Shown: positions 1-64,000 of the stretch, piece after piece
Position numbering within the stretch: position 1 is the stretch's first letter
Layout: every line of letters starts with the position of its first letter
Source of the DNA: a virus
Lineage: Duplodnaviria; Caudoviricetes
Direction: 5' to 3' (one strand)
Virus record (IMG/VR): IMGVR_UViG_3300006133_000005
Span: 13,740-77,739 of that record
DNA: 64,000 nucleotides
Made by a program: the position numbers and the translations under genes
Notes under the pieces: model-generated
What the model was told of the DNA's origin: nothing
The model's database searches: none
What the model saw: only the letters and a program-made list of their open reading frames with translations

Positions 1-595
1 CAAGGTCTTTTGCAACTGGACTAAAGTACTCTCCCTGTGAACGGTAATAAAAAACGGGACTCACAAGAATTTTTGCAGGAGTAGGGTATGTTTTAAGGAC
101 CTGTTTCATAAAGTCATAGTCATGTCTATTTCCTATAACGAATTTTACTTCGTCCCTCTGCTTTAACACCATAAGGTTTTCATAAATGTTTCTGTGAGAA
201 ACACCACTTGTAGGACATTTAATGTCCATTATAAATTTCAGCTTAGAGGGGTAGTAAAGGTCGGTAGGGATTTTAGTACAACCATTCGTCTCAATGGATA
301 CGTTACAGTCATAGTCCGAGATAAATTCAAGTGCAAGCTGATAGACCGCTTCCTGCTGAATAAGTGGTTCACCACCAGTGATACAAATATTCTTGCAACC
401 ATACTTAACAACTTCTTGAACTAAATGCTCAACTGATATTTTATGTCTGTCCTTTTTAGTCTGGGGTTGGTCGCAGTAAGTACACGTCATATTGCAACCA
501 TATAGTCTTATAAAAACACAAGGCAGTCCTGCACCTGTGCTTTCACCTTGTATACTTAAAAATACCTCATGGTAATAAAGAATACCCTCTGACAT
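1..595 (-). CDS. queE: 7-carboxy-7-deazaguanine synthase QueE (radical SAM); runs off the left edge, absent from the ORF track
   Basis: Manual translation from ATG at 595: MSEGILYYHEVFLSIQGESTGAGLPCVFIRLYGCNMTCTYCD...ITGGEPL...SIETNG. Has the radical-SAM CxxxCxxC and the QueE SIQGE/TGGEP/IETNG motifs; adjacent to queD. Confidence 0.93.
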   Translation of the reverse strand, partial: MSEGILYYHEVFLSIQGESTGAGLPCVFIRLYGCNMTCTYCDQPQTKKDRHKISVEHLVQEVVKYGCKNICITGGEPLIQQEAVYQLALEFISDYDCNVSIETNGCTKIPTDLYYPSKLKFIMDIKCPTSGVSHRNIYENLMVLKQRDEVKFVIGNRHDYDFMKQVLKTYPTPAKILVSPVFYYRSQGEYFSPVAKDL

Positions 596-597
596 AT

Positions 598-1002
598 TTA
601 TTCACCTCGATATTCAGCATAGCTATCTTCTGTCTCCCACAACTTGACGGAGTACACCTTATAGTCACTGTTAGGGAGAATGTCCTCAGACAGCATATCA
701 TATATATGCACCGTCATTACTTCTGCTGTAGGTTGTGAAAAAAAGCTATTAAGATTAGAGTGGTCGTAAATATCGAGAATTTTATGCTTTACTCTCCTCT
801 TAATATCACTAAAGTCGCACACCATAGCTTCTGTTGCAAGAGTTTCACTATTTATGGTGTTTGGGTCGATATTTCCTACAAATGTAACTTCGAGCTTGTA
901 ACTGTGCCCATGTAACTGAGAACACTTCCCCTCATAGTTATTGAGACGGTGACAAGCTTCAAATGTCATTCTTTTTGTTACATACACTTTTCTTTCTGCC
1001 AT
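598..1002 (-). CDS. queD: 6-carboxy-5,6,7,8-tetrahydropterin synthase QueD
   Basis: FEACHRL...CSQLHGHSYKLEV, PTAE and LWETEDSYAEY motifs of the QueD/PTPS family. Confidence 0.95.
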   Translation of the reverse strand: MAERKVYVTKRMTFEACHRLNNYEGKCSQLHGHSYKLEVTFVGNIDPNTINSETLATEAMVCDFSDIKRRVKHKILDIYDHSNLNSFFSQPTAEVMTVHIYDMLSEDILPNSDYKVYSVKLWETEDSYAEYRGE

Positions 1003-1018
1003 AATATTTCTCCTTTAA

Positions 1019-1291
1019 TTACTGAATAACAAGATAAGCAACCATAACAGTTCTCTCTACCTCATCTTCTTTGATTTCATCAAATCCTGGCTTGATATAG
1101 AGGTCATGACCCTTAGTAGCTAAAATACCTCTTGCACTTGCAATAGCTTTGTACATTTGGTTTACTGCACTCGCACCCACACCTCTTACTTCTACATCAC
1201 AACCCTCTTCAATACTGACAACAATACTGCCAGATAACTGAGGGACGGGGGACTTAGAAGACACCTTAATTACTTTCCTTTTAGAGTTCAT
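1019..1291 (-). CDS. spoVS: Stage V sporulation protein S homolog
   Basis: IKVSSKS..., GVGASAVNQMYKAIASARG, PGFDEI...ERT match the SpoVS pattern (KVS.KS, AIGAGALNQAVKA.AIARG, PAF..I.....ERT). Start moved to ATG 1291, which follows an AAGGAG RBS (track start 1318). Confidence 0.88.
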   Translation of the reverse strand: MNSKRKVIKVSSKSPVPQLSGSIVVSIEEGCDVEVRGVGASAVNQMYKAIASARGILATKGHDLYIKPGFDEIKEDEVERTVMVAYLVIQ

Positions 1292-1703
1292 TATCTTCTC
1301 CTTTCTGGTAACTTTCATAATTATTTCTGTAGTTACCTATTACTTTAGCTACAACAGCATCACTCTTAAAAAGACCGTGCTGTCTGCTATCATAGCTTAC
1401 TAATGTGTTATCACCTCTAAAGTCATAAAGAACGCCGTCGTTATGTGGATATATGTCCTTTAGTCTTTTTACAATGAAATAGGGACTTCCGTCTTCTTCA
1501 TCTCTTAAGTGGATAACGTATATTTTACCTTTCTTGCACTTACTTCTGTTGAAATGAAACAGTCTTCTGCACCAAAGTAATCTCCCCTCTCGGAAAGTCG
1601 GGAACATGGAATCACCCTTGACTTTCACGATAGGGAATAAAAAAATTAGGGGGAAAACTGTTGTCACGACAACAAGAATAGTTATGACAACCTTAAATAA
1701 CAT
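1281..1703 (-). CDS. lepB: Signal peptidase I (S26 family)
   Basis: N-terminal TM helix, box B GDSMFPT (catalytic Ser), box D IVKR (catalytic Lys), box E GDN...SYDSR. Confidence 0.9.
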   Translation of the reverse strand: MLFKVVITILVVVTTVFPLIFLFPIVKVKGDSMFPTFREGRLLWCRRLFHFNRSKCKKGKIYVIHLRDEEDGSPYFIVKRLKDIYPHNDGVLYDFRGDNTLVSYDSRQHGLFKSDAVVAKVIGNYRNNYESYQKGEDNEL

Positions 1704-1706
1704 AAT

Positions 1707-2159
1707 TTAATTACAGCCTTTCTCCAACAAAATTTTTGAACTATCTGCACATTCAAAGAAGTCCTCTAACTTCATTACTATGTAATCTTGTGAGCTGTTA
1801 TGCTTGTGCATAATAACACAAGGTTTCTTATCCTTTGGACAATCACTTTCAGCTTGTCTAAGCCATGTAGGTAAAGACCACGTTTGAGCATTTTTGCATT
1901 CAACATGAAGCATTAAATCGACGTCCTTATCAGCTGATACAATGTCACCTCTGAACTCATCAGCTTTAACAGACTTCTTTGCAAATCCTCCGCTTTGCGG
2001 TGTGCGTACAAGGTCAATACCAAAGAACTCCTTAAACTTCTTTGCTACTGTTCGTTCAAAGCTTGCTCCCTTATTACGACTTCTTTTACCTCTTTTTCTG
2101 TTCTGTTCTTTAATTTCCTCTTTTGTGGGAGTGTTAGGTAATTTCTTCTTTAATTTCAT
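1707..2159 (-). CDS. Holliday junction resolvase-like PD-(D/E)xK nuclease
   Basis: KGASFER...RTPQSGG...GDI...VECKN pattern of phage Hjc-like resolvases. Confidence 0.75.
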   Translation of the reverse strand: MKLKKKLPNTPTKEEIKEQNRKRGKRSRNKGASFERTVAKKFKEFFGIDLVRTPQSGGFAKKSVKADEFRGDIVSADKDVDLMLHVECKNAQTWSLPTWLRQAESDCPKDKKPCVIMHKHNSSQDYIVMKLEDFFECADSSKILLEKGCN

Positions 2160-2182
2160 CTTTATTACTCCTTATAAAAATA

Positions 2183-2217
2183 GTTACAGGTCTGCTTTTT
2201 CGCTAACCTGTAACTAT
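2183..2217 (-). terminator. Intrinsic terminator-like hairpin
   Basis: AGTTACAGGT/ACCTGTAACT inverted repeat followed by a T-run on the minus strand. Confidence 0.55.
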
Positions 2218-2250
2218 TGTACCACATTCACAAATAAAAAGCAACAGGAA

Positions 2251-3195
2251 TTATATTTTATTATATTCCTTGTACTTCTGTAATGCTATATCTGCAACTC
2301 TTTTCATGTTAGGATGTGGACTTCCAGTTGTACCACGAGAACGAAGATTAAAGAAGTGTTGCCATTCTTCGTCATTTGCTGTCATGACAATCTGTGCTTT
2401 AGTATCTACTGGGAGAACACCTCTTGCAAGCTGTGGCTTAAGACCTTGTTTCGTGAGAAATAAATAAGTCATTTCCGCAAATTCAAGTAGTTTTGTGTAT
2501 GAGCATTTCTGAGCTTCATTCCATTCATCAAAAGTAGCTGGAGTGATAAACTCAATCTGATTTTCAAACTTGTCTTTACTGTAGTTACAATACCTTGTAC
2601 TCTCTTGTGAATAGCTTGCAGGTCTGTGTCTTACCATTTCATGAGTAACACCACGGTCTGTAATAAAGGATATTGTAGTGTAAAGGTGTTTACTAACCTC
2701 CTTTTTAGTAGGACTAAGGTCAAAAAATTCCTCTCTGGATAGAAGCTTAAATGACGGACAGTGTACCTCTTCGTCATACTCATTGCTGTCTTTATCAAGA
2801 TTAAAATAACCCGAAAACTGAGGGTAAACTTTTTCAAGACATACCATTAAGCTAACAACTCCGCTTTCTTTAATAGCTCGGAGGTTTCCTGAGACTAAAA
2901 TTCTGCTTGTATGCTTACCACCCTCACTTAAGAAATCGACCTGTGTGCAGTTAATATACTTTTTCTTAAAAACTGAGGAGGTAGCACAAGGAATATTAGT
3001 AATAGCCTCAAAGATAAAAGTTGCGTGTTCGAGAACAGAATGATGTCCACTTTTAACAAGTCCATTAAAGAACTTCTCAGCCGTTTCGGGTATAAGCTCA
3101 CTATTAGACTTGTAACACACTCTTCCAATTTTCTCAATGTGTATAAAAGGGTCACTCATAGAAATGACCTCAGCACTTGAATGTGTAAACTTCAT
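2251..3195 (-). CDS. thyX: FAD-dependent thymidylate synthase ThyX
   Basis: GHHSVLEH, THEMVRHR-x-x-SYSQESTRY and ARGVLP motifs. Confidence 0.95.
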   Translation of the reverse strand: MKFTHSSAEVISMSDPFIHIEKIGRVCYKSNSELIPETAEKFFNGLVKSGHHSVLEHATFIFEAITNIPCATSSVFKKKYINCTQVDFLSEGGKHTSRILVSGNLRAIKESGVVSLMVCLEKVYPQFSGYFNLDKDSNEYDEEVHCPSFKLLSREEFFDLSPTKKEVSKHLYTTISFITDRGVTHEMVRHRPASYSQESTRYCNYSKDKFENQIEFITPATFDEWNEAQKCSYTKLLEFAEMTYLFLTKQGLKPQLARGVLPVDTKAQIVMTANDEEWQHFFNLRSRGTTGSPHPNMKRVADIALQKYKEYNKI

Positions 3196-3211
3196 TCTTT
3201 ACCTCCATTTG

Positions 3212-3769
3212 TTACTTCCTTTCATTCTCGCTATCAAGGTTAATTAAAGAACCTGTAGCTCCTGTTTGACTCTGATACTTTCCACTGTAAGGAACTTTGC
3301 AGTCACTACTCATTTTACAGAATACAAGTTGTGCAACCCTTGTAAGGGGTTTTAGTAGTATCGGGACTTCACTTGCATTAAACAGTTCAAGGGTAATCTG
3401 TCCCTCAAATCCCGGGTCAACCCAACCTGCATTCTGAACAAACAAACCCATTCGTCCTATTGAAGAGCGTCCCTCAACAAAGGCGGTGAAGTTGTTAGGA
3501 AGTTTTAAATACTCAACCGTAGTAGCTAAGATAAACTCATGAGGTTGTATAATGTACTCTCCTGAGAACTTTTCATACTCAACAGGCATATTAAAAGCGT
3601 TGTAGTTATCTGAATCCCCATAAAGTACACTTGTACTCGGTTTAAGAAATGTGTTTCCAAGTCTAACGTCTACACTTGCAGGTTGTATTCCGTTGTCAGA
3701 AACAGGGTAAACAAGGGGACTATCTTCAACCTCTATAAGAGCTTTTAACTCTTTGTCATTTAAAATCAT
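3212..3769 (-). CDS. dcd: dCTP deaminase
   Basis: IQPASVDVRLG and EGRSSIGRMGL...AGWVDPGFEGQITLE motifs. Confidence 0.93.
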   Translation of the reverse strand: MILNDKELKALIEVEDSPLVYPVSDNGIQPASVDVRLGNTFLKPSTSVLYGDSDNYNAFNMPVEYEKFSGEYIIQPHEFILATTVEYLKLPNNFTAFVEGRSSIGRMGLFVQNAGWVDPGFEGQITLELFNASEVPILLKPLTRVAQLVFCKMSSDCKVPYSGKYQSQTGATGSLINLDSENERK

Positions 3770-3930
3770 TATTTCACCTCCTTTAATGGTTTTAATTTTT
3801 CAGACTGCTTTTGTCTTAAATAAATTCCAGCATTACCTAAAACACAATATGTGCATAAAGTACCTGTTACTTCGCACATTGTTAAAGAGGGTTTGTTTCC
3901 CTCATTCACAATTTTTGCATATTCGCACAC
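3769..3930 (-). CDS. Small Cys-rich hypothetical protein (53 aa), below the ORF-track cutoff
   Basis: GGAGG RBS, then GTG; MCEYAKIV...MCEVTGTLCTYC...; the stop overlaps the dcd start (TAATG). Confidence 0.6.
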   Translation of the reverse strand: MCEYAKIVNEGNKPSLTMCEVTGTLCTYCVLGNAGIYLRQKQSEKLKPLKEVK

Positions 3931-3943
3931 TATATTGACCTCC

Positions 3944-5371
3944 TTAATTTAGTATGATAACTTTCTTTTTTGCTCTTGTAATTCCTACATACATGACTTT
4001 TCTTTCCTCGTCATTCTTTCGATAAAAAGGGACTACAACAGGGAAGTTTCCATACATGATAACATTATCAACTTCAAGTCCCTTTGAGGTGTGTACAGTT
4101 AGAACCTTTACTCTATTAGAGTTCATCTCTCTATTAAGCTCTGCAAGAGTCATTCCCTCACGTTTAAAAGAGGTGTAAGGAATATTAAGCTGTCGTAGCA
4201 TATCAGCAACCTCATAAAGCTCTTTATTTGTACGGACAAGCAAGAACCACTCTTTGTATGACGTTTCATTCTTAAGAGAGTTAAGTGTTTCACCTATACT
4301 TCTCTTAGAGCGAATATCATACTCACCTGAGTAAGTCATGATAGGATTTATGTCTTTATCAATTCTGTTGTCCACCTGTCTTATCACACTATCAGCAAGT
4401 TTAACAATGTCAGTACCGTTTCTGTAGTTATTAGTTAGGTAATAAGTTTGAAAGCTTGAGTCATTAGCAAGGGACTTAAAGATATTTACATTTCCTCCTT
4501 TAAATCCATAAATACTCTGGTAATCGTCACCTACAAAGAAATAATTATCAGAATTAAGAGACTTAATGAAGTTATATTCGAGTGTTCCTACATCTTGAAA
4601 CTCGTCCACAAACACATATTCAATATGTGCATTGAGCTTTTCAAAGTACGCTTTAGCCTTTATTAAAAGCTCGTCAAAGGTTATAATACCTCTTTTCTTG
4701 CATAATGTTTTGATGCTTTCACCAAAAGTGGCATGAGTTCCACTTTTAATGTCATCATATACTACTTGACAAGGGAGATGTAACAGATTGAAGTCCGCTT
4801 CTTCAGAGGGTATTAAAAACCCTTGTAGTAATCTTTCATCTGCTCTACCCATGTCTATTTGAGACTGTAAGTTCTTATAATCAAGGTATCTATCAATGGT
4901 TAAGTGGTTACAGTACTTAGTAATAAGCTCCCTGTGTAACTGTATGTCAAGCTCATCATTAAACAGTGAGTACTTCTCTCCACTTTCTTTCATAATACGG
5001 TTTGCAAAGGAATGAATAGTACCTATAAAGCAGTCTCCTGCTTTTGGTACGTCACTTAACCTTAGCTTCATTTCTTCTGCCGCCATGTTAGTGAAAGTGA
5101 TAGCAACAACGTTGTGCGGAGGTACATTTAATTCCTCAATTAAGTACCTAACACGCTCTGTAAGAGTTCTTGTTTTACCTGACCCTGCTCCTGCTATAAC
5201 AAGAATGTTGTTTGCTGTACTGTGCACAATAGCTTCCTGCTGACTATCAAGAGTGATTTTCTGAGGAACAGGAATTTCACTAAGTTCCTCAACTGTACTT
5301 CCTCTTTCCTGACTTTTGAACATAGTCTTACCTGAGGGTTTATTATTGAACCCTCTTGAAAATAAACTCAT
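3944..5371 (-). CDS. UvrD/PcrA-family SF1 helicase
   Basis: AGAGSGKT, AITFTN, FVDEFQD, VGDDYQSIYGF, LTNNYR, TVHTSKGLE, YVGITRAK. Confidence 0.93.
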   Translation of the reverse strand: MSLFSRGFNNKPSGKTMFKSQERGSTVEELSEIPVPQKITLDSQQEAIVHSTANNILVIAGAGSGKTRTLTERVRYLIEELNVPPHNVVAITFTNMAAEEMKLRLSDVPKAGDCFIGTIHSFANRIMKESGEKYSLFNDELDIQLHRELITKYCNHLTIDRYLDYKNLQSQIDMGRADERLLQGFLIPSEEADFNLLHLPCQVVYDDIKSGTHATFGESIKTLCKKRGIITFDELLIKAKAYFEKLNAHIEYVFVDEFQDVGTLEYNFIKSLNSDNYFFVGDDYQSIYGFKGGNVNIFKSLANDSSFQTYYLTNNYRNGTDIVKLADSVIRQVDNRIDKDINPIMTYSGEYDIRSKRSIGETLNSLKNETSYKEWFLLVRTNKELYEVADMLRQLNIPYTSFKREGMTLAELNREMNSNRVKVLTVHTSKGLEVDNVIMYGNFPVVVPFYRKNDEERKVMYVGITRAKKKVIILN

Positions 5372-5419
5372 AGTTGTTACTCCTTTATTACAGCTTTATA
5401 GTGAAATTATTTTCACTCA

Positions 5420-5959
5420 TTAGTTTTTACCTACATTGTAATTTCTGTTTTCATCATCAAAATCAGACGTTCTTCTTGATACTTCCCTGCTCAAAAGGAA
5501 TATAGCATCTTCAATATTGGCTATGTTGTAAGTCAACAAGTCTCTTTTCTTACACCAGTCAACGTATTCATAATAATGAGGTTTCACATCTGGCTCTGAA
5601 TTTATAAGACGTTCCTTGGCAGTCTCAGAAAGCTTACTGCTGGATAGAGCTTTATATACCTTTTCACTTGAAACAACATAATTCCGCTTGGCATTTTCAA
5701 GTTCTATATCAACCCTACCTAATAGTGTTCTAAGATAAAGCTTCTGCTGTGTAAAAGCATTAAGAAACTCGCCCAATTCTCTTGAAGTAACCCCTGTAAT
5801 CTGTGCAGGAAGCATTAAAAAATCTTCATTTATATTTAAATTCTTTCCTGCTTCAAAGAATACTACACCCCGAGTTTCAAGGTTATCTTCAAGGTTGTTT
5901 AAGTATGTCTTGTGTAATTCTCTTGGGTTCATTTTCTTTCCACTCTTAATCTGTTTCAT
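5420..5959 (-). CDS. Hypothetical helical protein, possibly a UvsY-like recombination mediator
   Basis: All-alpha character and position in the recA/nuclease cluster; the function is an inference. Confidence 0.35.
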   Translation of the reverse strand: MKQIKSGKKMNPRELHKTYLNNLEDNLETRGVVFFEAGKNLNINEDFLMLPAQITGVTSRELGEFLNAFTQQKLYLRTLLGRVDIELENAKRNYVVSSEKVYKALSSSKLSETAKERLINSEPDVKPHYYEYVDWCKKRDLLTYNIANIEDAIFLLSREVSRRTSDFDDENRNYNVGKN

Positions 5960-5976
5960 TTAATCACCTCACTGTG

Positions 5977-6876
5977 TTAGTTCCAACACTCAGTCTTGTA
6001 AGAACACCAACGGCACATATTGTCATTTTTAGTGCTACCCTGTCTCGGAGGAATAGTACCATTCTCTATTGAGGAGTTCAGCTCCTTAAACTCATTTAAA
6101 ATCTCTTCCATAAGTATAATGGAGTTAGATTCTGTAGAGGTAACACAGTACTCTTTTAAGTCCTGGGTGTCTTTATTTTCATAGAGGAATACTACCTTTG
6201 TTATAGGTTTCTCACAATTAAACAGAAGTGTGTCCCTCTGCTTACAAAGCTGTACTTGAAGTCTTATTTTATCTTTCTTTGAGTATTTATTTCCGCTTTT
6301 GAGATAACTGTACAACTTGTGATAGGTCATAGACCTTGAAGTACTTGACTTTTCAAACTCCTCAGCATTATTGTATTTTTCCCTTAAGTACTTTCTGTAC
6401 TCCTCTAAACAATAGATGTATACAAGTCCTTGTTTTTTATGCTCAGGCTTTTCAGACTTAAGCTCGGAAAATCCCCTCGAATTGATAGACTTTATTTCAA
6501 GAACACCTAATTCGCTATTTTTAAGGTCAAGAATACCGTCTGTATGTCCTTGGATATTAAACTCTGCATTGTACAGAGGTACTTCGTCCATAAGTAACAT
6601 TCCCATAGTCTTAAGGTAGTTTTGAAGTCTCTCATGAACTCCTGTACCGTTATCGAATATTCTTCTTGTTCTTGCATCAATAGAATATGGGTCACAGGGA
6701 GTATTTGTCCGTGTGTAGTATCTTGACCTTAAGCACTGACCTACTGCTGACGGAGCATTAACATTTATTGCTCTGTCTCCGTCTTTAGCACTAAGACTTA
6801 AAAGGTACATTTCAAGAGGTTTTACTACATACCCCTCTTTTTTCATTGACGAAAATATCTTATTTAGACTCATCAT
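5977..6876 (-). CDS. Cas4/RecB-like PD-(D/E)xK exonuclease
   Basis: PSAVGQC (first Fe-S Cys), GTGVH, GHTDG, LEIKS, and C-terminal CRWCSYKTEC. Confidence 0.85.
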   Translation of the reverse strand: MMSLNKIFSSMKKEGYVVKPLEMYLLSLSAKDGDRAINVNAPSAVGQCLRSRYYTRTNTPCDPYSIDARTRRIFDNGTGVHERLQNYLKTMGMLLMDEVPLYNAEFNIQGHTDGILDLKNSELGVLEIKSINSRGFSELKSEKPEHKKQGLVYIYCLEEYRKYLREKYNNAEEFEKSSTSRSMTYHKLYSYLKSGNKYSKKDKIRLQVQLCKQRDTLLFNCEKPITKVVFLYENKDTQDLKEYCVTSTESNSIILMEEILNEFKELNSSIENGTIPPRQGSTKNDNMCRWCSYKTECWN

Positions 6877-6912
6877 CTTTTCCTTTCATGTTTAGTATTA
6901 TCTTCTGAATAT

Positions 6913-6941
6913 ATTATAATGTGTTCCATAAATAAAGTAAA
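6913..6941 (-). promoter_or_regulatory. Sigma-A-type promoter
   Basis: TTTACT-17-TATAAT. Confidence 0.55.
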
Positions 6942-6946
6942 ACGAC

Positions 6947-7402
6947 CTAATTGTAAGTCCTAAATACTTCATCAAGAAAGGTGTCCCAATCTATTACAGA
7001 TAAGTCATAACACTTGTCACCCTTGCTTATGAGGTGTCTCTGTTCGTGTTGAACCCTAAATGATAAAGACTTATTATGCAGTTCAGCTAATTCGATAGTA
7101 AGCTCTTTAGGAATATCCTTAGAACACATAACTGCAAATCTCTTTCCGCCATTTTCAAGGTCAATACACATGACAGGAATACGTAAACCGTCTTTTATAG
7201 CTTCTCTGTATATCTTGTCCCATGTATTAAAAGTCAGAGAGTAAAATTTATCACCTGTGGTCTTACACTCGACTAAGAATGCATCATTTCTTACATCACC
7301 TTTTGCTCCCCATAAAGCTCCGCTTGCAGGAGTAACTCTACCTGACAATTCTTTTGCTACTTTATCCTCCTGTTTTTTTGAACTTCTTTTTCTTATGTCC
7401 AT
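6947..7402 (-). CDS. PD-(D/E)xK nuclease / second resolvase-like protein
   Basis: QEDKVA...TPASGA...KGDV...LVECKTT. Confidence 0.7.
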   Translation of the reverse strand: MDIRKRSSKKQEDKVAKELSGRVTPASGALWGAKGDVRNDAFLVECKTTGDKFYSLTFNTWDKIYREAIKDGLRIPVMCIDLENGGKRFAVMCSKDIPKELTIELAELHNKSLSFRVQHEQRHLISKGDKCYDLSVIDWDTFLDEVFRTYN

Positions 7403-7658
7403 TCAAACTCACTCCTTTTTTAAAGGTAGTTGCACCACTTCTCTTGTTTAACTTCCACCTATTGCAATAAATGTTAGTAGCTGTAACTACCATGTCATAC
7501 TTAAGAACATTGGGATTCTGGCATACTTCCTCTTTGTCACCAAAATCTTGATAAAAGTACTCGCAGTTATAACAAGACATAGTGTACTTAGACCCTTTAG
7601 AAAGCTTTTCTCTAACAGGGTCATAACCTCTGGTAAATTTCATTTCTTGTCTCACCAC
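7362..7658 (-). CDS. Hypothetical Cys-containing (Zn-binding?) protein
   Basis: CYNC...C...C pattern and basic C-terminus; tightly packed between neighbouring genes. Confidence 0.55.
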   Translation of the reverse strand: MVRQEMKFTRGYDPVREKLSKGSKYTMSCYNCEYFYQDFGDKEEVCQNPNVLKYDMVVTATNIYCNRWKLNKRSGATTFKKGVSLNGHKKKKFKKTGG

Positions 7659-7668
7659 TCATTACTTA

Positions 7669-8760
7669 TCACTTAACCTTTGTTGCAAGGTCAATGACTT
7701 GCTTTTTAATTTCTTCTACCATTTCATGCTTGTCTTTAAAGTCTAAGATAAGAGCATCAAGTCCCTGATACTTACTGTCTTTATAATAGAACCAAGCGCC
7801 ACGTCTTTCAATAACTCCCCATTCTACTGCAAGCACGACTATTTCCTTGAAATTATCATTATAGAGTCTTCTAACACCTGCATTATTATCCGTAAAATAA
7901 AAATCAAATTCACCACTCTGCATACGCTTATAGGTCTTATTCTTCTCTATCTTAAACTTAACTACCTGACCTACTACTGCTTTATTATCTCCCTTTCCCT
8001 CTGTTATCCAGTCACCACGTCTAAAACGGAGGTTCACAGAGCTAAAGAACTTCTTTGCATTTCCTCCGGGAGTGTACTCAGGGTCACCGTATGCACCAAT
8101 CTTCTCTCTAAGCTGATTGATACCAATGAGAGTAAATGGCGTTTTACCCTCTCTTTCAAGTCGGTTGTTATTAGCTTGCCACTTTCTTAAGAACTCACCA
8201 AGTAACTGCTGTGGTATACCCATACGAACTGTCTCGTCCATTTTACTTTCAGCTTCTTTATTAGGGGTCATTGATGCAATACTGTCAATTACACCAAAAG
8301 TAACTTCTCCGCTACGCTGTAGCTGTAACATTGCTTCTGTGGCTTCTTCCATACTGTCAGGTCGGGAATAAATAAGGCAATCTACGTCCACACCAATCTG
8401 CTTAAAATACTCCATATCTGATGTTCCCTCAACATCAAAAAATGCTACCACATAACCAAGCTTTTGTGCTTCCCTGATAATGTGACAAGTCTGTGTTGTC
8501 TTTGTGGAACTCTCATTACCTGAGATTTCAATAAAACGCCCCTCTGGAATACCGCCTCCAAGAGCAATATCAAGAGTAGTGCTTCCTGTTGGTATTCTCT
8601 TAATAGTCATTTGCTCTTCTGACACACCAACTCTTACAGTGTTATCACCGAACTTTTTGTTAAGGTCATTTATAACTTTTAATACTTCTGGTGATAGCTG
8701 TTTCTTTTTGGCTTTCTCAACCGCTGTAGCAGTAGACTTCTTATTAGCAATCTTCGGCAT
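7669..8760 (-). CDS. recA: RecA recombinase
   Basis: IPTGSTTLDIALGGGIPEGRFIEISG...KTT, IDSIA, INQLREKIG, TPGGNAKKFFSS, KNK. Confidence 0.96.
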   Translation of the reverse strand: MPKIANKKSTATAVEKAKKKQLSPEVLKVINDLNKKFGDNTVRVGVSEEQMTIKRIPTGSTTLDIALGGGIPEGRFIEISGNESSTKTTQTCHIIREAQKLGYVVAFFDVEGTSDMEYFKQIGVDVDCLIYSRPDSMEEATEAMLQLQRSGEVTFGVIDSIASMTPNKEAESKMDETVRMGIPQQLLGEFLRKWQANNNRLEREGKTPFTLIGINQLREKIGAYGDPEYTPGGNAKKFFSSVNLRFRRGDWITEGKGDNKAVVGQVVKFKIEKNKTYKRMQSGEFDFYFTDNNAGVRRLYNDNFKEIVVLAVEWGVIERRGAWFYYKDSKYQGLDALILDFKDKHEMVEEIKKQVIDLATKVK

Positions 8761-8950
8761 TTTCTTTTTCCTCCATAATCATATCCCTTACTTCAAAGTC
8801 ACCGTCATTTTCAAGCTGATTAATAATAGCTCTGGTGTAAAATTCAGTAAGATTTTCTCCTCTGCTCTTTGCATGGGATTGAACTCTATCCATAAGGCTT
8901 GGGTCAGCCATTATGGTTATTGTAGTTTTTGCGAACATATTTACCTCCAA
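8744..8950 (-). CDS. Ribbon-helix-helix-like small DNA-binding protein
   Basis: Alternating beta strand KTTITI, then helix-helix (DPSLMDRVQSHAKSRGENLTEFYTRAI); first gene after a promoter. Confidence 0.55.
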   Translation of the reverse strand: MEVNMFAKTTITIMADPSLMDRVQSHAKSRGENLTEFYTRAIINQLENDGDFEVRDMIMEEKENAEDC

Positions 8951-8987
8951 TTTTCATAATTCATAAACATTAAGAGTTTGTATGTTT

Positions 8988-9016
8988 ATTATATCACATT
9001 GATTTTAAGGTGTCAA
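8988..9016 (-). promoter_or_regulatory. Sigma-A promoter of the recA operon
   Basis: TTGACA-17-TATAAT with a TG extension. Confidence 0.85.
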
Positions 9017-9021
9017 ATCCA

Positions 9022-9055
9022 TAAATAAAGACCCAAATTATCAGGTCTTTATTTT
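9022..9055 (-). terminator. Intrinsic terminator
   Basis: AAATAAAGACC/GGTCTTTATTT inverted repeat. Confidence 0.65.
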
Positions 9056-9477
9056 TAGTCCATGTTTTTAAAGTCTTTAACTGTAGGTGCAGTCATTACA
9101 GCGGTATCAAATCCGGACAATCCAAGTACTTTAAACACATCATTGAAAACTACTTCTGCATTGTCTATAAATAACTTATATCTTTTGTTACTTAAATTAC
9201 TTTTGTTATTTACCAACTCCATGATTGTGCAAATAGTAAAATCAGGATAGACACCGTACTTTTTATAGTATTCTTCCTTTAAGGTTAAAACTGTATGTTT
9301 ATCTGGGACAAGTACTAAAGGTTGGTCCGGAGATTGTGTGCATACCTTAACTGCATCATGCGAACATGAAATCTGTTTTTTTTTATAGTACTGGTACTTC
9401 TCCCACTGTTCAATTGCTTTTTTGAGTACATAAGAGCTTTTACCACTCTGTCTCGGTGCATTATAAATCATACCCAT
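9055..9477 (-). CDS. Hypothetical protein with a degenerate P-loop-like N-terminus
   Basis: APRQSGKS near the N-terminus; RBS GGAGG. Confidence 0.5.
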   Translation of the reverse strand: MGMIYNAPRQSGKSSYVLKKAIEQWEKYQYYKKKQISCSHDAVKVCTQSPDQPLVLVPDKHTVLTLKEEYYKKYGVYPDFTICTIMELVNNKSNLSNKRYKLFIDNAEVVFNDVFKVLGLSGFDTAVMTAPTVKDFKNMD

Positions 9478-9615
9478 TACAATTCGTCCTCCAAATCAAA
9501 TAAATCTTTTAACTCTTTAGCCAATCATGTGATATGTTTTCCCATTCTTCTTCATGGGTTCCAAAGAATTTCTATCTATATCATAAAAGGTCTTAAGACT
9601 CGCAATTACATCACC

Positions 9616-11748
9616 TCACTTAGCTTCTTGATAGCTCCAACCACTATCAAAATCAGCTTTCATTGCAAGGTTTAACTCAACTTTTTCCCCAAATGGGTGT
9701 TCCATGTAAGCTTTAGTTCTTGTTATACACTCATCAACATACTGTTCGGGACATTCAAACACCAGTTCATCATGTACTTGTACAACCATAAGAACTCCGT
9801 GTTCTTCATACCAAGGGTCATTGTCTACAAGATTCTGTGCTGAACCTGTAATATCTGCGGCACTTCCTTGCACAGATGCGTTTACAGCAAGTCTTTCACA
9901 ATAAGCAACCTGTTTAAAGTCTCTGCTCCTTATATCAGGAAGTCTTCTCTTACGTCTTAAAAGTGTGAAAACACACCCATACTTGTGCGCAAATCTTTTC
10001 TGCTGTTTAATGAAGTCTGATACCCCAGAATATGTGTTAAAGTATTTGTCAATATAAATCTGCGCTACTTCTTCACCAGACTTAACACCGTAAGCTTCTG
10101 TATACGACTTATCTCCTAAATCAATAGGATTCCATAGGTCGTCTTTTAGGTTATTATACAGAGTAAACGCTCCTCCCCCATACATAAGCAAGAAGTTAAT
10201 AACTTTAGCCGCTTGTCTAAGATGTGGGTACTTTTTCTTGACCTCTTCTGGTGTACAATCAAGCTCAAACATATTGACTGCGGTAGAACCGTGAGTATCA
10301 CTGTCATTTGCAAACATTTCAAGGAGGTTTTTATCCTCAGAGAAATGAGCTAAGACTCTCATTTCAAGGTTAGAAAAGTCACCTGCAACTATCTTTTTTC
10401 TCTTAACAGTACAGTACTCAAAATCCTGTGGTGTAGCATCTTTAAGCTCACATACATAATTTCCGTCTTCATCTTCGAGATACTCACTACCAATAAACAA
10501 ACTTCTTATTTGGTATTTGTCTTCTTCATCTGCTTTAGGTAACTGCTGTAAGTTAGGGTTACTGCATGAAATACGTCCACTGTCAGCACCTATAATATTA
10601 AAGTTGGGGTGTGCTTTACCGTCTTCATAAATTTGTTCAAGCATACCGTCAATAAAGGCGCTTTTCAACTTTGCAAGTTTTTTATACTCTAACAGTTTTT
10701 TGCAGAACTCAACACCTTGTTTCTTACGCTTATTTTTATATTCCATTTTAGACAGCTTGTACAGCGTGTTAGCATTAGTCTGAGGAGCACCACTTGCTGT
10801 TTTACTTATAGGTCTTAATCCGAAAGTATTTTCAATTAAAGGGGAGGTATAGTCTGGGTCTTTGCTTAATTTCTTTTCGGGTACATAAGCAAATAAAAGC
10901 TCGCCTAACTGTTGACTGCTTCCTGCATTAAATTCAACCCCTGCTAAGTCTTGCATTTCATACATAAGTATTTCAGTATCTTCCTCTATCTCTGTCTTCA
11001 TTTCATTAAGTCTTTCGGTATCAACAGTAACCCCTCTTTCCTCCATTCTGAAAAGAGTGCGTAAGAATTTAACATGGTATCTCTTAAAGATTTTTTCCAT
11101 TCCCTCTTCTTCAAGTCTATCTAACCAGTATATATAATTAATCCAAGTAAAGAAAGCATCATCAAGAGCATAAGGACTTCCGTCGTCAATTAAAACGAGG
11201 TCAAAAGTTACTTTTTGATTAGCTTTATAACCAAACTCTTTTTTTACTTCATTAGGTACATCATTAGTTACCTCTTTAAAGTGAGTTTGGTCTATGCTCC
11301 ATATCTCTTGTGTGTTCTCTTTAAGACCGTTAGGGGTATTTTCATCACACAGCCAACTTGCAACCATTGTGTCAAACAGGTCTTTAGTCTTTATGACTAT
11401 TCCAAGTCTTGCCATGACGTGCATATCGAACTTAAGATTGTGTCCTATAATTCGTATGTCTTCACGTTCAAATATCTTTTTAAGATATTTTCTGAGTATG
11501 TCTTCTGGGATATTTCTGTAATAGTCCTCATGTCTTCTGTGGTGCAGTGGAATATAGTAGTTGTTATACTCTCCCCATGATATTGAAATACCTACACATA
11601 AAAAGCTTTCGTTATCTCCTACAACTCTCAGAGTATTAGTTTCGGTATCGAATGCAAATTCTTGAATATCCTGCATCTTCTTTGCAAGTCTTTTAAGTTT
11701 TTTTACATTGTCTACCACTATGGACTTTTTTCTAAAAGGTACACTCAA
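9616..11748 (-). CDS. polA: Family A DNA polymerase with 3'-5' exonuclease domain
   Basis: Exo I FDTET, Exo II HNLKFD; GRISCSNPNLQQ; motif A GDFSNLEMR; motif B RQAAKVINFLLMYG; motif C VHDE. Probable TTG start at 11748 after AAGGAG (track start 11820). Confidence 0.95.
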   Translation of the reverse strand: MSVPFRKKSIVVDNVKKLKRLAKKMQDIQEFAFDTETNTLRVVGDNESFLCVGISISWGEYNNYYIPLHHRRHEDYYRNIPEDILRKYLKKIFEREDIRIIGHNLKFDMHVMARLGIVIKTKDLFDTMVASWLCDENTPNGLKENTQEIWSIDQTHFKEVTNDVPNEVKKEFGYKANQKVTFDLVLIDDGSPYALDDAFFTWINYIYWLDRLEEEGMEKIFKRYHVKFLRTLFRMEERGVTVDTERLNEMKTEIEEDTEILMYEMQDLAGVEFNAGSSQQLGELLFAYVPEKKLSKDPDYTSPLIENTFGLRPISKTASGAPQTNANTLYKLSKMEYKNKRKKQGVEFCKKLLEYKKLAKLKSAFIDGMLEQIYEDGKAHPNFNIIGADSGRISCSNPNLQQLPKADEEDKYQIRSLFIGSEYLEDEDGNYVCELKDATPQDFEYCTVKRKKIVAGDFSNLEMRVLAHFSEDKNLLEMFANDSDTHGSTAVNMFELDCTPEEVKKKYPHLRQAAKVINFLLMYGGGAFTLYNNLKDDLWNPIDLGDKSYTEAYGVKSGEEVAQIYIDKYFNTYSGVSDFIKQQKRFAHKYGCVFTLLRRKRRLPDIRSRDFKQVAYCERLAVNASVQGSAADITGSAQNLVDNDPWYEEHGVLMVVQVHDELVFECPEQYVDECITRTKAYMEHPFGEKVELNLAMKADFDSGWSYQEAK

Positions 11749-11784
11749 AGTTACCAACTCCTTTAGTTTTATATTATGTAAAAT

Positions 11785-11831
11785 AAAGCGTGTTACAAAT
11801 ATATTATAACACGCTTTCATATTTCAGTCAA
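11785..11831 (-). promoter_or_regulatory. polA promoter overlapped by an 11-bp inverted repeat (putative operator)
   Basis: TTGACT(11831-11826)-17-TATAAT(11808-11803); AAAGCGTGTTA (11785-11795) / TAACACGCTTT (11807-11817). Confidence 0.7.
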
Positions 11832-11928
11832 AACCCTGATTTAGTTGAGCTTTCCTGTTCTGATTAACATTGTATAGCTGTCTTCATTTTAATTAAACTG
11901 TAAATCGTTGTCGAGGTTTACAATATCA

Positions 11929-12783
11929 TCATATGTTATTTTTTTTAAATACACCCTTGATACTTGATTTTTTTTTAGCAAGAACAGCTTTATTCTTAAG
12001 AAGAGGTTCATATTCTTCGTCATCTTCTTCGTCCTCGTCTTCATCATAGCTAACAAGATTTTTACGTCCTTTGTACTTATCTCTGGAAGACTTATCTCTT
12101 CTCGGACGTTCCTCGTAATCATCTTCTTCGTCCTCGTCTTCATCATCCTCATCAGCATCATAGTCAGGGAGATACATTTTAAGCTGTTCCTCAACAATTG
12201 CATACAAAGACTCCATAGTACCGTCAAAAGATTCTTTCAGCTTATCAGGTAACATATTAGAAATCTTAGCCTTTGTAAGAGGTGATACCTCATCAGTTCT
12301 CTCAATCATATAAGAGGTATCTGTACCTGTTCCTGTTCGAGAGATTTCATAGTCACGGTCAGTAAGACCATAACGATTAGACAGTCTGTCGAGCTGTGAA
12401 AGTACTCTTGTTCCTGCAACATAAAGCTTTAAAGAGCCCTTGACAGTCTTTTTCTTGCCCTTGCTATCTTTTGTTTCAAATTCAGTGTAGTCCCAAATAA
12501 GGAAAGCACCTTTGAATGAAGACTTGTTACCCTCATCACAATATGGGCAATCTTTGTCCTGTGTACACAGGAATGAGTCATAACACTCTTTTCCATTTTT
12601 GAACACCTTTACAGTATGCTCATTAAAGTTAATAGGCTCTTCGGTAAGGAAACGTACTCTTGCTTCTGCTCCGTCACCAGAAAGAAAAAAACGAAACAAT
12701 CTCTTACCCATTTGCTCTCTTATTTCTTCCTGTCTCTTCTTTTCCTGTCTTGCGGCTTCATAGCCTTTCTTAAACAATGCCAT
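11929..12783 (-). CDS. Single-stranded DNA-binding protein (gp32/gp2.5-like)
   Basis: RVRFL, CPYC Zn motif, very acidic C-terminal tail; lies between polA and primase. Confidence 0.75.
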   Translation of the reverse strand: MALFKKGYEAARQEKKRQEEIREQMGKRLFRFFLSGDGAEARVRFLTEEPINFNEHTVKVFKNGKECYDSFLCTQDKDCPYCDEGNKSSFKGAFLIWDYTEFETKDSKGKKKTVKGSLKLYVAGTRVLSQLDRLSNRYGLTDRDYEISRTGTGTDTSYMIERTDEVSPLTKAKISNMLPDKLKESFDGTMESLYAIVEEQLKMYLPDYDADEDDEDEDEEDDYEERPRRDKSSRDKYKGRKNLVSYDEDEDEEDDEEYEPLLKNKAVLAKKKSSIKGVFKKNNI

Positions 12784-12840
12784 TCTCTTTTACCTCCATT
12801 TTAATAATCTCATTTAATTCTACTTAAACGGCATGAATAC

Positions 12841-12869
12841 ATTATAGCACAGTCTGAAATTTATGTCAA
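12841..12869 (-). promoter_or_regulatory. Sigma-A promoter
   Basis: TTGACA-17-TATAAT with a TG extension. Confidence 0.85.
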
Positions 12870-12877
12870 ATAGACCA

Positions 12878-13897
12878 CTATAGTCTTGGTAATTCTGTAA
12901 CCCCCATATACTTTGCTGACTCTATAACTTTAACTGTCTCTAACTCTCCCCATTCACAAGGGTCTTTTCCAAACTTAGGTGTGTATGAGGGCAAATAAAT
13001 ATGCAAATCCTTACTTAAATACTTCTTAGCAGTATCTAATAAAATCTTTCCTCTCTCGTCAAGGTCACAAAGTATAATAAGCTTTCTGCATCTGCTTTTT
13101 ATCTGCTCTGCTTGCTCTCTGCTGACCTTATTTGTCATTGTGGCTATAGCATTAGGAAAACCCCATTTATTAAGCATAATAACATCAAAACAAGCTTCTA
13201 CAAGTATTAGAGTATCTTCTACTACTTCAACCTTATCAAGCGGATAAATGAGCTTACTCTTTTTAAACTCATACACCTTAAATCTACCATTCTTAGGTCT
13301 GTCGGGGTCAATGTATCTTCCAATAACTCCAGCAAGCTTTTCATCTTCCCAAAAGACAGGTATAGTAACAGTCTCTTCTTTAAGGTCACGACCTATCATA
13401 AAGGTTTTCATATCCTCTTTGTCAAAACCTCTATCAAAGAAGTACTGATAAGTCTCTTTTCCGCTTTTAAAAGGTGCAAGAGTTGATAGAGGTTTTACTT
13501 CCCTATCATCTTCAATTTTATCTATGTCGATACATTTGTCCTCGTATCTGTGCAAGATTACATTTGAATCTCTTGACATAAACCGTGTAGTAATTCCGTA
13601 TCTCTGTCGGAGAAACTTTTCTGCTTTTCCAACAGATTTAAACCTGTCTGGTAAAGACTTATACAAAAGATAAGCTATAGACCCACTTTCACCACATGAG
13701 AAACAATTAAATACTTGTCCGTGTAAGTCTGGTTCGTCAGGAGGACAATAATCAATATCAATACCACATGACGGATTTCTCTCACCATGTATAGTACAAC
13801 AAAACTGTATCTTGTTACCTTTCCAGTCATTCATTTTAGGAGTGTCAAGGACATTTATTAATAAGTCCTCAATCTGCTCTTTGCTGAACACACCCAT
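12878..13897 (-). CDS. DNA primase
   Basis: Zn finger CTIH...PS...NCFSC; TOPRIM LVEACFD and DLD. Confidence 0.9.
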   Translation of the reverse strand: MGVFSKEQIEDLLINVLDTPKMNDWKGNKIQFCCTIHGERNPSCGIDIDYCPPDEPDLHGQVFNCFSCGESGSIAYLLYKSLPDRFKSVGKAEKFLRQRYGITTRFMSRDSNVILHRYEDKCIDIDKIEDDREVKPLSTLAPFKSGKETYQYFFDRGFDKEDMKTFMIGRDLKEETVTIPVFWEDEKLAGVIGRYIDPDRPKNGRFKVYEFKKSKLIYPLDKVEVVEDTLILVEACFDVIMLNKWGFPNAIATMTNKVSREQAEQIKSRCRKLIILCDLDERGKILLDTAKKYLSKDLHIYLPSYTPKFGKDPCEWGELETVKVIESAKYMGVTELPRL

Positions 13898-14645
13898 ACT
13901 TGCTCATATCCTTTATTTCTTTATTATTAAGCAGGTCTAAACCTATCTCAAAATACTGCTTGTCTATTTCACAACCAATAAACTTCCTATTTAACTTCTT
14001 ACAAGCTATTGCAGTTGTGAAAATTCCTGCAAAGGGGTCTACTACAAGTTCTCCCTCTTTACTGGAATTCTGTATAAGTATTTCCATAAGCTCAACAGGT
14101 TTCGCAGTAACATGAAGAACTGAACCTTTACTGTCTTTAGGTTTCTTATTAGGTACTCTTAAGATGTCACTTGTTCCACAATCATTTATTTGTACACCTC
14201 TTCCTTTACGGAAAAATAAAATATACTCAAACTGTGACATATAAAATTTGCCCATAATCTTATTTCCCTTGTCCCAAATGAGTGATTTAACAAAGTGAAA
14301 ACCAACGGCTGTAAATGAGTTTATCATCTCTTGTAGGTTTACATGGTTACACATGACATAACAATGACTACCATCTTTTAACACTCTAAACATTGCTTTT
14401 GCGTAATCTTTGGGCACTAAGTCATTGTGTTTAAACATTCGTCCTTTCTTACAAATGTCAGTCTGCATCATTCCACCTGATGTTCCTGCGTTACCTCTTG
14501 AAGTGGTTTTATACGGAGGGTCAGTCACTATTAAGTCTACAGAACACTCCCTAAGGCTATTTAGAGTACTTACACCGTCTTGATATAAACACTGTATGCT
14601 ATTGTGTTTTGACTTCTTTACTAACCGCACAGAGCTTCCCTCCAA
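13869..14645 (-). CDS. Orphan amino-DNA methyltransferase (m6A/m4C, beta class)
   Basis: Motif IV TDPPY precedes motif I DPFAG; KPVELME; GCEID. The true start may lie slightly downstream. Confidence 0.9.
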   Translation of the reverse strand: MEGSSVRLVKKSKHNSIQCLYQDGVSTLNSLRECSVDLIVTDPPYKTTSRGNAGTSGGMMQTDICKKGRMFKHNDLVPKDYAKAMFRVLKDGSHCYVMCNHVNLQEMINSFTAVGFHFVKSLIWDKGNKIMGKFYMSQFEYILFFRKGRGVQINDCGTSDILRVPNKKPKDSKGSVLHVTAKPVELMEILIQNSSKEGELVVDPFAGIFTTAIACKKLNRKFIGCEIDKQYFEIGLDLLNNKEIKDMSKYGCVQQRAD

Positions 14646-14986
14646 TCAAAACATACAGCTTGTTCATAGCTTATGTTTTTGTTGGACTTGAAAACTTCAC
14701 CTCTACAGGCTAATTTTCTGTCTACTACCATAAACTTATTTGACAACTGTACTGGAACGGGATAAAAATATTCATTAGGGTATGAAATATAGTTGTCCTT
14801 TAATATCTCTTCAACTTGTTTTTGGTCATAAATAATGTGGTTTCTTACAAGGTTTATGTTCACACCATCTTCCCATGCAGGGTCAGGACAACCGTTGTTG
14901 AATATGTCTTTCCACCTTTTAAAATCATTGTGTATTAACACACCTAACTCTTTTGAAGTAGGTAGTCTATTTTTTTTCTTACCCAT
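14621..14986 (-). CDS. Hypothetical protein
   Basis: GGAGG RBS; GCPDPAWEDGVNINLVRNHI segment. Confidence 0.65.
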   Translation of the reverse strand: MGKKKNRLPTSKELGVLIHNDFKRWKDIFNNGCPDPAWEDGVNINLVRNHIIYDQKQVEEILKDNYISYPNEYFYPVPVQLSNKFMVVDRKLACRGEVFKSNKNISYEQAVCFDWREALCG

Positions 14987-14998
14987 AGTAAATCCTCC

Positions 14999-15172
14999 TT
15001 AAAATGTAGCTCTGTCATACTGTGATTGTGTTATCTCACCATTCTTACACAAGCTGTCTATAAAGCAAGACCACTGAAACTGTACTTTGCAATAGTCATC
15101 TTTTCTCGCTCTGAGATAAGCTGTATAGTCACTGTTAAAGACTTCGATAACAAATCTTCTCTTAAGTGTCAT
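14999..15172 (-). CDS. Small hypothetical protein (57 aa), below the ORF-track cutoff
   Basis: AAGGAGG RBS; MTLKRRF...WSCFIDSLCKNGEITQSQYDRATF; fills the gap exactly. Confidence 0.75.
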   Translation of the reverse strand: MTLKRRFVIEVFNSDYTAYLRARKDDYCKVQFQWSCFIDSLCKNGEITQSQYDRATF

Positions 15173-15222
15173 AATCAATTCCTCCTTAACTGTTCTCCTC
15201 TAATCGAATACATAGCATAGCT

Positions 15223-16575
15223 TTAGTCCTCCATTATATCAAGAGTGTTATCTTTTGAGGAGTGTTTCACACCCTCAGAATCTTCACTTTCTGTTTCAAA
15301 CTCCTCAGCTTCATTAGTGTCTGCATAAATTTCTGAAAAGTCCATAATGTCAAAGTTCCAGTTCAATAAAAGCTTTCCGAGAATACCCTCACGCTGTTTG
15401 AGAACTTTAAGAGCCATTTCTTTATCATTTATCATTACTTCATCTCTAAACAATGCCCACACATCATCACTATCTTGTCCAATAGCTTGTGTGTACATAA
15501 TAGAGCCTAACTCTGGTCCTGTTTTCTTACTGGTATTCTTGTCAGCCTGAGTATTTATAAGAATAGGCTTCTTACACCTCTTTGCAAGCTTCTTAAGGTC
15601 ACGAGTAATATGTGCTACTCTTAACCAGTCGTCTTTTGCTCCTTGGTCATCTTCCATGAGGTATGCAGAGTCAATAAAAACTACATCAGGGTCATATTTT
15701 TCAATATCAGCAGATAATCCCATTACACCTGTTGCTGTTGTTATATACAAGGGTTCAAAGTTGGGCAAATCATTTTCCAGAAATTCAAAATATAGCTTTT
15801 CTGTCTTTAAATCTAATGCTCCGCTTTTAAAAGCATTATAATTAAAAGGCTCACCATAACACATAGAGAACAGCATAGCTTCATATCTGTCCCTCATTAT
15901 ATCTTCTGACATTTCAGTTACACACTGTAAAACCCTATAGTTTTGCAACTGTAAATAAGAACCCATAATAATTTCAAGCCACGTCTTACCAACACCAGTA
16001 TTAGCTATGACTGTCGTAAGAGTACTATTCTTGAGTCCCTTAGTTATGTAGTCAAGCTTACTGAAACCAGTAGGAAGACCTTGCATACCCTTATTCTTTT
16101 TCTTTTCAAGGTAAGCATCTTTTCTACTCTGAGTATCTTTTGTAATATCCACATCAGTGGTTTCAGTTACTTCAGACTCAATATAAGCTATTGACTTCTT
16201 AATTAATGTATAAGCATCCTCTGACTCATAGTCCTGTAACTTAGTTGCCGCTTTTTCTACAGTTTCGGCAATAAAGTTGTGTCTTACCTTTTTCTTTACT
16301 TCATTACACCAGAACTTTAAATTCTCTTCTGTACCAACTATTTTGTCACCAGAAGTATCAGTAGTATATTCCAATTTGTATCTTGGAAACTGCTGTTTAA
16401 ATGCTCTCACACTTGGAACTTCACCAGTTTCCATAACAGTCTCATAAATATAGTCAAAAGCTGTACGACTATCTCCTGTAAAAAAGTCCGATTTAATATG
16501 ACTGTCTTTTACTGTAAGAATATCCTTTGTCTGCAACAGCTTAGATATAAAGCCTATTTCTACATTGTATTTCAA
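15223..16575 (-). CDS. dnaB: Replicative DnaB-like (SF4) helicase
   Basis: TGFSKLD...GL, ANTGVGKT, TEM, FIDSAYLM, IGQDSD, KQREG. Confidence 0.9.
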   Translation of the reverse strand: MKYNVEIGFISKLLQTKDILTVKDSHIKSDFFTGDSRTAFDYIYETVMETGEVPSVRAFKQQFPRYKLEYTTDTSGDKIVGTEENLKFWCNEVKKKVRHNFIAETVEKAATKLQDYESEDAYTLIKKSIAYIESEVTETTDVDITKDTQSRKDAYLEKKKNKGMQGLPTGFSKLDYITKGLKNSTLTTVIANTGVGKTWLEIIMGSYLQLQNYRVLQCVTEMSEDIMRDRYEAMLFSMCYGEPFNYNAFKSGALDLKTEKLYFEFLENDLPNFEPLYITTATGVMGLSADIEKYDPDVVFIDSAYLMEDDQGAKDDWLRVAHITRDLKKLAKRCKKPILINTQADKNTSKKTGPELGSIMYTQAIGQDSDDVWALFRDEVMINDKEMALKVLKQREGILGKLLLNWNFDIMDFSEIYADTNEAEEFETESEDSEGVKHSSKDNTLDIMED

Positions 16576-17009
16576 AGCTTTATACCTCCGTTCCTAATAA
16601 TTTGGTTAAATTGGGACAAAGTAATAACATGAGAATTATTAAGAAGTCCCATTCGATTTTCTACACAGTCTACAACATAGGTTAAGTCTCCTGTCAGGAG
16701 ACGTGATGTTATTTGACTATATTTATTATACAACACAATTCGACAAAAAGGCAAATCCCCAATTAAACTCTTAAGTCCTTGATTATACTCATTCTCATTT
16801 ATGATTAAATCTATGGTATACTCCGTTTGTCTGTAAGCATACTCCATTGAGTGTGATACAAGACAGTCTATTTCTGCTCTTTTTGTTTTACCGAAAATAG
16901 TGTTAAGAACTTTATCTTTAAAAGTATTCTCCTTATACTTTATGACAAAATCCTCACACATAAATCCGAATGTTGCTCTGACCTTATTTGATATATCACC
17001 ATGCAACAT
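16572..17009 (-). CDS. Hypothetical protein
   Basis: Translationally coupled ORF in the replication cluster (HGDISN N-terminus). Confidence 0.6.
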   Translation of the reverse strand: MLHGDISNKVRATFGFMCEDFVIKYKENTFKDKVLNTIFGKTKRAEIDCLVSHSMEYAYRQTEYTIDLIINENEYNQGLKSLIGDLPFCRIVLYNKYSQITSRLLTGDLTYVVDCVENRMGLLNNSHVITLSQFNQIIRNGGIKL

Positions 17010-17368
17010 TATTCCATTAAACCCTCCTTATCTAAGTCAATATCGAAATTCTCCTTAATATAGTTAATGCAATCAACAGGAGTAAACTGATTGTTAAATA
17101 CACCAGTCTGCATAATAGAAAACCAAGCTTCTACACCGGATTTAACTCTAAGAAGTCTGGTCTTTCCAAACCCGAAATCTTTGTTTAAGACTGTAAAGAA
17201 CACTGAAAGAATCTGATTAGCTACATCATTCTTTACCTCTGTGTACACTAAGTCTTTTTTCTGCTCCCATTCTTCTTCAAGATATTGTAATATCTCTTCT
17301 TTAGTGAGAACCATTTTATTTTTAAAGATTTCGCTTGTTTCTTTATTTCTTCTATAATTCGCTTTCAT
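17009..17368 (-). CDS. Hypothetical protein
   Basis: Coupled ORF; FGFGKTRLLR segment. Confidence 0.6.
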   Translation of the reverse strand: MKANYRRNKETSEIFKNKMVLTKEEILQYLEEEWEQKKDLVYTEVKNDVANQILSVFFTVLNKDFGFGKTRLLRVKSGVEAWFSIMQTGVFNNQFTPVDCINYIKENFDIDLDKEGLME

Positions 17369-17383
17369 TACTGCATTTCCTCA

Positions 17384-17707
17384 TCAATCGTCCAACAATG
17401 TATTTAAAATATTCTTACATAAAGTGAATGCTTTCCTTAATCTCTTCAACTCTACTATTGGATTGGGCGTATGCTCTTGTATATACTCAACATCATTAAT
17501 AGCATCATACACAGCATCAAGTAACTCCTCTAACACATCACAACAGGATATGCTTTCCCCAACTAAGAAATCAGCGAATCCCTCACCTAAATGGTCTGAC
17601 AAGTATTTCTTGTACTCCTGCTCATCTCGTATATACACACTGTCACCGTCATTTGTAAAAAGGAGTTTATCAGGGTCTACTCTTAAATGCAATTCTTTGT
17701 CATTCAT
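17384..17707 (-). CDS. Hypothetical protein
   Basis: Coupled ORF. Confidence 0.55.
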   Translation of the reverse strand: MNDKELHLRVDPDKLLFTNDGDSVYIRDEQEYKKYLSDHLGEGFADFLVGESISCCDVLEELLDAVYDAINDVEYIQEHTPNPIVELKRLRKAFTLCKNILNTLLDD

Positions 17708-18354
17708 GGTTTAACACCTCTTTTCAAACGCTTTTTAAAAGCAGTGTTCCTCTTATCTCTACTCTCAATAGTAATAGGTACTGTATTACCTCTTAGCAAG
17801 CTCATACAGCTCTCTCCATATCTCTCTGAAAGTATATCTACATTAAGATTTGTACAGATAATAGTGACAAGACCGTGGTCTTCTCTGTATCTTAAAAGGT
17901 CTTCTAGTATTGGTGCGGCAACTTTACTATCAATCTCTTTTCCAACTTCCTCGAGAACTAAAAACTCAACTGCTTTGTAGTAAGTATAAAGCTCGTCCTC
18001 AAACTGGTCTTTTTCTTCTACACTTCTTGCTGACCACACTTTAGTATACTTGTCTATATAGTCAACAAAGGTTGCTCTCCTTGTAGTGTATCTACGCTTG
18101 TACGCTTCTTTAAGGATAAGGCAGGAAAGCATTGTCTTTCCTACGCCGTTACTACCACATAAAAACAACCCCTTGTTATTTTCAAAATTCTTATCAAGGT
18201 TATCAAGGTACTCCCTGACAAAATTCTTTACCTCTTTCAAACAACTGTTTGACTTTGTGTCAAAATCTGATAAATTTGTATCAAGAAACGACTTAGGAAT
18301 ACCTATAAGACTCAAGCTTGTAGGATTTACATAAGTCCTTAATGGTCTACTCAT
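17704..18354 (-). CDS. DnaC/IstB-like AAA+ ATPase (helicase loader)
   Basis: GLFLCGSNGVGKT, FLVLEEVGKE, IICTNL, SLLRG. Start moved to ATG 18354 (MSRPL, RBS GGAGA); track start 18468. Confidence 0.85.
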   Translation of the reverse strand: MSRPLRTYVNPTSLSLIGIPKSFLDTNLSDFDTKSNSCLKEVKNFVREYLDNLDKNFENNKGLFLCGSNGVGKTMLSCLILKEAYKRRYTTRRATFVDYIDKYTKVWSARSVEEKDQFEDELYTYYKAVEFLVLEEVGKEIDSKVAAPILEDLLRYREDHGLVTIICTNLNVDILSERYGESCMSLLRGNTVPITIESRDKRNTAFKKRLKRGVKP

Positions 18355-18898
18355 CTCTCCAGTCTCCAATCTTTGTTTTATTACTCTTAGTCTTTTTCCA
18401 CTCTCTCTTGTCGGTATAGCTGTTTGACTTACTCTTTTTATCAATGTAACTGTCATTCGCCCAATCAATGCTATCTTGATAAATGGTATTTACCCAGTTA
18501 CTTGCAAGGACTGTTGGCTGTGTCCTGCTTATGTCAAGATATGTCTGGTCACCAGAAAAAATAAACTCTATCATAAGAAGTATTTCTGATATAGAGAAAC
18601 TTTCCTTTAATCTCTTAAAGATACCCATATCACGCTTCATGTTAGCTATAACATACTTAGCTCCTGCTTCTCTGGACTTCTCTCTAAAGAAGTAGACTAA
18701 ATCATGTGTTGTAAACCTGTTGAAGCTTTGCTCCAAATCATTATACTTTGAAAGAAAATTTTCGTAGCTTGTATGCTGTGTACCACTTGTTTTCTTACGT
18801 TCTGGAACTCCTTTAAGGTCTGTATTGATGCTTTCTGTGGATTGACCTCTTGCTTTTCTAAAGCAGTCTGAAAGGTCTGTATTGAACTTTATACCCAT
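18347..18898 (-). CDS. Hypothetical protein, possible replication initiator partner of the loader
   Basis: Coupled to the DnaC-like ATPase and first gene after a promoter; the function is inferred from synteny. Confidence 0.45.
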   Translation of the reverse strand: MGIKFNTDLSDCFRKARGQSTESINTDLKGVPERKKTSGTQHTSYENFLSKYNDLEQSFNRFTTHDLVYFFREKSREAGAKYVIANMKRDMGIFKRLKESFSISEILLMIEFIFSGDQTYLDISRTQPTVLASNWVNTIYQDSIDWANDSYIDKKSKSNSYTDKREWKKTKSNKTKIGDWRDE

Positions 18899-18942
18899 TT
18901 AACTTTGCACCTCTATTAACTTAGAAATATTATAATATACTC

Positions 18943-19002
18943 ATTATACTACAAATTGCAATTATCGTCAAAATTAAAGGAGCAACCTTAAAGAGTTGCT
19001 CC
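18943..19002 (-). promoter_or_regulatory. Terminator hairpin followed by a sigma-A promoter
   Basis: GGAGCAAC/GTTGCTCC hairpin; TTGACG(18971-18966)-17-TATAAT(18948-18943). Confidence 0.7.
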
Positions 19003-19010
19003 TGATATGT

Positions 19011-19337
19011 TTATTCGCCTACTGTATTGCATATTGCATTTTCAAGAGCCTTGTCAATAAATGCTTCGATTCGTATAAGTGCCTGTTCTTTTGTCTCATT
19101 AGGCTGTACAGTGTCACTAAGCCATACATCAACTCTTAAACTTTCATAATTGTCCATGTTCTTTGTGACACCTTTACTCATACCGACAATTGGCTGAGAC
19201 TTAGGGTCATGTTTAACAGCGTGGTCTAAAGGATTTCCACCTTTAAGTGTTTCAACTTCTCCGCTGGACTTCTTCTGAATAGTGGTATTCTCTTCTGCTT
19301 TCTCTGCAAGTCCTTTTTTTCTCTTTAATACTGCCAT
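19011..19337 (-). CDS. Hypothetical protein
   Basis: ORF with RBS; GVTKNMDNYESLRVDV segment. Confidence 0.6.
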   Translation of the reverse strand: MAVLKRKKGLAEKAEENTTIQKKSSGEVETLKGGNPLDHAVKHDPKSQPIVGMSKGVTKNMDNYESLRVDVWLSDTVQPNETKEQALIRIEAFIDKALENAICNTVGE

Positions 19338-19339
19338 AA

Positions 19340-19810
19340 TTACACCTCAGCATTTACTTTAGGCAATACAATACCCTCAATTACTGCCCTTGTTTCAAGA
19401 CAAGTAATATAATCTCTCATAGCTCTTATCTGGAAGTTATAAGTTCCTTTAGGACAAGCTGGGATAAAGTCAAGCTCATCATTTTCCAACTTGTTCAGCA
19501 TAGACTCAAGTTTTGTAAACCTTACTACAGTCTGGGTATACTCTGCTATAAAGCGTTCTTTATAGTCCGCACTCACCATAAAGAGAGCAGTATCAGATAG
19601 AGGATTTACTCCTATCTCATGGTATGCTTCTTCAAACTGCTTTTTGGGTGACCATGAAACATAACCGTCAGAGTACTCAATAACATAACCCTCATCAGCA
19701 GGATTTTCATTCTCAGGAATTATCCAACCTCTGTAGTCATTGTAAGCACCTCTGGTCATAGGTTTTGCTTCAATTTTCTTAATACCAATATAGCTCTTCA
19801 TGATTATCAC
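19340..19810 (-). CDS. Two-domain phage protein (YIG-x-K...SWSPK N-domain plus crAss001_48-like C-domain)
   Basis: YIGIKKIEAKPMTRGAYNDYRGW...EGY...YVSWSPK..FEEAY, then DYKERFIAEY...CP...Q..AM..Y...LE.RA. Family name recalled from memory. Confidence 0.6.
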   Translation of the reverse strand: MIIMKSYIGIKKIEAKPMTRGAYNDYRGWIIPENENPADEGYVIEYSDGYVSWSPKKQFEEAYHEIGVNPLSDTALFMVSADYKERFIAEYTQTVVRFTKLESMLNKLENDELDFIPACPKGTYNFQIRAMRDYITCLETRAVIEGIVLPKVNAEV

Positions 19811-19811
19811 C

Positions 19812-20135
19812 TCACTTCTTTAATTCAAGATGCATGAGAATATCGGAAGACTTGATAACAAACTGCGCCTCATATTCACTATTAGCAAGAGTAGCAACGA
19901 CTTTGTTTCCCTTGTCGCTATACCCGATAAGCTCGAAATGTTTACCCTTGAGATTAAATTCGTCCTGCAAGAGTTCAATAACGCTGTTCATTTTCTTAGA
20001 TGATACCTTAGTAACATCTTCAATGTACTGCTCTCCGTCTGCATCAAGCACTTCTTTCTCATCCTCATTCATATAAGGGGACTGCTCTTTGTTAGTATCA
20101 GTCGCATCAGCGGATATTTTTTTGAGTGTTGTCAT
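19812..20135 (-). CDS. Hypothetical protein
   Basis: ORF with GGAGG RBS. Confidence 0.55.
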   Translation of the reverse strand: MTTLKKISADATDTNKEQSPYMNEDEKEVLDADGEQYIEDVTKVSSKKMNSVIELLQDEFNLKGKHFELIGYSDKGNKVVATLANSEYEAQFVIKSSDILMHLELKK

Positions 20136-20137
20136 TT

Positions 20138-20455
20138 TTACTTACCTCCAAAATATTTTTTATGCAATTCTTCAAAAGCTTTATGACAGTCCTCACTAAA
20201 ATTAGTAAGCGCCAAGCTTTTTCCACGCATAATTTTATTAACTTCTGCACTATGAACAATAGCTTGTATCTGTTCCTCTGTGTACAGACGTTTACCATAT
20301 TTGTCTCTGAACCATGTTTCGGGTATAATACCTTTGCTCTCCCACATACGAACAGCAACAGTAGTTCTATTTAGTCTCTTTGCAAGAACACCTATGTGGT
20401 AAACTTTAACTTTCTTTCCACCTATAGTGGTAACTTTGTGTTCACTTGCAGGCAC
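20138..20455 (-). CDS. MerR-type helix-turn-helix DNA-binding protein
   Basis: YHIGVLAKRLNRTTVAVRMWESKGII...GKRLYT. Confidence 0.8.
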   Translation of the reverse strand: MPASEHKVTTIGGKKVKVYHIGVLAKRLNRTTVAVRMWESKGIIPETWFRDKYGKRLYTEEQIQAIVHSAEVNKIMRGKSLALTNFSEDCHKAFEELHKKYFGGK

Positions 20456-20461
20456 TATAAA

Positions 20462-20839
20462 TCACACCTTTTTAGCTTTTTCATCACGCTCAACAACTTC
20501 AAGATAAACGAGAGTCATAGTAGCGTAGTTTGCAATATCAACAAGAGTGTCCTTAATAGACTCATCAAGTGGGTCAATATCAGGATTCTTTACCATAAAC
20601 TTAAGTCTACTAAGTTTATCTCCGAGACGCATTATTACAGAAGATAAATCTCCGTCTTCTTCACACTGCTTAAAAAAAGCGGCATCATACCTCTTATTTT
20701 TCTGCTCAAAGAGTTCAGCACCTTTCTTCTGCTCTTCTTTGAATAGATAATTAATAAATCCGAGTTCAACAAGAGTAAGCTCTTTATCAAAGTTCTTGAA
20801 AGATTCTCTTGTATGTTCTCCATTATATACGTTTCCCAA
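20462..20839 (-). CDS. DUF1599 / nucleotide-modification-associated domain protein
   Basis: KNKRY...RLGDKLSRL...ESIKDTLVDIANYA pattern. Confidence 0.7.
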   Translation of the reverse strand: MGNVYNGEHTRESFKNFDKELTLVELGFINYLFKEEQKKGAELFEQKNKRYDAAFFKQCEEDGDLSSVIMRLGDKLSRLKFMVKNPDIDPLDESIKDTLVDIANYATMTLVYLEVVERDEKAKKV

Positions 20840-20850
20840 TATGTGTTACC

Positions 20851-21345
20851 TCACTTTCTCTTTAACACAGGCTTTTTCTTACTTGCCGCAATCACAGTCT
20901 GCTGTACTTCAACAACCTCTTCTTTCGGCTTGACTACCACTGCATATGAGGACTTTGTAGTTGTTATTTTTTCAAGCTCTTCAATAGTAATATCACCGTC
21001 ACTGAAACGTCTATTAACAGCAGATTCGTCAATCTTAGGTACAAGCTTTATACACTCATCAAATCCTTTTGACTGAAAAAACTTTGAAGCCTTATCCTCA
21101 TCAAAGCTGACGGACTTCTTACACTGTGCTCCAAATGTGAATTTAGGATTTTCAGAATAGAAAGAACCATTACCATCTTTAACACCATTAGCAAGAGCAT
21201 AAGACTTAATAGCATCAGCAAGAACTTTCTTTCTATCAGCTATCTGTTTCTCCTGTTTTCTGAGTGCTTCGTACTCTGCAACCATTTCATTCACAAGACC
21301 CTCACTTGGCGCAATTGCAGAGTGTTCATTCTTTTTTTTTGTCAC
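20851..21345 (-). CDS. Hypothetical coiled-coil protein (loosely Gam-like)
   Basis: N-terminal coiled coil, beta hairpin, then ...KIDESAV. Confidence 0.4.
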   Translation of the reverse strand: MTKKKNEHSAIAPSEGLVNEMVAEYEALRKQEKQIADRKKVLADAIKSYALANGVKDGNGSFYSENPKFTFGAQCKKSVSFDEDKASKFFQSKGFDECIKLVPKIDESAVNRRFSDGDITIEELEKITTTKSSYAVVVKPKEEVVEVQQTVIAASKKKPVLKRK

Positions 21346-21396
21346 TTTTAATTACCTCCATTTTTGAAAATTGTACTATACTTTTACAGCAATAAC

Positions 21397-21425
21397 AGTA
21401 TATCATGTATAGAAAATGTTGTCAA
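21397..21425 (-). promoter_or_regulatory. Sigma-A promoter
   Basis: TTGACA-17-TATACT. Confidence 0.8.
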
Positions 21426-21429
21426 ATGG

Positions 21430-22989
21430 TTACTTTTTAAACCCTTTTGAAAAGAGTTTCCCCTTAAGTGTTTTACCTCCGTCAAGTTTCAACAATAAAT
21501 AGCGTTTATCTCTTGTTTCACCATGTCTTAAAAGCTGAAAACACTGTGAATACCTATAGTCATAAAGTTTAGCTTTTGATAACTTACAACTGGGTTTGAT
21601 TCTTCTTATTCTGCCTACAGCTTGCTCAACATTTTTACCATTATTTATAGAAGAAACAAGAAAACCTACTTCCCACTGTTTAACATTAGTACCCTCAGTA
21701 GCTTTTGAATAAGTGGCAAGAGTAATGTATTGTCTTTTAGTCTCCGCAGTCTCTTTAACAAGGTCACATTCTTTATTATTACCATAATAAAGACCTATAT
21801 CATCAGGACTCACACCTAAATCAAGGAGTTTACTATAATACAACTCTATATGTTCCTTTTGTGTAAAAAAAGCAATACAGCTATGACCATGTCCATGTTC
21901 AGACACAATATCTTTGCACACCATATTCAATGTAATATCATCACCCACAACAACCTTATCTAAGTCCATGTGTGAAATACTGGGTCTTGAATCAAAGGGT
22001 ATATCAGTTATTCTTCTTTCTTTAGGACTTAAAGCATAGGAACACTGATAATTTCCCGCATAATTTAAATTTTTAAGAACGTACTTATTTGCCCTTTGGG
22101 TCACTATGGGATTAAAATAAACGGGTACTTCTCTCCTAATCACATCAACAGGAAGTATATCTTCATCATCTTTTCTGTGACCGTACTCAAAACAGAAATC
22201 ACCATAGTATAAATTCATGACATGAGCAAGTCCATCACTTCTTTCGGGTGTTGCAGTAAGTCCTAAACGGTATCTACTCATAAAGTTGTCCGCAAGAGAG
22301 AATGAACTACTTGGACAGTGATGCATTTCGTCCTGTATAACAAGCCCAAAAGTCTGATAAAGCTGTTCTAAGGTATTTTTATCAAGATTATTTAGCGTTT
22401 GTATAGTAGCAATAGTAAAATGTCTTCCACACTTTCTTTTCTGTCCTTGGATATAACCTACATCAGCTTTGTCACCAAAAGCTTCTGTTATGTCTTTTTT
22501 CCAACCTGTAACAAGGTCTATCTTATGAACTATAATTAAAGTCCTACACTTATAGTGCTCTGCAATAGCAAGACCTAAAACTGTCTTACCTTTACCAGTG
22601 GGCATTTGTACACTACCCGAAACACCTAAGTTATAGTCATTGCATTCAATAAACTTATTAAGTGCTTCCTGCTGTGTGGTTCTTAAAGTCATTAAAAATT
22701 TAGGGAAGTCCTTTTGTACTCTTGCAAATCTGTGGTCTTCTACATTTCTGACCTCTATACTATCAGGAAGTTTGTAACCTATAGGTACTTGCATAGCAAT
22801 ACTTCCGTCTTTTTGAAAGTAATTAAAGTACTCTATATACTTTGGTTCTCTTGTACTTCCCCACTTAGAGTATTTTTTTATTTGTTCATACTTAGGATTA
22901 CTATATGTCAAGTCCTTTTCAATTAATTCACGCTCTTTAAGAGTAAGACCTAATAAATACATCTGACCTCTAATATCTATATCTATCAA
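21430..22989 (-). CDS. SF2 DExH helicase (UvsW/ResIII-like)
   Basis: MPTGKGKT, QDEMHH, GLTATPER, EGTNV, QAVGRIRR. Confidence 0.9.
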   Translation of the reverse strand: MIDIDIRGQMYLLGLTLKERELIEKDLTYSNPKYEQIKKYSKWGSTREPKYIEYFNYFQKDGSIAMQVPIGYKLPDSIEVRNVEDHRFARVQKDFPKFLMTLRTTQQEALNKFIECNDYNLGVSGSVQMPTGKGKTVLGLAIAEHYKCRTLIIVHKIDLVTGWKKDITEAFGDKADVGYIQGQKRKCGRHFTIATIQTLNNLDKNTLEQLYQTFGLVIQDEMHHCPSSSFSLADNFMSRYRLGLTATPERSDGLAHVMNLYYGDFCFEYGHRKDDEDILPVDVIRREVPVYFNPIVTQRANKYVLKNLNYAGNYQCSYALSPKERRITDIPFDSRPSISHMDLDKVVVGDDITLNMVCKDIVSEHGHGHSCIAFFTQKEHIELYYSKLLDLGVSPDDIGLYYGNNKECDLVKETAETKRQYITLATYSKATEGTNVKQWEVGFLVSSINNGKNVEQAVGRIRRIKPSCKLSKAKLYDYRYSQCFQLLRHGETRDKRYLLLKLDGGKTLKGKLFSKGFKK

Positions 22990-23027
22990 TTACATTCACC
23001 GTCTTTCAGTAATTTTAAAACAACATA

Positions 23028-23091
23028 ATTATAACACAAGTTCAAGAATACGTCAAATAAATAAGCGGACAGCCTTTTATTGACTGTCCGC
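23028..23091 (-). promoter_or_regulatory. Terminator hairpin plus sigma-A promoter
   Basis: GCGGACAG/CTGTCCGC hairpin (23065-23091); TTGACG(23056-23051)-17-TATAAT(23033-23028). Confidence 0.75.
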
Positions 23092-23197
23092 ATAACGTAG
23101 ATAATAATAAATATAATTATATACCTAATTTAATTACATAGATAATTATTATAATATATATAAATAATATTATTATAATATTATCCCTACGGGATAA
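23091..23197. repeat. AT-rich element, copy 1 (related to 59452-59645)
   Basis: Shares CATAACGTAG(A/C)TAAT, AATTACATAG(A/C)TAATT and TACCTAATTTA with the 59.45 kb region; ends in a TTATCCC-TAC-GGGATAA hairpin. Confidence 0.6.
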
Positions 23198-23220
23198 TGC
23201 CATTCGCTTCGCTCATACAT

Positions 23221-23535
23221 TCACTTTCGCATAAAACGGTCTTTTAATTCTTTAAACTCACTCCAACCGTATGTTGCTATAAAGGCTACAATAAAGCCTA
23301 TAGCAATACTTCCGAGTACTATGTACAACTTTATTTCTACCGATTTGTAAGACAGATAACACAGTATAGCTGTAACTGTTACAGCAACCGAAAGAATAAG
23401 AACGTAGAGTTTAGTCGGTACAGTCTTCGGAACAAACTCCTTAGTAAGCTGTGTTACAATTGCAATAAAAAATGCAAGAACACCTACGATTGATACAAGA
23501 GTGACTCCACCACTCAACATTGTTTCTAAGTTCAT
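23221..23535 (-). CDS. Holin
   Basis: 104 aa, three predicted TM helices, charged C-terminus, adjacent to the endolysin. Confidence 0.8.
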   Translation of the reverse strand: MNLETMLSGGVTLVSIVGVLAFFIAIVTQLTKEFVPKTVPTKLYVLILSVAVTVTAILCYLSYKSVEIKLYIVLGSIAIGFIVAFIATYGWSEFKELKDRFMRK

Positions 23536-23688
23536 AAATAAACCTCCTTGTCTTATTTATCATTAAATTAGGTTTGAAAGTGACTTTTAAAATGAGCTGT
23601 AATGTCTTTATTAGCTATTTTAAGGGACTTCCAAACACTAACTAATGAAAATTACTCTTATTAATTAAACACCGTCTCAAAAGGTCAT

Positions 23689-24945
23689 TTAAAGCTTTTC
23701 TATTTTCATAAAAGGCTTTCCGTCTTTAAGGACTGTATACACGTCCTTTTCTTCTGTTTCGGGAGGGGTTACGGGTTTGTTGTCGGACTCCCCTTGTTTC
23801 TTAATTCCATAGTATGTATAGAAGTCATTGGTAACTGTGTTGTTATTTACAACTTCATTACCATACCACTTAGAACCACTGCGAACATCAAGGTGAATTG
23901 CTTGATAGTCTGATGTGATATTAGCAATACCTGAGAAACCTAAATCCTGAGCAACACAAGAGACTATCTTAGAGCTGATAATGCTCCCGTCTTTTGCATA
24001 ACATACAACATCAGCGGCAGTACCTTTAGTGTGCTGACCAGAACCATTTCCACCAACATTTTTATCATGTGTAGAACAACGATAACCACTGTTTACAATG
24101 ATTTTTGAGCAGTCAAGCTTTTTAAACAGTTTTTCAAGCATTTCAATAAGTTTTTTACTGATAAGAGTATTGTGAGAACCACCACACTTACACTTAAATT
24201 CAGAAACATTAAAATGCTCAGTAAGCTGTGTTTTATCCTTGCTACTGTAGGTCACAACGTCCGTGTTTTCAACTGGCTTAGTTGGTGTATTAGTGACAAA
24301 GTTAAGTCCTGATTTCTTAACAAGTGAGGGATAGTCAATATAACAGTAGTCTACATCACACTGACCACTAACACCTTTAATAGACTTAACATTCTTAGTG
24401 TCCCAGTTAGGGTGTCCTGCAATCCCATACTGCCAAATACCATACTGACCTGTGTATGTACATTTGGAGCTATACTGTGCAACCCATATTGCATATCTGT
24501 CACGAACCTCATTAGAAACGTAATCGAGAAGATAACTGGTACTCATGTAAAGACCTACCCAATATCCTGCTTTTTCTACTGTCTCTAAAAAGGCTTTTAC
24601 AATAGCAGTGACTTTTGTCTTTCCAAGGTTAAACTGTTTTGTTTCTTCAACGTCATAATAAACAGGAAACTCAAATGACTTACCCTTAACTGTCGAAAGA
24701 AACGTGTTAGCTTCAATGACCGCTTCTTCTGGTGACATAGCATAACTGTACCAATAAGCACCGCATGGAATGGTATTTGACTTACAACCTGAGTAGTTGC
24801 TTTCAAACTGCACGTCTTTTTGTGACAGCTCACGTCCATAACCTGCACGAATAAGAGCGAACTGTACACCACTGTTTTTAACTTGTGACCAGTCTACTCT
24901 ACCCTGTGCATAACTTACGTCAATTCCTTTCATTAAAGTACTCAT
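23689..24945 (-). CDS. Endolysin with two catalytic domains: GH25 muramidase and peptidase M15
   Basis: GIDVSYAQG, IRAGYG, YYDVEE, WQY (GH25); HFNVSEFKCKC, SGYRC, HTKGTAAD, IHLDVR (M15). Confidence 0.9.
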   Translation of the reverse strand: MSTLMKGIDVSYAQGRVDWSQVKNSGVQFALIRAGYGRELSQKDVQFESNYSGCKSNTIPCGAYWYSYAMSPEEAVIEANTFLSTVKGKSFEFPVYYDVEETKQFNLGKTKVTAIVKAFLETVEKAGYWVGLYMSTSYLLDYVSNEVRDRYAIWVAQYSSKCTYTGQYGIWQYGIAGHPNWDTKNVKSIKGVSGQCDVDYCYIDYPSLVKKSGLNFVTNTPTKPVENTDVVTYSSKDKTQLTEHFNVSEFKCKCGGSHNTLISKKLIEMLEKLFKKLDCSKIIVNSGYRCSTHDKNVGGNGSGQHTKGTAADVVCYAKDGSIISSKIVSCVAQDLGFSGIANITSDYQAIHLDVRSGSKWYGNEVVNNNTVTNDFYTYYGIKKQGESDNKPVTPPETEEKDVYTVLKDGKPFMKIEKL

Positions 24946-25023
24946 AGTAATTTACCTCCTTGAGTCTTTTATTGTTTATGTACTTCACTACCTGACTGTG
25001 CAGGGAGTGTTAGTATCATAAAT

Positions 25024-25338
25024 TTAAATTATTTTCAACCCTTTACAGCGTTCAAACAGTTCTGTTCCAGTACCGTTACCACCTAAAGAGTGATAGCTAT
25101 TGTAGAGTACCTCTAAGTTATTAAGCTCAGAGATAGTTATTTCACCTTTCTTTATGTACTGCTCACAATTTTTAAACAGGATGTCATGCAAAATTGCGAC
25201 CATACCATTTTTAATACTTTTCTGTTCCTGAGACTCTTTTTTAAAGTCTATATACACTTTCTTTAAGATGAAAACTGCTCCACTTGAAATAGCTGTAAGA
25301 ATAAACTCTAACCAGTACTGACTAATAAAGCTTAACAT
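25024..25338 (-). CDS. Putative second holin / lysis-associated membrane protein
   Basis: N-terminal TM helix and the Y..YHSLGGNG motif common in Firmicutes phage lysis cassettes. Confidence 0.6.
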   Translation of the reverse strand: MLSFISQYWLEFILTAISSGAVFILKKVYIDFKKESQEQKSIKNGMVAILHDILFKNCEQYIKKGEITISELNNLEVLYNSYHSLGGNGTGTELFERCKGLKII

Positions 25339-25385
25339 TCGGTTTAACCTCCTCTCATTTAGTAATTACAGTTAGTCTTATAAGC

Positions 25386-28300
25386 TTAATTAAATGTAAC
25401 TGCTCTGTTTATCCAAACAAGAATATGAGTATCATCAATACGTTTCATAACTCTAAATCCAGTTTCAGAAGCAGTAGCAATACCACCACTCTTGGGTCTG
25501 CAATAGCTATTAGGCTGACAAGTACCATCATCTACAACTACAAGTCTTCCACAGCACGATACATAAGACCACTCAGGTCTTTGACTTCTTGGAATGTACT
25601 CCTCATTAGGGTCATAGTCGGGATTAATAACAGGTGCTTTTACTGTATGTTCTGGCTCTATAATAACCTCTACTTCTCTACCGTCTTCATTGATAGTCTT
25701 TTCTGTAACAGCAGGAATTACTTTATCCTCATACAAGATTTCTCCAAACACATCTGTAAGATATTTCTTATTCCATGCATCTTCGTAAGCATTACCTACA
25801 AATGAAGGACGGGCAGAAACAATTCCGTGTACATACGGTGTATTCCCATCAGCAAGAGTAATTTTATCACCAACAAGAGTTACAAAAAGACCTCTTCTGT
25901 CTTCATTATTAGTGTTTGCATCCTCCCACTCAAACCATTCTGCTATGTCAGCACCAGTGGTGTTAATTGTATTATTAGTGTAAATTTGACCTGAGTTATT
26001 GATGCTTAAAGCATTTGCTCTTTCAGAGGTAGCTTCACTTGTTCCACAACCTATTACAAAAAATCTGTCATTAAGATTAGCATTATTGATAAGATTGTAT
26101 TTACCTAAGAATGTACTTCCGTCCGAAGCAAATGTAACAGGGTTATCCTGACTATAAGTAGGGAACGAACCAGAGTAATGGGAATGGTCGATTAGTCCCT
26201 TTCCTATAAGAGTATTGTTAGTTCCTAAAGAACTATTGTTACTTCCTAACAGTATATTATTTGTTTGGTTTTTTATAGTATCTTGTGGGTCAGAGGGACT
26301 TCCAAAATAATAGCCACAACCATTAGCAAACCCTACAAGAAAATTACTTGCACCTGCAACAAGATTGTTTCTGCCAAATACCTGACTTTTAGCACTTCTA
26401 ATGTAATTGTCATTGCCTACTACAGTATTACCCGTAAAAGTCACGCCTGTATTATCGACAGGAACATTAGTAGCACCACCAAGTCCGTAGTTAGCTCCTA
26501 CTTGATTATTTGTACCTACAATTAAACTTCCCTCTGCTTGTTTAACAGAGGTAGATTTTCCTGATACTATACAGCTATCTATATCTTGAACAGTAGTACC
26601 CTGTGTACCTAAAACTAAACTGTTTTTAGTTGAGTTTGCGTGAACATTATTTCCTGATACTATGTTATTTGAACTCAAAGAAGTAATACTGACCTGGGTA
26701 CCATTCACTGTATTGTTATCAGAATTGAGTATGCTACAGTTAGTTCCGCTTGCAATACAGTTATCTGAATCATTAACTGTATTAGTAGTTCCAAAAACAC
26801 CGCTATACTGTGAGTATCTAACAGCATTACTATCTCCGGATGTAAAGCAAGCAACAGTGTTACTAACTGTGTTGTTTTCACCAGATACTAAACTGGTTAT
26901 ATCTGTATCAGCAACATTGTCAGCACCGCATATGAAAGTTCCTGCTGAATTTGAATCTGCTATATTATTATTATTAAATACTGCTGTTGCTTGTCCGTGT
27001 GCTTTCGATAGGTTTCCTGCGGCAAAAGCATAGTCAGCAAGAGCTTCACTTGCTTGACCTATGGCACATGACTGATTACCACTTGCACGAGTATGTGCAC
27101 CCATAGATACAGCATTTGTTCCAGAAGCTTCCGTAGCATCACCCATTGCAACAGCATTTTCAGCGTTTGCGACATTGGCAGAGAGATTACCAAATATGAG
27201 AGAGTTGGTCCCAGTACCATTTGCAATACCATCTAACTTTAATCCACCATTAATTTCTATATCAGAGCCATCTTCATTCTTAAAACCACTTGCATATAAA
27301 TTTTTTACATGGAGATTACCCTGCCAGTCAAGTGTTAAAATGTTCTTACGGTTTTCGTCATTATAACCTCCGCCTACAACAACAGCATATTTATTTTCAG
27401 TGTCTTCAGTATTCCACTTACCAAGCGTAACACTTAAGTTGCTTGAAGAAATAAGGTTCTGCCCTGATGTAAGTGAGATATTACCTTTAACTGTATTGTC
27501 ATGACCAAACACTACCTGAGAATGTTGATGATTTTCAATACTGTTGTGCTTACCCATTACAAGAACTGAATTAGTAACTGCTCCAGCAGGGGTGTTAAGA
27601 CCGTCAACACTATTGTGCTGACCACCAATAAATGAATCATGTATATTACTGATAGTATTATCAAAACCAGTAACAACAGAAGAATAGATGCCTGTTATCT
27701 CGTTAGCTTCACCAGAAATAACATTGTTACAAGAACGCAACCACTCTCCTGGAATGTTATTAGGTCGGTAGTCTTTAACATTATTTGTTCTACCTGTAAC
27801 AACTGAGTTTTCAGTGTGAGAAATTGTGTTAGTGTGACCTGTAACAAAGCTACGTCCAATACCATAAGTCTTAGATTTACTTCCCTCAAACATTGGTCTT
27901 TCAATTATATTACTTGTTCCTGAGATAATTGATTCGTCTGCCTGTTGTACATCATTGCTACTACCTGATATAATACTACTATGGGTATCACAAGCAACAT
28001 TGCTCTCACCCATTACTGCATTGCTATAGGATTCAAGGTACTCGTCCTTTGTAAGAGTATTTGATTTTCCTATAACTAAACTTCTTGTTACACTCTTATT
28101 GGTTGTGTTGGAATAACCGCTAATAATAGATTCATTAGTGTAGTCAACATTATTCTTCTTTCCAAAAATAGAAGTTCCGTCTGAATGGTGAACAGAATTT
28201 TCACTACCCGAAACAAAAGTAAAGTCACAACCCATAGTTACGTTATTACTGTAACCAATAACACAAATGTGCGAATTTGTGTTTATTTCATTGGATTCTC

Positions 28301-29618
28301 CACCTACAAATGAGTTATGGGATTCAATCAGTCTATTAGAGTTTCCTGATATAAAGCTCGCATTACTGCTAACAGTAGTGTTTGACATACCATATATACT
28401 TGAAGAATTACAATCGACAACAATATTTGACTTACCACCTACTGATACATAAGAAGAACTTGTTACTTTATTTTGAGAACCACTTATATGATTTACATTA
28501 CCACCATTACAGTCATTTAACTCTCCCTCAATGTGACATAAAGTTCCATTGTTGTTTACATTCTTTTTACCCTCAATGTGAGAGCAATAACCAGTTCCTT
28601 TATTGTGCGAACCCTCGATATGCTGAGTCCAACCGTCCATAGCTGAATTACGCTCACCCTCAACATGAGTTCCTCTGTTAGCATTGTGGGACATATCACC
28701 CTCAGAATCATCAGAAGAAAATCCTGCATAATTTTCTACACCCTCAACATGACAAGCATCTGCTGTAGCTAAGTTATGTGCACCCTCAACATGACAAGCA
28801 GTACCTGTGGCTATATTGTCAGCATAAGGGTCGTTACCACTTGTATCAGGTGTCTCATAAAGATTAAATCTTTCAGCAGTTTTATCTCCTGTTACTTCAG
28901 AAAGCAAACTATCTTCTCTTGACCAATCCCTGCTGTCGGGGTTATATGCAGGTTGCCATAACTTAAAAGTTAATTCACTTGTATTCTGACCTACACCACC
29001 TGTCTGGATGCTGTTAATGACATTCCATATTTCGGTTATATCGGTGTCGTGCTCATCTTTAGTAACATAACCGTCTTTATTAATATTGACCTGGATGCTT
29101 GCAACTCCTGAGTGTATAATATATAAATCATAATTAATGATAGTAGGGTTGCTGTCAAAAGCGGGGAGGAGGTCATAGTCATCCTTTTCTGGTGTTGCCT
29201 CAGACTGTGCTACCATGTATGGTACTTCACCTACATCTTCTACCCCCTCTGTAATATCAATAAGCTTCATAAACACAATGACCTGTCTTACCTGTACGTC
29301 ATTACCCTCTGTCACAAGCTCATTAGAGAATCGAACTTTAATAAGACTTGAATCTGCATTTGATGTATTGCTCTTATCAGGGTCAAGAACACCACCGTCA
29401 GGATTAATACCCTCTTTGGGTTTGTAAATGTCACCCCAAATTTTTATTCCGTTAAGTGCTGTATTTAAGTTTAACTTTCTATTGTTTTCAATAGAATCAT
29501 AGGTACTACGAACACCAACTCTGGTAACAATCATTTTACCAAGGCCGACTTGTGCTTTTGAAAGCATAGTAAGTCCTGCATCTGTAAGCACAGCATTATC
29601 GGGTTTCCAGTTTGCCAT
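25386..29618 (-). CDS. Tail fibre / receptor-binding protein with beta-repeat shaft and C-terminal Peptidase G2-like autocleaving chaperone
   Basis: N-terminal LTDAG baseplate anchor; HxEG and G-x-x-N 14-residue repeats; C-terminal GADIAEWFEW...GIVS..P..VG...YIPRSQRPEW...GRL.V.DDG. Confidence 0.85.
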   Translation of the reverse strand: MANWKPDNAVLTDAGLTMLSKAQVGLGKMIVTRVGVRSTYDSIENNRKLNLNTALNGIKIWGDIYKPKEGINPDGGVLDPDKSNTSNADSSLIKVRFSNELVTEGNDVQVRQVIVFMKLIDITEGVEDVGEVPYMVAQSEATPEKDDYDLLPAFDSNPTIINYDLYIIHSGVASIQVNINKDGYVTKDEHDTDITEIWNVINSIQTGGVGQNTSELTFKLWQPAYNPDSRDWSREDSLLSEVTGDKTAERFNLYETPDTSGNDPYADNIATGTACHVEGAHNLATADACHVEGVENYAGFSSDDSEGDMSHNANRGTHVEGERNSAMDGWTQHIEGSHNKGTGYCSHIEGKKNVNNNGTLCHIEGELNDCNGGNVNHISGSQNKVTSSSYVSVGGKSNIVVDCNSSSIYGMSNTTVSSNASFISGNSNRLIESHNSFVGGESNEINTNSHICVIGYSNNVTMGCDFTFVSGSENSVHHSDGTSIFGKKNNVDYTNESIISGYSNTTNKSVTRSLVIGKSNTLTKDEYLESYSNAVMGESNVACDTHSSIISGSSNDVQQADESIISGTSNIIERPMFEGSKSKTYGIGRSFVTGHTNTISHTENSVVTGRTNNVKDYRPNNIPGEWLRSCNNVISGEANEITGIYSSVVTGFDNTISNIHDSFIGGQHNSVDGLNTPAGAVTNSVLVMGKHNSIENHQHSQVVFGHDNTVKGNISLTSGQNLISSSNLSVTLGKWNTEDTENKYAVVVGGGYNDENRKNILTLDWQGNLHVKNLYASGFKNEDGSDIEINGGLKLDGIANGTGTNSLIFGNLSANVANAENAVAMGDATEASGTNAVSMGAHTRASGNQSCAIGQASEALADYAFAAGNLSKAHGQATAVFNNNNIADSNSAGTFICGADNVADTDITSLVSGENNTVSNTVACFTSGDSNAVRYSQYSGVFGTTNTVNDSDNCIASGTNCSILNSDNNTVNGTQVSITSLSSNNIVSGNNVHANSTKNSLVLGTQGTTVQDIDSCIVSGKSTSVKQAEGSLIVGTNNQVGANYGLGGATNVPVDNTGVTFTGNTVVGNDNYIRSAKSQVFGRNNLVAGASNFLVGFANGCGYYFGSPSDPQDTIKNQTNNILLGSNNSSLGTNNTLIGKGLIDHSHYSGSFPTYSQDNPVTFASDGSTFLGKYNLINNANLNDRFFVIGCGTSEATSERANALSINNSGQIYTNNTINTTGADIAEWFEWEDANTNNEDRRGLFVTLVGDKITLADGNTPYVHGIVSARPSFVGNAYEDAWNKKYLTDVFGEILYEDKVIPAVTEKTINEDGREVEVIIEPEHTVKAPVINPDYDPNEEYIPRSQRPEWSYVSCCGRLVVVDDGTCQPNSYCRPKSGGIATASETGFRVMKRIDDTHILVWINRAVTFN

Positions 29619-29631
29619 TTAAGTAACCTCC

Positions 29632-30510
29632 TTATACTTTGGGTCGAATTGTTTTTTTAATAAATGTACTCTGAGAAATTGCGCTGTTTCTTCTGACTTT
29701 AATTGACCTATTTGGATTCACCTTATCTGCACTTCTTATAACCTTATGGGTGTTGCTGACAATAAAGTTAGCGTTATATCTTCCAACTCTATCAATATAG
29801 CTTATAACAAACACCACAGCAGAAGTGATGTAATAGGGTATCTGTGTATCAATAAACCTTTTTATAACTTTAGCGCTCATATTAAGGTTTTCAATCTGTT
29901 TTTGACTTTCTGCGAGCAGATAAACCCATAAAATTCTCGCTCTTGTGGTTCTGTCCTCATTAAACACTCTTTCATATTCAATGTCCACTGGCATTTCAGC
30001 TAATGTCTTTGCTATATATCTTACAACAGACTCAGTGCCTCTTCTCTTATAAATATCTCCTATATTACAAAGAAAAGTCCTAATGTAGTAGTACTCATCT
30101 CTATCATCACCTTTAGGTTTAGATATAAGGTCAGGAAACCACTTAATTCCCATACTTTCACAATAATACTGCAAAAACTGTGAGGGGCATTTTTCGGGGT
30201 CAACTAAGTCAAGAAGATTATCAATACCATATAGCTTAAGTTCATTACTGTTGATAAGGCTTGCATAACCTCCCTCTAACAATGACTGTAGGTATCTGTA
30301 CAAAGGCTTTCCTAAAGGCTCGTCAAAAGTTCTGTAGACTTCGGGAAGTTTGTGGTAGTACATAAAATCAGTAAGAGGGCTGTGTTTACCATACCCATCT
30401 TTATAGGGTAGCATTTTTGGCTTTGCATCTCTATAGGGAACTAAATACTTTTCAAGTAGTTCCCTATCAGATTCATTTTCTATATTGTGCCTCCCATACT
30501 TTTCTGCCAT
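29632..30510 (-). CDS. Baseplate wedge / tail protein I-like
   Basis: LLDLVDPEKCP..FL.Y...SMG; IYKRRGT; located after baseplate J. Confidence 0.7.
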   Translation of the reverse strand: MAEKYGRHNIENESDRELLEKYLVPYRDAKPKMLPYKDGYGKHSPLTDFMYYHKLPEVYRTFDEPLGKPLYRYLQSLLEGGYASLINSNELKLYGIDNLLDLVDPEKCPSQFLQYYCESMGIKWFPDLISKPKGDDRDEYYYIRTFLCNIGDIYKRRGTESVVRYIAKTLAEMPVDIEYERVFNEDRTTRARILWVYLLAESQKQIENLNMSAKVIKRFIDTQIPYYITSAVVFVISYIDRVGRYNANFIVSNTHKVIRSADKVNPNRSIKVRRNSAISQSTFIKKTIRPKV

Positions 30511-32306
30511 GTTATATCACCTCCACCTACATCAGTATTAGGTGAGGACTTCAAGTCTTGTTCAAAACCTCCTAATACTATTATAGTACCTATCTTTGGA
30601 ATAATCAAGTCCTTATTCACATAATCATATGTATTGGTGTGAATTTCCTCATTCTCATCTTTAGTCTCACCGGAAATATCAAAGCTTAAAAACCGTATTC
30701 CCTCAATCCCACTGTTGTCTATGATGTCATATGCAAGGTCTTGAAAGGAAACAATCTGACCAAAAGGTATGTTACCTATAAAGAAATAGTTCTTTAAATA
30801 CTTTTCAAGTTCCTCTGCTATAGACTCAGGGTCATAATAACTTCTCGCCATTAAGGTGTATTTTAAAGTAATAGGTGCATAGTTAGGATTGAAGAGATAT
30901 ATGTACCTTGTTCCAGATAATTTTCTTCCAGTGTCTAAAGTACCACTTTCAATGTTGGTGTAACTTACATTAGAGTTGAAAAACTCCACAATGTTATTAA
31001 ACACTGGTATTTTACTGTAAGTACTGTAATTATGTGGGTCTATTTTAAACTCACTTTCAAAATCTTCTGAAACATCTGTACCATCTTTGTCATTAAATAA
31101 AGGTTTCTCCTGAGAGTTTCCTGTTAAGCTTAACTGGTACTCTATTTCCGCATTTGTAAGGAGGTAAATATTTATATCATCAACCTCTGGTAATGTCCAA
31201 TCCTCAGATGCTTTCTGTGCTTCGGCATCTTTTATGTCAGGGAAGTAAGTCTTAACCACTCCTGCATAATCATCTGTAGTTAAAGCTCCCCAAATATTTC
31301 TGTGGGCAATAGGTGCATTAATCTTTATTTCTTCCAATGTCTCATTGTCATAACCATGTGTAATTTGTTCAACATTTCTTGTTTCTTTAACATAAGACAA
31401 AGCAGTTTCCATGTCTTTTATAGCACCAATACCTACATTACCAGACTCACCACCACCCACAAAGTAAGAACAAGTAATCGAACCTATAGGTATTTTACCA
31501 AAAATACCATTACCAAAAACAACACTTGTTTCATTGTAGTCATTGTTTTCAACCATATACACTTTACTGTCAGAGTCTGAACCTGCAAAGGTATTAACTC
31601 TCCTCCATGGTTCGAAACCTTTTCCCTCATCAACATATATCTTAAATGTGCTATCTATTAAAGCCGGAGCATAATTAAGACTGTATGTCTGACTTGGGGT
31701 TTCCTGAGTTAGTCCACTTACAAGTATCTCATTATTTACAGGTAACCCATGTATAACGTCTACATAACAACGATAATAAGGAGTTACAGAATTTCCTTGT
31801 TCATCTTCAGTAATTAGCACACCCTTATAATAAGGGTTTAAGTGGTACTTATCTGCTCTCCTAAAATTTTCAAATTTCTCATTTGCAACTACAGTAAAGT
31901 ATACTATGTTTTCTTGAATAGAACTGTATGTCTTTACCTTAGTTCCTACAGGGATAATGAACTCTTCCTTATTATCATAGTTGTCTACACTTATAAACTC
32001 TTGCTTATAGTGTGCGGCTGTAGCATATCTGGGTGTATACCCTAACATCTTGCAGAATTTAAGTATATTACTTCTCTGCTCCGCTGTAACAAGAAAACAC
32101 TCGTTTGCAATACTGTCCAAATAATAAGATAAAATATCAAGGCACATTGCATTAAGTTCCAAAATGACTACACCAGCATCAGACTGTCTAAGGTCGGTAT
32201 ACTCAGGCATAAGCTCTTTTAGCTTATTTATCATGAGTTGTCTAAATCCCTCATAGTCTCTTGTGGTATAATCAAGTCCTTTAATTACTTGTCGCATTAT
32301 TTTCAC
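30480..32306 (-). CDS. Baseplate J / T4 gp6-like wedge protein
   Basis: DYTTRDYEGFR, D..QSDAGVVILE, ANE.F..TA..R.NI, GGG..GNV, ALTTDDY. Confidence 0.88.
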   Translation of the reverse strand: MKIMRQVIKGLDYTTRDYEGFRQLMINKLKELMPEYTDLRQSDAGVVILELNAMCLDILSYYLDSIANECFLVTAEQRSNILKFCKMLGYTPRYATAAHYKQEFISVDNYDNKEEFIIPVGTKVKTYSSIQENIVYFTVVANEKFENFRRADKYHLNPYYKGVLITEDEQGNSVTPYYRCYVDVIHGLPVNNEILVSGLTQETPSQTYSLNYAPALIDSTFKIYVDEGKGFEPWRRVNTFAGSDSDSKVYMVENNDYNETSVVFGNGIFGKIPIGSITCSYFVGGGESGNVGIGAIKDMETALSYVKETRNVEQITHGYDNETLEEIKINAPIAHRNIWGALTTDDYAGVVKTYFPDIKDAEAQKASEDWTLPEVDDINIYLLTNAEIEYQLSLTGNSQEKPLFNDKDGTDVSEDFESEFKIDPHNYSTYSKIPVFNNIVEFFNSNVSYTNIESGTLDTGRKLSGTRYIYLFNPNYAPITLKYTLMARSYYDPESIAEELEKYLKNYFFIGNIPFGQIVSFQDLAYDIIDNSGIEGIRFLSFDISGETKDENEEIHTNTYDYVNKDLIIPKIGTIIVLGGFEQDLKSSPNTDVGGGDITWQKSMGGTI

Positions 32307-32679
32307 CCACCCTTACTTTATTACTGTATGTTGTATTGTACATTAAAACTTTAAAAGTTATTGAAGCATACACCTTGTTATTATCAGACTGTACATCCAC
32401 ACTTACTATTTCTATTCTGTCTTCAAGTGTGGTAAGTGCTTCCCTTATCTGGTGTTCAATCAAACACCTTGCACTCATGTCATTAGGTTCAAATATGTCA
32501 AGGTCTAAGTCCGACTTAAAATGGTACTCCATTCTTCTTTCTCTTGGTTTAGTAAGGAGGATTTGTTCTATAGCCTCTGTTATATGCGGAACGTCTGAAA
32601 TACTGGTGGAACTCATAGTGACTCCACCTATGCTGTTAATTCTAAAAGGAAAACTAATTCCTTTAAAACCAGATTGCAT
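32281..32679 (-). CDS. gp25/GPW-like baseplate wedge protein
   Basis: GISFPFR, IEQILLT..RER.M, L..FEP, EDRI. Confidence 0.88.
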   Translation of the reverse strand: MQSGFKGISFPFRINSIGGVTMSSTSISDVPHITEAIEQILLTKPRERRMEYHFKSDLDLDIFEPNDMSARCLIEHQIREALTTLEDRIEIVSVDVQSDNNKVYASITFKVLMYNTTYSNKVRVGENNATSN

Positions 32680-32691
32680 TTAGACACCTCC

Positions 32692-33501
32692 TTAAATCAT
32701 TTCCCATGAAGTCCAATTACCGTCTGGGTTATCTCTCATAGATTTAATAGTATTATTGTAAGAGTCTACATTAGAATCCATTCTACTATTAAGCTCATCA
32801 ACTTGGCGTTGTAATTCCCTAAGATTGCTGTCGATTTCAACTATTTTTGGTGATAAATTAGCAAGGTCATTCTTTATGCTATCAAGTGTGCTTGAAATAG
32901 CTTCCATTGCAGGATTGTATGCTGTATCAATAAAACTGTTAAGCATATCCGTCATTTCTTGTTTTGTGGCATTTATAAGGCTATAAACTTCTTTTGGAAA
33001 TTCATCAAAAATAAAATTCTTTCCTCTTATAATGTCATTTAAGTCTGAGATTTCGTCTATCGTTTTACTACCTATATAGTTAAGTCCAACCCATGTTGAA
33101 GTATCTATAGCAACAGTATAAGAATCATTTCCGTCCCTTAACTCAAAAATAAACTCTTTTTCTCCCATTCTTAAGACAGAGTTTTTAAACACTATGTACC
33201 GATAGTCTGTAGGATTTGCATTTTGGGTTAAAGGTGAACTGTTAATCTTGTACCAACCACCACCCCATATAGGCTTATCTACATCTCCCTCTTCAAATTC
33301 AACCCATATAGCTTCACTAACAGGAGGAACATAATAATCCCCTGCATAATCTGTAGCATAAGGAATGCAAGGCTCACACCAAGAGCTTAAATAATCACCT
33401 AAAACTGTTGGACATTGCACTCTTATACGACCTCTTCTTTCTGGGTCATTATTATCCATAACAATAGCTCGGTACTTACCAAGCCATTTAGTCTCAGCCA
33501 T
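32692..33501 (-). CDS. Baseplate spike (gp5/gpV/Vgr OB-fold) with C-terminal coiled coil
   Basis: GKYRAIV.DNNDPERRGRIRV.CP.V, P.V.E.IWVEFEEGD..KPIW.G. Confidence 0.85.
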   Translation of the reverse strand: MAETKWLGKYRAIVMDNNDPERRGRIRVQCPTVLGDYLSSWCEPCIPYATDYAGDYYVPPVSEAIWVEFEEGDVDKPIWGGGWYKINSSPLTQNANPTDYRYIVFKNSVLRMGEKEFIFELRDGNDSYTVAIDTSTWVGLNYIGSKTIDEISDLNDIIRGKNFIFDEFPKEVYSLINATKQEMTDMLNSFIDTAYNPAMEAISSTLDSIKNDLANLSPKIVEIDSNLRELQRQVDELNSRMDSNVDSYNNTIKSMRDNPDGNWTSWEMI

Positions 33502-33512
33502 ACTTCATCACC

Positions 33513-34400
33513 TCACGCTTGTTTTAAAAACTTTGTATAAGTCCAAGACCAAATAGGGTTAAGTCTTACTCTTGCTCCGTCTTCACTGATAGCATCAATA
33601 GTAAGGACTTGCTGTTTAACCCAATTTGGAACTCTAACTCCGTCATGCGCATTTGCGTATATAGCATCATCACCGACAATTTTAACTTTATCCCCAACCT
33701 TAAACTTATTGTTGACTGTGTTTTTGGATGTGTCCACTTTTTCAACTCTATTGTCCTGTGCGGGAGATTTAGCAGGAGGAACAGTACTTTTTAAGGTATC
33801 TCCAAATCCGTTCTTATACAAGGTAGCAGTCATGGAAAAACCATTATCTTTATCAATTTTACGCTTTATTTCAGCAATAAAATATAATCCTGATAAGTAC
33901 TTTCCAATACCTCTAAACTCTACTGTCTGTCCTGCCTTTAGCTTCATGTTGTTTTTAGTGGGTATTAATTCAACATCTCCAGTTAAGGTATTAAACTCGA
34001 CATCAATATATTCTTTTTCAGCATCAGTCTTACTATCTGTTGCGGCATCTTTTTCAGAGTTTACCGCTCCTGCTTGTGAAATAGCTCCACCAGAACCACC
34101 AGAAAATCCAAGACCAGAACCACCGTTAGACGTTGATAAATTGAGATTTAGACTATCTGTGCTAAAGGACATAGAGCCTTGCTCTGTCCACATTCCTAAA
34201 GCAGGATTATACATATAGGCAGTACTTAATGCTTTCTTTGCGGCCCAATCTTTTGAACCCCAGTTACCTGCATACCCATTTCCACCATAAGTTTCATAGA
34301 AACACTGTGCATCCCATGCTGAATTAATACTTCTTCTTGCTTTTTCTTTTTCTTCATAAAAGCATTTAGCATCCCATGCTGAATTAATAACAATTGCCAT
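33513..34400 (-). CDS. C-terminal half of the baseplate hub (gpD/gp27-like) with an SH3-like cell-wall-binding tail
   Basis: LKAGQTVEFRGIGKYLSGLYFI..I...I.K..GF....TL is the typical gpD C-terminus; FKVGDKVKI...IPNWV-type SH3 end; 20-aa tandem repeat at the N-terminus. Confidence 0.65.
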   Translation of the reverse strand: MAIVINSAWDAKCFYEEKEKARRSINSAWDAQCFYETYGGNGYAGNWGSKDWAAKKALSTAYMYNPALGMWTEQGSMSFSTDSLNLNLSTSNGGSGLGFSGGSGGAISQAGAVNSEKDAATDSKTDAEKEYIDVEFNTLTGDVELIPTKNNMKLKAGQTVEFRGIGKYLSGLYFIAEIKRKIDKDNGFSMTATLYKNGFGDTLKSTVPPAKSPAQDNRVEKVDTSKNTVNNKFKVGDKVKIVGDDAIYANAHDGVRVPNWVKQQVLTIDAISEDGARVRLNPIWSWTYTKFLKQA

Positions 34401-34410
34401 TGGCTACACC

Positions 34411-35289
34411 TCACTTCTTTACCCACTCTCTCTTAACAGGGTCATAAACCATATTAGATGTGTCGGACTTTTCAAGACTTGTGTCATTAAGAGCAGGAGA
34501 AGATGAAGTTTTAACACTCTCACCTTGTACGTCCCTGCTAACATTACCATCATTGGCTGTGTAGGACTCATAAGCCTTAGTATCAGTACTGATATTGGAC
34601 TTAGTTACCTCTTCTTGCTTTGTTTCCTTATTTATTTGAGGTGTAAAACTGATAACATCAAAAGGGTATGTTTTATACCCTATAGTAGTAGTGGGACTTT
34701 GTAACAATCCCTTTTTCTTATAAATTATTCTGCTGTCAACAATCTTGCACATAAAAGGTTCTCGCTCCTCTGTTGCAAGGTTTTCAAGGAACTCTATGTC
34801 TGTTTGGTTACTCTGTGATATAGTATCAATAGTAGCAAAAGTATACCCAGATTCAATATCAGTTGAAAAACCGTACTCCATAGCTACTTTCTTAACTACG
34901 TCTGCTCTTGTAACATTGTCCCAAGACCTGTCTTTTTTCTTTCTATTCATAAGGTGTGAATTGTCTAAACAAGTCACCGTGAGGGTAGGTGAACCCTCTT
35001 GTGGAAAAGATATATCAATAGCAGAAATGTAACCTGTGAAACTATGTCTGTCTATGTCCTCGTTGAATCCAAACCTGACAATTACCTTTGCTTCATCAAT
35101 GTAGATATTATCCTCTATAAAGATAAAGTCAGGGTCAGTGATATTTAGAGTACAAGTATCAGAACCGTCGCAGAGTTCATCAAATTCAATACTGTTTACA
35201 CAGGCTTTAGCACGCCCAACTATTTCTACGTTATTTACCCATAACTGAAAATATACGCTTGAAACATTGCTTTTACTTTCGTTACTCAC
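34411..35289 (-). CDS. Baseplate hub / late control D protein, N-terminal half
   Basis: DTCTLNI.DP, F.GYIS.I...FP..G.PTL.V.C.D, QSNQTDIEFL..LA. Confidence 0.8.
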   Translation of the reverse strand: MSNESKSNVSSVYFQLWVNNVEIVGRAKACVNSIEFDELCDGSDTCTLNITDPDFIFIEDNIYIDEAKVIVRFGFNEDIDRHSFTGYISAIDISFPQEGSPTLTVTCLDNSHLMNRKKKDRSWDNVTRADVVKKVAMEYGFSTDIESGYTFATIDTISQSNQTDIEFLENLATEEREPFMCKIVDSRIIYKKKGLLQSPTTTIGYKTYPFDVISFTPQINKETKQEEVTKSNISTDTKAYESYTANDGNVSRDVQGESVKTSSSPALNDTSLEKSDTSNMVYDPVKREWVKK

Positions 35290-35575
35290 TTACTCTTGTC
35301 ACCTCTTCAAAATCAGGTATCATAAGTACATCTCCGACCTCTATGTCAAGCTCAGACTGTAATTGTGGGTTGGCATCCATGATAGCCCAGTAAAGATTGG
35401 CATTACCATAAAACTTATAAGCTATTCCATCAATGCTGTCTCCCTGTACAACTGTGTAATACATTGAGTTTTCGGAATTAAATTTATACTTGTTTCTTAT
35501 GTCAAATATAAACTCTTGTCCTCTTCGAGCATACACAGGGGTATGTATGTAACGTGAACCTTTATGTATTGCCAT
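35282..35575 (-). CDS. LysM / tail protein X-like
   Basis: YTVVQGDSIDGIAYKFYGNANLYWAIMDAN...GDVLMIP. Confidence 0.88.
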   Translation of the reverse strand: MAIHKGSRYIHTPVYARRGQEFIFDIRNKYKFNSENSMYYTVVQGDSIDGIAYKFYGNANLYWAIMDANPQLQSELDIEVGDVLMIPDFEEVTRVSE

Positions 35576-35578
35576 TCA

Positions 35579-36037
35579 TCACACCTGCCTCAAGCTTAAA
35601 GTAAATGTTGCTTCATTCGGGAGTAAATCACTTGTAAAAGAGGTATAGGTTGTGGACAATGTGTCCACAACACAACTTCTAATAAAATTTCCCATAACAA
35701 ACAACATCTCATCAGGTTTAGTGTAGCCACTTGTATTTTCAGTGGGTGGTACAAACTTATTAAGAAAGTCTTCCCATGCTTTAACTTCACCGCTATATGG
35801 TTTGTCATAGATATAAAGTGGTACACTAAACGTCAGAATATTTCCTCGTACATACTGAGTAATAGGGTAGCTAAGTCCAGGTGAGGATATTTCAGAATAA
35901 GTTGCTCCTCTGTCAAAGCTTAACTCAGCAGGATTGAACATAAAGCTCTTTTTTACACCAGTACTCTTATTTTTAATATAACCCTTTGTCTTAGCACCTG
36001 CTGTATACTTATGTGATGTTACACTATAAACTGACAT
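35579..36037 (-). CDS. Tube initiator (CIS-tube / gpU-like)
   Basis: FMFNP.ELS..RGA.Y, QYVRG, follows the tape measure gene. Confidence 0.7.
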   Translation of the reverse strand: MSVYSVTSHKYTAGAKTKGYIKNKSTGVKKSFMFNPAELSFDRGATYSEISSPGLSYPITQYVRGNILTFSVPLYIYDKPYSGEVKAWEDFLNKFVPPTENTSGYTKPDEMLFVMGNFIRSCVVDTLSTTYTSFTSDLLPNEATFTLSLRQV

Positions 36038-36049
36038 ATAGTCACCTCC

Positions 36050-39000
36050 TTATACTCTTGTCTGCATATTTCTTAACTGCATTTTTCTTGATATTTTTTT
36101 CATGAGCTTATCTGCAAGAACATCAAGTCCCTCATCAGATAAATCAGTGTCCTTGTCTATATTAAACACAACACTTCCTGCTTCGAATGTAACCCTGTTG
36201 TCCTGTGTACTGTTATCATCAGAGCTGCTCTCATCATATGTGTTGTTGTTAGTAGTGTTATTAACCAATGACTGCATAGGACTACTGCCGTCGTTGTCCT
36301 CATCTGTAGGAGGGGGAAGTACTACAGGTGTTGGATTGATTGGATTATCCTCATCTGTATAATCATCTGTGGCAACAATATCCTGCTTAATAAGTGGGGA
36401 AGAAGTAGTCTTTGCACTGCTATAGTCACTAAGGAAACTTCCAAGACGTTTAGTTAAAATATCGTTTACTACTACTTCATTTGGGTGCAGACAAGCAACA
36501 CCAGTTTCTTTAACATAACCACCTGTGCTAAGACCTACAAAGTCTGCAATTCCGTCTCCTATTCCACCGAAGAAGTCACCTATACCACCGAAGAAACCGC
36601 CTATTGCATCAATAATACCTGATATAGCATCAACAATCCAACTAATAGCATCTCCTATTGCTTCAATGATAGGCATAACAATGTCAGAAGCTTTCTGAAT
36701 AGCACCACATATGAAATCTTTTATAGCACCAAATACAGTCTCAAATATACCTTTAAGCCACTCAACCTTTTCAGCAATAGTTTCAAAAATGCCCTTAAAG
36801 AAGTCACAGACAGGACTAATGACATTGTCTTTAAGCCATGCGAAAGCAGTACCTATAGCCTCAATAACAGGACTAATGACATTGTCATACACCCAACTAA
36901 ACGCCGCTCCAATTGTCTCTACCACAGGACTTATGACGTTTTCATAAATCCAACTAAAGATTGTTGCGAACAGGTTGTATATGAAACTTAGTCCTGCACT
37001 TATTCCGTCCCAAAGGATTTTGAACACAGCAATTACAGCAAGTACTATAGTTCTTACTATTTGGTAAATAGCATAAATTATGTTCTTTATAAGGTTTACT
37101 ACTGAGCTTATTACTCCCCATATGCTCATTACTACCTGTTTAATCACATTGAATATGGTCGTGATTACATTCCAGATAGCTTGTGCCGCTGTCTGTATTA
37201 TACTAATAATAGTACTTATTACAGTCCAGACAATACTTGCTATGCTTTTTATAATATTTATAATGGGTTCAAGAATAGACATTACAACTTGAATAACCTT
37301 GCTGATAGCATCTTTAACAGCTTGAATAATACCTTGTACAAATCCTATAACAGATTGTACCCAAGGTATATTACTAAACCACTCCCAAGCTTTTGAGAAT
37401 GCTTCTGCTATGGCATTGCCTATATTAACAAAAAATGCTTTTATTTCGTCCCAGAAGATTACAATTAAAGCTATTAGTGCGGCAATAGCCGCTACAATAA
37501 GTCCCACTAACCAAGCAGGTATGCTAACTACTATACCCATTGCACCTAAGATAGCAGTAACAATCTTACCTATACCCGTGAGAATCCATAGTATAGCAGT
37601 CTTAAATCCACCAAATATGGTTTTGAGTAAAGTACCTATACTTTTTATTCCACTTAGTATAGCTCCCCAAGGGATTGACTTAACAAGGTTTACAATAAAT
37701 TTAAATCCATTATATATCATTTTTATTACATTACCTATAGTCTTAAGAACATTCCAGATAAACTTAGCAGTTTTCCAGATAGTTTCACATATAGTTACAA
37801 CTGTTTTAATGCTCTTTATCACTATAGGTAGCATAACGATAGCTACAGCAATCCAACCTGCGGCTTTTCCTATAAAGTAACCAACTTTCTCCCAAGTGTC
37901 AGTCATTCCGGGTGCAGTCATTTTATCAATGAGCGCTACAATAAGTTCACCAAAACTTGAAACATCTACATCAAGTATTCCAAGCTTAGTAAGCACATTC
38001 TTTAAGGATTCAAAGAAAGCATCTAAACCCTTTTTAAATCCGTCAACAAAGAACTGCCAATGATACTTTAATTGAAGAATACCCTCAATAAGAGGTAGTA
38101 TTCCCATGTCTTTTGCTTTTTGGAAATTTTCAGCAGAAAGGGTGTTATCTGTAAACGCATCAGCTACAAGCTTTATAGTCTCCCATATGGTCTTAAGTGA
38201 ATTAGTGACACTATCACGCATTCCTAAGAAATCTCTGTCCCAAGCGGCTTTTAATAGGGCACTTAAAGCAACGAGAGGAAGTATGTACGAAAACATACCC
38301 TTAAAAATACCTAATAACTTTGTTCCCCCACTTAAAGCTTCGCTACCTTTAAATAGCATACTTATAGAGAAACGTAACATACCTAATGCAGAAACAAGTT
38401 TAAGACCTGCTCCGGTTAATAATGTAGCTACTCCTGCAAGTGCAATAAATTTAATAACACTCTGAGCTAATTCTGGATTTGTCTTTACAAGGTTTCTAAA
38501 CGCATCAGCAAGTTTGATTATTCCGTCAATAACAGGGTCTAAAAGTCCCATAACACTTGTTAGTGCAGAACCTATAACTTTTGCTAAGTTTTCAAGTTCC
38601 TCTTCTGGTATACTCCCAAGGTACTCGGACAGTCTACCTATTATTTCAGTAAACTTCTCATACACACCTGCATCTGAAATTTGAGCCTTTAATGAGAATA
38701 AGGTGTCACCCATATTTGACAGCATAGTCATAGGGTTATTTTCCATTTGCTTTACAATAGGTAACATATTGAGTTGGTCTATAAGGTCAGCAACTTGTCT
38801 TGAGCGCTCCTCTATTGACCCACCCTTATCTTCCCCTAACAAGGCATTTATATCAAGAGATGCACCTCTTTTAAGGGACATAGCGTTTCCCTCAGCAATG
38901 TATTCATTCAAAGCTCCCATTGCGGCTTGAACACCGGTACCGTAAGCATTTCTCATTTGAGGGTTAAAAGCGGCTAACGCAGATGCATAATCCATAAGTG

Positions 39001-39475
39001 TAGCTTTTGCTCCCTCTACACCGTCACTGGCAAGGTAAGAACTTGTTGCAATTTCTTCAAAAGCTTCAATACCATTAGCTTTGAGCATAATAACAGAGGG
39101 TATTAAATTTTCAAAATCAAAAACACTTTTCTTAGCATAGTCTTGAATCTGAGCTAATTTTGCGTTTCCTGCTTCTGCACTTCCATATAGGGTACTTAGC
39201 TGTGTTCTTGCATAATTTACTGTTGCACCCGTATCTGTTATACTTTTTATCACACTTGTGAACATACCAGTTATGCTCTTGCCAACTTGATAAAGTTCAT
39301 TACCCACTATACCTGCCGCTACTGATATTTGCATCAAAGCGGCTTCTACACCATTAGCTTGTGAAAAAGCGGCAGTAGTATTGTTTAAATCATTAAACGC
39401 ACCTGTTACGCTTCGCAAACCAGATGTAGCATTGTCTGTACAACTAATTATAAGACCTAAACCAAAGTTATTCAA
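36050..39475 (-). CDS. Tape measure protein
   Basis: 1141 aa, TM-rich middle, Trp/Phe-periodic 11/22-aa repeats (NVISPV...), canonical position. Confidence 0.92.
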   Translation of the reverse strand: MNNFGLGLIISCTDNATSGLRSVTGAFNDLNNTTAAFSQANGVEAALMQISVAAGIVGNELYQVGKSITGMFTSVIKSITDTGATVNYARTQLSTLYGSAEAGNAKLAQIQDYAKKSVFDFENLIPSVIMLKANGIEAFEEIATSSYLASDGVEGAKATLMDYASALAAFNPQMRNAYGTGVQAAMGALNEYIAEGNAMSLKRGASLDINALLGEDKGGSIEERSRQVADLIDQLNMLPIVKQMENNPMTMLSNMGDTLFSLKAQISDAGVYEKFTEIIGRLSEYLGSIPEEELENLAKVIGSALTSVMGLLDPVIDGIIKLADAFRNLVKTNPELAQSVIKFIALAGVATLLTGAGLKLVSALGMLRFSISMLFKGSEALSGGTKLLGIFKGMFSYILPLVALSALLKAAWDRDFLGMRDSVTNSLKTIWETIKLVADAFTDNTLSAENFQKAKDMGILPLIEGILQLKYHWQFFVDGFKKGLDAFFESLKNVLTKLGILDVDVSSFGELIVALIDKMTAPGMTDTWEKVGYFIGKAAGWIAVAIVMLPIVIKSIKTVVTICETIWKTAKFIWNVLKTIGNVIKMIYNGFKFIVNLVKSIPWGAILSGIKSIGTLLKTIFGGFKTAILWILTGIGKIVTAILGAMGIVVSIPAWLVGLIVAAIAALIALIVIFWDEIKAFFVNIGNAIAEAFSKAWEWFSNIPWVQSVIGFVQGIIQAVKDAISKVIQVVMSILEPIINIIKSIASIVWTVISTIISIIQTAAQAIWNVITTIFNVIKQVVMSIWGVISSVVNLIKNIIYAIYQIVRTIVLAVIAVFKILWDGISAGLSFIYNLFATIFSWIYENVISPVVETIGAAFSWVYDNVISPVIEAIGTAFAWLKDNVISPVCDFFKGIFETIAEKVEWLKGIFETVFGAIKDFICGAIQKASDIVMPIIEAIGDAISWIVDAISGIIDAIGGFFGGIGDFFGGIGDGIADFVGLSTGGYVKETGVACLHPNEVVVNDILTKRLGSFLSDYSSAKTTSSPLIKQDIVATDDYTDEDNPINPTPVVLPPPTDEDNDGSSPMQSLVNNTTNNNTYDESSSDDNSTQDNRVTFEAGSVVFNIDKDTDLSDEGLDVLADKLMKKISRKMQLRNMQTRV

Positions 39476-39534
39476 TGTTACATCACCTCCATAACCTATG
39501 CTTAATACGATACACTACCGCTTTAAAATTCAGT

Positions 39535-39774
39535 TTATTTTCTTCTTGGTGATTTAGGTGTCTTTGGCATTTTTGGAGATTTGATAGAATCATTCTCCAT
39601 TTTCTTCTGTGTCATTATCATTTTTACCCACATTCGCCTTTCTCGACTGGGAAGTCCCCATATTGTGTCTCTATCCCAATGGTACACATAAGCCAGTATG
39701 TGCATTTCTTCAAGAGTGTTTCGGAAACTGAATTTTTTAGAAAACTCCCAATCAAAAAAGGTGTTTATATAAAA
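39535..39774 (-). CDS. Tail assembly chaperone GT-type extension reached by -1 frameshift
   Basis: The -1 frame is open from the slippery site: FYINTFFDWEF...EEMHILAYVYHWDRDTIWGLPSRERRMWV...K*. The Y.W....LP..ERR pattern is typical of the second chaperone domain. Confidence 0.75.
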   Translation of the reverse strand, partial: FYINTFFDWEFSKKFSFRNTLEEMHILAYVYHWDRDTIWGLPSRERRMWVKMIMTQKKMENDSIKSPKMPKTPKSPRRK

Positions 39775-40634
39775 TTTGTCTGATTAAGATTACCCTTAAA
39801 GTACTCTCCGCAGTGGTCGCACATAACATCAACTGTCATATCAATGCCAAACTGGTGGTCGTTAAGTAATGCTTGTAAGTAGTTTCTATCTCTTACTGAA
39901 AGACTTGCCATGACAGACTCATCAATGTAAGCGCCGTCGTCAAATTTACAAATTCTTGTAAGCAGTGTTGTCTCAGCTTTTGCAATGTTATTCTTTGCAA
40001 GAGGAGTGAGAAGTTCACCGTCAAGACCATTTGGTCTTCTCATGATACCTGTCTTATGCAATACTCCCTTTCTGTCTTTATATCCTCTTGGGAGCTCAAA
40101 TGGGATTTCACGCATACCATCAAATTCAAGGATATTCAGTTCATCAATTTCGACTTCTGTCTTTAACTTTGCCTTACACTCAGGGTTAGGACAAGTATGT
40201 GTCACTTCAATTGTATCTCCAATAGAAATTCTGCGGAGTTCAAGGAGCATAATGTCTCTATCTCCTGTATACATCTCTTTAAAAATGTTCTCCCAGTCTT
40301 TCGGATTTCCTACAGACTTTCTTGTAAGAGTTCCAACACTTAGTACACAGCGAGAAAGAAGAGCAGTAGCAACTTTAGTACCGTTTGTCTTAATGTCTGA
40401 ACGATTTACAAACTCTTCATCTGCACCTGTCATTTCACGCAGGGTAAATGTGGAATGTGTAATTCCGTCTTTGTCAACATATCCTGCAAGGAGGTTGTAC
40501 TCTTTATTTTCATCAAAACTTCCGTTGGTTTGCTCTTCTGCGAGAGCTTTAATAGAATCGGAATACTCCTTTTCTCTTTCTTTTTCAAGATTCTTTTCTT
40601 CCATGTTACTGTCAATTCTGCTTTTCATATTCAA
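39765..40634 (-). CDS. Tail assembly chaperone (duplicated T4 gp26-like/gpG-like domain)
   Basis: Two copies of L..GY.D..G..H....R...G.D; CPNPEC and CDHC; lies between tube and tape measure. Confidence 0.75.
   Translation of the reverse strand: MNMKSRIDSNMEEKNLEKEREKEYSDSIKALAEEQTNGSFDENKEYNLLAGYVDKDGITHSTFTLREMTGADEEFVNRSDIKTNGTKVATALLSRCVLSVGTLTRKSVGNPKDWENIFKEMYTGDRDIMLLELRRISIGDTIEVTHTCPNPECKAKLKTEVEIDELNILEFDGMREIPFELPRGYKDRKGVLHKTGIMRRPNGLDGELLTPLAKNNIAKAETTLLTRICKFDDGAYIDESVMASLSVRDRNYLQALLNDHQFGIDMTVDVMCDHCGEYFKGNLNQTNFI
39771..39777 (-). promoter_or_regulatory. -1 programmed ribosomal frameshift heptamer A-AAT-TTT
   Basis: X-XXY-YYZ in the correct frame, one codon before the chaperone stop codon. 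Confidence 0.75.
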
Positions 40635-40674
40635 ATTCCTCCATTTAGTAATTTAGGCTATAGCCTTTAACTCT

Positions 40675-40722
40675 ATTATACAGTAAAACCTCACAAATTG
40701 CAATAATAATTTGTGAGGTTTA
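40675..40722 (-). promoter_or_regulatory. Terminator overlapping a sigma-A-like promoter
   Basis: AAACCTCACAAATT/AATTTGTGAGGTTT inverted repeat; TTGCAA(40703-40698)-17-TATAAT(40680-40675). Confidence 0.65.
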
Positions 40723-40745
40723 TAAGTGTTTATTAAATTTCCAGT

Positions 40746-41225
40746 TTAATCTTCAAGGAAATACTCAAACTGGATTGTGAGTGTTTCGATAGCTACATCA
40801 TCAGAAGTAGCATCAAGGTCACTACTCTCCCACTTTGATACCCAAGCTTCTGCAAGCTTGTAAGTTCTTCCGGGATTTCCGAAACGGTCAAGATGTTCAA
40901 TAACAATTGTCTGTCGGAAGTCAGGGTTTGTAAGAGTTTCCTTAATCAAGTCAGCAAGAGAAGAGTCCTGATAAGCGCCACGCTCACAAGTAACTTCACC
41001 TACTGTGGGTTTACCGGGGAGCTTGTGTGTGTACTCGTAACCACCCTCACCATACTCAGCAACACCTACTTCAAGAGACAGCCCACTTACAGTCTGGAAA
41101 CCCATTTCAGACGGAAGTCCAGGAATGGTAAGTCTGAAACGGAATTTCTGCAAAGGGTCAAGGGATGCTGTTCTTGCCGCATGAGTAGTCATAAACATCT
41201 TTTTAAGTGCATTAGTCATTTTCAT
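40746..41225 (-). CDS. Tail tube protein (T4 gp19/Afp1-like) with a 16-aa N-terminal leader
   Basis: DPLQKFRF, GF..VSGL, Y.EGG....HKLPG, V...RG, W.S.DLDA.S..VAIE.L.I.FE; RBS GGGAGGTG supports the MKMTN start. Confidence 0.92.
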   Translation of the reverse strand: MKMTNALKKMFMTTHAARTASLDPLQKFRFRLTIPGLPSEMGFQTVSGLSLEVGVAEYGEGGYEYTHKLPGKPTVGEVTCERGAYQDSSLADLIKETLTNPDFRQTIVIEHLDRFGNPGRTYKLAEAWVSKWESSDLDATSDDVAIETLTIQFEYFLED

Positions 41226-41241
41226 AAATTACACCTCCCTA

Positions 41242-42711
41242 TTAAGCTGTTGTAAGTTCGTGAGAGATACGGAAGATAATGAATTCCGCAGGCTTCTTTG
41301 TAGCATACCCAATCTCACAGATAAGCTTACCTTGATTGCGGACACTGACAGGGTTAAGGTCTTCGTCACACTTAACATAGTATGCTTCACCTGCATTACC
41401 ACCAAAGAATGCTCCCTGCTGATAGAGACTGTTGAGATAGTCCTGACAAGTCGTTCTGACTTTAGTCCACAGTGTGGAGTCATGAGGTTCAAATACAAAC
41501 CGCTGTGTAAGGTCATAAATGTTCTTCTTAAGCGTGATATTCATGTACAAATCAGATACATAGTTAAATTCGGGGTTACAGCTTCTTGCTCCCCATACAC
41601 AGATACCATAATTGGTCTTAGGTAAAAGAGCATTAATGCCCTTTGGATTGAGGATATTTGTAGACTCAAGCGTGTAAATCTTCTGTACATCTACTGCACC
41701 CCTAATAACTGCTTCTGTTCCGGCAGGTGCTTTCCAGAAACCTCTTGAATCTGAAATACGAGAATAAACGCCACAGATATGACCACAAGCAGGAACAGCA
41801 ATTAAAGCGCCGCTTGAAGACAGTGGATTTACAACTTTAATCCAAGGTGCATATAGTACAGCGTTCTTACCATCAAGCTCATTTCTTAATGTCTGTAGCA
41901 TAGCATCTGTATCTGTTTCCTGACCCTCACAGATAGCAATCCGGTATTTATTAGCTGTACAGTAGTCAGCAACATCTACCTGTAAGGCGTTACTTGCACC
42001 GGGGATAGCAACAAGTCTGATGTCCTCCATAAAATCAAACTGTTTGAGTGACTCTTTATATACAGCATCAGGAACAGGAGCGCCACTTGTAGCAAGACCG
42101 TCTTCTCCACCTGCAAAATCAACCTTAATGTCAGCAGAGGGTTTATTTATCTGCTTAGTAAGGTCAGTAACCTTAATATAGTTGCTCTCAGAGTTGATAA
42201 TATCTGCAAAGCAACCTTGAATGTTTACACCGTCTTTTAAATTACCCCAAGACTCAACAACACTTCCGTTGTACTTAACCTTAAGAGTAAAGACAGGTGG
42301 ATTAACTTCGTCATTATATTCACTTGCTGGAATTTCAACGGAGATTTTATCTCCCCAAGCTCCCTCACTTTTTGCTTCAAATGCGACACCCGATACTGTA
42401 GCTTTAGCGGACTTAGCGTTATACGTTGATGCAGTCTTATCAGTTACACGCTGTACAAAACACCTAATACCACCGTTCTGGAAAAATCCGTACACAGCAT
42501 ATGCAAGCTTACTGTTTGCAAGGAAAGCAGAATCCTGTCCTGTTGCAAATGTGGTTAAATAAGAATTCCATGATGTAATGAGTACGGGAACTCCTACTGG
42601 TCCAGTTGCGGCTACACCTGTAAATGCGGCAATAGGAGCAGTACCTACAGGCATCTTAACAACCTGTTTAATGTCCTCAACATATACACCGGGGGTTAAA
42701 TATTCAGCCAT
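41242..42711 (-). CDS. Tail sheath protein
   Basis: YLTPGVYVEDI, FF.NGG..CFV.RV, KAPAG, LNPKGIN, WGAR, VFEP.D..LW, KPAEFI.FRI. Confidence 0.96.
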   Translation of the reverse strand: MAEYLTPGVYVEDIKQVVKMPVGTAPIAAFTGVAATGPVGVPVLITSWNSYLTTFATGQDSAFLANSKLAYAVYGFFQNGGIRCFVQRVTDKTASTYNAKSAKATVSGVAFEAKSEGAWGDKISVEIPASEYNDEVNPPVFTLKVKYNGSVVESWGNLKDGVNIQGCFADIINSESNYIKVTDLTKQINKPSADIKVDFAGGEDGLATSGAPVPDAVYKESLKQFDFMEDIRLVAIPGASNALQVDVADYCTANKYRIAICEGQETDTDAMLQTLRNELDGKNAVLYAPWIKVVNPLSSSGALIAVPACGHICGVYSRISDSRGFWKAPAGTEAVIRGAVDVQKIYTLESTNILNPKGINALLPKTNYGICVWGARSCNPEFNYVSDLYMNITLKKNIYDLTQRFVFEPHDSTLWTKVRTTCQDYLNSLYQQGAFFGGNAGEAYYVKCDEDLNPVSVRNQGKLICEIGYATKKPAEFIIFRISHELTTA

Positions 42712-42923
42712 TACTTATTAGCACCTCCTGATTTTTCTTTAGTGGACTTTGTTTCTGTAACATCTGTTAAAGAGACAATTCCTAATCTCTCTGCTTCAAG
42801 GAGTGCATCACTTACAAGGTCACCCTTGATAGTAACTGTCTCACCTGACTGTAAAGAGAGGTTAGTACCGTCTGAAAGAGTTACACTAAACAAATGTCCC
42901 CTGAGTTCACCTACTTTAGTCAT
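42711..42923 (-). CDS. Small hypothetical virion-module protein
   Basis: GGAGG RBS; coupled to the sheath gene. Confidence 0.6.
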   Translation of the reverse strand: MTKVGELRGHLFSVTLSDGTNLSLQSGETVTIKGDLVSDALLEAERLGIVSLTDVTETKSTKEKSGGANK

Positions 42924-42937
42924 AGTAAACTACCTCC

Positions 42938-43528
42938 TTAGGACTTTTTAGTTTGAATGTCAACCTCTTTTACAATGTTGACCTCGTTTAGCTTTTCAGC
43001 ACTCTCTTCATCAAGCTCTGCCCAAATTCGATATGTCATTGATGTGCAATACACCCTACTACCGTCTTTGAGTTTATCAAGCTTTCTGATATTACTGCCT
43101 TTCTGCAAACAGTGAGTATATCTTAGTACACCACCACTGTCCACAACAGGCAAGTTAAATTCTCGATTTACTTCAAACTCCCACAAAGCAGTCATGGCAT
43201 TCATGTCGGTTTGAAGTGTACTCCACAAGTCAATTTGATACATTAATGAGTAGGGTACTGCTGTTCTCTCCATGTTTACTTTACCTGTTTCATAATTAAA
43301 CCCTCTCGGAACTCTGAAAGGATAGTATCTAACTTCCTCTCGTCTGCTTATGTTAAGGTTATATATAGTAACCATTGGATAGTTTTCTTTTTTGAAATCC
43401 TCATCAGCTTTCCTTACTCTGACGGGAACAGGAACTAAAAGTCCCTCACGATTTTTAAGCTGTACAACACTCTTAATGAATTTAATAAGACCTGCATCAA
43501 TCTGGTCATACCAAACAGTTCCGTTCAT
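42938..43528 (-). CDS. Tail terminator / sheath completion protein
   Basis: YP.VTI....,P..L.YQID.W; located immediately before the sheath gene. Confidence 0.6.
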   Translation of the reverse strand: MNGTVWYDQIDAGLIKFIKSVVQLKNREGLLVPVPVRVRKADEDFKKENYPMVTIYNLNISRREEVRYYPFRVPRGFNYETGKVNMERTAVPYSLMYQIDLWSTLQTDMNAMTALWEFEVNREFNLPVVDSGGVLRYTHCLQKGSNIRKLDKLKDGSRVYCTSMTYRIWAELDEESAEKLNEVNIVKEVDIQTKKS

Positions 43529-43532
43529 TCAC

Positions 43533-44006
43533 TTAACCTCCCTTGATTAAGTCTTTCAAACAGTTTTCCCAATGCTTTTTGATTGTGTTCTCTAACTCTT
43601 CAAAGGTGGGACGTATTAAGGGTCTTGCAGGAATGTTGGCTGTACCGTATTCAAGATAAATCATAAGGTCACTAAACTTAAGTCCACTTGGATGTTTAGT
43701 CCATGCATCAGCACCTATAAAATAGGTTACCCCATTTTTAGGTGCTTTTACTTTTCGCACTTTCAGATTGTCTTTTAAGAAACCTGTTTCAACATAAATT
43801 GTCTCGTCACCACTTTTAAGAGATATTGTATGCTCTGATAGTGGTGTCCAATTCAAATCTTGTGCATCTATATGACCTCTTATCTTTTCAAGTATCATAT
43901 CTCCGTCCTCTTTTAGCTGTGCAGAAAATGCAGGAACTATTTTAGAAGACAAAGCTTGTAATACTATACCTGCTTTTGTCCAAGCACCAAACTTACTTAT
44001 TCTCAT
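43533..44006 (-). CDS. Neck / tail-completion protein (HK97 gp10 / virion morphogenesis-like)
   Basis: W.PLS..TI..K, ..TG.L, ..YLEYGT.NIPARPLIRP. Likely start is MRISK (track start 44060). Confidence 0.7.
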   Translation of the reverse strand: MRISKFGAWTKAGIVLQALSSKIVPAFSAQLKEDGDMILEKIRGHIDAQDLNWTPLSEHTISLKSGDETIYVETGFLKDNLKVRKVKAPKNGVTYFIGADAWTKHPSGLKFSDLMIYLEYGTANIPARPLIRPTFEELENTIKKHWENCLKDLIKGG

Positions 44007-44007
44007 A

Positions 44008-44466
44008 TTAATTACTCCTCTGCAATGAGTCTTTCTTTGCTTCTGTAGCGGAAAACTCAAAAAACTGCCAAATGTCGGCTACTAATGTAGAGGGTTCTAC
44101 AGTATCTATTAAATACTCTGTCCCCTCATACACTAACTTTGCTTTTCTCATTTTCTCCCAATCAGCTTCATGCAGGAAAGGTATTCCCAATGTTAAGAAT
44201 TGTTTGGTTGGTACTCTGAACTTAGCTGTTCTGTCAACAGTTACTTCCTCGTCAACACCTTTTGGGTGACTGTATGTTACTTTAGCTATCAACTCATAAG
44301 GTTCAAGATACTTTTTCTTTGGAGTTTCACCATAAATATCATCTACTTCTGTGTCCTCCTCATCTAAAAAGTAAAGAAACAAGTGGTTGCAAAGTAAAGT
44401 ACTATACACCTCTTCGATACCGTCAAGGAATGCTTGTTGTATGTCATTGTTAGGTTCATAAGCCAT
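44008..44466 (-). CDS. Head closure / neck protein
   Basis: Synteny; D.IYGE..K.Y.EP motif. Confidence 0.55.
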   Translation of the reverse strand: MAYEPNNDIQQAFLDGIEEVYSTLLCNHLFLYFLDEEDTEVDDIYGETPKKKYLEPYELIAKVTYSHPKGVDEEVTVDRTAKFRVPTKQFLTLGIPFLHEADWEKMRKAKLVYEGTEYLIDTVEPSTLVADIWQFFEFSATEAKKDSLQRSN

Positions 44467-45323
44467 TACTCATCACCGCCCTCATCAGGTTTAGTGATTT
44501 CTATGTCAGTTGGCTCACATGTAGGTTCTTCACTCTCTTCATCAAAAGGCCCTGTCTCTATTTCAGACTGTGCATACCCACAAAGAGTTGCCATATTAGT
44601 TGCTTGCACCGCTATATAGTACTTAGTCTTTTCTGCAAGACCTGTTACTCGGCAATGTACTTGGTGAATGTCTTTTATTTCAGCAACCATTTTAGCACCG
44701 TCAGCTATGTGAGACTTCAAATTAAACAAGTCTACAATAGGCTCTGTAGATATATAGACTTTATAACGGTAAAAACGACTTATGTTTTTCACACTCCACC
44801 AAAACTCTACTGAGTTTTCAGTGATAGTACCAACATAAAGAGTTACTTTAGGGACTGCGGCATTCTCATAGTTATATCGAGTACCATAACGGTCACTCAA
44901 TGTCACACTATAAGACTTAACTGTTCCTATTCCGTCTTCTCCACCGTTTTCTAACCAGTCACCATACTCTTTGTCTGCTTGTGCTATCAACTTCATGTAG
45001 TGGTCGAATCTCTGTGACCGCTTCAAGTAGTTATTGTTATCAGCACCCATGTCAAACAGCGGAGCTTCTTTGACTGCAAGAGTGTAGTATAACTCTTTCT
45101 TTGCCAGAATAATGACACCATAAACAGCATCTTCCGGCAAGTACTTAAGTGAGGGAGTATCAGAATAGTTCCTTGACATGGCAAGATTTAAATAGAGCAA
45201 TAAGTCCTCATCAGTCATACACAAATACTGTGGGTCTTGCACTGTTATCTTGTCCTTGTCTTGAACATAAACTGATATTCTTAAAAACTGTATCATTTGC
45301 TCAACCGTCATAGTTGAGAACAC
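44466..45323 (-). CDS. Head-tail adaptor with fibronectin-III domain
   Basis: Adaptor-like N-terminus; FN3 pattern (WW...Y.VY...VTGL...TKYYIAVQA). Confidence 0.6.
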   Translation of the reverse strand: MFSTMTVEQMIQFLRISVYVQDKDKITVQDPQYLCMTDEDLLLYLNLAMSRNYSDTPSLKYLPEDAVYGVIILAKKELYYTLAVKEAPLFDMGADNNNYLKRSQRFDHYMKLIAQADKEYGDWLENGGEDGIGTVKSYSVTLSDRYGTRYNYENAAVPKVTLYVGTITENSVEFWWSVKNISRFYRYKVYISTEPIVDLFNLKSHIADGAKMVAEIKDIHQVHCRVTGLAEKTKYYIAVQATNMATLCGYAQSEIETGPFDEESEEPTCEPTDIEITKPDEGGDE

Positions 45324-45330
45324 CTCCTGT

Positions 45331-45657
45331 TTACAGGGGTTTCAAAAGACCTGACTTATTGAGAATGTCCTTTACTTCCTGTGGGACTACTATCTGTACT
45401 CCCTTTTTCAGAAAGTATCTTGTACCTCCGATACAGCAGGTGTGGTTAGTGTTAGGGAGAATTTTTACGTTCTTCACCGCAGGCTTCTGTTCAATTGTCT
45501 CATTAACAGTTACCTCATCTACACCCTCAACGGAGTTTTCAACAGGATTTTCAACACCCTCTGTTTCGCTGACATTTGTAGTTACTTCTTCCTCTGGTGT
45601 GGAAGTTTCCATAATAGTTGCACCATTAGTCTTAGGCTTAAACTTACCTGTAGCCAT
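45331..45657 (-). CDS. Small head-associated hypothetical protein
   Basis: Follows the MCP gene; acidic N-terminus, C-terminal VP.EV...L..SG.L. Confidence 0.55.
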   Translation of the reverse strand: MATGKFKPKTNGATIMETSTPEEEVTTNVSETEGVENPVENSVEGVDEVTVNETIEQKPAVKNVKILPNTNHTCCIGGTRYFLKKGVQIVVPQEVKDILNKSGLLKPL

Positions 45658-45704
45658 AATTCTACTCTCCTTTCTACATTATTACTTCTGAGATATTTTA
45701 CGGT

Positions 45705-46754
45705 TTAGGCAGTAACGATTACAACACCGTACTCATCATGGAGCTTACCTACACCAAAGATAGAGTACCACGCAAGACTTCTCTTTCTGCCGAAGTCTTC
45801 AACACCGTTATCACGAAGCTCAACAGGAAGACCATATGCAATGCCGTAATAAGCATCACCGAAAAGAACAGCTTTATACTTATTAACATCACCCTTTAAC
45901 TCCTCATCATATGCAGGGTCGTCTTCTGGAGCGGCACCATTACACATAAGAGTTGTTTCAATAAAGCGGCAGTCGTCAATTCTTCCGATTTCACCTGTAA
46001 AGAGCTGTTCGGGTGCGCCATAGTTAGAAGCATTAACCCAAGCTGGGTCGTCACGCAGAGTTCTTGACTGGTGAGGATGAACAAAGCAAACCCAATAAGT
46101 ACCACCGACAGCTTTAGGGGCATTGTTTGTAGAAAGAATTTCGATAGCATCTTTAATTGTAGACACCTTAAGAATAGATGTAGCATCAAGACCTGCCATA
46201 GTAGTATTCTTAGTACCGTCAGACTTAGAAGCATAAACAATATTTGTACCAGACAGAGCCGCATCCCTTAACTCACAGTCAACAACCTGTGCATAGTCAC
46301 GACCAAGAAGTGTTGTAGCAGAAGCCAGTACATCATCAAAAGAAGTCTGTACAAGCAATTCACTTACAGAAACAGCGTTACCATACTCAGTAACAGTGAG
46401 CTGTTTTGCAGAACCGCTAAGAGCCTGTGTAACCATAGACTTAGCTTCTTCAAGCTTGCCGCCGAGTGTAAGGTTGTTATATGTAAGCATAGAAATAGTC
46501 ATACCCGGTTCTGTGCCGAGTTCAGTCTTTGTAGTAGCAAACTGCATAAATCGCATATTAGGGAGAGCCTTAAACTCAATCTCCTTAGAGTAAACAGTTC
46601 TGATTCCCTCTGTGAACTGAGTACCGCCGTTTGTCTTCCCTAATTCAGTAGCAACGCTTAAATTGGGTGCGTAGACTGTACCTCCGGAATTGGTTTCTGC
46701 ATGAGCAGTCGTAAACAAACAACTTAAAAATGTCTTAATAAACTTCTTATTCAT
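45705..46754 (-). CDS. Major capsid protein (HK97 fold, N4-gp56-like) with a 19-aa N-terminal leader
   Basis: L.F.QFA..K, PG.TI, L.E, EYGNAV..S, ..F.HP.Q...LR.D..W, F.GEIG, ..D.GR...LAWY; GGAGG RBS, with no alternative Met nearby. Confidence 0.92.
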   Translation of the reverse strand: MNKKFIKTFLSCLFTTAHAETNSGGTVYAPNLSVATELGKTNGGTQFTEGIRTVYSKEIEFKALPNMRFMQFATTKTELGTEPGMTISMLTYNNLTLGGKLEEAKSMVTQALSGSAKQLTVTEYGNAVSVSELLVQTSFDDVLASATTLLGRDYAQVVDCELRDAALSGTNIVYASKSDGTKNTTMAGLDATSILKVSTIKDAIEILSTNNAPKAVGGTYWVCFVHPHQSRTLRDDPAWVNASNYGAPEQLFTGEIGRIDDCRFIETTLMCNGAAPEDDPAYDEELKGDVNKYKAVLFGDAYYGIAYGLPVELRDNGVEDFGRKRSLAWYSIFGVGKLHDEYGVVIVTA

Positions 46755-46796
46755 TTTATAAATTCCTCCATTTATATAGTATTAAATGCTCAAGTC

Positions 46797-47615
46797 TTAC
46801 TTAAGACCTAAACTCTTGCGAAACTCCTTGTACTCGTCAGAAGCAGGGTCAAGATTTCTCACATACTCAGCATCAAATCGTCCTGTATCTGTTCCTGCAT
46901 TTTCTGTAGGATTCATAACAGGGGGCTTCTTTACTGTAGGCTTAGCGGCAGTTCCTTTATTGTGCGAACCACCAACAGGGTTTCCGTTATCATCAACAAG
47001 ACCAAGTTCTTTCTTAATTGAAAGGGACTTCTCTTTTGCCTTTGCTACAGAAGCATCAATTTCTTCTTTGGTACTGCCTATAATGTCGTCAAGGAAAGAT
47101 GTAAGTACAGTCTCTTTATTAGCCGCTTTCTGTTCTGCAAGATAAGACTTAACTTCATACTCCTTTTCAATCTCTGCCCTTAAAGCCTCAACATTGGGAG
47201 TTTCCTTTTTCAGCTTTTCATTTTCAGCAATAAGTACATCAATCTGTGCATTGAGTTTCTTCACTTCCTCTGTGGTAATAGCACCACTCTTGTAAGAGTC
47301 AATCTCCGCAGTTAAAGTATTGACAGTCTGTGTCAAGTCCCCAATCTTAATGAGGTTGTCATTACCTGTCTTAACAAGCTTTGCGTTATCCTCTTCAAGC
47401 TTCTTGATACGAGGGTAAAGCTTTTCTTTCTCCTCCTTACGAGCCTGTGCTATAAGCTGTTCATAATTAATCTGAGGTGTTGCAGTACCACCACTGTTTC
47501 CATCATCTGGAACAGGGTCCACCTCATCAGCGTGTACATTCATACACAAGAAAGATAATGCTTTACTCAATACACTTAATTTCTTTTCTGCTATAATACC
47601 TCTTAAATTACTCAT
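46797..47615 (-). CDS. Capsid scaffolding protein with a 29-aa N-terminal leader
   Basis: Coiled-coil, located between portal and MCP, AR..EK.KLY motif, C-terminal Y..FRK.LGL. Confidence 0.8.
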   Translation of the reverse strand: MSNLRGIIAEKKLSVLSKALSFLCMNVHADEVDPVPDDGNSGGTATPQINYEQLIAQARKEEKEKLYPRIKKLEEDNAKLVKTGNDNLIKIGDLTQTVNTLTAEIDSYKSGAITTEEVKKLNAQIDVLIAENEKLKKETPNVEALRAEIEKEYEVKSYLAEQKAANKETVLTSFLDDIIGSTKEEIDASVAKAKEKSLSIKKELGLVDDNGNPVGGSHNKGTAAKPTVKKPPVMNPTENAGTDTGRFDAEYVRNLDPASDEYKEFRKSLGLK

Positions 47616-47652
47616 TATATTCTACCTCCATAAAAGTTTAATCTACATAACT

Positions 47653-47681
47653 ATTATAATGCATAAAAACTGATTTGTAAA
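47653..47681 (-). promoter_or_regulatory. Sigma-A-like promoter upstream of scaffold/MCP
   Basis: TTTACA-17-TATAAT. Confidence 0.6.
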
Positions 47682-47712
47682 GAGGGTAAACGATTTTTAT
47701 GAAAATATTAAA

Positions 47713-49242
47713 TTACTGTTTGGGATTTTCAACGTTTGCCCCATTAGTTTCTATGTTCATTTGCTCTTGTGGTGTTTGACCATTCAAGAAACCACTATTT
47801 AACTGTGGCTGTTCGATTCCATAGATAGTTGGATTCTTTTCTCTGTCCTCATCTATCTCTTTAATTTTATTCTCAATGTCTTCACGACCCATTCTCTTTA
47901 ATGCGCCAATTCTACTTTCAAGTCCTACTTGAAGTTCCTGCTGTAACTGCTGTAATTCGAGTAAGGTGTCCTTTGGGAGAGTGTCAGGAAGTGAAACCTC
48001 TGTGTGTACAAAATCCCTCATTGGTACAGTATCAGACTTAGTAATAAGACCCTCTAACAGTGAAACAAGTATAATAAGCTCATTAAGTCTTTCAAGACCG
48101 TCCTCTGTAGACTGTCTCTTTACCCTTGTCTTTTCGATAAGTGGTAAATTCATGTACTGTAGTGCAACACCACTTGTATTACTTATAGACTTTGCACCAC
48201 CTAAAACAGTCTCAGGTATTCCTCCTATCTCGCACATTTCAAGCTTAAGAGCCTCAAGGTAGCTATTACTTGCGGCTAAATCACCGTTCAATTCAAGGTT
48301 CTGCACTTTTGCATCTTTAGGAAGTCCTCCCCAAAGCTTATTAGCTCCTTTTTCAAGATTTCCTATTTTAGCACCAAATACAAGAGTAACAGGTGCGGCA
48401 TGATAGTCCAGTATTTCACTTACATTAGACTTTTTAAGGTTATACTCCACATTCATAGGGATAATGTTCTCAATGTCACTAACTCCCTCGTTACGTCCTG
48501 CAAGAATAAAATTCTTTACTTGAATAAACGGAATAACACCATACTTATTAACAACTGTCTCAGGCTCTTTATTACCCTCATAAGTAGTTACACTGTCTTT
48601 AGTCCACACTTGCTTATAAGTCTTAAGTACTCTCCTTGACTTAGAATGTAAAAGACCATACTCTTCGAGTTCATAGTACTGATAGACTATAGACAGCTTT
48701 CTTAATACACCTCTCTGGTGTGGGTCAAACTCAGGGAACACTACACTGGTAGGTTGTACTAAAAGTTTAATTCGTCCGTCAGGGTATTTACCATAAGGGT
48801 CGTCACCGTCAAGTTCTTCTGGTGAGTAGTATCTTACTTGTACCCAAGCTTCACCTGTAACGGACTTCATTTGACCTAATTCAGTAGTGAAGATATACTG
48901 ACTATTATCTTCCCAAACATCTTCAAGATACTCAAATAAAGTTCTTCCGTCATTTGTAACGGTTGTGTCTGAAAGGTCTTTATAAACTGTAAAAGTAAAT
49001 CCTTTACCCAACTCAAAAGCTACAAACTTATTTACAAAAGCCGCACAGTAGTTTACTGTCACTTCTGGTGAATCTACATCAGGCATTTCTTCCCAATGAT
49101 AACCCTCGTAGAAATTCCAAAATCTCTTACACTTAGTAAGTCTTTTGAGTTGTTGGTCGTCCAAGTCATTGGAAAGCTGTGTAACAGTAGCACCTATATC
49201 AATAAAGTCTCTTACATCACGTTTTCTTTCAAAACCTAACAT
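47713..49242 (-). CDS. Portal protein (SPP1 gp6-like)
   Basis: Y.G.HW, ..NY....V.K, SVTGEAW.., N.YG.IPF, G.SDI, SGVAL. Confidence 0.88.
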   Translation of the reverse strand: MLGFERKRDVRDFIDIGATVTQLSNDLDDQQLKRLTKCKRFWNFYEGYHWEEMPDVDSPEVTVNYCAAFVNKFVAFELGKGFTFTVYKDLSDTTVTNDGRTLFEYLEDVWEDNSQYIFTTELGQMKSVTGEAWVQVRYYSPEELDGDDPYGKYPDGRIKLLVQPTSVVFPEFDPHQRGVLRKLSIVYQYYELEEYGLLHSKSRRVLKTYKQVWTKDSVTTYEGNKEPETVVNKYGVIPFIQVKNFILAGRNEGVSDIENIIPMNVEYNLKKSNVSEILDYHAAPVTLVFGAKIGNLEKGANKLWGGLPKDAKVQNLELNGDLAASNSYLEALKLEMCEIGGIPETVLGGAKSISNTSGVALQYMNLPLIEKTRVKRQSTEDGLERLNELIILVSLLEGLITKSDTVPMRDFVHTEVSLPDTLPKDTLLELQQLQQELQVGLESRIGALKRMGREDIENKIKEIDEDREKNPTIYGIEQPQLNSGFLNGQTPQEQMNIETNGANVENPKQ

Positions 49243-49246
49243 ATAC

Positions 49247-50938
49247 TCATCTCCTTTTAGCAGTAATTCTATTCCTCATAAGCACTTGCTTATTTTGGTT
49301 TCTACTTCTTGCAGTAAACTTATTTCTAACCGTTTCAGTATTGTTTACTTCTGTTGCAAAACTTGTACCCCAAACAGCTAATGCCCAACTGTCTGGGTAA
49401 TCGTCATGGGCATTTTTTTCATCAGGATGTGATACAACCATATTAGCACCACTCCAACCTTTTTGAAGCTCCCCTAACTGCTCTAAAAAGTCCTTATACT
49501 CTCTTGTCTCAACAGTATTAGGACCTGCGCATACTCTTGCTCTTCCTGCGACAATCTCTCTACTTAAATGCTTATATAACTCCGACTTTGATTTTGGCGT
49601 AAAGATATAGGGTATTACCTCACAACTCAAATTAGCTCTAAGCCTGTGAGATAAAGAAGCCTCCCTTGTTGCATCACACACAACTCTTGCTAACAAGAAA
49701 TGACTTAAATAGTCCATTATCTGTGGGTATTGCTCTTCATAGTCTGGCTCATTGGATATACACAACCAGTCTTTTATGTAGGAGTTATAGGCAGTGTATG
49801 TCTCCTCTTCATTATCTTCATTTGTAAAAGACTCAAGAATAACAGGCATATTCCAGTTCGTTTCAACCATAGTAATAACAGTATCGTCACCCTTACCTCC
49901 CACGTCTATTCCTGCAACATGGGTAGCACTTCTGTCATACAAAGACCTTTCAAGTAAAGGCTCTGTATTCTCCTGCTCGAACTTCTCAATGTCAACAAAC
50001 ATACCTCTTTCAATAATCCATTCAAGACAATAAGACATTCTAAATTCATCAGACTTCTCTCCCAGTCTCTTCTTCTCTTTTTCCACATATTTAGCATACT
50101 TAGGGTTATACTTAGCGGCAATAGTCCAGTCATACTCAAAGTGATTTCGTATGTGTGACTTTCTCGTCATTGCTTCCGCTTTATTTCTCTGAATAGCATC
50201 ATAAAAATCTCCTTTAAAAGTAGTTGCTGTCCCGATTTTTACAATAGTAGCATTATAAGCCGCACCCATAGGGTGTATTGACTTTCTAATCTTATAGTTA
50301 GAAATATCTTGACACTCCTCACAGATAATCAACTTAAATGATTCTCCCTCAATGTTAGAGCCGTCACTTGCAGAGATAGCCGTAGCAAAAGAGTTATTTG
50401 ACAATGATACTGTCTGTCCATTAGAAGTACTAAAGAATATTCTAAACTCAGGGTCTTCCAATACTGCGAGAGCAGACTTGCACTGTAAACGAGATTTGAG
50501 TCGGTTATATGTAGTCTGAGCCTGTCTTAAGGACGGAGCGAAAATACCTATCCACATTCCATTCTTAAACATTGTAAGTCTACTATCATCTGCAAACATA
50601 GGCATATTAGCCATTTGAGGTAGTATAATCATCATACCACCAGTTGTTGTTGCAACAGTTTCAGACTTACCACTCTGTCTTGCAAATAAAGCGGTGATTT
50701 CTTCACCGTCATTTTCAAGAACAGACCTTATAACTCTCTTTGAAAACTGCTCCTGATAGGGGAAAAATGAAACACTGGAATATAGTCCACAAAAGGAAAA
50801 AACAGTATTTACTAATTCTGTAGTAGGTACTCTTCCACAATAAGCTACACTTGGTATTAATAAATACTTCTTGAACCTTTTTTCAGCTTTACTTAAAAAG
50901 TTTCTAACTACCGTCTTAATATCAGCTTTACTTAGCAC
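49247..50938 (-). CDS. terL: Terminase large subunit
   Basis: FARQSGKS, FAPSLRQA, ICEECQD, GIDVGG..D.TV, HDDYPDS. Confidence 0.93.
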   Translation of the reverse strand: MLSKADIKTVVRNFLSKAEKRFKKYLLIPSVAYCGRVPTTELVNTVFSFCGLYSSVSFFPYQEQFSKRVIRSVLENDGEEITALFARQSGKSETVATTTGGMMIILPQMANMPMFADDSRLTMFKNGMWIGIFAPSLRQAQTTYNRLKSRLQCKSALAVLEDPEFRIFFSTSNGQTVSLSNNSFATAISASDGSNIEGESFKLIICEECQDISNYKIRKSIHPMGAAYNATIVKIGTATTFKGDFYDAIQRNKAEAMTRKSHIRNHFEYDWTIAAKYNPKYAKYVEKEKKRLGEKSDEFRMSYCLEWIIERGMFVDIEKFEQENTEPLLERSLYDRSATHVAGIDVGGKGDDTVITMVETNWNMPVILESFTNEDNEEETYTAYNSYIKDWLCISNEPDYEEQYPQIMDYLSHFLLARVVCDATREASLSHRLRANLSCEVIPYIFTPKSKSELYKHLSREIVAGRARVCAGPNTVETREYKDFLEQLGELQKGWSGANMVVSHPDEKNAHDDYPDSWALAVWGTSFATEVNNTETVRNKFTARSRNQNKQVLMRNRITAKRR

Positions 50939-50960
50939 TTTATCACCTCTTTAAATACAA

Positions 50961-51022
50961 ATAAAGTTGGGCATAACTTAGATGCCCAACTTTATTATAT
51001 ATTATTTTCGAAAATAAAACAA
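50961..51022 (-). promoter_or_regulatory. Promoter-like sequence upstream of terL, and a hairpin just inside it
   Basis: TTGTTT(51022-51017)-17-TATAAT(50999-50994); ATAAAGTTGGGCAT/ATGCCCAACTTTAT inverted repeat (50961-50995). Confidence 0.55.
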
Positions 51023-51029
51023 GTAATAA

Positions 51030-51254
51030 TTAATCTATTTTCTCACATTCATCTAAATAGATTCTTGAACCTCGGCACATAAAATACATTCTACCTTTTC
51101 TACCTAATCTCACTTTGCTTTTAAATACCTTAGTATACTTGTCTTCGTACTTACTTATATAGTATTTTACATAATAATCTGTATCATGTACTATTTCAGT
51201 AACCACTACAGTGAAAATTGCTGTTAAAGCATTAGCATATAATCCTCTTTTCAT
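51030..51254 (-). CDS. Hypothetical protein
   Basis: GGAG RBS; G..YF..RG.RIYLD segment. Confidence 0.6.
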   Translation of the reverse strand: MKRGLYANALTAIFTVVVTEIVHDTDYYVKYYISKYEDKYTKVFKSKVRLGRKGRMYFMCRGSRIYLDECEKID

Positions 51255-51258
51255 TTTA

Positions 51259-52620
51259 TCACTCCGCTACATGATTGCTATATGTGCATTCATTTGGGTC
51301 TTTATCATCTCTAAATCTAAGAAAACGTGGGTGTCTGAGCTTTCCTGTGTCTTTGAAAATTTCATTGCATTTGACTTCAATGACTTTACCTATATATCTA
51401 TAGTGGGATAGCTCTGCCCTAAGTTCATCATCAAAACCTGAGCATTCACCTACTTCAAGAACGTTATAAAGGGTATAATCATTGCAAGGAAGACTGCATA
51501 ACTTAACCTTATGAATGTTAAACTTCTTATTCTTTGGTAGAGATTTTATTTCCTCATCTGTAATTATCACACCAAATATCATGTTACCCACCCATTTATT
51601 ATAGTGAAATCGGGTAACTGGAATATAACCTTGTTTTAAAAGTTTTTTTGCTGACTCTTCTAATATTCTTCTATCTGTTACTTTAATTCCTTTTGGTGTC
51701 TCCCAATAATCCCATTTATCATCCGGAAATTTACCTGTATATTCTCTGGTAGGTTCAGTAAATCCCAAAAGAATACACTCTCTTGTATAAAACTTTTTAA
51801 TTTTAAGATAAGCTTTATCACGTTTGTGTGCATACTTAAAGTCTTTATTCTTAATGATTACTCCCTCTCCCCCATTTGCTATAATATACTCATAGTAACC
51901 TCTTGGTGATAACTGTAAGGGACTTTTTGACTTTAATATTTCAGAGTGTAAAGTTGGATATTTAGTCTTAAAACCTTTAATCTTCTGCAACAAGGTCGAG
52001 CTACCACTTACTGATACTGTAAGTGACTTACCACACTGGAAATAGGGTACTTCTACTACACACTTTATACCTCTTGACTCAAGAATATTTATAACCTTTC
52101 TTAAAAAATTCTTACGTCTTACAAGGCTTAAGTTCTCTACACAAATACCTCTATAATAAAGAATGTCAAAAGCATGAAACACTACCCAACCTAACTCTTT
52201 CTGTCTGCTGATAGCTTTGTCCCACTTGCAGTTGAGAGTAGAAGAAACGTCTTTAAAAGGTCTACCAGGAATAAACATCTCTCCGTCAATTACAGTTCCA
52301 GAAAGCTCAGGTATCACTATTTCTCTCATCTGTGGCAATGAATCAGTATTCTCAGTAAACCAATTTGTCTTTTTACTAATACGTCTTGAAAACACCCTAC
52401 AACAATCATTCAAAAAATGCAGTATTCCTCTTGTTCCGTCAAACTTCTCTTCAATGAAATTATTAGGGTCACTTAAAGCTTTATCCTGCTCGCTGTCTTC
52501 TTCAAGAGCGTGTGCAGTCATAGGCTCGCAGTACCTTAAGTCAGATGTAGTATAATCACTTTCAGTCCAGTCTACAAACTTAGGACTATAGTTTTCAAGA
52601 TTAGGTTCAATACTACTCAC
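51259..52620 (-). CDS. ATP-dependent DNA ligase
   Basis: Motif I EEKFDGTR, IDGEM, FHAFDIL, EGVIIK, LKIKK, LRHPRF...RDDK. Confidence 0.94.
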   Translation of the reverse strand: MSSIEPNLENYSPKFVDWTESDYTTSDLRYCEPMTAHALEEDSEQDKALSDPNNFIEEKFDGTRGILHFLNDCCRVFSRRISKKTNWFTENTDSLPQMREIVIPELSGTVIDGEMFIPGRPFKDVSSTLNCKWDKAISRQKELGWVVFHAFDILYYRGICVENLSLVRRKNFLRKVINILESRGIKCVVEVPYFQCGKSLTVSVSGSSTLLQKIKGFKTKYPTLHSEILKSKSPLQLSPRGYYEYIIANGGEGVIIKNKDFKYAHKRDKAYLKIKKFYTRECILLGFTEPTREYTGKFPDDKWDYWETPKGIKVTDRRILEESAKKLLKQGYIPVTRFHYNKWVGNMIFGVIITDEEIKSLPKNKKFNIHKVKLCSLPCNDYTLYNVLEVGECSGFDDELRAELSHYRYIGKVIEVKCNEIFKDTGKLRHPRFLRFRDDKDPNECTYSNHVAE

Positions 52621-52982
52621 TACTCAACACCGCCATTCATATCAACTTCAAGAACGTCACTTTTTTCAGCAATCTTATTTTTAGTTTCTTCAAACGCTTT
52701 AAGCATATTCGCTTTGGATATTACCCTGTGATTTTCAAGTATCTTAGCAGTAAATAGATAAAGGTTTGTTTTATCACCTGTTGCGTTCTCTCTGAAATAC
52801 TGAATGGCAGACTCAATTGTAACATTGACGGGAACTTTACCTTTAACATCAGCAATGCTATTGTTTTCTACTTTGGATGTAAGCTCGTCATAGGATGTTC
52901 CAGCTTTATTAATATTCCCTGCCTGAGTTCTCTTTGAATAATGAGTAATATCCTCAACGTTCATATTAGTCATTTCTATCAC
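52620..52982 (-). CDS. Hypothetical protein
   Basis: Coupled ORF. Confidence 0.55.
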   Translation of the reverse strand: MIEMTNMNVEDITHYSKRTQAGNINKAGTSYDELTSKVENNSIADVKGKVPVNVTIESAIQYFRENATGDKTNLYLFTAKILENHRVISKANMLKAFEETKNKIAEKSDVLEVDMNGGVE

Positions 52983-53533
52983 TCCTTTGTAAACTTAAAC
53001 TGTTTGTAGACTTTGTAAAAACCTCTATCGTCTTTAGCAGATTCAACAGAAGTGTAAACAAAGTCGTCACTAAGCTTTTCAAGCTCCTCATGGTTAACTA
53101 CAAGCTGAAATAGTGCTTCAATAGTTCCGTCTGCTCTCTTAATAAGTCCAAAAGGTGTAGGAATTGCATTAGGTGCGAGAAAATAAGGACTACTTGAATA
53201 ATGAGTGTACAACACTTCAAATACCAAGTTTTTTAATGCTAACAACATACCATCATTAAGAGTAACTCCGCTTGGTAAATTTAAACTGTCCGTTTTAAGT
53301 TCAAATATGAACTTTCCTGTGGGCTTGTGCTTAATTATTTTATTACCCTTAAGTGTTCTTGCAAACACTGTCATAGAATTTACAACAACTAAATCGGTTT
53401 CCTTTGGTTCTTTATTATACACAACATTAGGACTATCACAGGCACGAATAAGAGCCTTAATGTCATATTTATCTGTGGTAACACCATCTAAAACACGCTC
53501 GCTACCACTCACATCTACAAACAAAGATTTCAT
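52979..53533 (-). CDS. Hypothetical protein
   Basis: Coupled ORF with RBS. Confidence 0.55.
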   Translation of the reverse strand: MKSLFVDVSGSERVLDGVTTDKYDIKALIRACDSPNVVYNKEPKETDLVVVNSMTVFARTLKGNKIIKHKPTGKFIFELKTDSLNLPSGVTLNDGMLLALKNLVFEVLYTHYSSSPYFLAPNAIPTPFGLIKRADGTIEALFQLVVNHEELEKLSDDFVYTSVESAKDDRGFYKVYKQFKFTKE

Positions 53534-53615
53534 TTATACATTAACTCCTTAACAAGAGAGGTAGACTATTATGTGGATAGTCCACCTCATAGTATTATTT
53601 GATGTAGGTGGTCAC

Positions 53616-54665
53616 TTATTCAGCTTCATACTTATTTCCACAGCACTCACAGACAAACTTCTCTTCGTCCTCATCATATCTGAGAGGGTGTCCACAACAG
53701 TAGGGCTCTTCGTTGATTGTGTAAGCTTCCTCTTCAACGATTTCTCCCTCGTCACCGACAAGCATAGTAGCGAGTTCAAGGTACTTTTCCAGCAGGTCTA
53801 TATCAGAGACTTTCTCAAACTTATTGTCTGTACCTTTAAAGGCATTGATAAACTCAATGAAGTCTTCTCTTAAAATTTCGCCGTCCTCAAAAGCTTTTGT
53901 AGTTTCATCTACAAGCTGTCCATAGGCTTCCTTACGAGCTTTAGTCATTCCCTCTGTAACATCACCAGATTTTACAACATCTGACTCACCGTCATCACTG
54001 TCTGTATCTTCATCTTCGTCACTGTCAAGGTCAATAAGTCCATCTTCTACAGCTTTTACAAGCTTACTGATAAGTGCCTGTCTCTTTCCCTTAGGGGAAA
54101 CACCGACGTCTTCAAGAAGTGTACGGATTTCATCATCTGACACATCAACTATTGCTTCCTTAACTGTATCTTCAATAGTAGCGTTGTCATTATCGTCTTC
54201 ATCATCTTCCTCTACAGGCTCAGGCTCTTCAACCTTAAGCTTCTTAAAAGACTTAGGAGCAGACTTAACTGACTTTGTTTCTGCTGTCTTAAGCTCATCT
54301 TCATCACATGAATTTTCAGCAGTATCAGCAGAAAGAATTTTCTTCACAATCTCTTTCCTGTTACCTACAGCAGAAATTCCGAGTTCTTTAGCAAGCTTCT
54401 TAATGTCATTGTATGACATATTACTGAGTTCTTCCTCTGTGTAAGCAGAACCGTTGGTAATATCAGATTCTTTATCAGCCTTTTTGGATGCAATCTTCTT
54501 TTCAGCAGGTGCGGAAACATTAGAGGACTTCTTAATTACCTCATCATGTACATTGTCAATAGTATTGCTGGCAGTACAAGAACACTCAGTCTGTTTAATT
54601 CCCTCAATAATAAAATTGATACCCTGTGATATAATTTCAAGTCCCTCAATAACTTTCTTGTTCAT
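53616..54665 (-). CDS. Highly acidic protein with two Rho-N/HeH-like domains and a C-terminal Zn ribbon
   Basis: EELSNMSYNDIKKLAKELGI...RKEIVKKIL; DDEIRTLLEDVGV..KGKRQALISKL; CCGH...CECCG. Confidence 0.6.
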   Translation of the reverse strand: MNKKVIEGLEIISQGINFIIEGIKQTECSCTASNTIDNVHDEVIKKSSNVSAPAEKKIASKKADKESDITNGSAYTEEELSNMSYNDIKKLAKELGISAVGNRKEIVKKILSADTAENSCDEDELKTAETKSVKSAPKSFKKLKVEEPEPVEEDDEDDNDNATIEDTVKEAIVDVSDDEIRTLLEDVGVSPKGKRQALISKLVKAVEDGLIDLDSDEDEDTDSDDGESDVVKSGDVTEGMTKARKEAYGQLVDETTKAFEDGEILREDFIEFINAFKGTDNKFEKVSDIDLLEKYLELATMLVGDEGEIVEEEAYTINEEPYCCGHPLRYDEDEEKFVCECCGNKYEAE

Positions 54666-54717
54666 AAATAAATTCCTCCTAAATTAAATTTAATTGTAGT
54701 TGTATTTCACTATAATT

Positions 54718-54746
54718 AGTATATCACATTGACCTTTATAAGTCAA
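54718..54746 (-). promoter_or_regulatory. Sigma-A promoter
   Basis: TTGACT-17-TATACT with a TG extension. Confidence 0.8.
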
Positions 54747-54750
54747 ATGT

Positions 54751-55086
54751 CTAATCAAACTGTTCCGTAAGACTTTTAGTCTTTTCATAAATAGCACAAG
54801 CCTTATACTCAATGCTAAAAAGTATTTTATACATACCCTTTATTGTTTTGATACACTTCTGCTTAGTTGCCTCATCTGTATCTTTATTGTTATAAAGTTC
54901 AGTCAAGGCATCAACCTGTACTTTCACACTTTCATAGTGCACAGATAACAGCTTTCTAAGATTTTCAAGATAGCCTATGTTAGAATCGTCACGACTGAGA
55001 ACTAAATCAAACTGCTCCTTACTTAAGTCTATCAACTCAGAAAAGGAATAGTCAGAAAACCTCTTAACAGTGCTAAGCTTATTCAT
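54751..55086 (-). CDS. Hypothetical protein
   Basis: GGAGGTG RBS. Confidence 0.6.
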   Translation of the reverse strand: MNKLSTVKRFSDYSFSELIDLSKEQFDLVLSRDDSNIGYLENLRKLLSVHYESVKVQVDALTELYNNKDTDEATKQKCIKTIKGMYKILFSIEYKACAIYEKTKSLTEQFD

Positions 55087-55100
55087 TTAATCACCTCCTG

Positions 55101-55307
55101 TTATGTCTGCTTGTTAATCCATGTAAATGCTATGGCACCTACAGCACTAAACAAGCAATAAAAATTTGAATGAACTGCAAGTCCATAAATAAATCCTATA
55201 CAGCATAGAACTATAATTACTAAACTTAACAGAATTAGCAACCTTTGTAGGGTACCTGTAAAGACTTTCAAAAATTCAACTCCAAGTCTTTTAATGAATG
55301 GTATCAT
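55101..55307 (-). CDS. Small two-TM membrane protein
   Basis: Two hydrophobic segments. Confidence 0.55.
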   Translation of the reverse strand: MIPFIKRLGVEFLKVFTGTLQRLLILLSLVIIVLCCIGFIYGLAVHSNFYCLFSAVGAIAFTWINKQT

Positions 55308-55308
55308 T

Positions 55309-55662
55309 TTAACACCGCCTTTTAAATGTTCTGTATATTTTATGCTTCCTCATAAGTCTGTTATACATCAAATAAAATTCGGCGTTATGCATAACACCTT
55401 TAACTCTCTTAAAATCAGGTCTGCTCCACTGCATATGGTGAACCGACTCATGTAAAGCAGTAGAAAAGATTTTTTCATAAGGGTATAAATTAGTCTGATT
55501 GTCGTCCTCATATACAAACACAGTAACTTCTTTAGTGTTAGGGTTATATCTTCCATAATAGGTCTTACTAAAGGGTTTAAGGGTTAATTTAAACCCTTTA
55601 GTATCAATATTAAGTGCTTGTAAATCGGACAGTAACCGACTTTTTAGCAAGTCAATAATCAT
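55309..55662 (-). CDS. SprT/WLM-like zincin metallopeptidase domain protein
   Basis: YYGRY, TALHESVHH (HExxH), HNAEFY. Confidence 0.7.
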   Translation of the reverse strand: MIIDLLKSRLLSDLQALNIDTKGFKLTLKPFSKTYYGRYNPNTKEVTVFVYEDDNQTNLYPYEKIFSTALHESVHHMQWSRPDFKRVKGVMHNAEFYLMYNRLMRKHKIYRTFKRRC

Positions 55663-56747
55663 ACAACTCTCAGCATACTTCCTGCTATCTTTTCAAGCTC
55701 AATACGTCTTTCAAGAGTGTAGTCCTGTGCAACTTCTGTAATAGAGTTTATTACTCCCCAATCAGAGAATCCGTAAACATTATTTGAAAGGTCAATAACT
55801 TTATTTACCCCCTCATTTGAAAGCTTTGTTTTTGCCTTAAGTTTAGTAATAAACTCCTCAAGCATCCTGTCAGTATCAGGTTTTCCAGAGGTGTATTTAG
55901 AACCAAGAATATTGTACTGTAAAGCACACCTCTGAATAATATGCTCATACTCACCTATAAGGTCAGGTAAATACTTCAAAGACGATTTAAGCTCCTCTCT
56001 GAAATCGTCTTTACAGATATTGAGGTGCTTCTGTGTAAACAGATTTGCTTTTCCCTTAGGTATACAAAGACCGTTACTACATACTTGCTTAAAAATAAAG
56101 AAATTCACTGCAAGAGTACTTCTTCCGACATCAGAACTATCAATCTGTATACCTGCAAACAGGTCTTCACCATTAATGTTCATTTTCTCCTGCTGAATAA
56201 GTCTTGCATGAAAACGCTCCTCATTCATAAAAAATGACTTAACTTTAAGTCCAAGACCTCTTGTGGTATCATCAACCACATCTACAATATCAGGTGTATC
56301 AAGTATACTGTATCGATTGCTGAGAACTCCTCTGATTTTGTTTTTATAGATTCTGAGTAACAAGTCCTTACCAAAATCATCAATCCATGTGTTCAAATTA
56401 TTAAGTGCAAGCTCGTCATATCCCCGAACTGCACATGAAGTGAGGTATTTTGCAGGAATACCAAGTTTTGTACAAAGTTGACCAAAAGAAAAGTCAGAAA
56501 GATAGCTACAATCAATTGCTCCGTTATGCATATACTTAGCTTTAAACTTATGCCCCTCAAATATCATTGCAAGATTTTTAAGGCTAACTCTGTTAAGCAT
56601 TACATCACTGCATGAATCCTGTATTCCGTTAGCTATTTCTCTCAACTTCTGTAAACCGTCAGTAGGAATAATATCAAAAGAAGTGATTACCTCCTTTCTG
56701 TCGTCAACATCTTCAAGAACCGTCTTACTTTTACTCAATGTAATCAT
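55659..56747 (-). CDS. DUF932-like family protein
   Basis: RGVLSNRY..LD, F.RL, GI.I.SSDVG.S, ...VCSNGL, H, WGV.N..TE.AQ. Start moved to MITLS (56747); track start 56831. Confidence 0.6.
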   Translation of the reverse strand: MITLSKSKTVLEDVDDRKEVITSFDIIPTDGLQKLREIANGIQDSCSDVMLNRVSLKNLAMIFEGHKFKAKYMHNGAIDCSYLSDFSFGQLCTKLGIPAKYLTSCAVRGYDELALNNLNTWIDDFGKDLLLRIYKNKIRGVLSNRYSILDTPDIVDVVDDTTRGLGLKVKSFFMNEERFHARLIQQEKMNINGEDLFAGIQIDSSDVGRSTLAVNFFIFKQVCSNGLCIPKGKANLFTQKHLNICKDDFREELKSSLKYLPDLIGEYEHIIQRCALQYNILGSKYTSGKPDTDRMLEEFITKLKAKTKLSNEGVNKVIDLSNNVYGFSDWGVINSITEVAQDYTLERRIELEKIAGSMLRVV

Positions 56748-56795
56748 AATATTCTTTCCTTTCTGCTTTATAGCTATTGTCTTAACTACAATAAA

Positions 56796-56824
56796 AGTAT
56801 AACATAAAATAAGGGATAAGTCAA
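56796..56824 (-). promoter_or_regulatory. Sigma-A promoter
   Basis: TTGACT-17-TATACT with a TG extension. Confidence 0.8.
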
Positions 56825-56846
56825 AATTCAACCTATCCCTTATTAG

Positions 56847-57392
56847 TTAAAATTCGTTTACTTTCTTTGTTACTCTTCTTGCAATAACACAAGGTCTATT
56901 GGCATAAAATGTCTCCCTGTACTTCTTCGCCTCCGCAATATTTTCAAAAGCTTGCGGAGTAATCGGAACAAACTCCTCATATGCTTCATTTGTCTGTGTA
57001 GCAGGGTGTTCAACTACTCTTCCAAGTAAATACTGAATAGACCATACGTCTTCATCTTCTTCAAGTGTTTTAAATCCCTCGTAAGGATTATCGGGTCTTG
57101 TCTTAAGTTCGTCAACAAGCTCCTGTGTTGGAGTAAGACTTAAAAGTCCCTTTATTTCTGTTGCGACCTCAAAGCGGTGTACTTGATGTGTTGTGTTATC
57201 CTCTCTTTTAGAGACATCATCAAAGAACTCCTTATAGGGTCTTGCCCATGTATTACCCTTTGATACTGAGGTATAAATTACAAGTGCTTCGTCCTTATTA
57301 GACTCAAGTATTGCAATCTTATTGACAACATAATAGTCTCCCTTAAAATGTCTATACAGTCCACCTACTAAAACAATATTCTGGTTTTCCAT
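56847..57392 (-). CDS. DUF1653-domain protein
   Basis: GGLYRHFKG..Y.V..IA......LVIY......WARPY.EF. Start moved to MENQN after AAGGAGG (track start 57467). Confidence 0.75.
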   Translation of the reverse strand: MENQNIVLVGGLYRHFKGDYYVVNKIAILESNKDEALVIYTSVSKGNTWARPYKEFFDDVSKREDNTTHQVHRFEVATEIKGLLSLTPTQELVDELKTRPDNPYEGFKTLEEDEDVWSIQYLLGRVVEHPATQTNEAYEEFVPITPQAFENIAEAKKYRETFYANRPCVIARRVTKKVNEF

Positions 57393-57408
57393 TTGTCTTA
57401 CTTCCTCC

Positions 57409-58053
57409 TTAATAGAAAAAATTCCAAGTTCCGTCACCCTCAAAATACAGGTAACTTCCAAACTCATCTGAATGGCTAAAATAGTAGTCCACTGCTTGAA
57501 TTACACTATCAGTGACCTGATAAGTATAAGATTCACTGGGTATGTAACCTGAGAACTGGTCAGGTTGTGTAAGTACCTCATAAATTGTATTAGGGAAGTC
57601 ACTTGAATTTACCCTGTTCATGACTACACTTACTATCTTTGCTTTTTCTTCAACAGAAACATAGTCACTACCATATTCTCTACCTACAAGGTTACACAAC
57701 ATTACCCTCTCTAATTCAGAAATACAATAATCTGTTACCTCATATGGAATTTCTTCTTCCTCCGCACACTCTGTAACAGACTCATAAATAACTTCTGAGG
57801 GACTTTCCAATGTCTCTGGTATAGTTTCAGTAATAACAGTCGTAACCTCTGTTGTAGAGGACGTGAGAGTGGTTTCCGTTGATGTTGTAGTTATGATTGT
57901 ATCATCTACAGTCTCGTGCACAGCAGATTTTGTTGCAAATTCTGTCACCTTTGTGTCATCACTAACAGTATTGGTCTGTTCGTTATTAGCTGAACAGACC
58001 AAATAAAGTAAAACCTGCATAGACATAAAAAATAAAATAAGTTTAATCTTCAT
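57409..58053 (-). CDS. Secreted SleB/CwlJ-like cell wall hydrolase (Hydrolase_2)
   Basis: Signal peptide, Thr/Glu-rich linker, LVGRE (catalytic Glu), V..V.MNRV.S..FPNTI.EV..Q..QF. Confidence 0.82.
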   Translation of the reverse strand: MKIKLILFFMSMQVLLYLVCSANNEQTNTVSDDTKVTEFATKSAVHETVDDTIITTTSTETTLTSSTTEVTTVITETIPETLESPSEVIYESVTECAEEEEIPYEVTDYCISELERVMLCNLVGREYGSDYVSVEEKAKIVSVVMNRVNSSDFPNTIYEVLTQPDQFSGYIPSESYTYQVTDSVIQAVDYYFSHSDEFGSYLYFEGDGTWNFFY

Positions 58054-58148
58054 TAATTACCTCCAATTGTCTTTTAACTTTGCGGTCAGCAAATATACTA
58101 TAGCACACTTTGGAAAATAATGCAAATAACCCTGTAACTTAGAAATAA

Positions 58149-58235
58149 TGGTGCTACTAACCAGACTTGAACTGGTATGGTATTACTACCGAGGGATTTT
58201 AAGTCCCTTGTGTCTGCCTATTCCACCATAGTAGC
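58149..58235 (-). tRNA. tRNA-Leu (anticodon UAA), CCA encoded
   Basis: Acceptor GCTACTA/TAGTAGC-A-CCA; anticodon arm AGGGA-CTTAAAA-TCCCT; long variable arm; T-loop GTTCAAGT. Confidence 0.93.
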
Positions 58236-58265
58236 CTTGTACTTCTGTAGAAACTGTCAAACTTC

Positions 58266-58313
58266 AAAAAAAAACAATTTGCCTGTCATTATGGGGGGGG
58301 AAATGACAGGCAA
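58266..58313 (-). terminator. Intrinsic terminator ending the ncRNA transcript
   Basis: TTGCCTGTCATT/AATGACAGGCAA 12-bp stem, poly-C loop, then a long T run. Confidence 0.8.
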
Positions 58314-58583
58314 TAAGTCCAAAGATAATATAACCAACAGTAAAATGTTTATAGTCTTTGTTTCTCCGTACATACTGTGCCAACACCAAGTAAAGAGAAA
58401 GAAAGGAGTGGTGCTCTTCTGGAAAATAACAAAACCAAAAGAACTAAGATTACCACCTAAAAGGTGAGAACTTGACCTGTCTTCATATACAGGTCTAACG
58501 GACAAGGAACTAATCCCTTAATTGTCATTCTTCGTGAGGCTTTGTCCGTCTACTCTCACATCAGCAAGGAGCTACCTTGCAAC
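58314..58583 (-). ncRNA. Putative structured ncRNA of unknown family
   Basis: Nested stems GTGAGA/TCTCAC, GACGGACAA/TTGTCCGTT and GACCTGT/ACAGGTC; a hairpin CACCA/TGGTG exposing a CU-rich loop; lies between a promoter-driven tRNA-like gene and a terminator. Confidence 0.55.
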
Positions 58584-58658
58584 TGGTGGGAGATACAAGA
58601 TTTGAACTTGTACACATCTATCACATCAAGACCCTCTCGCCAATTAAGTTAATCTCCC
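58584..58658 (-). tRNA. Degenerate tRNA / tRNA-like element (anticodon ambiguous, UGU or GUG)
   Basis: Perfect acceptor GGGAGAT/ATCTCCC-A-CCA and T-arm ACAAG-TTCAAAT-CTTGT; D-loop AATTGG; only a 3-bp anticodon stem around TGATGTGAT. Confidence 0.7.
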
Positions 58659-58735
58659 ATATAGGGAGCAAATTTTTAATTGCTCCCTGACAGCAAAGTT
58701 AAGTTGAATCATGTGTGGATTTATTCAACACTGAC

Positions 58736-58764
58736 ATTATAGCACATAAAATTTAGTTAGTCAA
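58736..58764 (-). promoter_or_regulatory. Sigma-A promoter of the RNA operon
   Basis: TTGACT-17-TATAAT with a TG extension. Confidence 0.85.
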
Positions 58765-59045
58765 GTCCTTGGGCATTTTAAAGGGACTTTAGTAGAACAC
58801 TTTAGTCTGCAAGGCTTTCTGTGCATCACTTTCTCCTCTGAAACTTCTGGCATTGAGACTATCCTCTCAGCACACTCGTTACTCAGCTCTTTCCAAATCT
58901 CAGTCAAAACTCTTTTGACATCTGGAAGTTCAGAAAATGCACCAATCATCTCATTCACCACATCTCTGTACTCCCGAACTCTTTTATCCTCAAGATTTGA
59001 AAAATCAGGTTTTCCTTTTTCTGGAAAACGTCTCAAAACACTCAC
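58761..59045 (-). CDS. Hypothetical protein
   Basis: GGAG RBS; coupled to the upstream ORF. Confidence 0.55.
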   Translation of the reverse strand: MSVLRRFPEKGKPDFSNLEDKRVREYRDVVNEMIGAFSELPDVKRVLTEIWKELSNECAERIVSMPEVSEEKVMHRKPCRLKCSTKVPLKCPRT

Positions 59046-59362
59046 CTCCGAATCTCAGGAAACCACTTCTTCAACTTCTCAATCACTTTTGAAACGACAA
59101 CTCCAATGTCGTCACTCATTGCGATTATCTCATCAAGTTTGTTTCCATTAGTCATTACACATACTCTGAACACTCCGTCATTAAATTTCTCGACAAACAG
59201 TGTGTAAATAGTCTTGTAAATATTATGTCCAACAACTACAACACTCTGACATTCAGTGTCCTCACGCTCTGTCTTCATCAATGGAGAATAATCACATGAA
59301 CCCCAACCGAGGTTGTTTGTAGTGTTATGAATTCTCTTTAATCGAGTCAACAGTTCTTCCAT
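59042..59362 (-). CDS. Hypothetical protein
   Basis: First ORF after the promoter at 59407-59435. Confidence 0.55.
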   Translation of the reverse strand: MEELLTRLKRIHNTTNNLGWGSCDYSPLMKTEREDTECQSVVVVGHNIYKTIYTLFVEKFNDGVFRVCVMTNGNKLDEIIAMSDDIGVVVSKVIEKLKKWFPEIRR

Positions 59363-59406
59363 TGCTCTTAAGTCCTTTCAATCAAATTTACTCTTTCACT
59401 GTCACG

Positions 59407-59435
59407 AGTATATCACATTTTCAAATTTCTGTCAA
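59407..59435 (-). promoter_or_regulatory. Sigma-A promoter
   Basis: TTGACA-17-TATACT with a TG extension. Confidence 0.8.
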
Positions 59436-59451
59436 ATCTCAAAATTTGACC

Positions 59452-59645
59452 CATAACGTAGCTAATATATATATATATAATTACATAGCTAATTAAATTA
59501 CGCACATGATTCAATTACGTACCTAATTTATTATCTGCGTAATTATAATATATATATAATATAAAATAAAATAATAAATACAAGTATTTATTAAATTCAT
59601 ACAATATACTTCGTATATTGTATTCATGCCGACACGGGGTCGGCA
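59452..59645. repeat. AT-rich element, copy 2, with three consecutive hairpins (origin-like)
   Basis: (AT)n runs; motifs shared with 23091-23197; hairpins AATAAATAC/GTATTTATT, ATACAATATAC/GTATATTGTAT and TGCCGAC/GTCGGCA. Confidence 0.55.
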
Positions 59646-60397
59646 AACACCCATTTTACGTTATTTACAAATAAATTCATTATTCATTCCATTTAGTGCT
59701 TTATGTGATTTAGGAGCTTACTAAGTCCTTGGTAATGAATTATGAATTTAACAGAAAATATACTCCATATGACCTGATTTTAGAGATTGACCAGAAATTT
59801 TTAACCACTGTTTTAAGTCCTTTATGACTGTCAAAATGTGTTGCTCACCACTATGTTTTAGCTGGTGTAACTACATGACTGAGGTTACAAAACTGCACAC
59901 TATTACCTAAAAAATTTCTCCACTAATAAGGTGTCTGATGCGTGTGTAGAAAAATGAGAGTCAATTTAAGGGTGGGGTATTTTTAGGGTATAGGTCGAGT
60001 CTTCTCAAAAATTTTTGTGACCAATCCTAAACTTGATTTAAAATTAGATTAAAAATTTATTTACTATAAATAAATTTAATTGAGTTGAAGCACATAGTCA
60101 ATCACTATGTATTATAGTATGTGTATACTGTATGTGCATACATACTATAGTACATGGTGTATATATATAGGCTATGTATATGAATAATGAAATAAAATAA
60201 TAGCTATAATATGTAGCATACAGTATACTGGCGGCATATGTACTGTAATAGGGAGGTATTTATATACACTTTACCCTTGAAGTATCACCAATCTCAGAGC
60301 GAGATATGGCATATTCCGACCTATAGGGGTAGTTTTATATGTACCATGCCTATATAAGGGGTATATGTCCTAACCTCGCTCACTCAATTTTTAGGGG

Positions 60398-60769
60398 TCA
60401 GTCCTTAAAATCCTCAAAAAGTTCTTTTTCGTCACAGGCATCAATAACGTCGCACAGCACCGATTTTAATTCCGGGAGTATGTCAAGGTTAAAATTCACT
60501 CCTTTTTTCGTAAAACCTGAGTAAACTTCAGTGGTGGCATAGTAACGAATATCGACTTTTGGCAGTCCAAGTTCTCCACCCCTCTTCACACTTACAATGA
60601 GTTTTCCGTCTTTATTCAGAGGAATTTCAATCGGTGTGATTTCGTCCTTGTACTCATCAGAGGGGAGGGTATTCTCCGTATGACTTTTTCTTGGATTTTT
60701 TGTTTCCTTGACTTCTTCAACAGGTAAAGAAGTTAACAGTGTTTTTGACCTCTTAGTTAGTAGTTTCAT
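60398..60769 (-). CDS. PC4/YdbC-like ssDNA-binding protein
   Basis: KVDIRYY...FTKKGVNF matches the PC4 VDIR..Y...PTKKG pattern. True start MKLLTK follows the GAGTGAGGT RBS. Confidence 0.65.
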   Translation of the reverse strand: MKLLTKRSKTLLTSLPVEEVKETKNPRKSHTENTLPSDEYKDEITPIEIPLNKDGKLIVSVKRGGELGLPKVDIRYYATTEVYSGFTKKGVNFNLDILPELKSVLCDVIDACDEKELFEDFKD

Positions 60770-60808
60770 AGATATTACCTCACTCAAAAATAAATTTAGT
60801 ACTTAAAA

Positions 60809-60935
60809 ACAAGCACTTATTTAGAGCCACAAGTGAGTGAGGAACTTGTGACCCTCGTATAAATACTTGTTGAGTGTTAAACACTCTATAAGACAGTCCT
60901 CAGTCTTTTTAAGAGGAATGTCCTAACAGTGTTTA
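60809..60935 (-). promoter_or_regulatory. Two tandem ~60-nt irregular stem-loops (variants of the early intergenic motif)
   Basis: TAAACACT...TATAGAGTGTTTA (60878-60935) and ACAAGTATTTAT...ATAAGTGCTTGT (60809-60870). Confidence 0.5.
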
Positions 60936-61002
60936 AGCTTTCGTAATTCAAACTTCCAATCTGAATTTTATCATTTATAAGACCTCTTATGTTTTGTATA
61001 AA

Positions 61003-61275
61003 TCATTCAGCATTGCTTTCCTCACTTTCTGTACAGTCTTTATAACCCAAATCTGTGAAATACTTGCGATAGTCATTGATAGCTCTTATTGTGGAGGAAG
61101 TTTCCCAACCACCGTTATTAATCATAAAGGACTTAGTAACATGGTCTACCGAACATATACAAGTGGAGTAGTAGTAGAAGTTCTCCCATTTAGGGTTAGT
61201 CATAAGAAGCTTCTTACTATGGTTTCCTACTTTTGTTCTTTCACCGCTTATAAGCTGTTCAATTGCTCTTAACAT
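61003..61275 (-). CDS. Early hypothetical protein
   Basis: GAGTGAGGT RBS then MLRAIE (track start 61332). Confidence 0.65.
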   Translation of the reverse strand: MLRAIEQLISGERTKVGNHSKKLLMTNPKWENFYYYSTCICSVDHVTKSFMINNGGWETSSTIRAINDYRKYFTDLGYKDCTESEESNAE

Positions 61276-61310
61276 AAATATTACCTCACTCTTTAAAAAT
61301 ATTAGGAGCT

Positions 61311-61368
61311 TTAGGCACTCCATACAGCACATTGATTGTCTTTCAATGTGCTGTGGTGCAATGTCTAA
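61311..61368 (-). promoter_or_regulatory. Conserved early intergenic RNA stem-loop, copy C
   Basis: TTAGACA-TTGCACCAC-AGCACATTGA...TCAATGTGCTG-TATGGAGTG-CCTAA. Confidence 0.7.
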
Positions 61369-61372
61369 GTAC

Positions 61373-61762
61373 TCATTTTCCGCTGTGGTTAAGTAATCTC
61401 CTTGGTGTATTTGCGAGAAGTGTTACCACCTCCGATAAATCTAAATCTTCTTTGGTGTTTGTTTGCTTGCTTACAAGGTCATTTGCTATTTTCCAATAGT
61501 GGTTAAGGTATCTCTCCTCGTCTTTAAACTTAACATGATAGTGCAGAAGTTTTATTTTCTCTGCAAGCACCTTTCCCATTATTCTAAGTGGGGTTACATC
61601 TCCTGACTGATAAAGAATAGGCGGTGTAGAAGTAAAACCAGTATTCATAAAGTATTCGAGACTACTACCGTCAAGTGATACAAACTTATCACTATTATTC
61701 GGCGCAAAAAGAACTTCAAAAGACCTTTGTAAAATAGGGTGTCTTACAATCATAACTTTCAT
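61373..61762 (-). CDS. Early hypothetical protein
   Basis: GAGTGAGGT RBS then MKVMIV. Confidence 0.65.
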   Translation of the reverse strand: MKVMIVRHPILQRSFEVLFAPNNSDKFVSLDGSSLEYFMNTGFTSTPPILYQSGDVTPLRIMGKVLAEKIKLLHYHVKFKDEERYLNHYWKIANDLVSKQTNTKEDLDLSEVVTLLANTPRRLLNHSGK

Positions 61763-61797
61763 CTTAATTACCTCACTCATTTAATTTTGAGAGTGTT

Positions 61798-61855
61798 TTG
61801 AACACTCCATACAGGTCACAGTCTTTAAGACTATGACTTGCGGTGCAATGTTCAA
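61798..61855 (-). promoter_or_regulatory. Conserved early intergenic RNA stem-loop, copy B
   Basis: TTGAACA-TTGCACCGC-AAGTCA...TGACCTG-TATGGAGTG-TTCAA. Confidence 0.7.
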
Positions 61856-61860
61856 AGGAC

Positions 61861-62271
61861 TTAACCTATACGTCTATAACTACCACTACCTTGTATCTTT
61901 TCAAAGAAACAATACCCAAGTTCTGAATACTCAGGACAAGTAAAGTTGTATGTCCAGCATAGTACCCCATTTTCACTGTCAAGCTTAAAAGGACTACCGT
62001 CAAAGTCTTTAAGTATCACTGTCAGGCATTTCATGTCATCCATTATAGTGTTACAGACAAGTCCTATTGGTCTTGTCACTTTTTCATCACTGTACTGTGT
62101 AGCCATTTTCAGTATTTCAGCACCTGATGTTTCAGTGCATTTCAAGACTTTGCAAATGTAGTCAATCGCATAAGCAAGATTGTCCCTGTCTGTTATTTTG
62201 ACTGGACGTCCCATAAGTGCTATCTCAGCTTTAGCATTAAGAGCTCCTTTTGAAAGCAATTCAGTACTCAT
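61861..62271 (-). CDS. Early hypothetical protein
   Basis: GAGTGAGGT RBS then MSTELL. Confidence 0.65.
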   Translation of the reverse strand: MSTELLSKGALNAKAEIALMGRPVKITDRDNLAYAIDYICKVLKCTETSGAEILKMATQYSDEKVTRPIGLVCNTIMDDMKCLTVILKDFDGSPFKLDSENGVLCWTYNFTCPEYSELGYCFFEKIQGSGSYRRIG

Positions 62272-62304
62272 TTTTATTACCTCACTCAAAATTTATTTGG
62301 AGTA

Positions 62305-62364
62305 TCTAAGCACTCCATACAAGGAGTGACTTTATAAGTCACTCCCTGCGGTGCAGTGTTTAGA
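62305..62364 (-). promoter_or_regulatory. Conserved early intergenic RNA stem-loop, copy A
   Basis: TCTAAACAC-TGCACCGC-AGGGAGTGACTT...AAGTCACTCCTTG-TATGGAGTG-CTTAGA. Confidence 0.7.
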
Positions 62365-62373
62365 GATTACAAG

Positions 62374-63237
62374 TCATTCAGCACTATTCACAAGCTCATA
62401 AAGTTCAAACTCCATTCCGTTTGAAACACGTACTTTGAACTTTTCACCACTGTAAGGGTTTGTATCATCAACGTGTTCAATATCGTCTGGGTTGAACATG
62501 AACATTGCTTCGGTATAAAGTGAGTTCGCCCATATTCTCTTAAGACCATTACAGTAATAGCAAGGTTCGAGAATATCAAGGTCATTTGGGAACTCCTTTA
62601 CAGAATTTGTGTGGTAGTTTTCTGTATAGGAAAACTCCTTTATCTGTCTCTTAGTCCAGTAAGTCACAAAATAAAATTGCTTGCCACTTTCAAGTGCAGT
62701 AGCAATGTCCCCCATAGTCTTGTAATTATCAGGAGCTACACTTAGAGTACCAAGTCCCTCAATTTCAAGTGTTTTCGGGAACATTTTAGCAACTGGAAAG
62801 TTTCCTGCTGTTTGTGGTACTGTCTCAACTTTGTCATCAACAGTCTTTTCAGCTTTTTTTGCAGGACTTACCTTTGGCTTCTTTGCAGTCTTCACCTCGT
62901 TTTCAGTTGGCACAGACTTCTTTTCCTCTGTGGGTTCAGTAATGAGGTCATCTTTAACTACAATTGGTTTTTTAAGTGTCTTTTTTACCTCATTCTCTGT
63001 AGGAGCAGAAACTTCCTCGGACTTAAAATCGTCATCAGTCATTGTGTTAAGAAAGGTCTGTATCTCTTCTACAACTTCAAAGACCTCAGACTTTTTAGAC
63101 TTCTCAGCGTTATCCAATGTGTACTGAACACGTTCCGTGATAGCTGTATCTTTTATGTCTGGCTGTACTGCTTCTAAGAAACGGAGCATATCTGCCTTGC
63201 TGTTCTTCATTGTAACCTTAACATTCTTTGTATTCAT
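62374..63237 (-). CDS. Early hypothetical protein with low-complexity PTENEVK repeat linker
   Basis: GAGGAGG RBS then MNTKNV; two PTENEVK copies (track start 63285). Confidence 0.7.
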   Translation of the reverse strand: MNTKNVKVTMKNSKADMLRFLEAVQPDIKDTAITERVQYTLDNAEKSKKSEVFEVVEEIQTFLNTMTDDDFKSEEVSAPTENEVKKTLKKPIVVKDDLITEPTEEKKSVPTENEVKTAKKPKVSPAKKAEKTVDDKVETVPQTAGNFPVAKMFPKTLEIEGLGTLSVAPDNYKTMGDIATALESGKQFYFVTYWTKRQIKEFSYTENYHTNSVKEFPNDLDILEPCYYCNGLKRIWANSLYTEAMFMFNPDDIEHVDDTNPYSGEKFKVRVSNGMEFELYELVNSAE

Positions 63238-63288
63238 AACGAATACCTCCTCAAATAAATTTGTGGTGTTGGCACACCCTCTCACTAC

Positions 63289-63327
63289 TCAAATTGAGTA
63301 GTAAGTTGTGTTATTGTACAATTTCAT
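63289..63327 (-). CDS. 12-aa leader peptide (uORF) MKLYNNTTYYSI
   Basis: AAAAGGAG RBS 9 nt upstream of ATG; the stop codon sits inside a hairpin and the ORF is enclosed by a 15-bp inverted repeat. Confidence 0.5.
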   Translation of the reverse strand: MKLYNNTTYYSI

Positions 63328-63771
63328 AATAACACTCTCCTTTTAAATAGTGAGAGCGTGTGCCCAATAGCACACTCTTTGAGTGAGTGAGTGTTAAGAT
63401 ATTTCCAAGTTTTTCTTGACTGTTTATTGCTGTCACGCTTTTTTCGCCGCTTACGCTATTCAGTTACTTGCTCTTGATGTATAATCAAGTCGTTGACGTT
63501 GTATCAAAGGGATTGAAAACATAGTCTATAAATTCAGTGGCTACATTTTCAACACTTTATTGTACACGTTTGCACGTTCGCCTTTCGCTCTGTCTCAAAA
63601 CTATCTATGCACACATCACACGCATTTCATGAGGTTCAGCGTTATAACTGAATTTGGGCTGGCACACTCTGTAAATGTGTGGTCATGTGTGATTTTTCAA
63701 GATACTGTCAAAACGCTTTACAGCTTGTACACTCTGTCACTGTGTTGCTGTCATGTTTTGTTTACAATGCT

Positions 63772-63800
63772 ATTATAACTCGTTTTATGTCGATTGTCAA
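63772..63800 (-). promoter_or_regulatory. Sigma-A promoter driving the early region
   Basis: TTGACA-17-TATAAT. Confidence 0.8.
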
Positions 63801-63923
63801 TAGAAAATGTCATTTTTCATAGAAATCGACAGAATATACAAGAAACAAGTCATATACAAGTCATTGCATTAGTAGTATTGCACAAAATTACAAGTTTATG
63901 CAACATAGCAAAATAACTTTTCG

Positions 63924-64000
63924 AGGTCTCACAGCACGTCAGGGACGTGTAACAGGTCTCACAGCACGTCAGGGACGTGTAACAGGTCTCACAGCACGTC
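63924..64000. repeat. 30-bp perfect tandem repeat (at least 2.5 copies, cut by the window edge)
   Basis: Unit AGGTCTCACAGCACGTCAGGGACGTGTAAC, with internal palindrome CACGTC-AGG-GACGTG and no spacers. Confidence 0.9.

Follow-up and report, generated by a model that had tools for sequence, protein, structure and literature searches.

Signal-peptidase-type leaders on capsid, scaffold and tail tube of a myophage related to BCD7, with a miniature S26 peptidase as candidate maturation protease

In phage T4, N-terminal tags and propeptides are cut by gp21 (family S77) inside the prohead, at L/I-x-E. In the filamentous phages M13 and fd, which are assembled in the membrane, the coat protein is made as a procoat whose leader is removed by host signal peptidase I. 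In staphylococcal phage 80alpha, capsid and scaffold share a leader cut by the host protease Prp (PMC5744158, PMC9405229); the Prp motif is (D/N)LQ(F/L)F'A(S/H)KK, where the apostrophe marks the cut, and Bacillus hosts possess the enzyme too (PMC9405229).

The DNA considered here is a window of 64 kb, the whole stretch analysed, which forms part of a complete 77.7-kb myophage genome, kin of Bacillus phage BCD7. As in 80alpha, a short N-terminal leader is common to several structural proteins, appears to be removed, in a motif-dependent way, by a protease other than a prohead-core one, and accompanies the absence of any S78/S77/S49-type protease. The motif is x-[A/V]-[F/H/Y]-A' here versus NLQ(F/L)F'A in 80alpha; the candidate enzyme is a phage-encoded, membrane-anchored Ser/Lys peptidase of family S26 rather than a soluble host Cys protease; and the putative substrates extend beyond the 80alpha set to the tail tube and two small basic proteins. 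T4 likewise has a common short N-terminal tag, ending in the protease motif, on its capsid protein, its scaffold-core proteins and its small internal proteins; the last are what the Arg/Gly-rich proteins found here resemble. Unlike in T4, cutting here could not be confined to the prohead, because the tail tube is tagged too. M13 and fd offer the parallel of a phage coat protein with a leader, but theirs is a true membrane-inserting signal handled by a host enzyme, whereas the present phage is a tailed one with cytoplasmic assembly and would use an enzyme of its own.

Leaders and their cut-site rule

The head module runs terL, portal, scaffold, major capsid protein (MCP), with portal (47713-49242, PF05133) and large terminase (49247-50938) together occupying 47713-50938 on the minus strand. 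As the earlier note had it, the module has no prohead protease: no ORF, and no protease gene, lies between portal and scaffold, the usual position, and no match at E <= 1 to S78 (HK97-type), ClpP-type S14, S77 (T4-type), S49 or Prp turned up anywhere in the 77.7-kb genome. The three leader-bearing ORFs, their starts and their GGAGG-type ribosome-binding sites were also as first described. All three are on the minus strand. The MCP (ORF 45705-46754, PF13252/PF25209) has a leader of 19 aa (46698-46754) ending AHA'E. That of the scaffolding protein (ORF 46797-47615) is 29 aa long (47529-47615), ends VHA'D and is followed by an acidic disordered stretch and then a coiled coil. The gp19-like tail tube (ORF 40746-41225; PF06841, E 3e-30) has one of 16 aa (41178-41225) ending THA'A, with a predicted mature N-terminus of ARTAS..DPLQ. 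A genome-wide regular expression for the 7-residue motif found the three leader N-termini, one internal site in the tape-measure protein and nothing else. With a weight matrix built from leaders of the clade, the three scored 18-21 bits, while the best of 17,701 internal positions in the same genome reached 8.5.

The same type of leader is borne by two small Arg/Gly-rich proteins encoded just upstream of the window, and small acid-free Arg/Gly-rich proteins with the same leader ending also occur in BCD7 (gp023/gp024) and in the related records G008, G010 and L203; some of these leaders have just six residues. The leader-bearing proteins listed in the earlier note (MCP, scaffold and tube) stand, but that list missed the two small basic proteins, as it did the BCD7 system and the SprT-like zincin considered below.

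Leaders on MCP, scaffold and tube were found in all relatives with an MCP identity of at least 55%, the cultured phage BCD7 included. Of the 80 distinct sites, 79 have Ala at position -1 and the remaining one has Gly; at position -3 there are 53 with A, 22 with V, four with T and one with S; positions -5 and -7 are hydrophobic; and +1 is D, A, E, V, S, M or G, never Pro. Position -2 is F, H or Y at 61 sites and K, M, L, S or D at the others. Because -1 and -3 are fixed and -2 is variable, the leaders follow the signal peptidase I rule and not the Prp rule. The pattern first noticed in this phage, a small residue at -3 before Ala at -1, therefore holds across the clade (A, V, T or S at -3 in 80 of 80), while the His at -2 that had been thought to define it is confined to this phage and its close kin. 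Leaders within a genome are more alike at P2-P4 than expected from permutation (p = 0.011, 0.001 and 0.006); all three in L044, for example, end ITAKA.

Leaderless orthologues agree with the predicted cut. The tube of G010/L028-30 begins M-ARTIAN..DPLQ, and more distant leaderless tubes begin M-[A/S/G]-R..DP, exactly at the predicted +1, so that cleavage would give back the N-terminus seen in both, as had been proposed. These comparisons support a reading of the leaders as conserved, add-on N-terminal peptides ending in a strict (-3, -1) site of the signal peptidase type.

The same positions bear on whether host Prp, the L27-processing Cys protease of Firmicutes, could do the cutting, between the aromatic residue and Ala as it does on the 80alpha capsid and scaffold leader. 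The host is probably a Firmicute, to judge from the SpoVS gene, the GGAGG sites and Bacillus cereus as the host of BCD7. The MCP leader of L045/L046 has a Prp-like end (NLQTF-A), and leaders of the Prp type occur farther out in the same capsid family, where one phage (MT836150) has its own Prp gene between portal and scaffold. However, the L27-like motif (D/N)-L-Q-(F/L)-F'A is missing from all leaders other than the L045/L046 MCP, and those of BCD7 are unlike the Bacillus L27 extension. Eight different residues (F, H, Y, K, M, L, S, D) occur at the would-be P1, with the positions two upstream and one downstream of it fixed, so the difference from the Prp motif pointed out earlier is real. In G018 the likeness is limited to the MCP, the scaffold ending VFA and the tube VSA, and the Prp register would leave one extra Ala relative to the leaderless tubes. 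No Prp gene was found in this genome or in five relatives. Prp is thus a very improbable enzyme for these leaders; since one of the distant capsid kin with Prp-type leaders also encodes Prp, protease and leader type change together.

Charge, length and fate of the leaders

The leaders have a median net charge of +3 (84 leaders), with a positive n-region. Their uncharged run has a median of 8 residues, versus 13-24 in the classical signal peptides of the 230-kb record G036, and their best 10-residue hydropathy a median of 1.4, versus 1.7-3.7. Sec export calls for an uninterrupted h-region that can span at least half a bilayer, about 10-15 residues or more, which the leaders do not provide; many are 6-16 residues in all, and those of 6-11 residues are unlike any signal peptidase I substrate known to us. 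If they were nevertheless true Sec signals, their proteins would leave the cytoplasm before host signal peptidase cleaved them. All leaders do have n-region and c-region features, and a few on MCPs have uncharged hydrophobic runs of 11-17 residues, but capsids have to assemble in the cytoplasm, where DNA and terminase are, and with the short runs this makes export scarcely credible. The judgement that the h-regions are too short for ordinary Sec export is borne out. The accompanying proposal that the leaders tether precursors to the membrane is not supported, because leaders of 6-11 residues, found on the small basic proteins and some tubes, cannot anchor there.

The leaders might also never be removed, serving as permanent amphipathic N-terminal tags that associate with membranes, bind chaperones or control assembly. 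They are basic, and their hydrophobic moment is higher than that of control N-termini (0.59 versus 0.45, p = 2e-14). A near-invariant Ala at -1 with a small residue at -3, right at the mature junction, is hard to explain without a protease, however; one lineage has lost its tube leader precisely there, and a helical tag is impossible in six residues. Retention is accordingly an improbable fate, though less so than export or cutting by Prp.

The S26 peptidase and its distribution

The candidate leader protease is a miniature type I signal peptidase of 140 aa (1281-1703, minus strand). The earlier note's assignment of this gene to S26 is sound: the protein scores 37.7 bits on PF10502 against a cut-off of 22.9, and homologues in 12 related records also exceed the cut-off. 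Ser32 lies in GDSMFPT and Lys79 in VKRL, followed by a GDN..S.DSR box. Ser32, Lys79/Arg80, Gly97-Asp98-Asn99, Ser103 and Asp105-Ser106-Arg107 are invariant in eight aligned sequences, and the catalytic residues are likewise present in about 20 further homologues inspected. An AF2 model (pLDDT 81.8) has SpsB (4wvj, 4wvh, 4wvg), SEC11A/C and SipA as its top Foldseek matches in the PDB. LexA C-domains are also among the structural matches; a sequence profile compared with the PDB returned signal peptidases only. Motifs and model together show an intact catalytic apparatus on a signal peptidase fold; such an enzyme would be expected to cut after A-x-A.

The structural match to LexA reflects a wider kinship. 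LexA, CI and UmuD (S24, in the same clan as S26) are cytoplasmic, self-cleaving Ser/Lys enzymes that cut after Ala or Cys. They share the fold, and the phage protein scores on PF00717 too (26.5 bits); it has the S26 boxes, however, and scores higher on S26, while LexA, CI and UmuD are without a transmembrane helix. Compared with SpsB, SipS and LepB (MEROPS S26), boxes B, D and E, the Ser/Lys dyad, the N-terminal transmembrane helix and the fold all match, and the probable substrates obey the same (-3, -1) rule without Pro at +1. Unlike the bacterial enzymes, the phage family is only 110-155 aa long, with the segment between boxes D and E almost wholly missing, and its probable substrates are cytoplasmic virion proteins with leaders too short or charged for Sec.

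The main difficulty is topological. A transmembrane helix is predicted at residues 2-22, and the family anchor has a median Kyte-Doolittle hydropathy of 2.8 in a 19-residue window (105 members). The active site of a signal peptidase I ordinarily lies on the far side of the membrane from the cytoplasm, and because this S26 protein keeps its anchor, cytoplasmic virion proteins would be out of its reach unless the topology were unusual. Among 105 homologues, 80% have no Lys or Arg before the helix, a difference from bacterial type I enzymes, and 74% have at least one within 15 residues after it, but the net charge differences centre on zero and are ambiguous. Cys makes up 1.75% of the catalytic domain, equal to the phage proteome, a comparison set inadequate for reading topology.

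S26 and the leaders occur together. The gene was present in 15 of 15 leader-bearing records covering its locus and in none of 13 leaderless relatives, three of which are 90-100% complete; a clade-specific profile run against five leaderless relatives, those three included, gave no match at E <= 1. Leader-bearing contigs without S26 are simply truncated, since the adjacent SpoVS gene is missing from them too. The co-occurrence that had been put forward as a check on the idea is thus present, although it counts as a single evolutionary event, being confined to one monophyletic clade, to which the whole mini-S26 family appears to belong. Within the clade-specific gene set, S26 is the sole recognisable protease of known AxA-type specificity.

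Candidate enzymes and a possible maturation route

A different enzyme might nonetheless remove the leaders: a SprT-like zincin, an unrecognised phage protein or a host cytoplasmic protease, with S26 serving an unrelated purpose such as the processing of host or exported proteins, perhaps with SpoVS. The topological problem favours a different protease, as does gene position: some 45 kb separate S26 from the head genes, and it sits away from the usual protease position, in a nucleotide-metabolism/SpoVS operon with a PDDEXK nuclease (1707-2159) and SpoVS (about 1019-1300). In G036, a host-type S26 gene next to a sortase-like gene and proteins with classical signal peptides illustrates the ordinary use of such an enzyme on mobile DNA. 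The zincin (55309-55662, minus strand, 117 aa) is clade-specific, has an invariant HExxH and downstream His, and is found in six of seven complete leader genomes. It is absent from the seventh (G014), which keeps its leaders, and we know of no A-x-A-type cut-site specificity among SprT/Wss1-type zincins; it is the weaker rival to S26. Against another enzyme more generally, the sites follow the textbook pattern for signal peptidase I, the remaining clade-specific unknown proteins resemble replication or recombination proteins, and no classical secretory protein that would need signal peptidase I is encoded in this genome. This alternative is rather unlikely, but it is the most serious of those considered.

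The reading that the evidence somewhat favours is that the leaders are propeptides, cut after the motif Ala, most likely by the phage S26, on five virion-related proteins and outside the prohead. Each propeptide would begin with basic residues and continue through a short hydrophobic stretch, often amphipathic, to a recognition element of the form hydrophobic-[K/T/N]-[A/V]-[F/H/Y]-Ala, with cleavage directly after its Ala. The miniature type I signal peptidase encoded by the phage, a Ser/Lys enzyme with one N-terminal transmembrane helix, would process capsid, scaffold, tail tube and the two small Arg/Gly-rich proteins alike. It would act on free or membrane-proximal precursors, as host Prp does for 80alpha, and its active site would need access to substrates in the cytoplasm, which an N-out/C-in orientation, for instance, could provide. 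A more specific version, in which a membrane-bound S26 with its catalytic domain in the cytoplasm, or otherwise reaching it, is a dedicated maturation protease for head, tail and internal DNA-binding proteins and the leaders are degenerate signal peptides that retain no more than a basic start and an A-x-A site, is offered tentatively.

In that version, S26 would be the first signal peptidase I acting on cytoplasmic substrates and a new class of protease in tailed-phage morphogenesis, and the system would represent an evolved alternative to the Prp-based one of sister lineages. Judged from their sequences, the leaders and the S26 peptidase point to a possible, so far undescribed maturation route for the tailed phage particle.

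Leaders on the virion proteins

The source record is a complete virus genome of 77,739 bp with direct terminal repeats, the window being its bases 13740–77739, and the minus strand holds nearly all genes of the window. The structural region runs from the large terminase through an SPP1-type portal, scaffold, HK97-fold capsid protein, neck proteins, sheath, gp19-like tube, and tape measure to the baseplate. The closest cultured relative is the Bacillus cereus phage BCD7, with a 55% identical capsid protein and the same gene order; at 43–51% capsid identity, Streptomyces phage BRock and many environmental contigs are less closely related.

The capsid, scaffold, and tube proteins all begin with short basic leaders, and their N-termini, start codons, and GGAGG-type ribosome-binding sites are exactly as the earlier note gave them. 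A regular-expression search of the whole genome for the 7-residue ending hit only these three N-termini and, once, the interior of the tape-measure protein. Conservation was assessed in BCD7 and in 80 IMG/VR loci found by searching with the capsid protein. Every relative with at least 55% capsid identity and the N-terminus on its contig has the capsid leader; the scaffold leader is likewise present in all of them and the tube leader in all with one exception. No leader occurs in any relative whose capsid identity is 51% or lower, BRock among them.

Among 80 distinct sites, Ala fills position -1 in 79 and Gly in the remaining one, and position -3 has A in 53, V in 22, T in 4, and S in 1. F, H, or Y account for 61 of the residues at -2, with K, M, L, S, or D making up the rest; -4 is usually K, T, N, or R; -5 and -7 are hydrophobic; and the first residue after the predicted cut (+1) is D, A, E, V, or S, never Pro. 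The xHA ending proposed earlier is thus kept among related phages in its small -3 residue and -1 Ala, while His at -2 is not constant. In BCD7 the tube (gp092) leader ends in VHA, the capsid (gp100) leader in VFA with a second small-x-Ala two residues on, and those of the small basic proteins gp023 and gp024 in VYA/VFA. Under a weight matrix built from these sites the leaders score 13–21 bits; internal positions in the same genomes are mostly below about 10 bits, with a few at 13–15, and the N-termini of BRock and two other leaderless relatives (G023 and G024) reach at most about 12.

Leader lengths are 10–20 residues in tubes, 13–26 in capsid proteins, and 24–33 in scaffolds, with a median net charge of +3 and greater amphipathicity than control N-termini (p = 2e-14). 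Uncharged runs in the leaders are short, with a median of 8 residues compared with 13–24 in classical signal peptides from an unrelated 230-kb record, so the leaders have the n- and c-regions of a signal peptide but lack a working h-region, one of the defining features of Sec signal peptides. Leaders of only six residues, such as M-M-K-A-Y-A, are too short for membrane insertion. Leaders of one genome resemble one another at P2–P4 above chance, which would fit a common partner or leader sequences being exchanged among genes.

Similar leaders are found on two small Arg/Gly-rich, acid-free proteins encoded just upstream of the window within a 7-deazaguanine gene cluster (L204:10995–11177 and L204:10730–10912 in source-genome coordinates, both minus strand); in each the leader ends in VHA, followed by QP. 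Homologues with leaders of 6–8 residues occupy the same location in BCD7 (gp023, gp024), the genomes G008 and G010, and the partial contig L203, and over all small basic proteins the leaders span 6–11 residues. These may be protamine-like internal head proteins.

Two further N-termini are recorded here as separate observations. The capsid proteins of Bacteroides phage BS162P1 (L002:8971–9969) and MT835482 (L004), Bacteroides-type relatives at 39–40% identity, start with about 20 uncharged hydrophobic residues followed by A-G-A or A-I-A; no S26 peptidase was found in either record, and the start codon may be misplaced. In the window, a 214-aa ORF (57409–58053, minus strand) has a lipoprotein-type signal, its hydrophobic run ending in L-V-C then S. 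The product may be a lipoprotein for superinfection exclusion; signal peptidase II rather than I would process it.

Register of the predicted cut

In genome G010 (loci L028–L030) the capsid and scaffold leaders are kept and S26 is present, with the tube leader lost: the protein starts as Met-ARTIAN..DPLQ. In distant relatives the leaderless tubes start with Met-[A/S/G]-R-x-x-x-x-DP, and leader-bearing tubes read x-[FHY]-A / ARTxS..DPLQ, with the predicted cut at the slash. Since leaderless starts match the residue after the Ala, the junction at that point is the natural N-terminus of the tube family. Past their leaders, scaffolds continue with an acidic D/E-E stretch resembling leaderless scaffold starts. 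This match in register, read from sequence comparison, is the strongest indirect evidence both for removal of the leaders and for that bond as the point of removal, and cleavage directly after the -1 Ala is considered very probable. Annotated capsid and tube N-termini in this clade are probably 6–33 residues too long, which bears on structural work and proteomics; no virion proteomics for BCD7 was found in the searchable literature.

Two tube-like proteins stand apart. BCD7 has two gp19-like tube paralogues (L001:14599–15147 and L001:15264–15743), with a leader on the first only, and a divergent tube-like protein in G013 and G014 has an N-terminus that does not fit the motif cleanly.

A reduced signal peptidase as candidate enzyme

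The gene at 1281–1703 (minus strand) encodes a 140-aa protein with a transmembrane helix from residue 2, followed by boxes B, D, and E with every catalytic residue. It lacks the roughly 45-residue segment found between boxes D and E in bacterial type I signal peptidases. Its predicted model best matches SpsB, SEC11, and SipA; the protein is a genuine S26 peptidase, though drastically reduced. A profile search gave 2,948 proteins at E < 1e-10, and the best 150 cluster representatives of the matches are all 87–155 aa long.

The head genes are far from S26, which shares an operon with a PDDEXK nuclease gene and with the SpoVS homologue that follows S26; the ATG of SpoVS and the stop region of S26 overlap, and the two genes together span about 1019–1703 (minus strand). 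The S26–SpoVS pair is kept in BCD7 (gp031–gp032, S26 being gp032) and in L203. One sampled distant family member again has a ThyX-S26-SpoVS-QueD neighborhood, adjoining a small basic protein whose leader has 6 residues. The co-occurrence of leaders and S26 in related genomes, which the earlier note had proposed to test, is borne out: S26 is present in all 15 leader-bearing records that include its locus (G000, G001, G003, G005, G007, G008, G010, G011, G013, G014, G018, G019, BCD7, G038, and G039) and in none of 13 leaderless relatives, which counts as a single evolutionary event because all positive genomes form one clade. A clade-specific S26 profile at E <= 1 was also negative in five of the 13, including three that are 90–100% complete. 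Eight tested leader-bearing contigs without S26 lack the neighboring SpoVS gene as well, and so end before the locus. BRock and G024 have SpoVS without S26, from which it follows that S26 was gained or lost beside SpoVS.

A search of IMG/VR and protein collections for independent lineages with S26 and leaders placed every mini-S26 in BCD7-like genomes or on contigs too short to judge, and a word-based homologue search returned close relatives only; as far as could be sampled, the family belongs to the BCD7-like clade. More distant matches are CI-like S24 repressors or host-type enzymes in a 230-kb element. This IMG/VR record (L167/G036) has a host-type signal peptidase adjoining a sortase-like gene and a VirD4/FtsK-like ATPase, and several large proteins with classical signal peptides; it resembles a conjugative or surface-protein module more than it does a phage head system.

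How a membrane-anchored S26 would meet cytoplasmic substrates is a real topological problem. In 80% of the family there is no positive charge before the transmembrane helix and most members have at least one after it, a sequence pattern that leans towards an N-out/C-in orientation, though net charges are balanced. Cysteine content equals the proteome average, in a comparison with the phage proteome alone. An uncontrolled complex prediction of S26 with scaffold residues 1–50 scored zero, below the mark, and weighs neither for nor against an interaction.

Other proteases and the Prp comparison

No S78, S77, S49, ClpP, or Prp protease was found in this genome, in agreement with the earlier expectation that leaders would go with absence of S78/S49-type prohead proteases; Prp was not found in five relatives either. 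All 104 ORFs were profiled for presence in six leader-bearing and three leaderless genomes, which gave about 20 clade-specific ORFs, most of them fast-evolving structural or replication proteins. Besides S26 they include one putative protease, a rival candidate: a 117-aa SprT-like zincin (55309–55662, minus strand) that has an invariant HExxH (HESVH) with a His further downstream and matches WLM and Spartan weakly. It is absent from leaderless relatives and present in six of seven complete leader-bearing genomes; in the seventh, G014, it is absent even at relaxed thresholds.

Two clade-specific ORFs of unknown function, 5420–5959 and 18347–18898, were considered as hidden proteases and rejected, since they look UvsY-like and DnaD/Phg_2220_C-like. 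ORF 11929–12783 is an SSB. A 142-aa HELLH protein just upstream of the window (L204:13253–13681, minus strand), between QueE and a QueC-radical SAM gene, matched no known family. It was rejected as a common protease, being found only in G000, G010, and G019, three of the seven complete leader genomes checked, and in L203.

Removal by Prp, which cuts the shared capsid and scaffold leader of Staphylococcus phage 80alpha, was also considered. The Prp motif (PMC9405229) does not fit these leaders, as the would-be P1 is the variable position; the Prp register, one residue earlier, would leave an extra Ala relative to the natural N-terminus; and BCD7 leaders have no likeness to the Bacillus L27 extension. 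In genome G018 (L045/L046) the capsid leader ends in a Prp-like NLQTF-A, the scaffold in VFA, and the tube in VSA, with S26 present and Prp absent; this capsid leader may have been swapped in from a Prp-type phage.

Prp-type leaders do occur in distant members of the capsid family (24–31% identity, human-gut contigs). MT836150 has a phage-borne Prp gene (L199:8644–8946, plus strand; PF04327, 37.7 bits) between portal and scaffold, and its scaffold and capsid share a leader ending in HT[H/Q]MF, then D; it is a variant Prp-type system in this family. Leader type and phage-borne protease thus change together across the capsid family, and this parallel is the strongest circumstantial reason to regard S26 as Prp's functional counterpart in the present phage. 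On balance, S26 is somewhat favored as the enzyme that removes the leaders.

Virion proteins that share cleavable leaders are already known, and the present system would be one variant of this arrangement. The 80alpha/Prp system is the closest in function, differing in motif and protease class; the candidate enzyme here is phage-borne and the substrate set wider. By the current view, tailed-phage particles mature with a handful of protease families (HK97/T4/herpes-type assemblins, ClpP/S49 types and, for some Firmicute phages, Prp), and no description of a phage signal peptidase processing tailed-phage virion proteins was found in the searchable literature. Confirmation of a signal peptidase acting on cytoplasmic substrates would be considerably more novel than a shared-leader variant, and the system is testable at once because BCD7 is cultured and carries every component. 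If true, a Ser/Lys signal peptidase would be a new family among these proteases, the cell-biological question becoming how a membrane-anchored enzyme reaches cytoplasmic substrates, and maturation of head, tail tube, and internal proteins would be tied to one enzyme outside the prohead.
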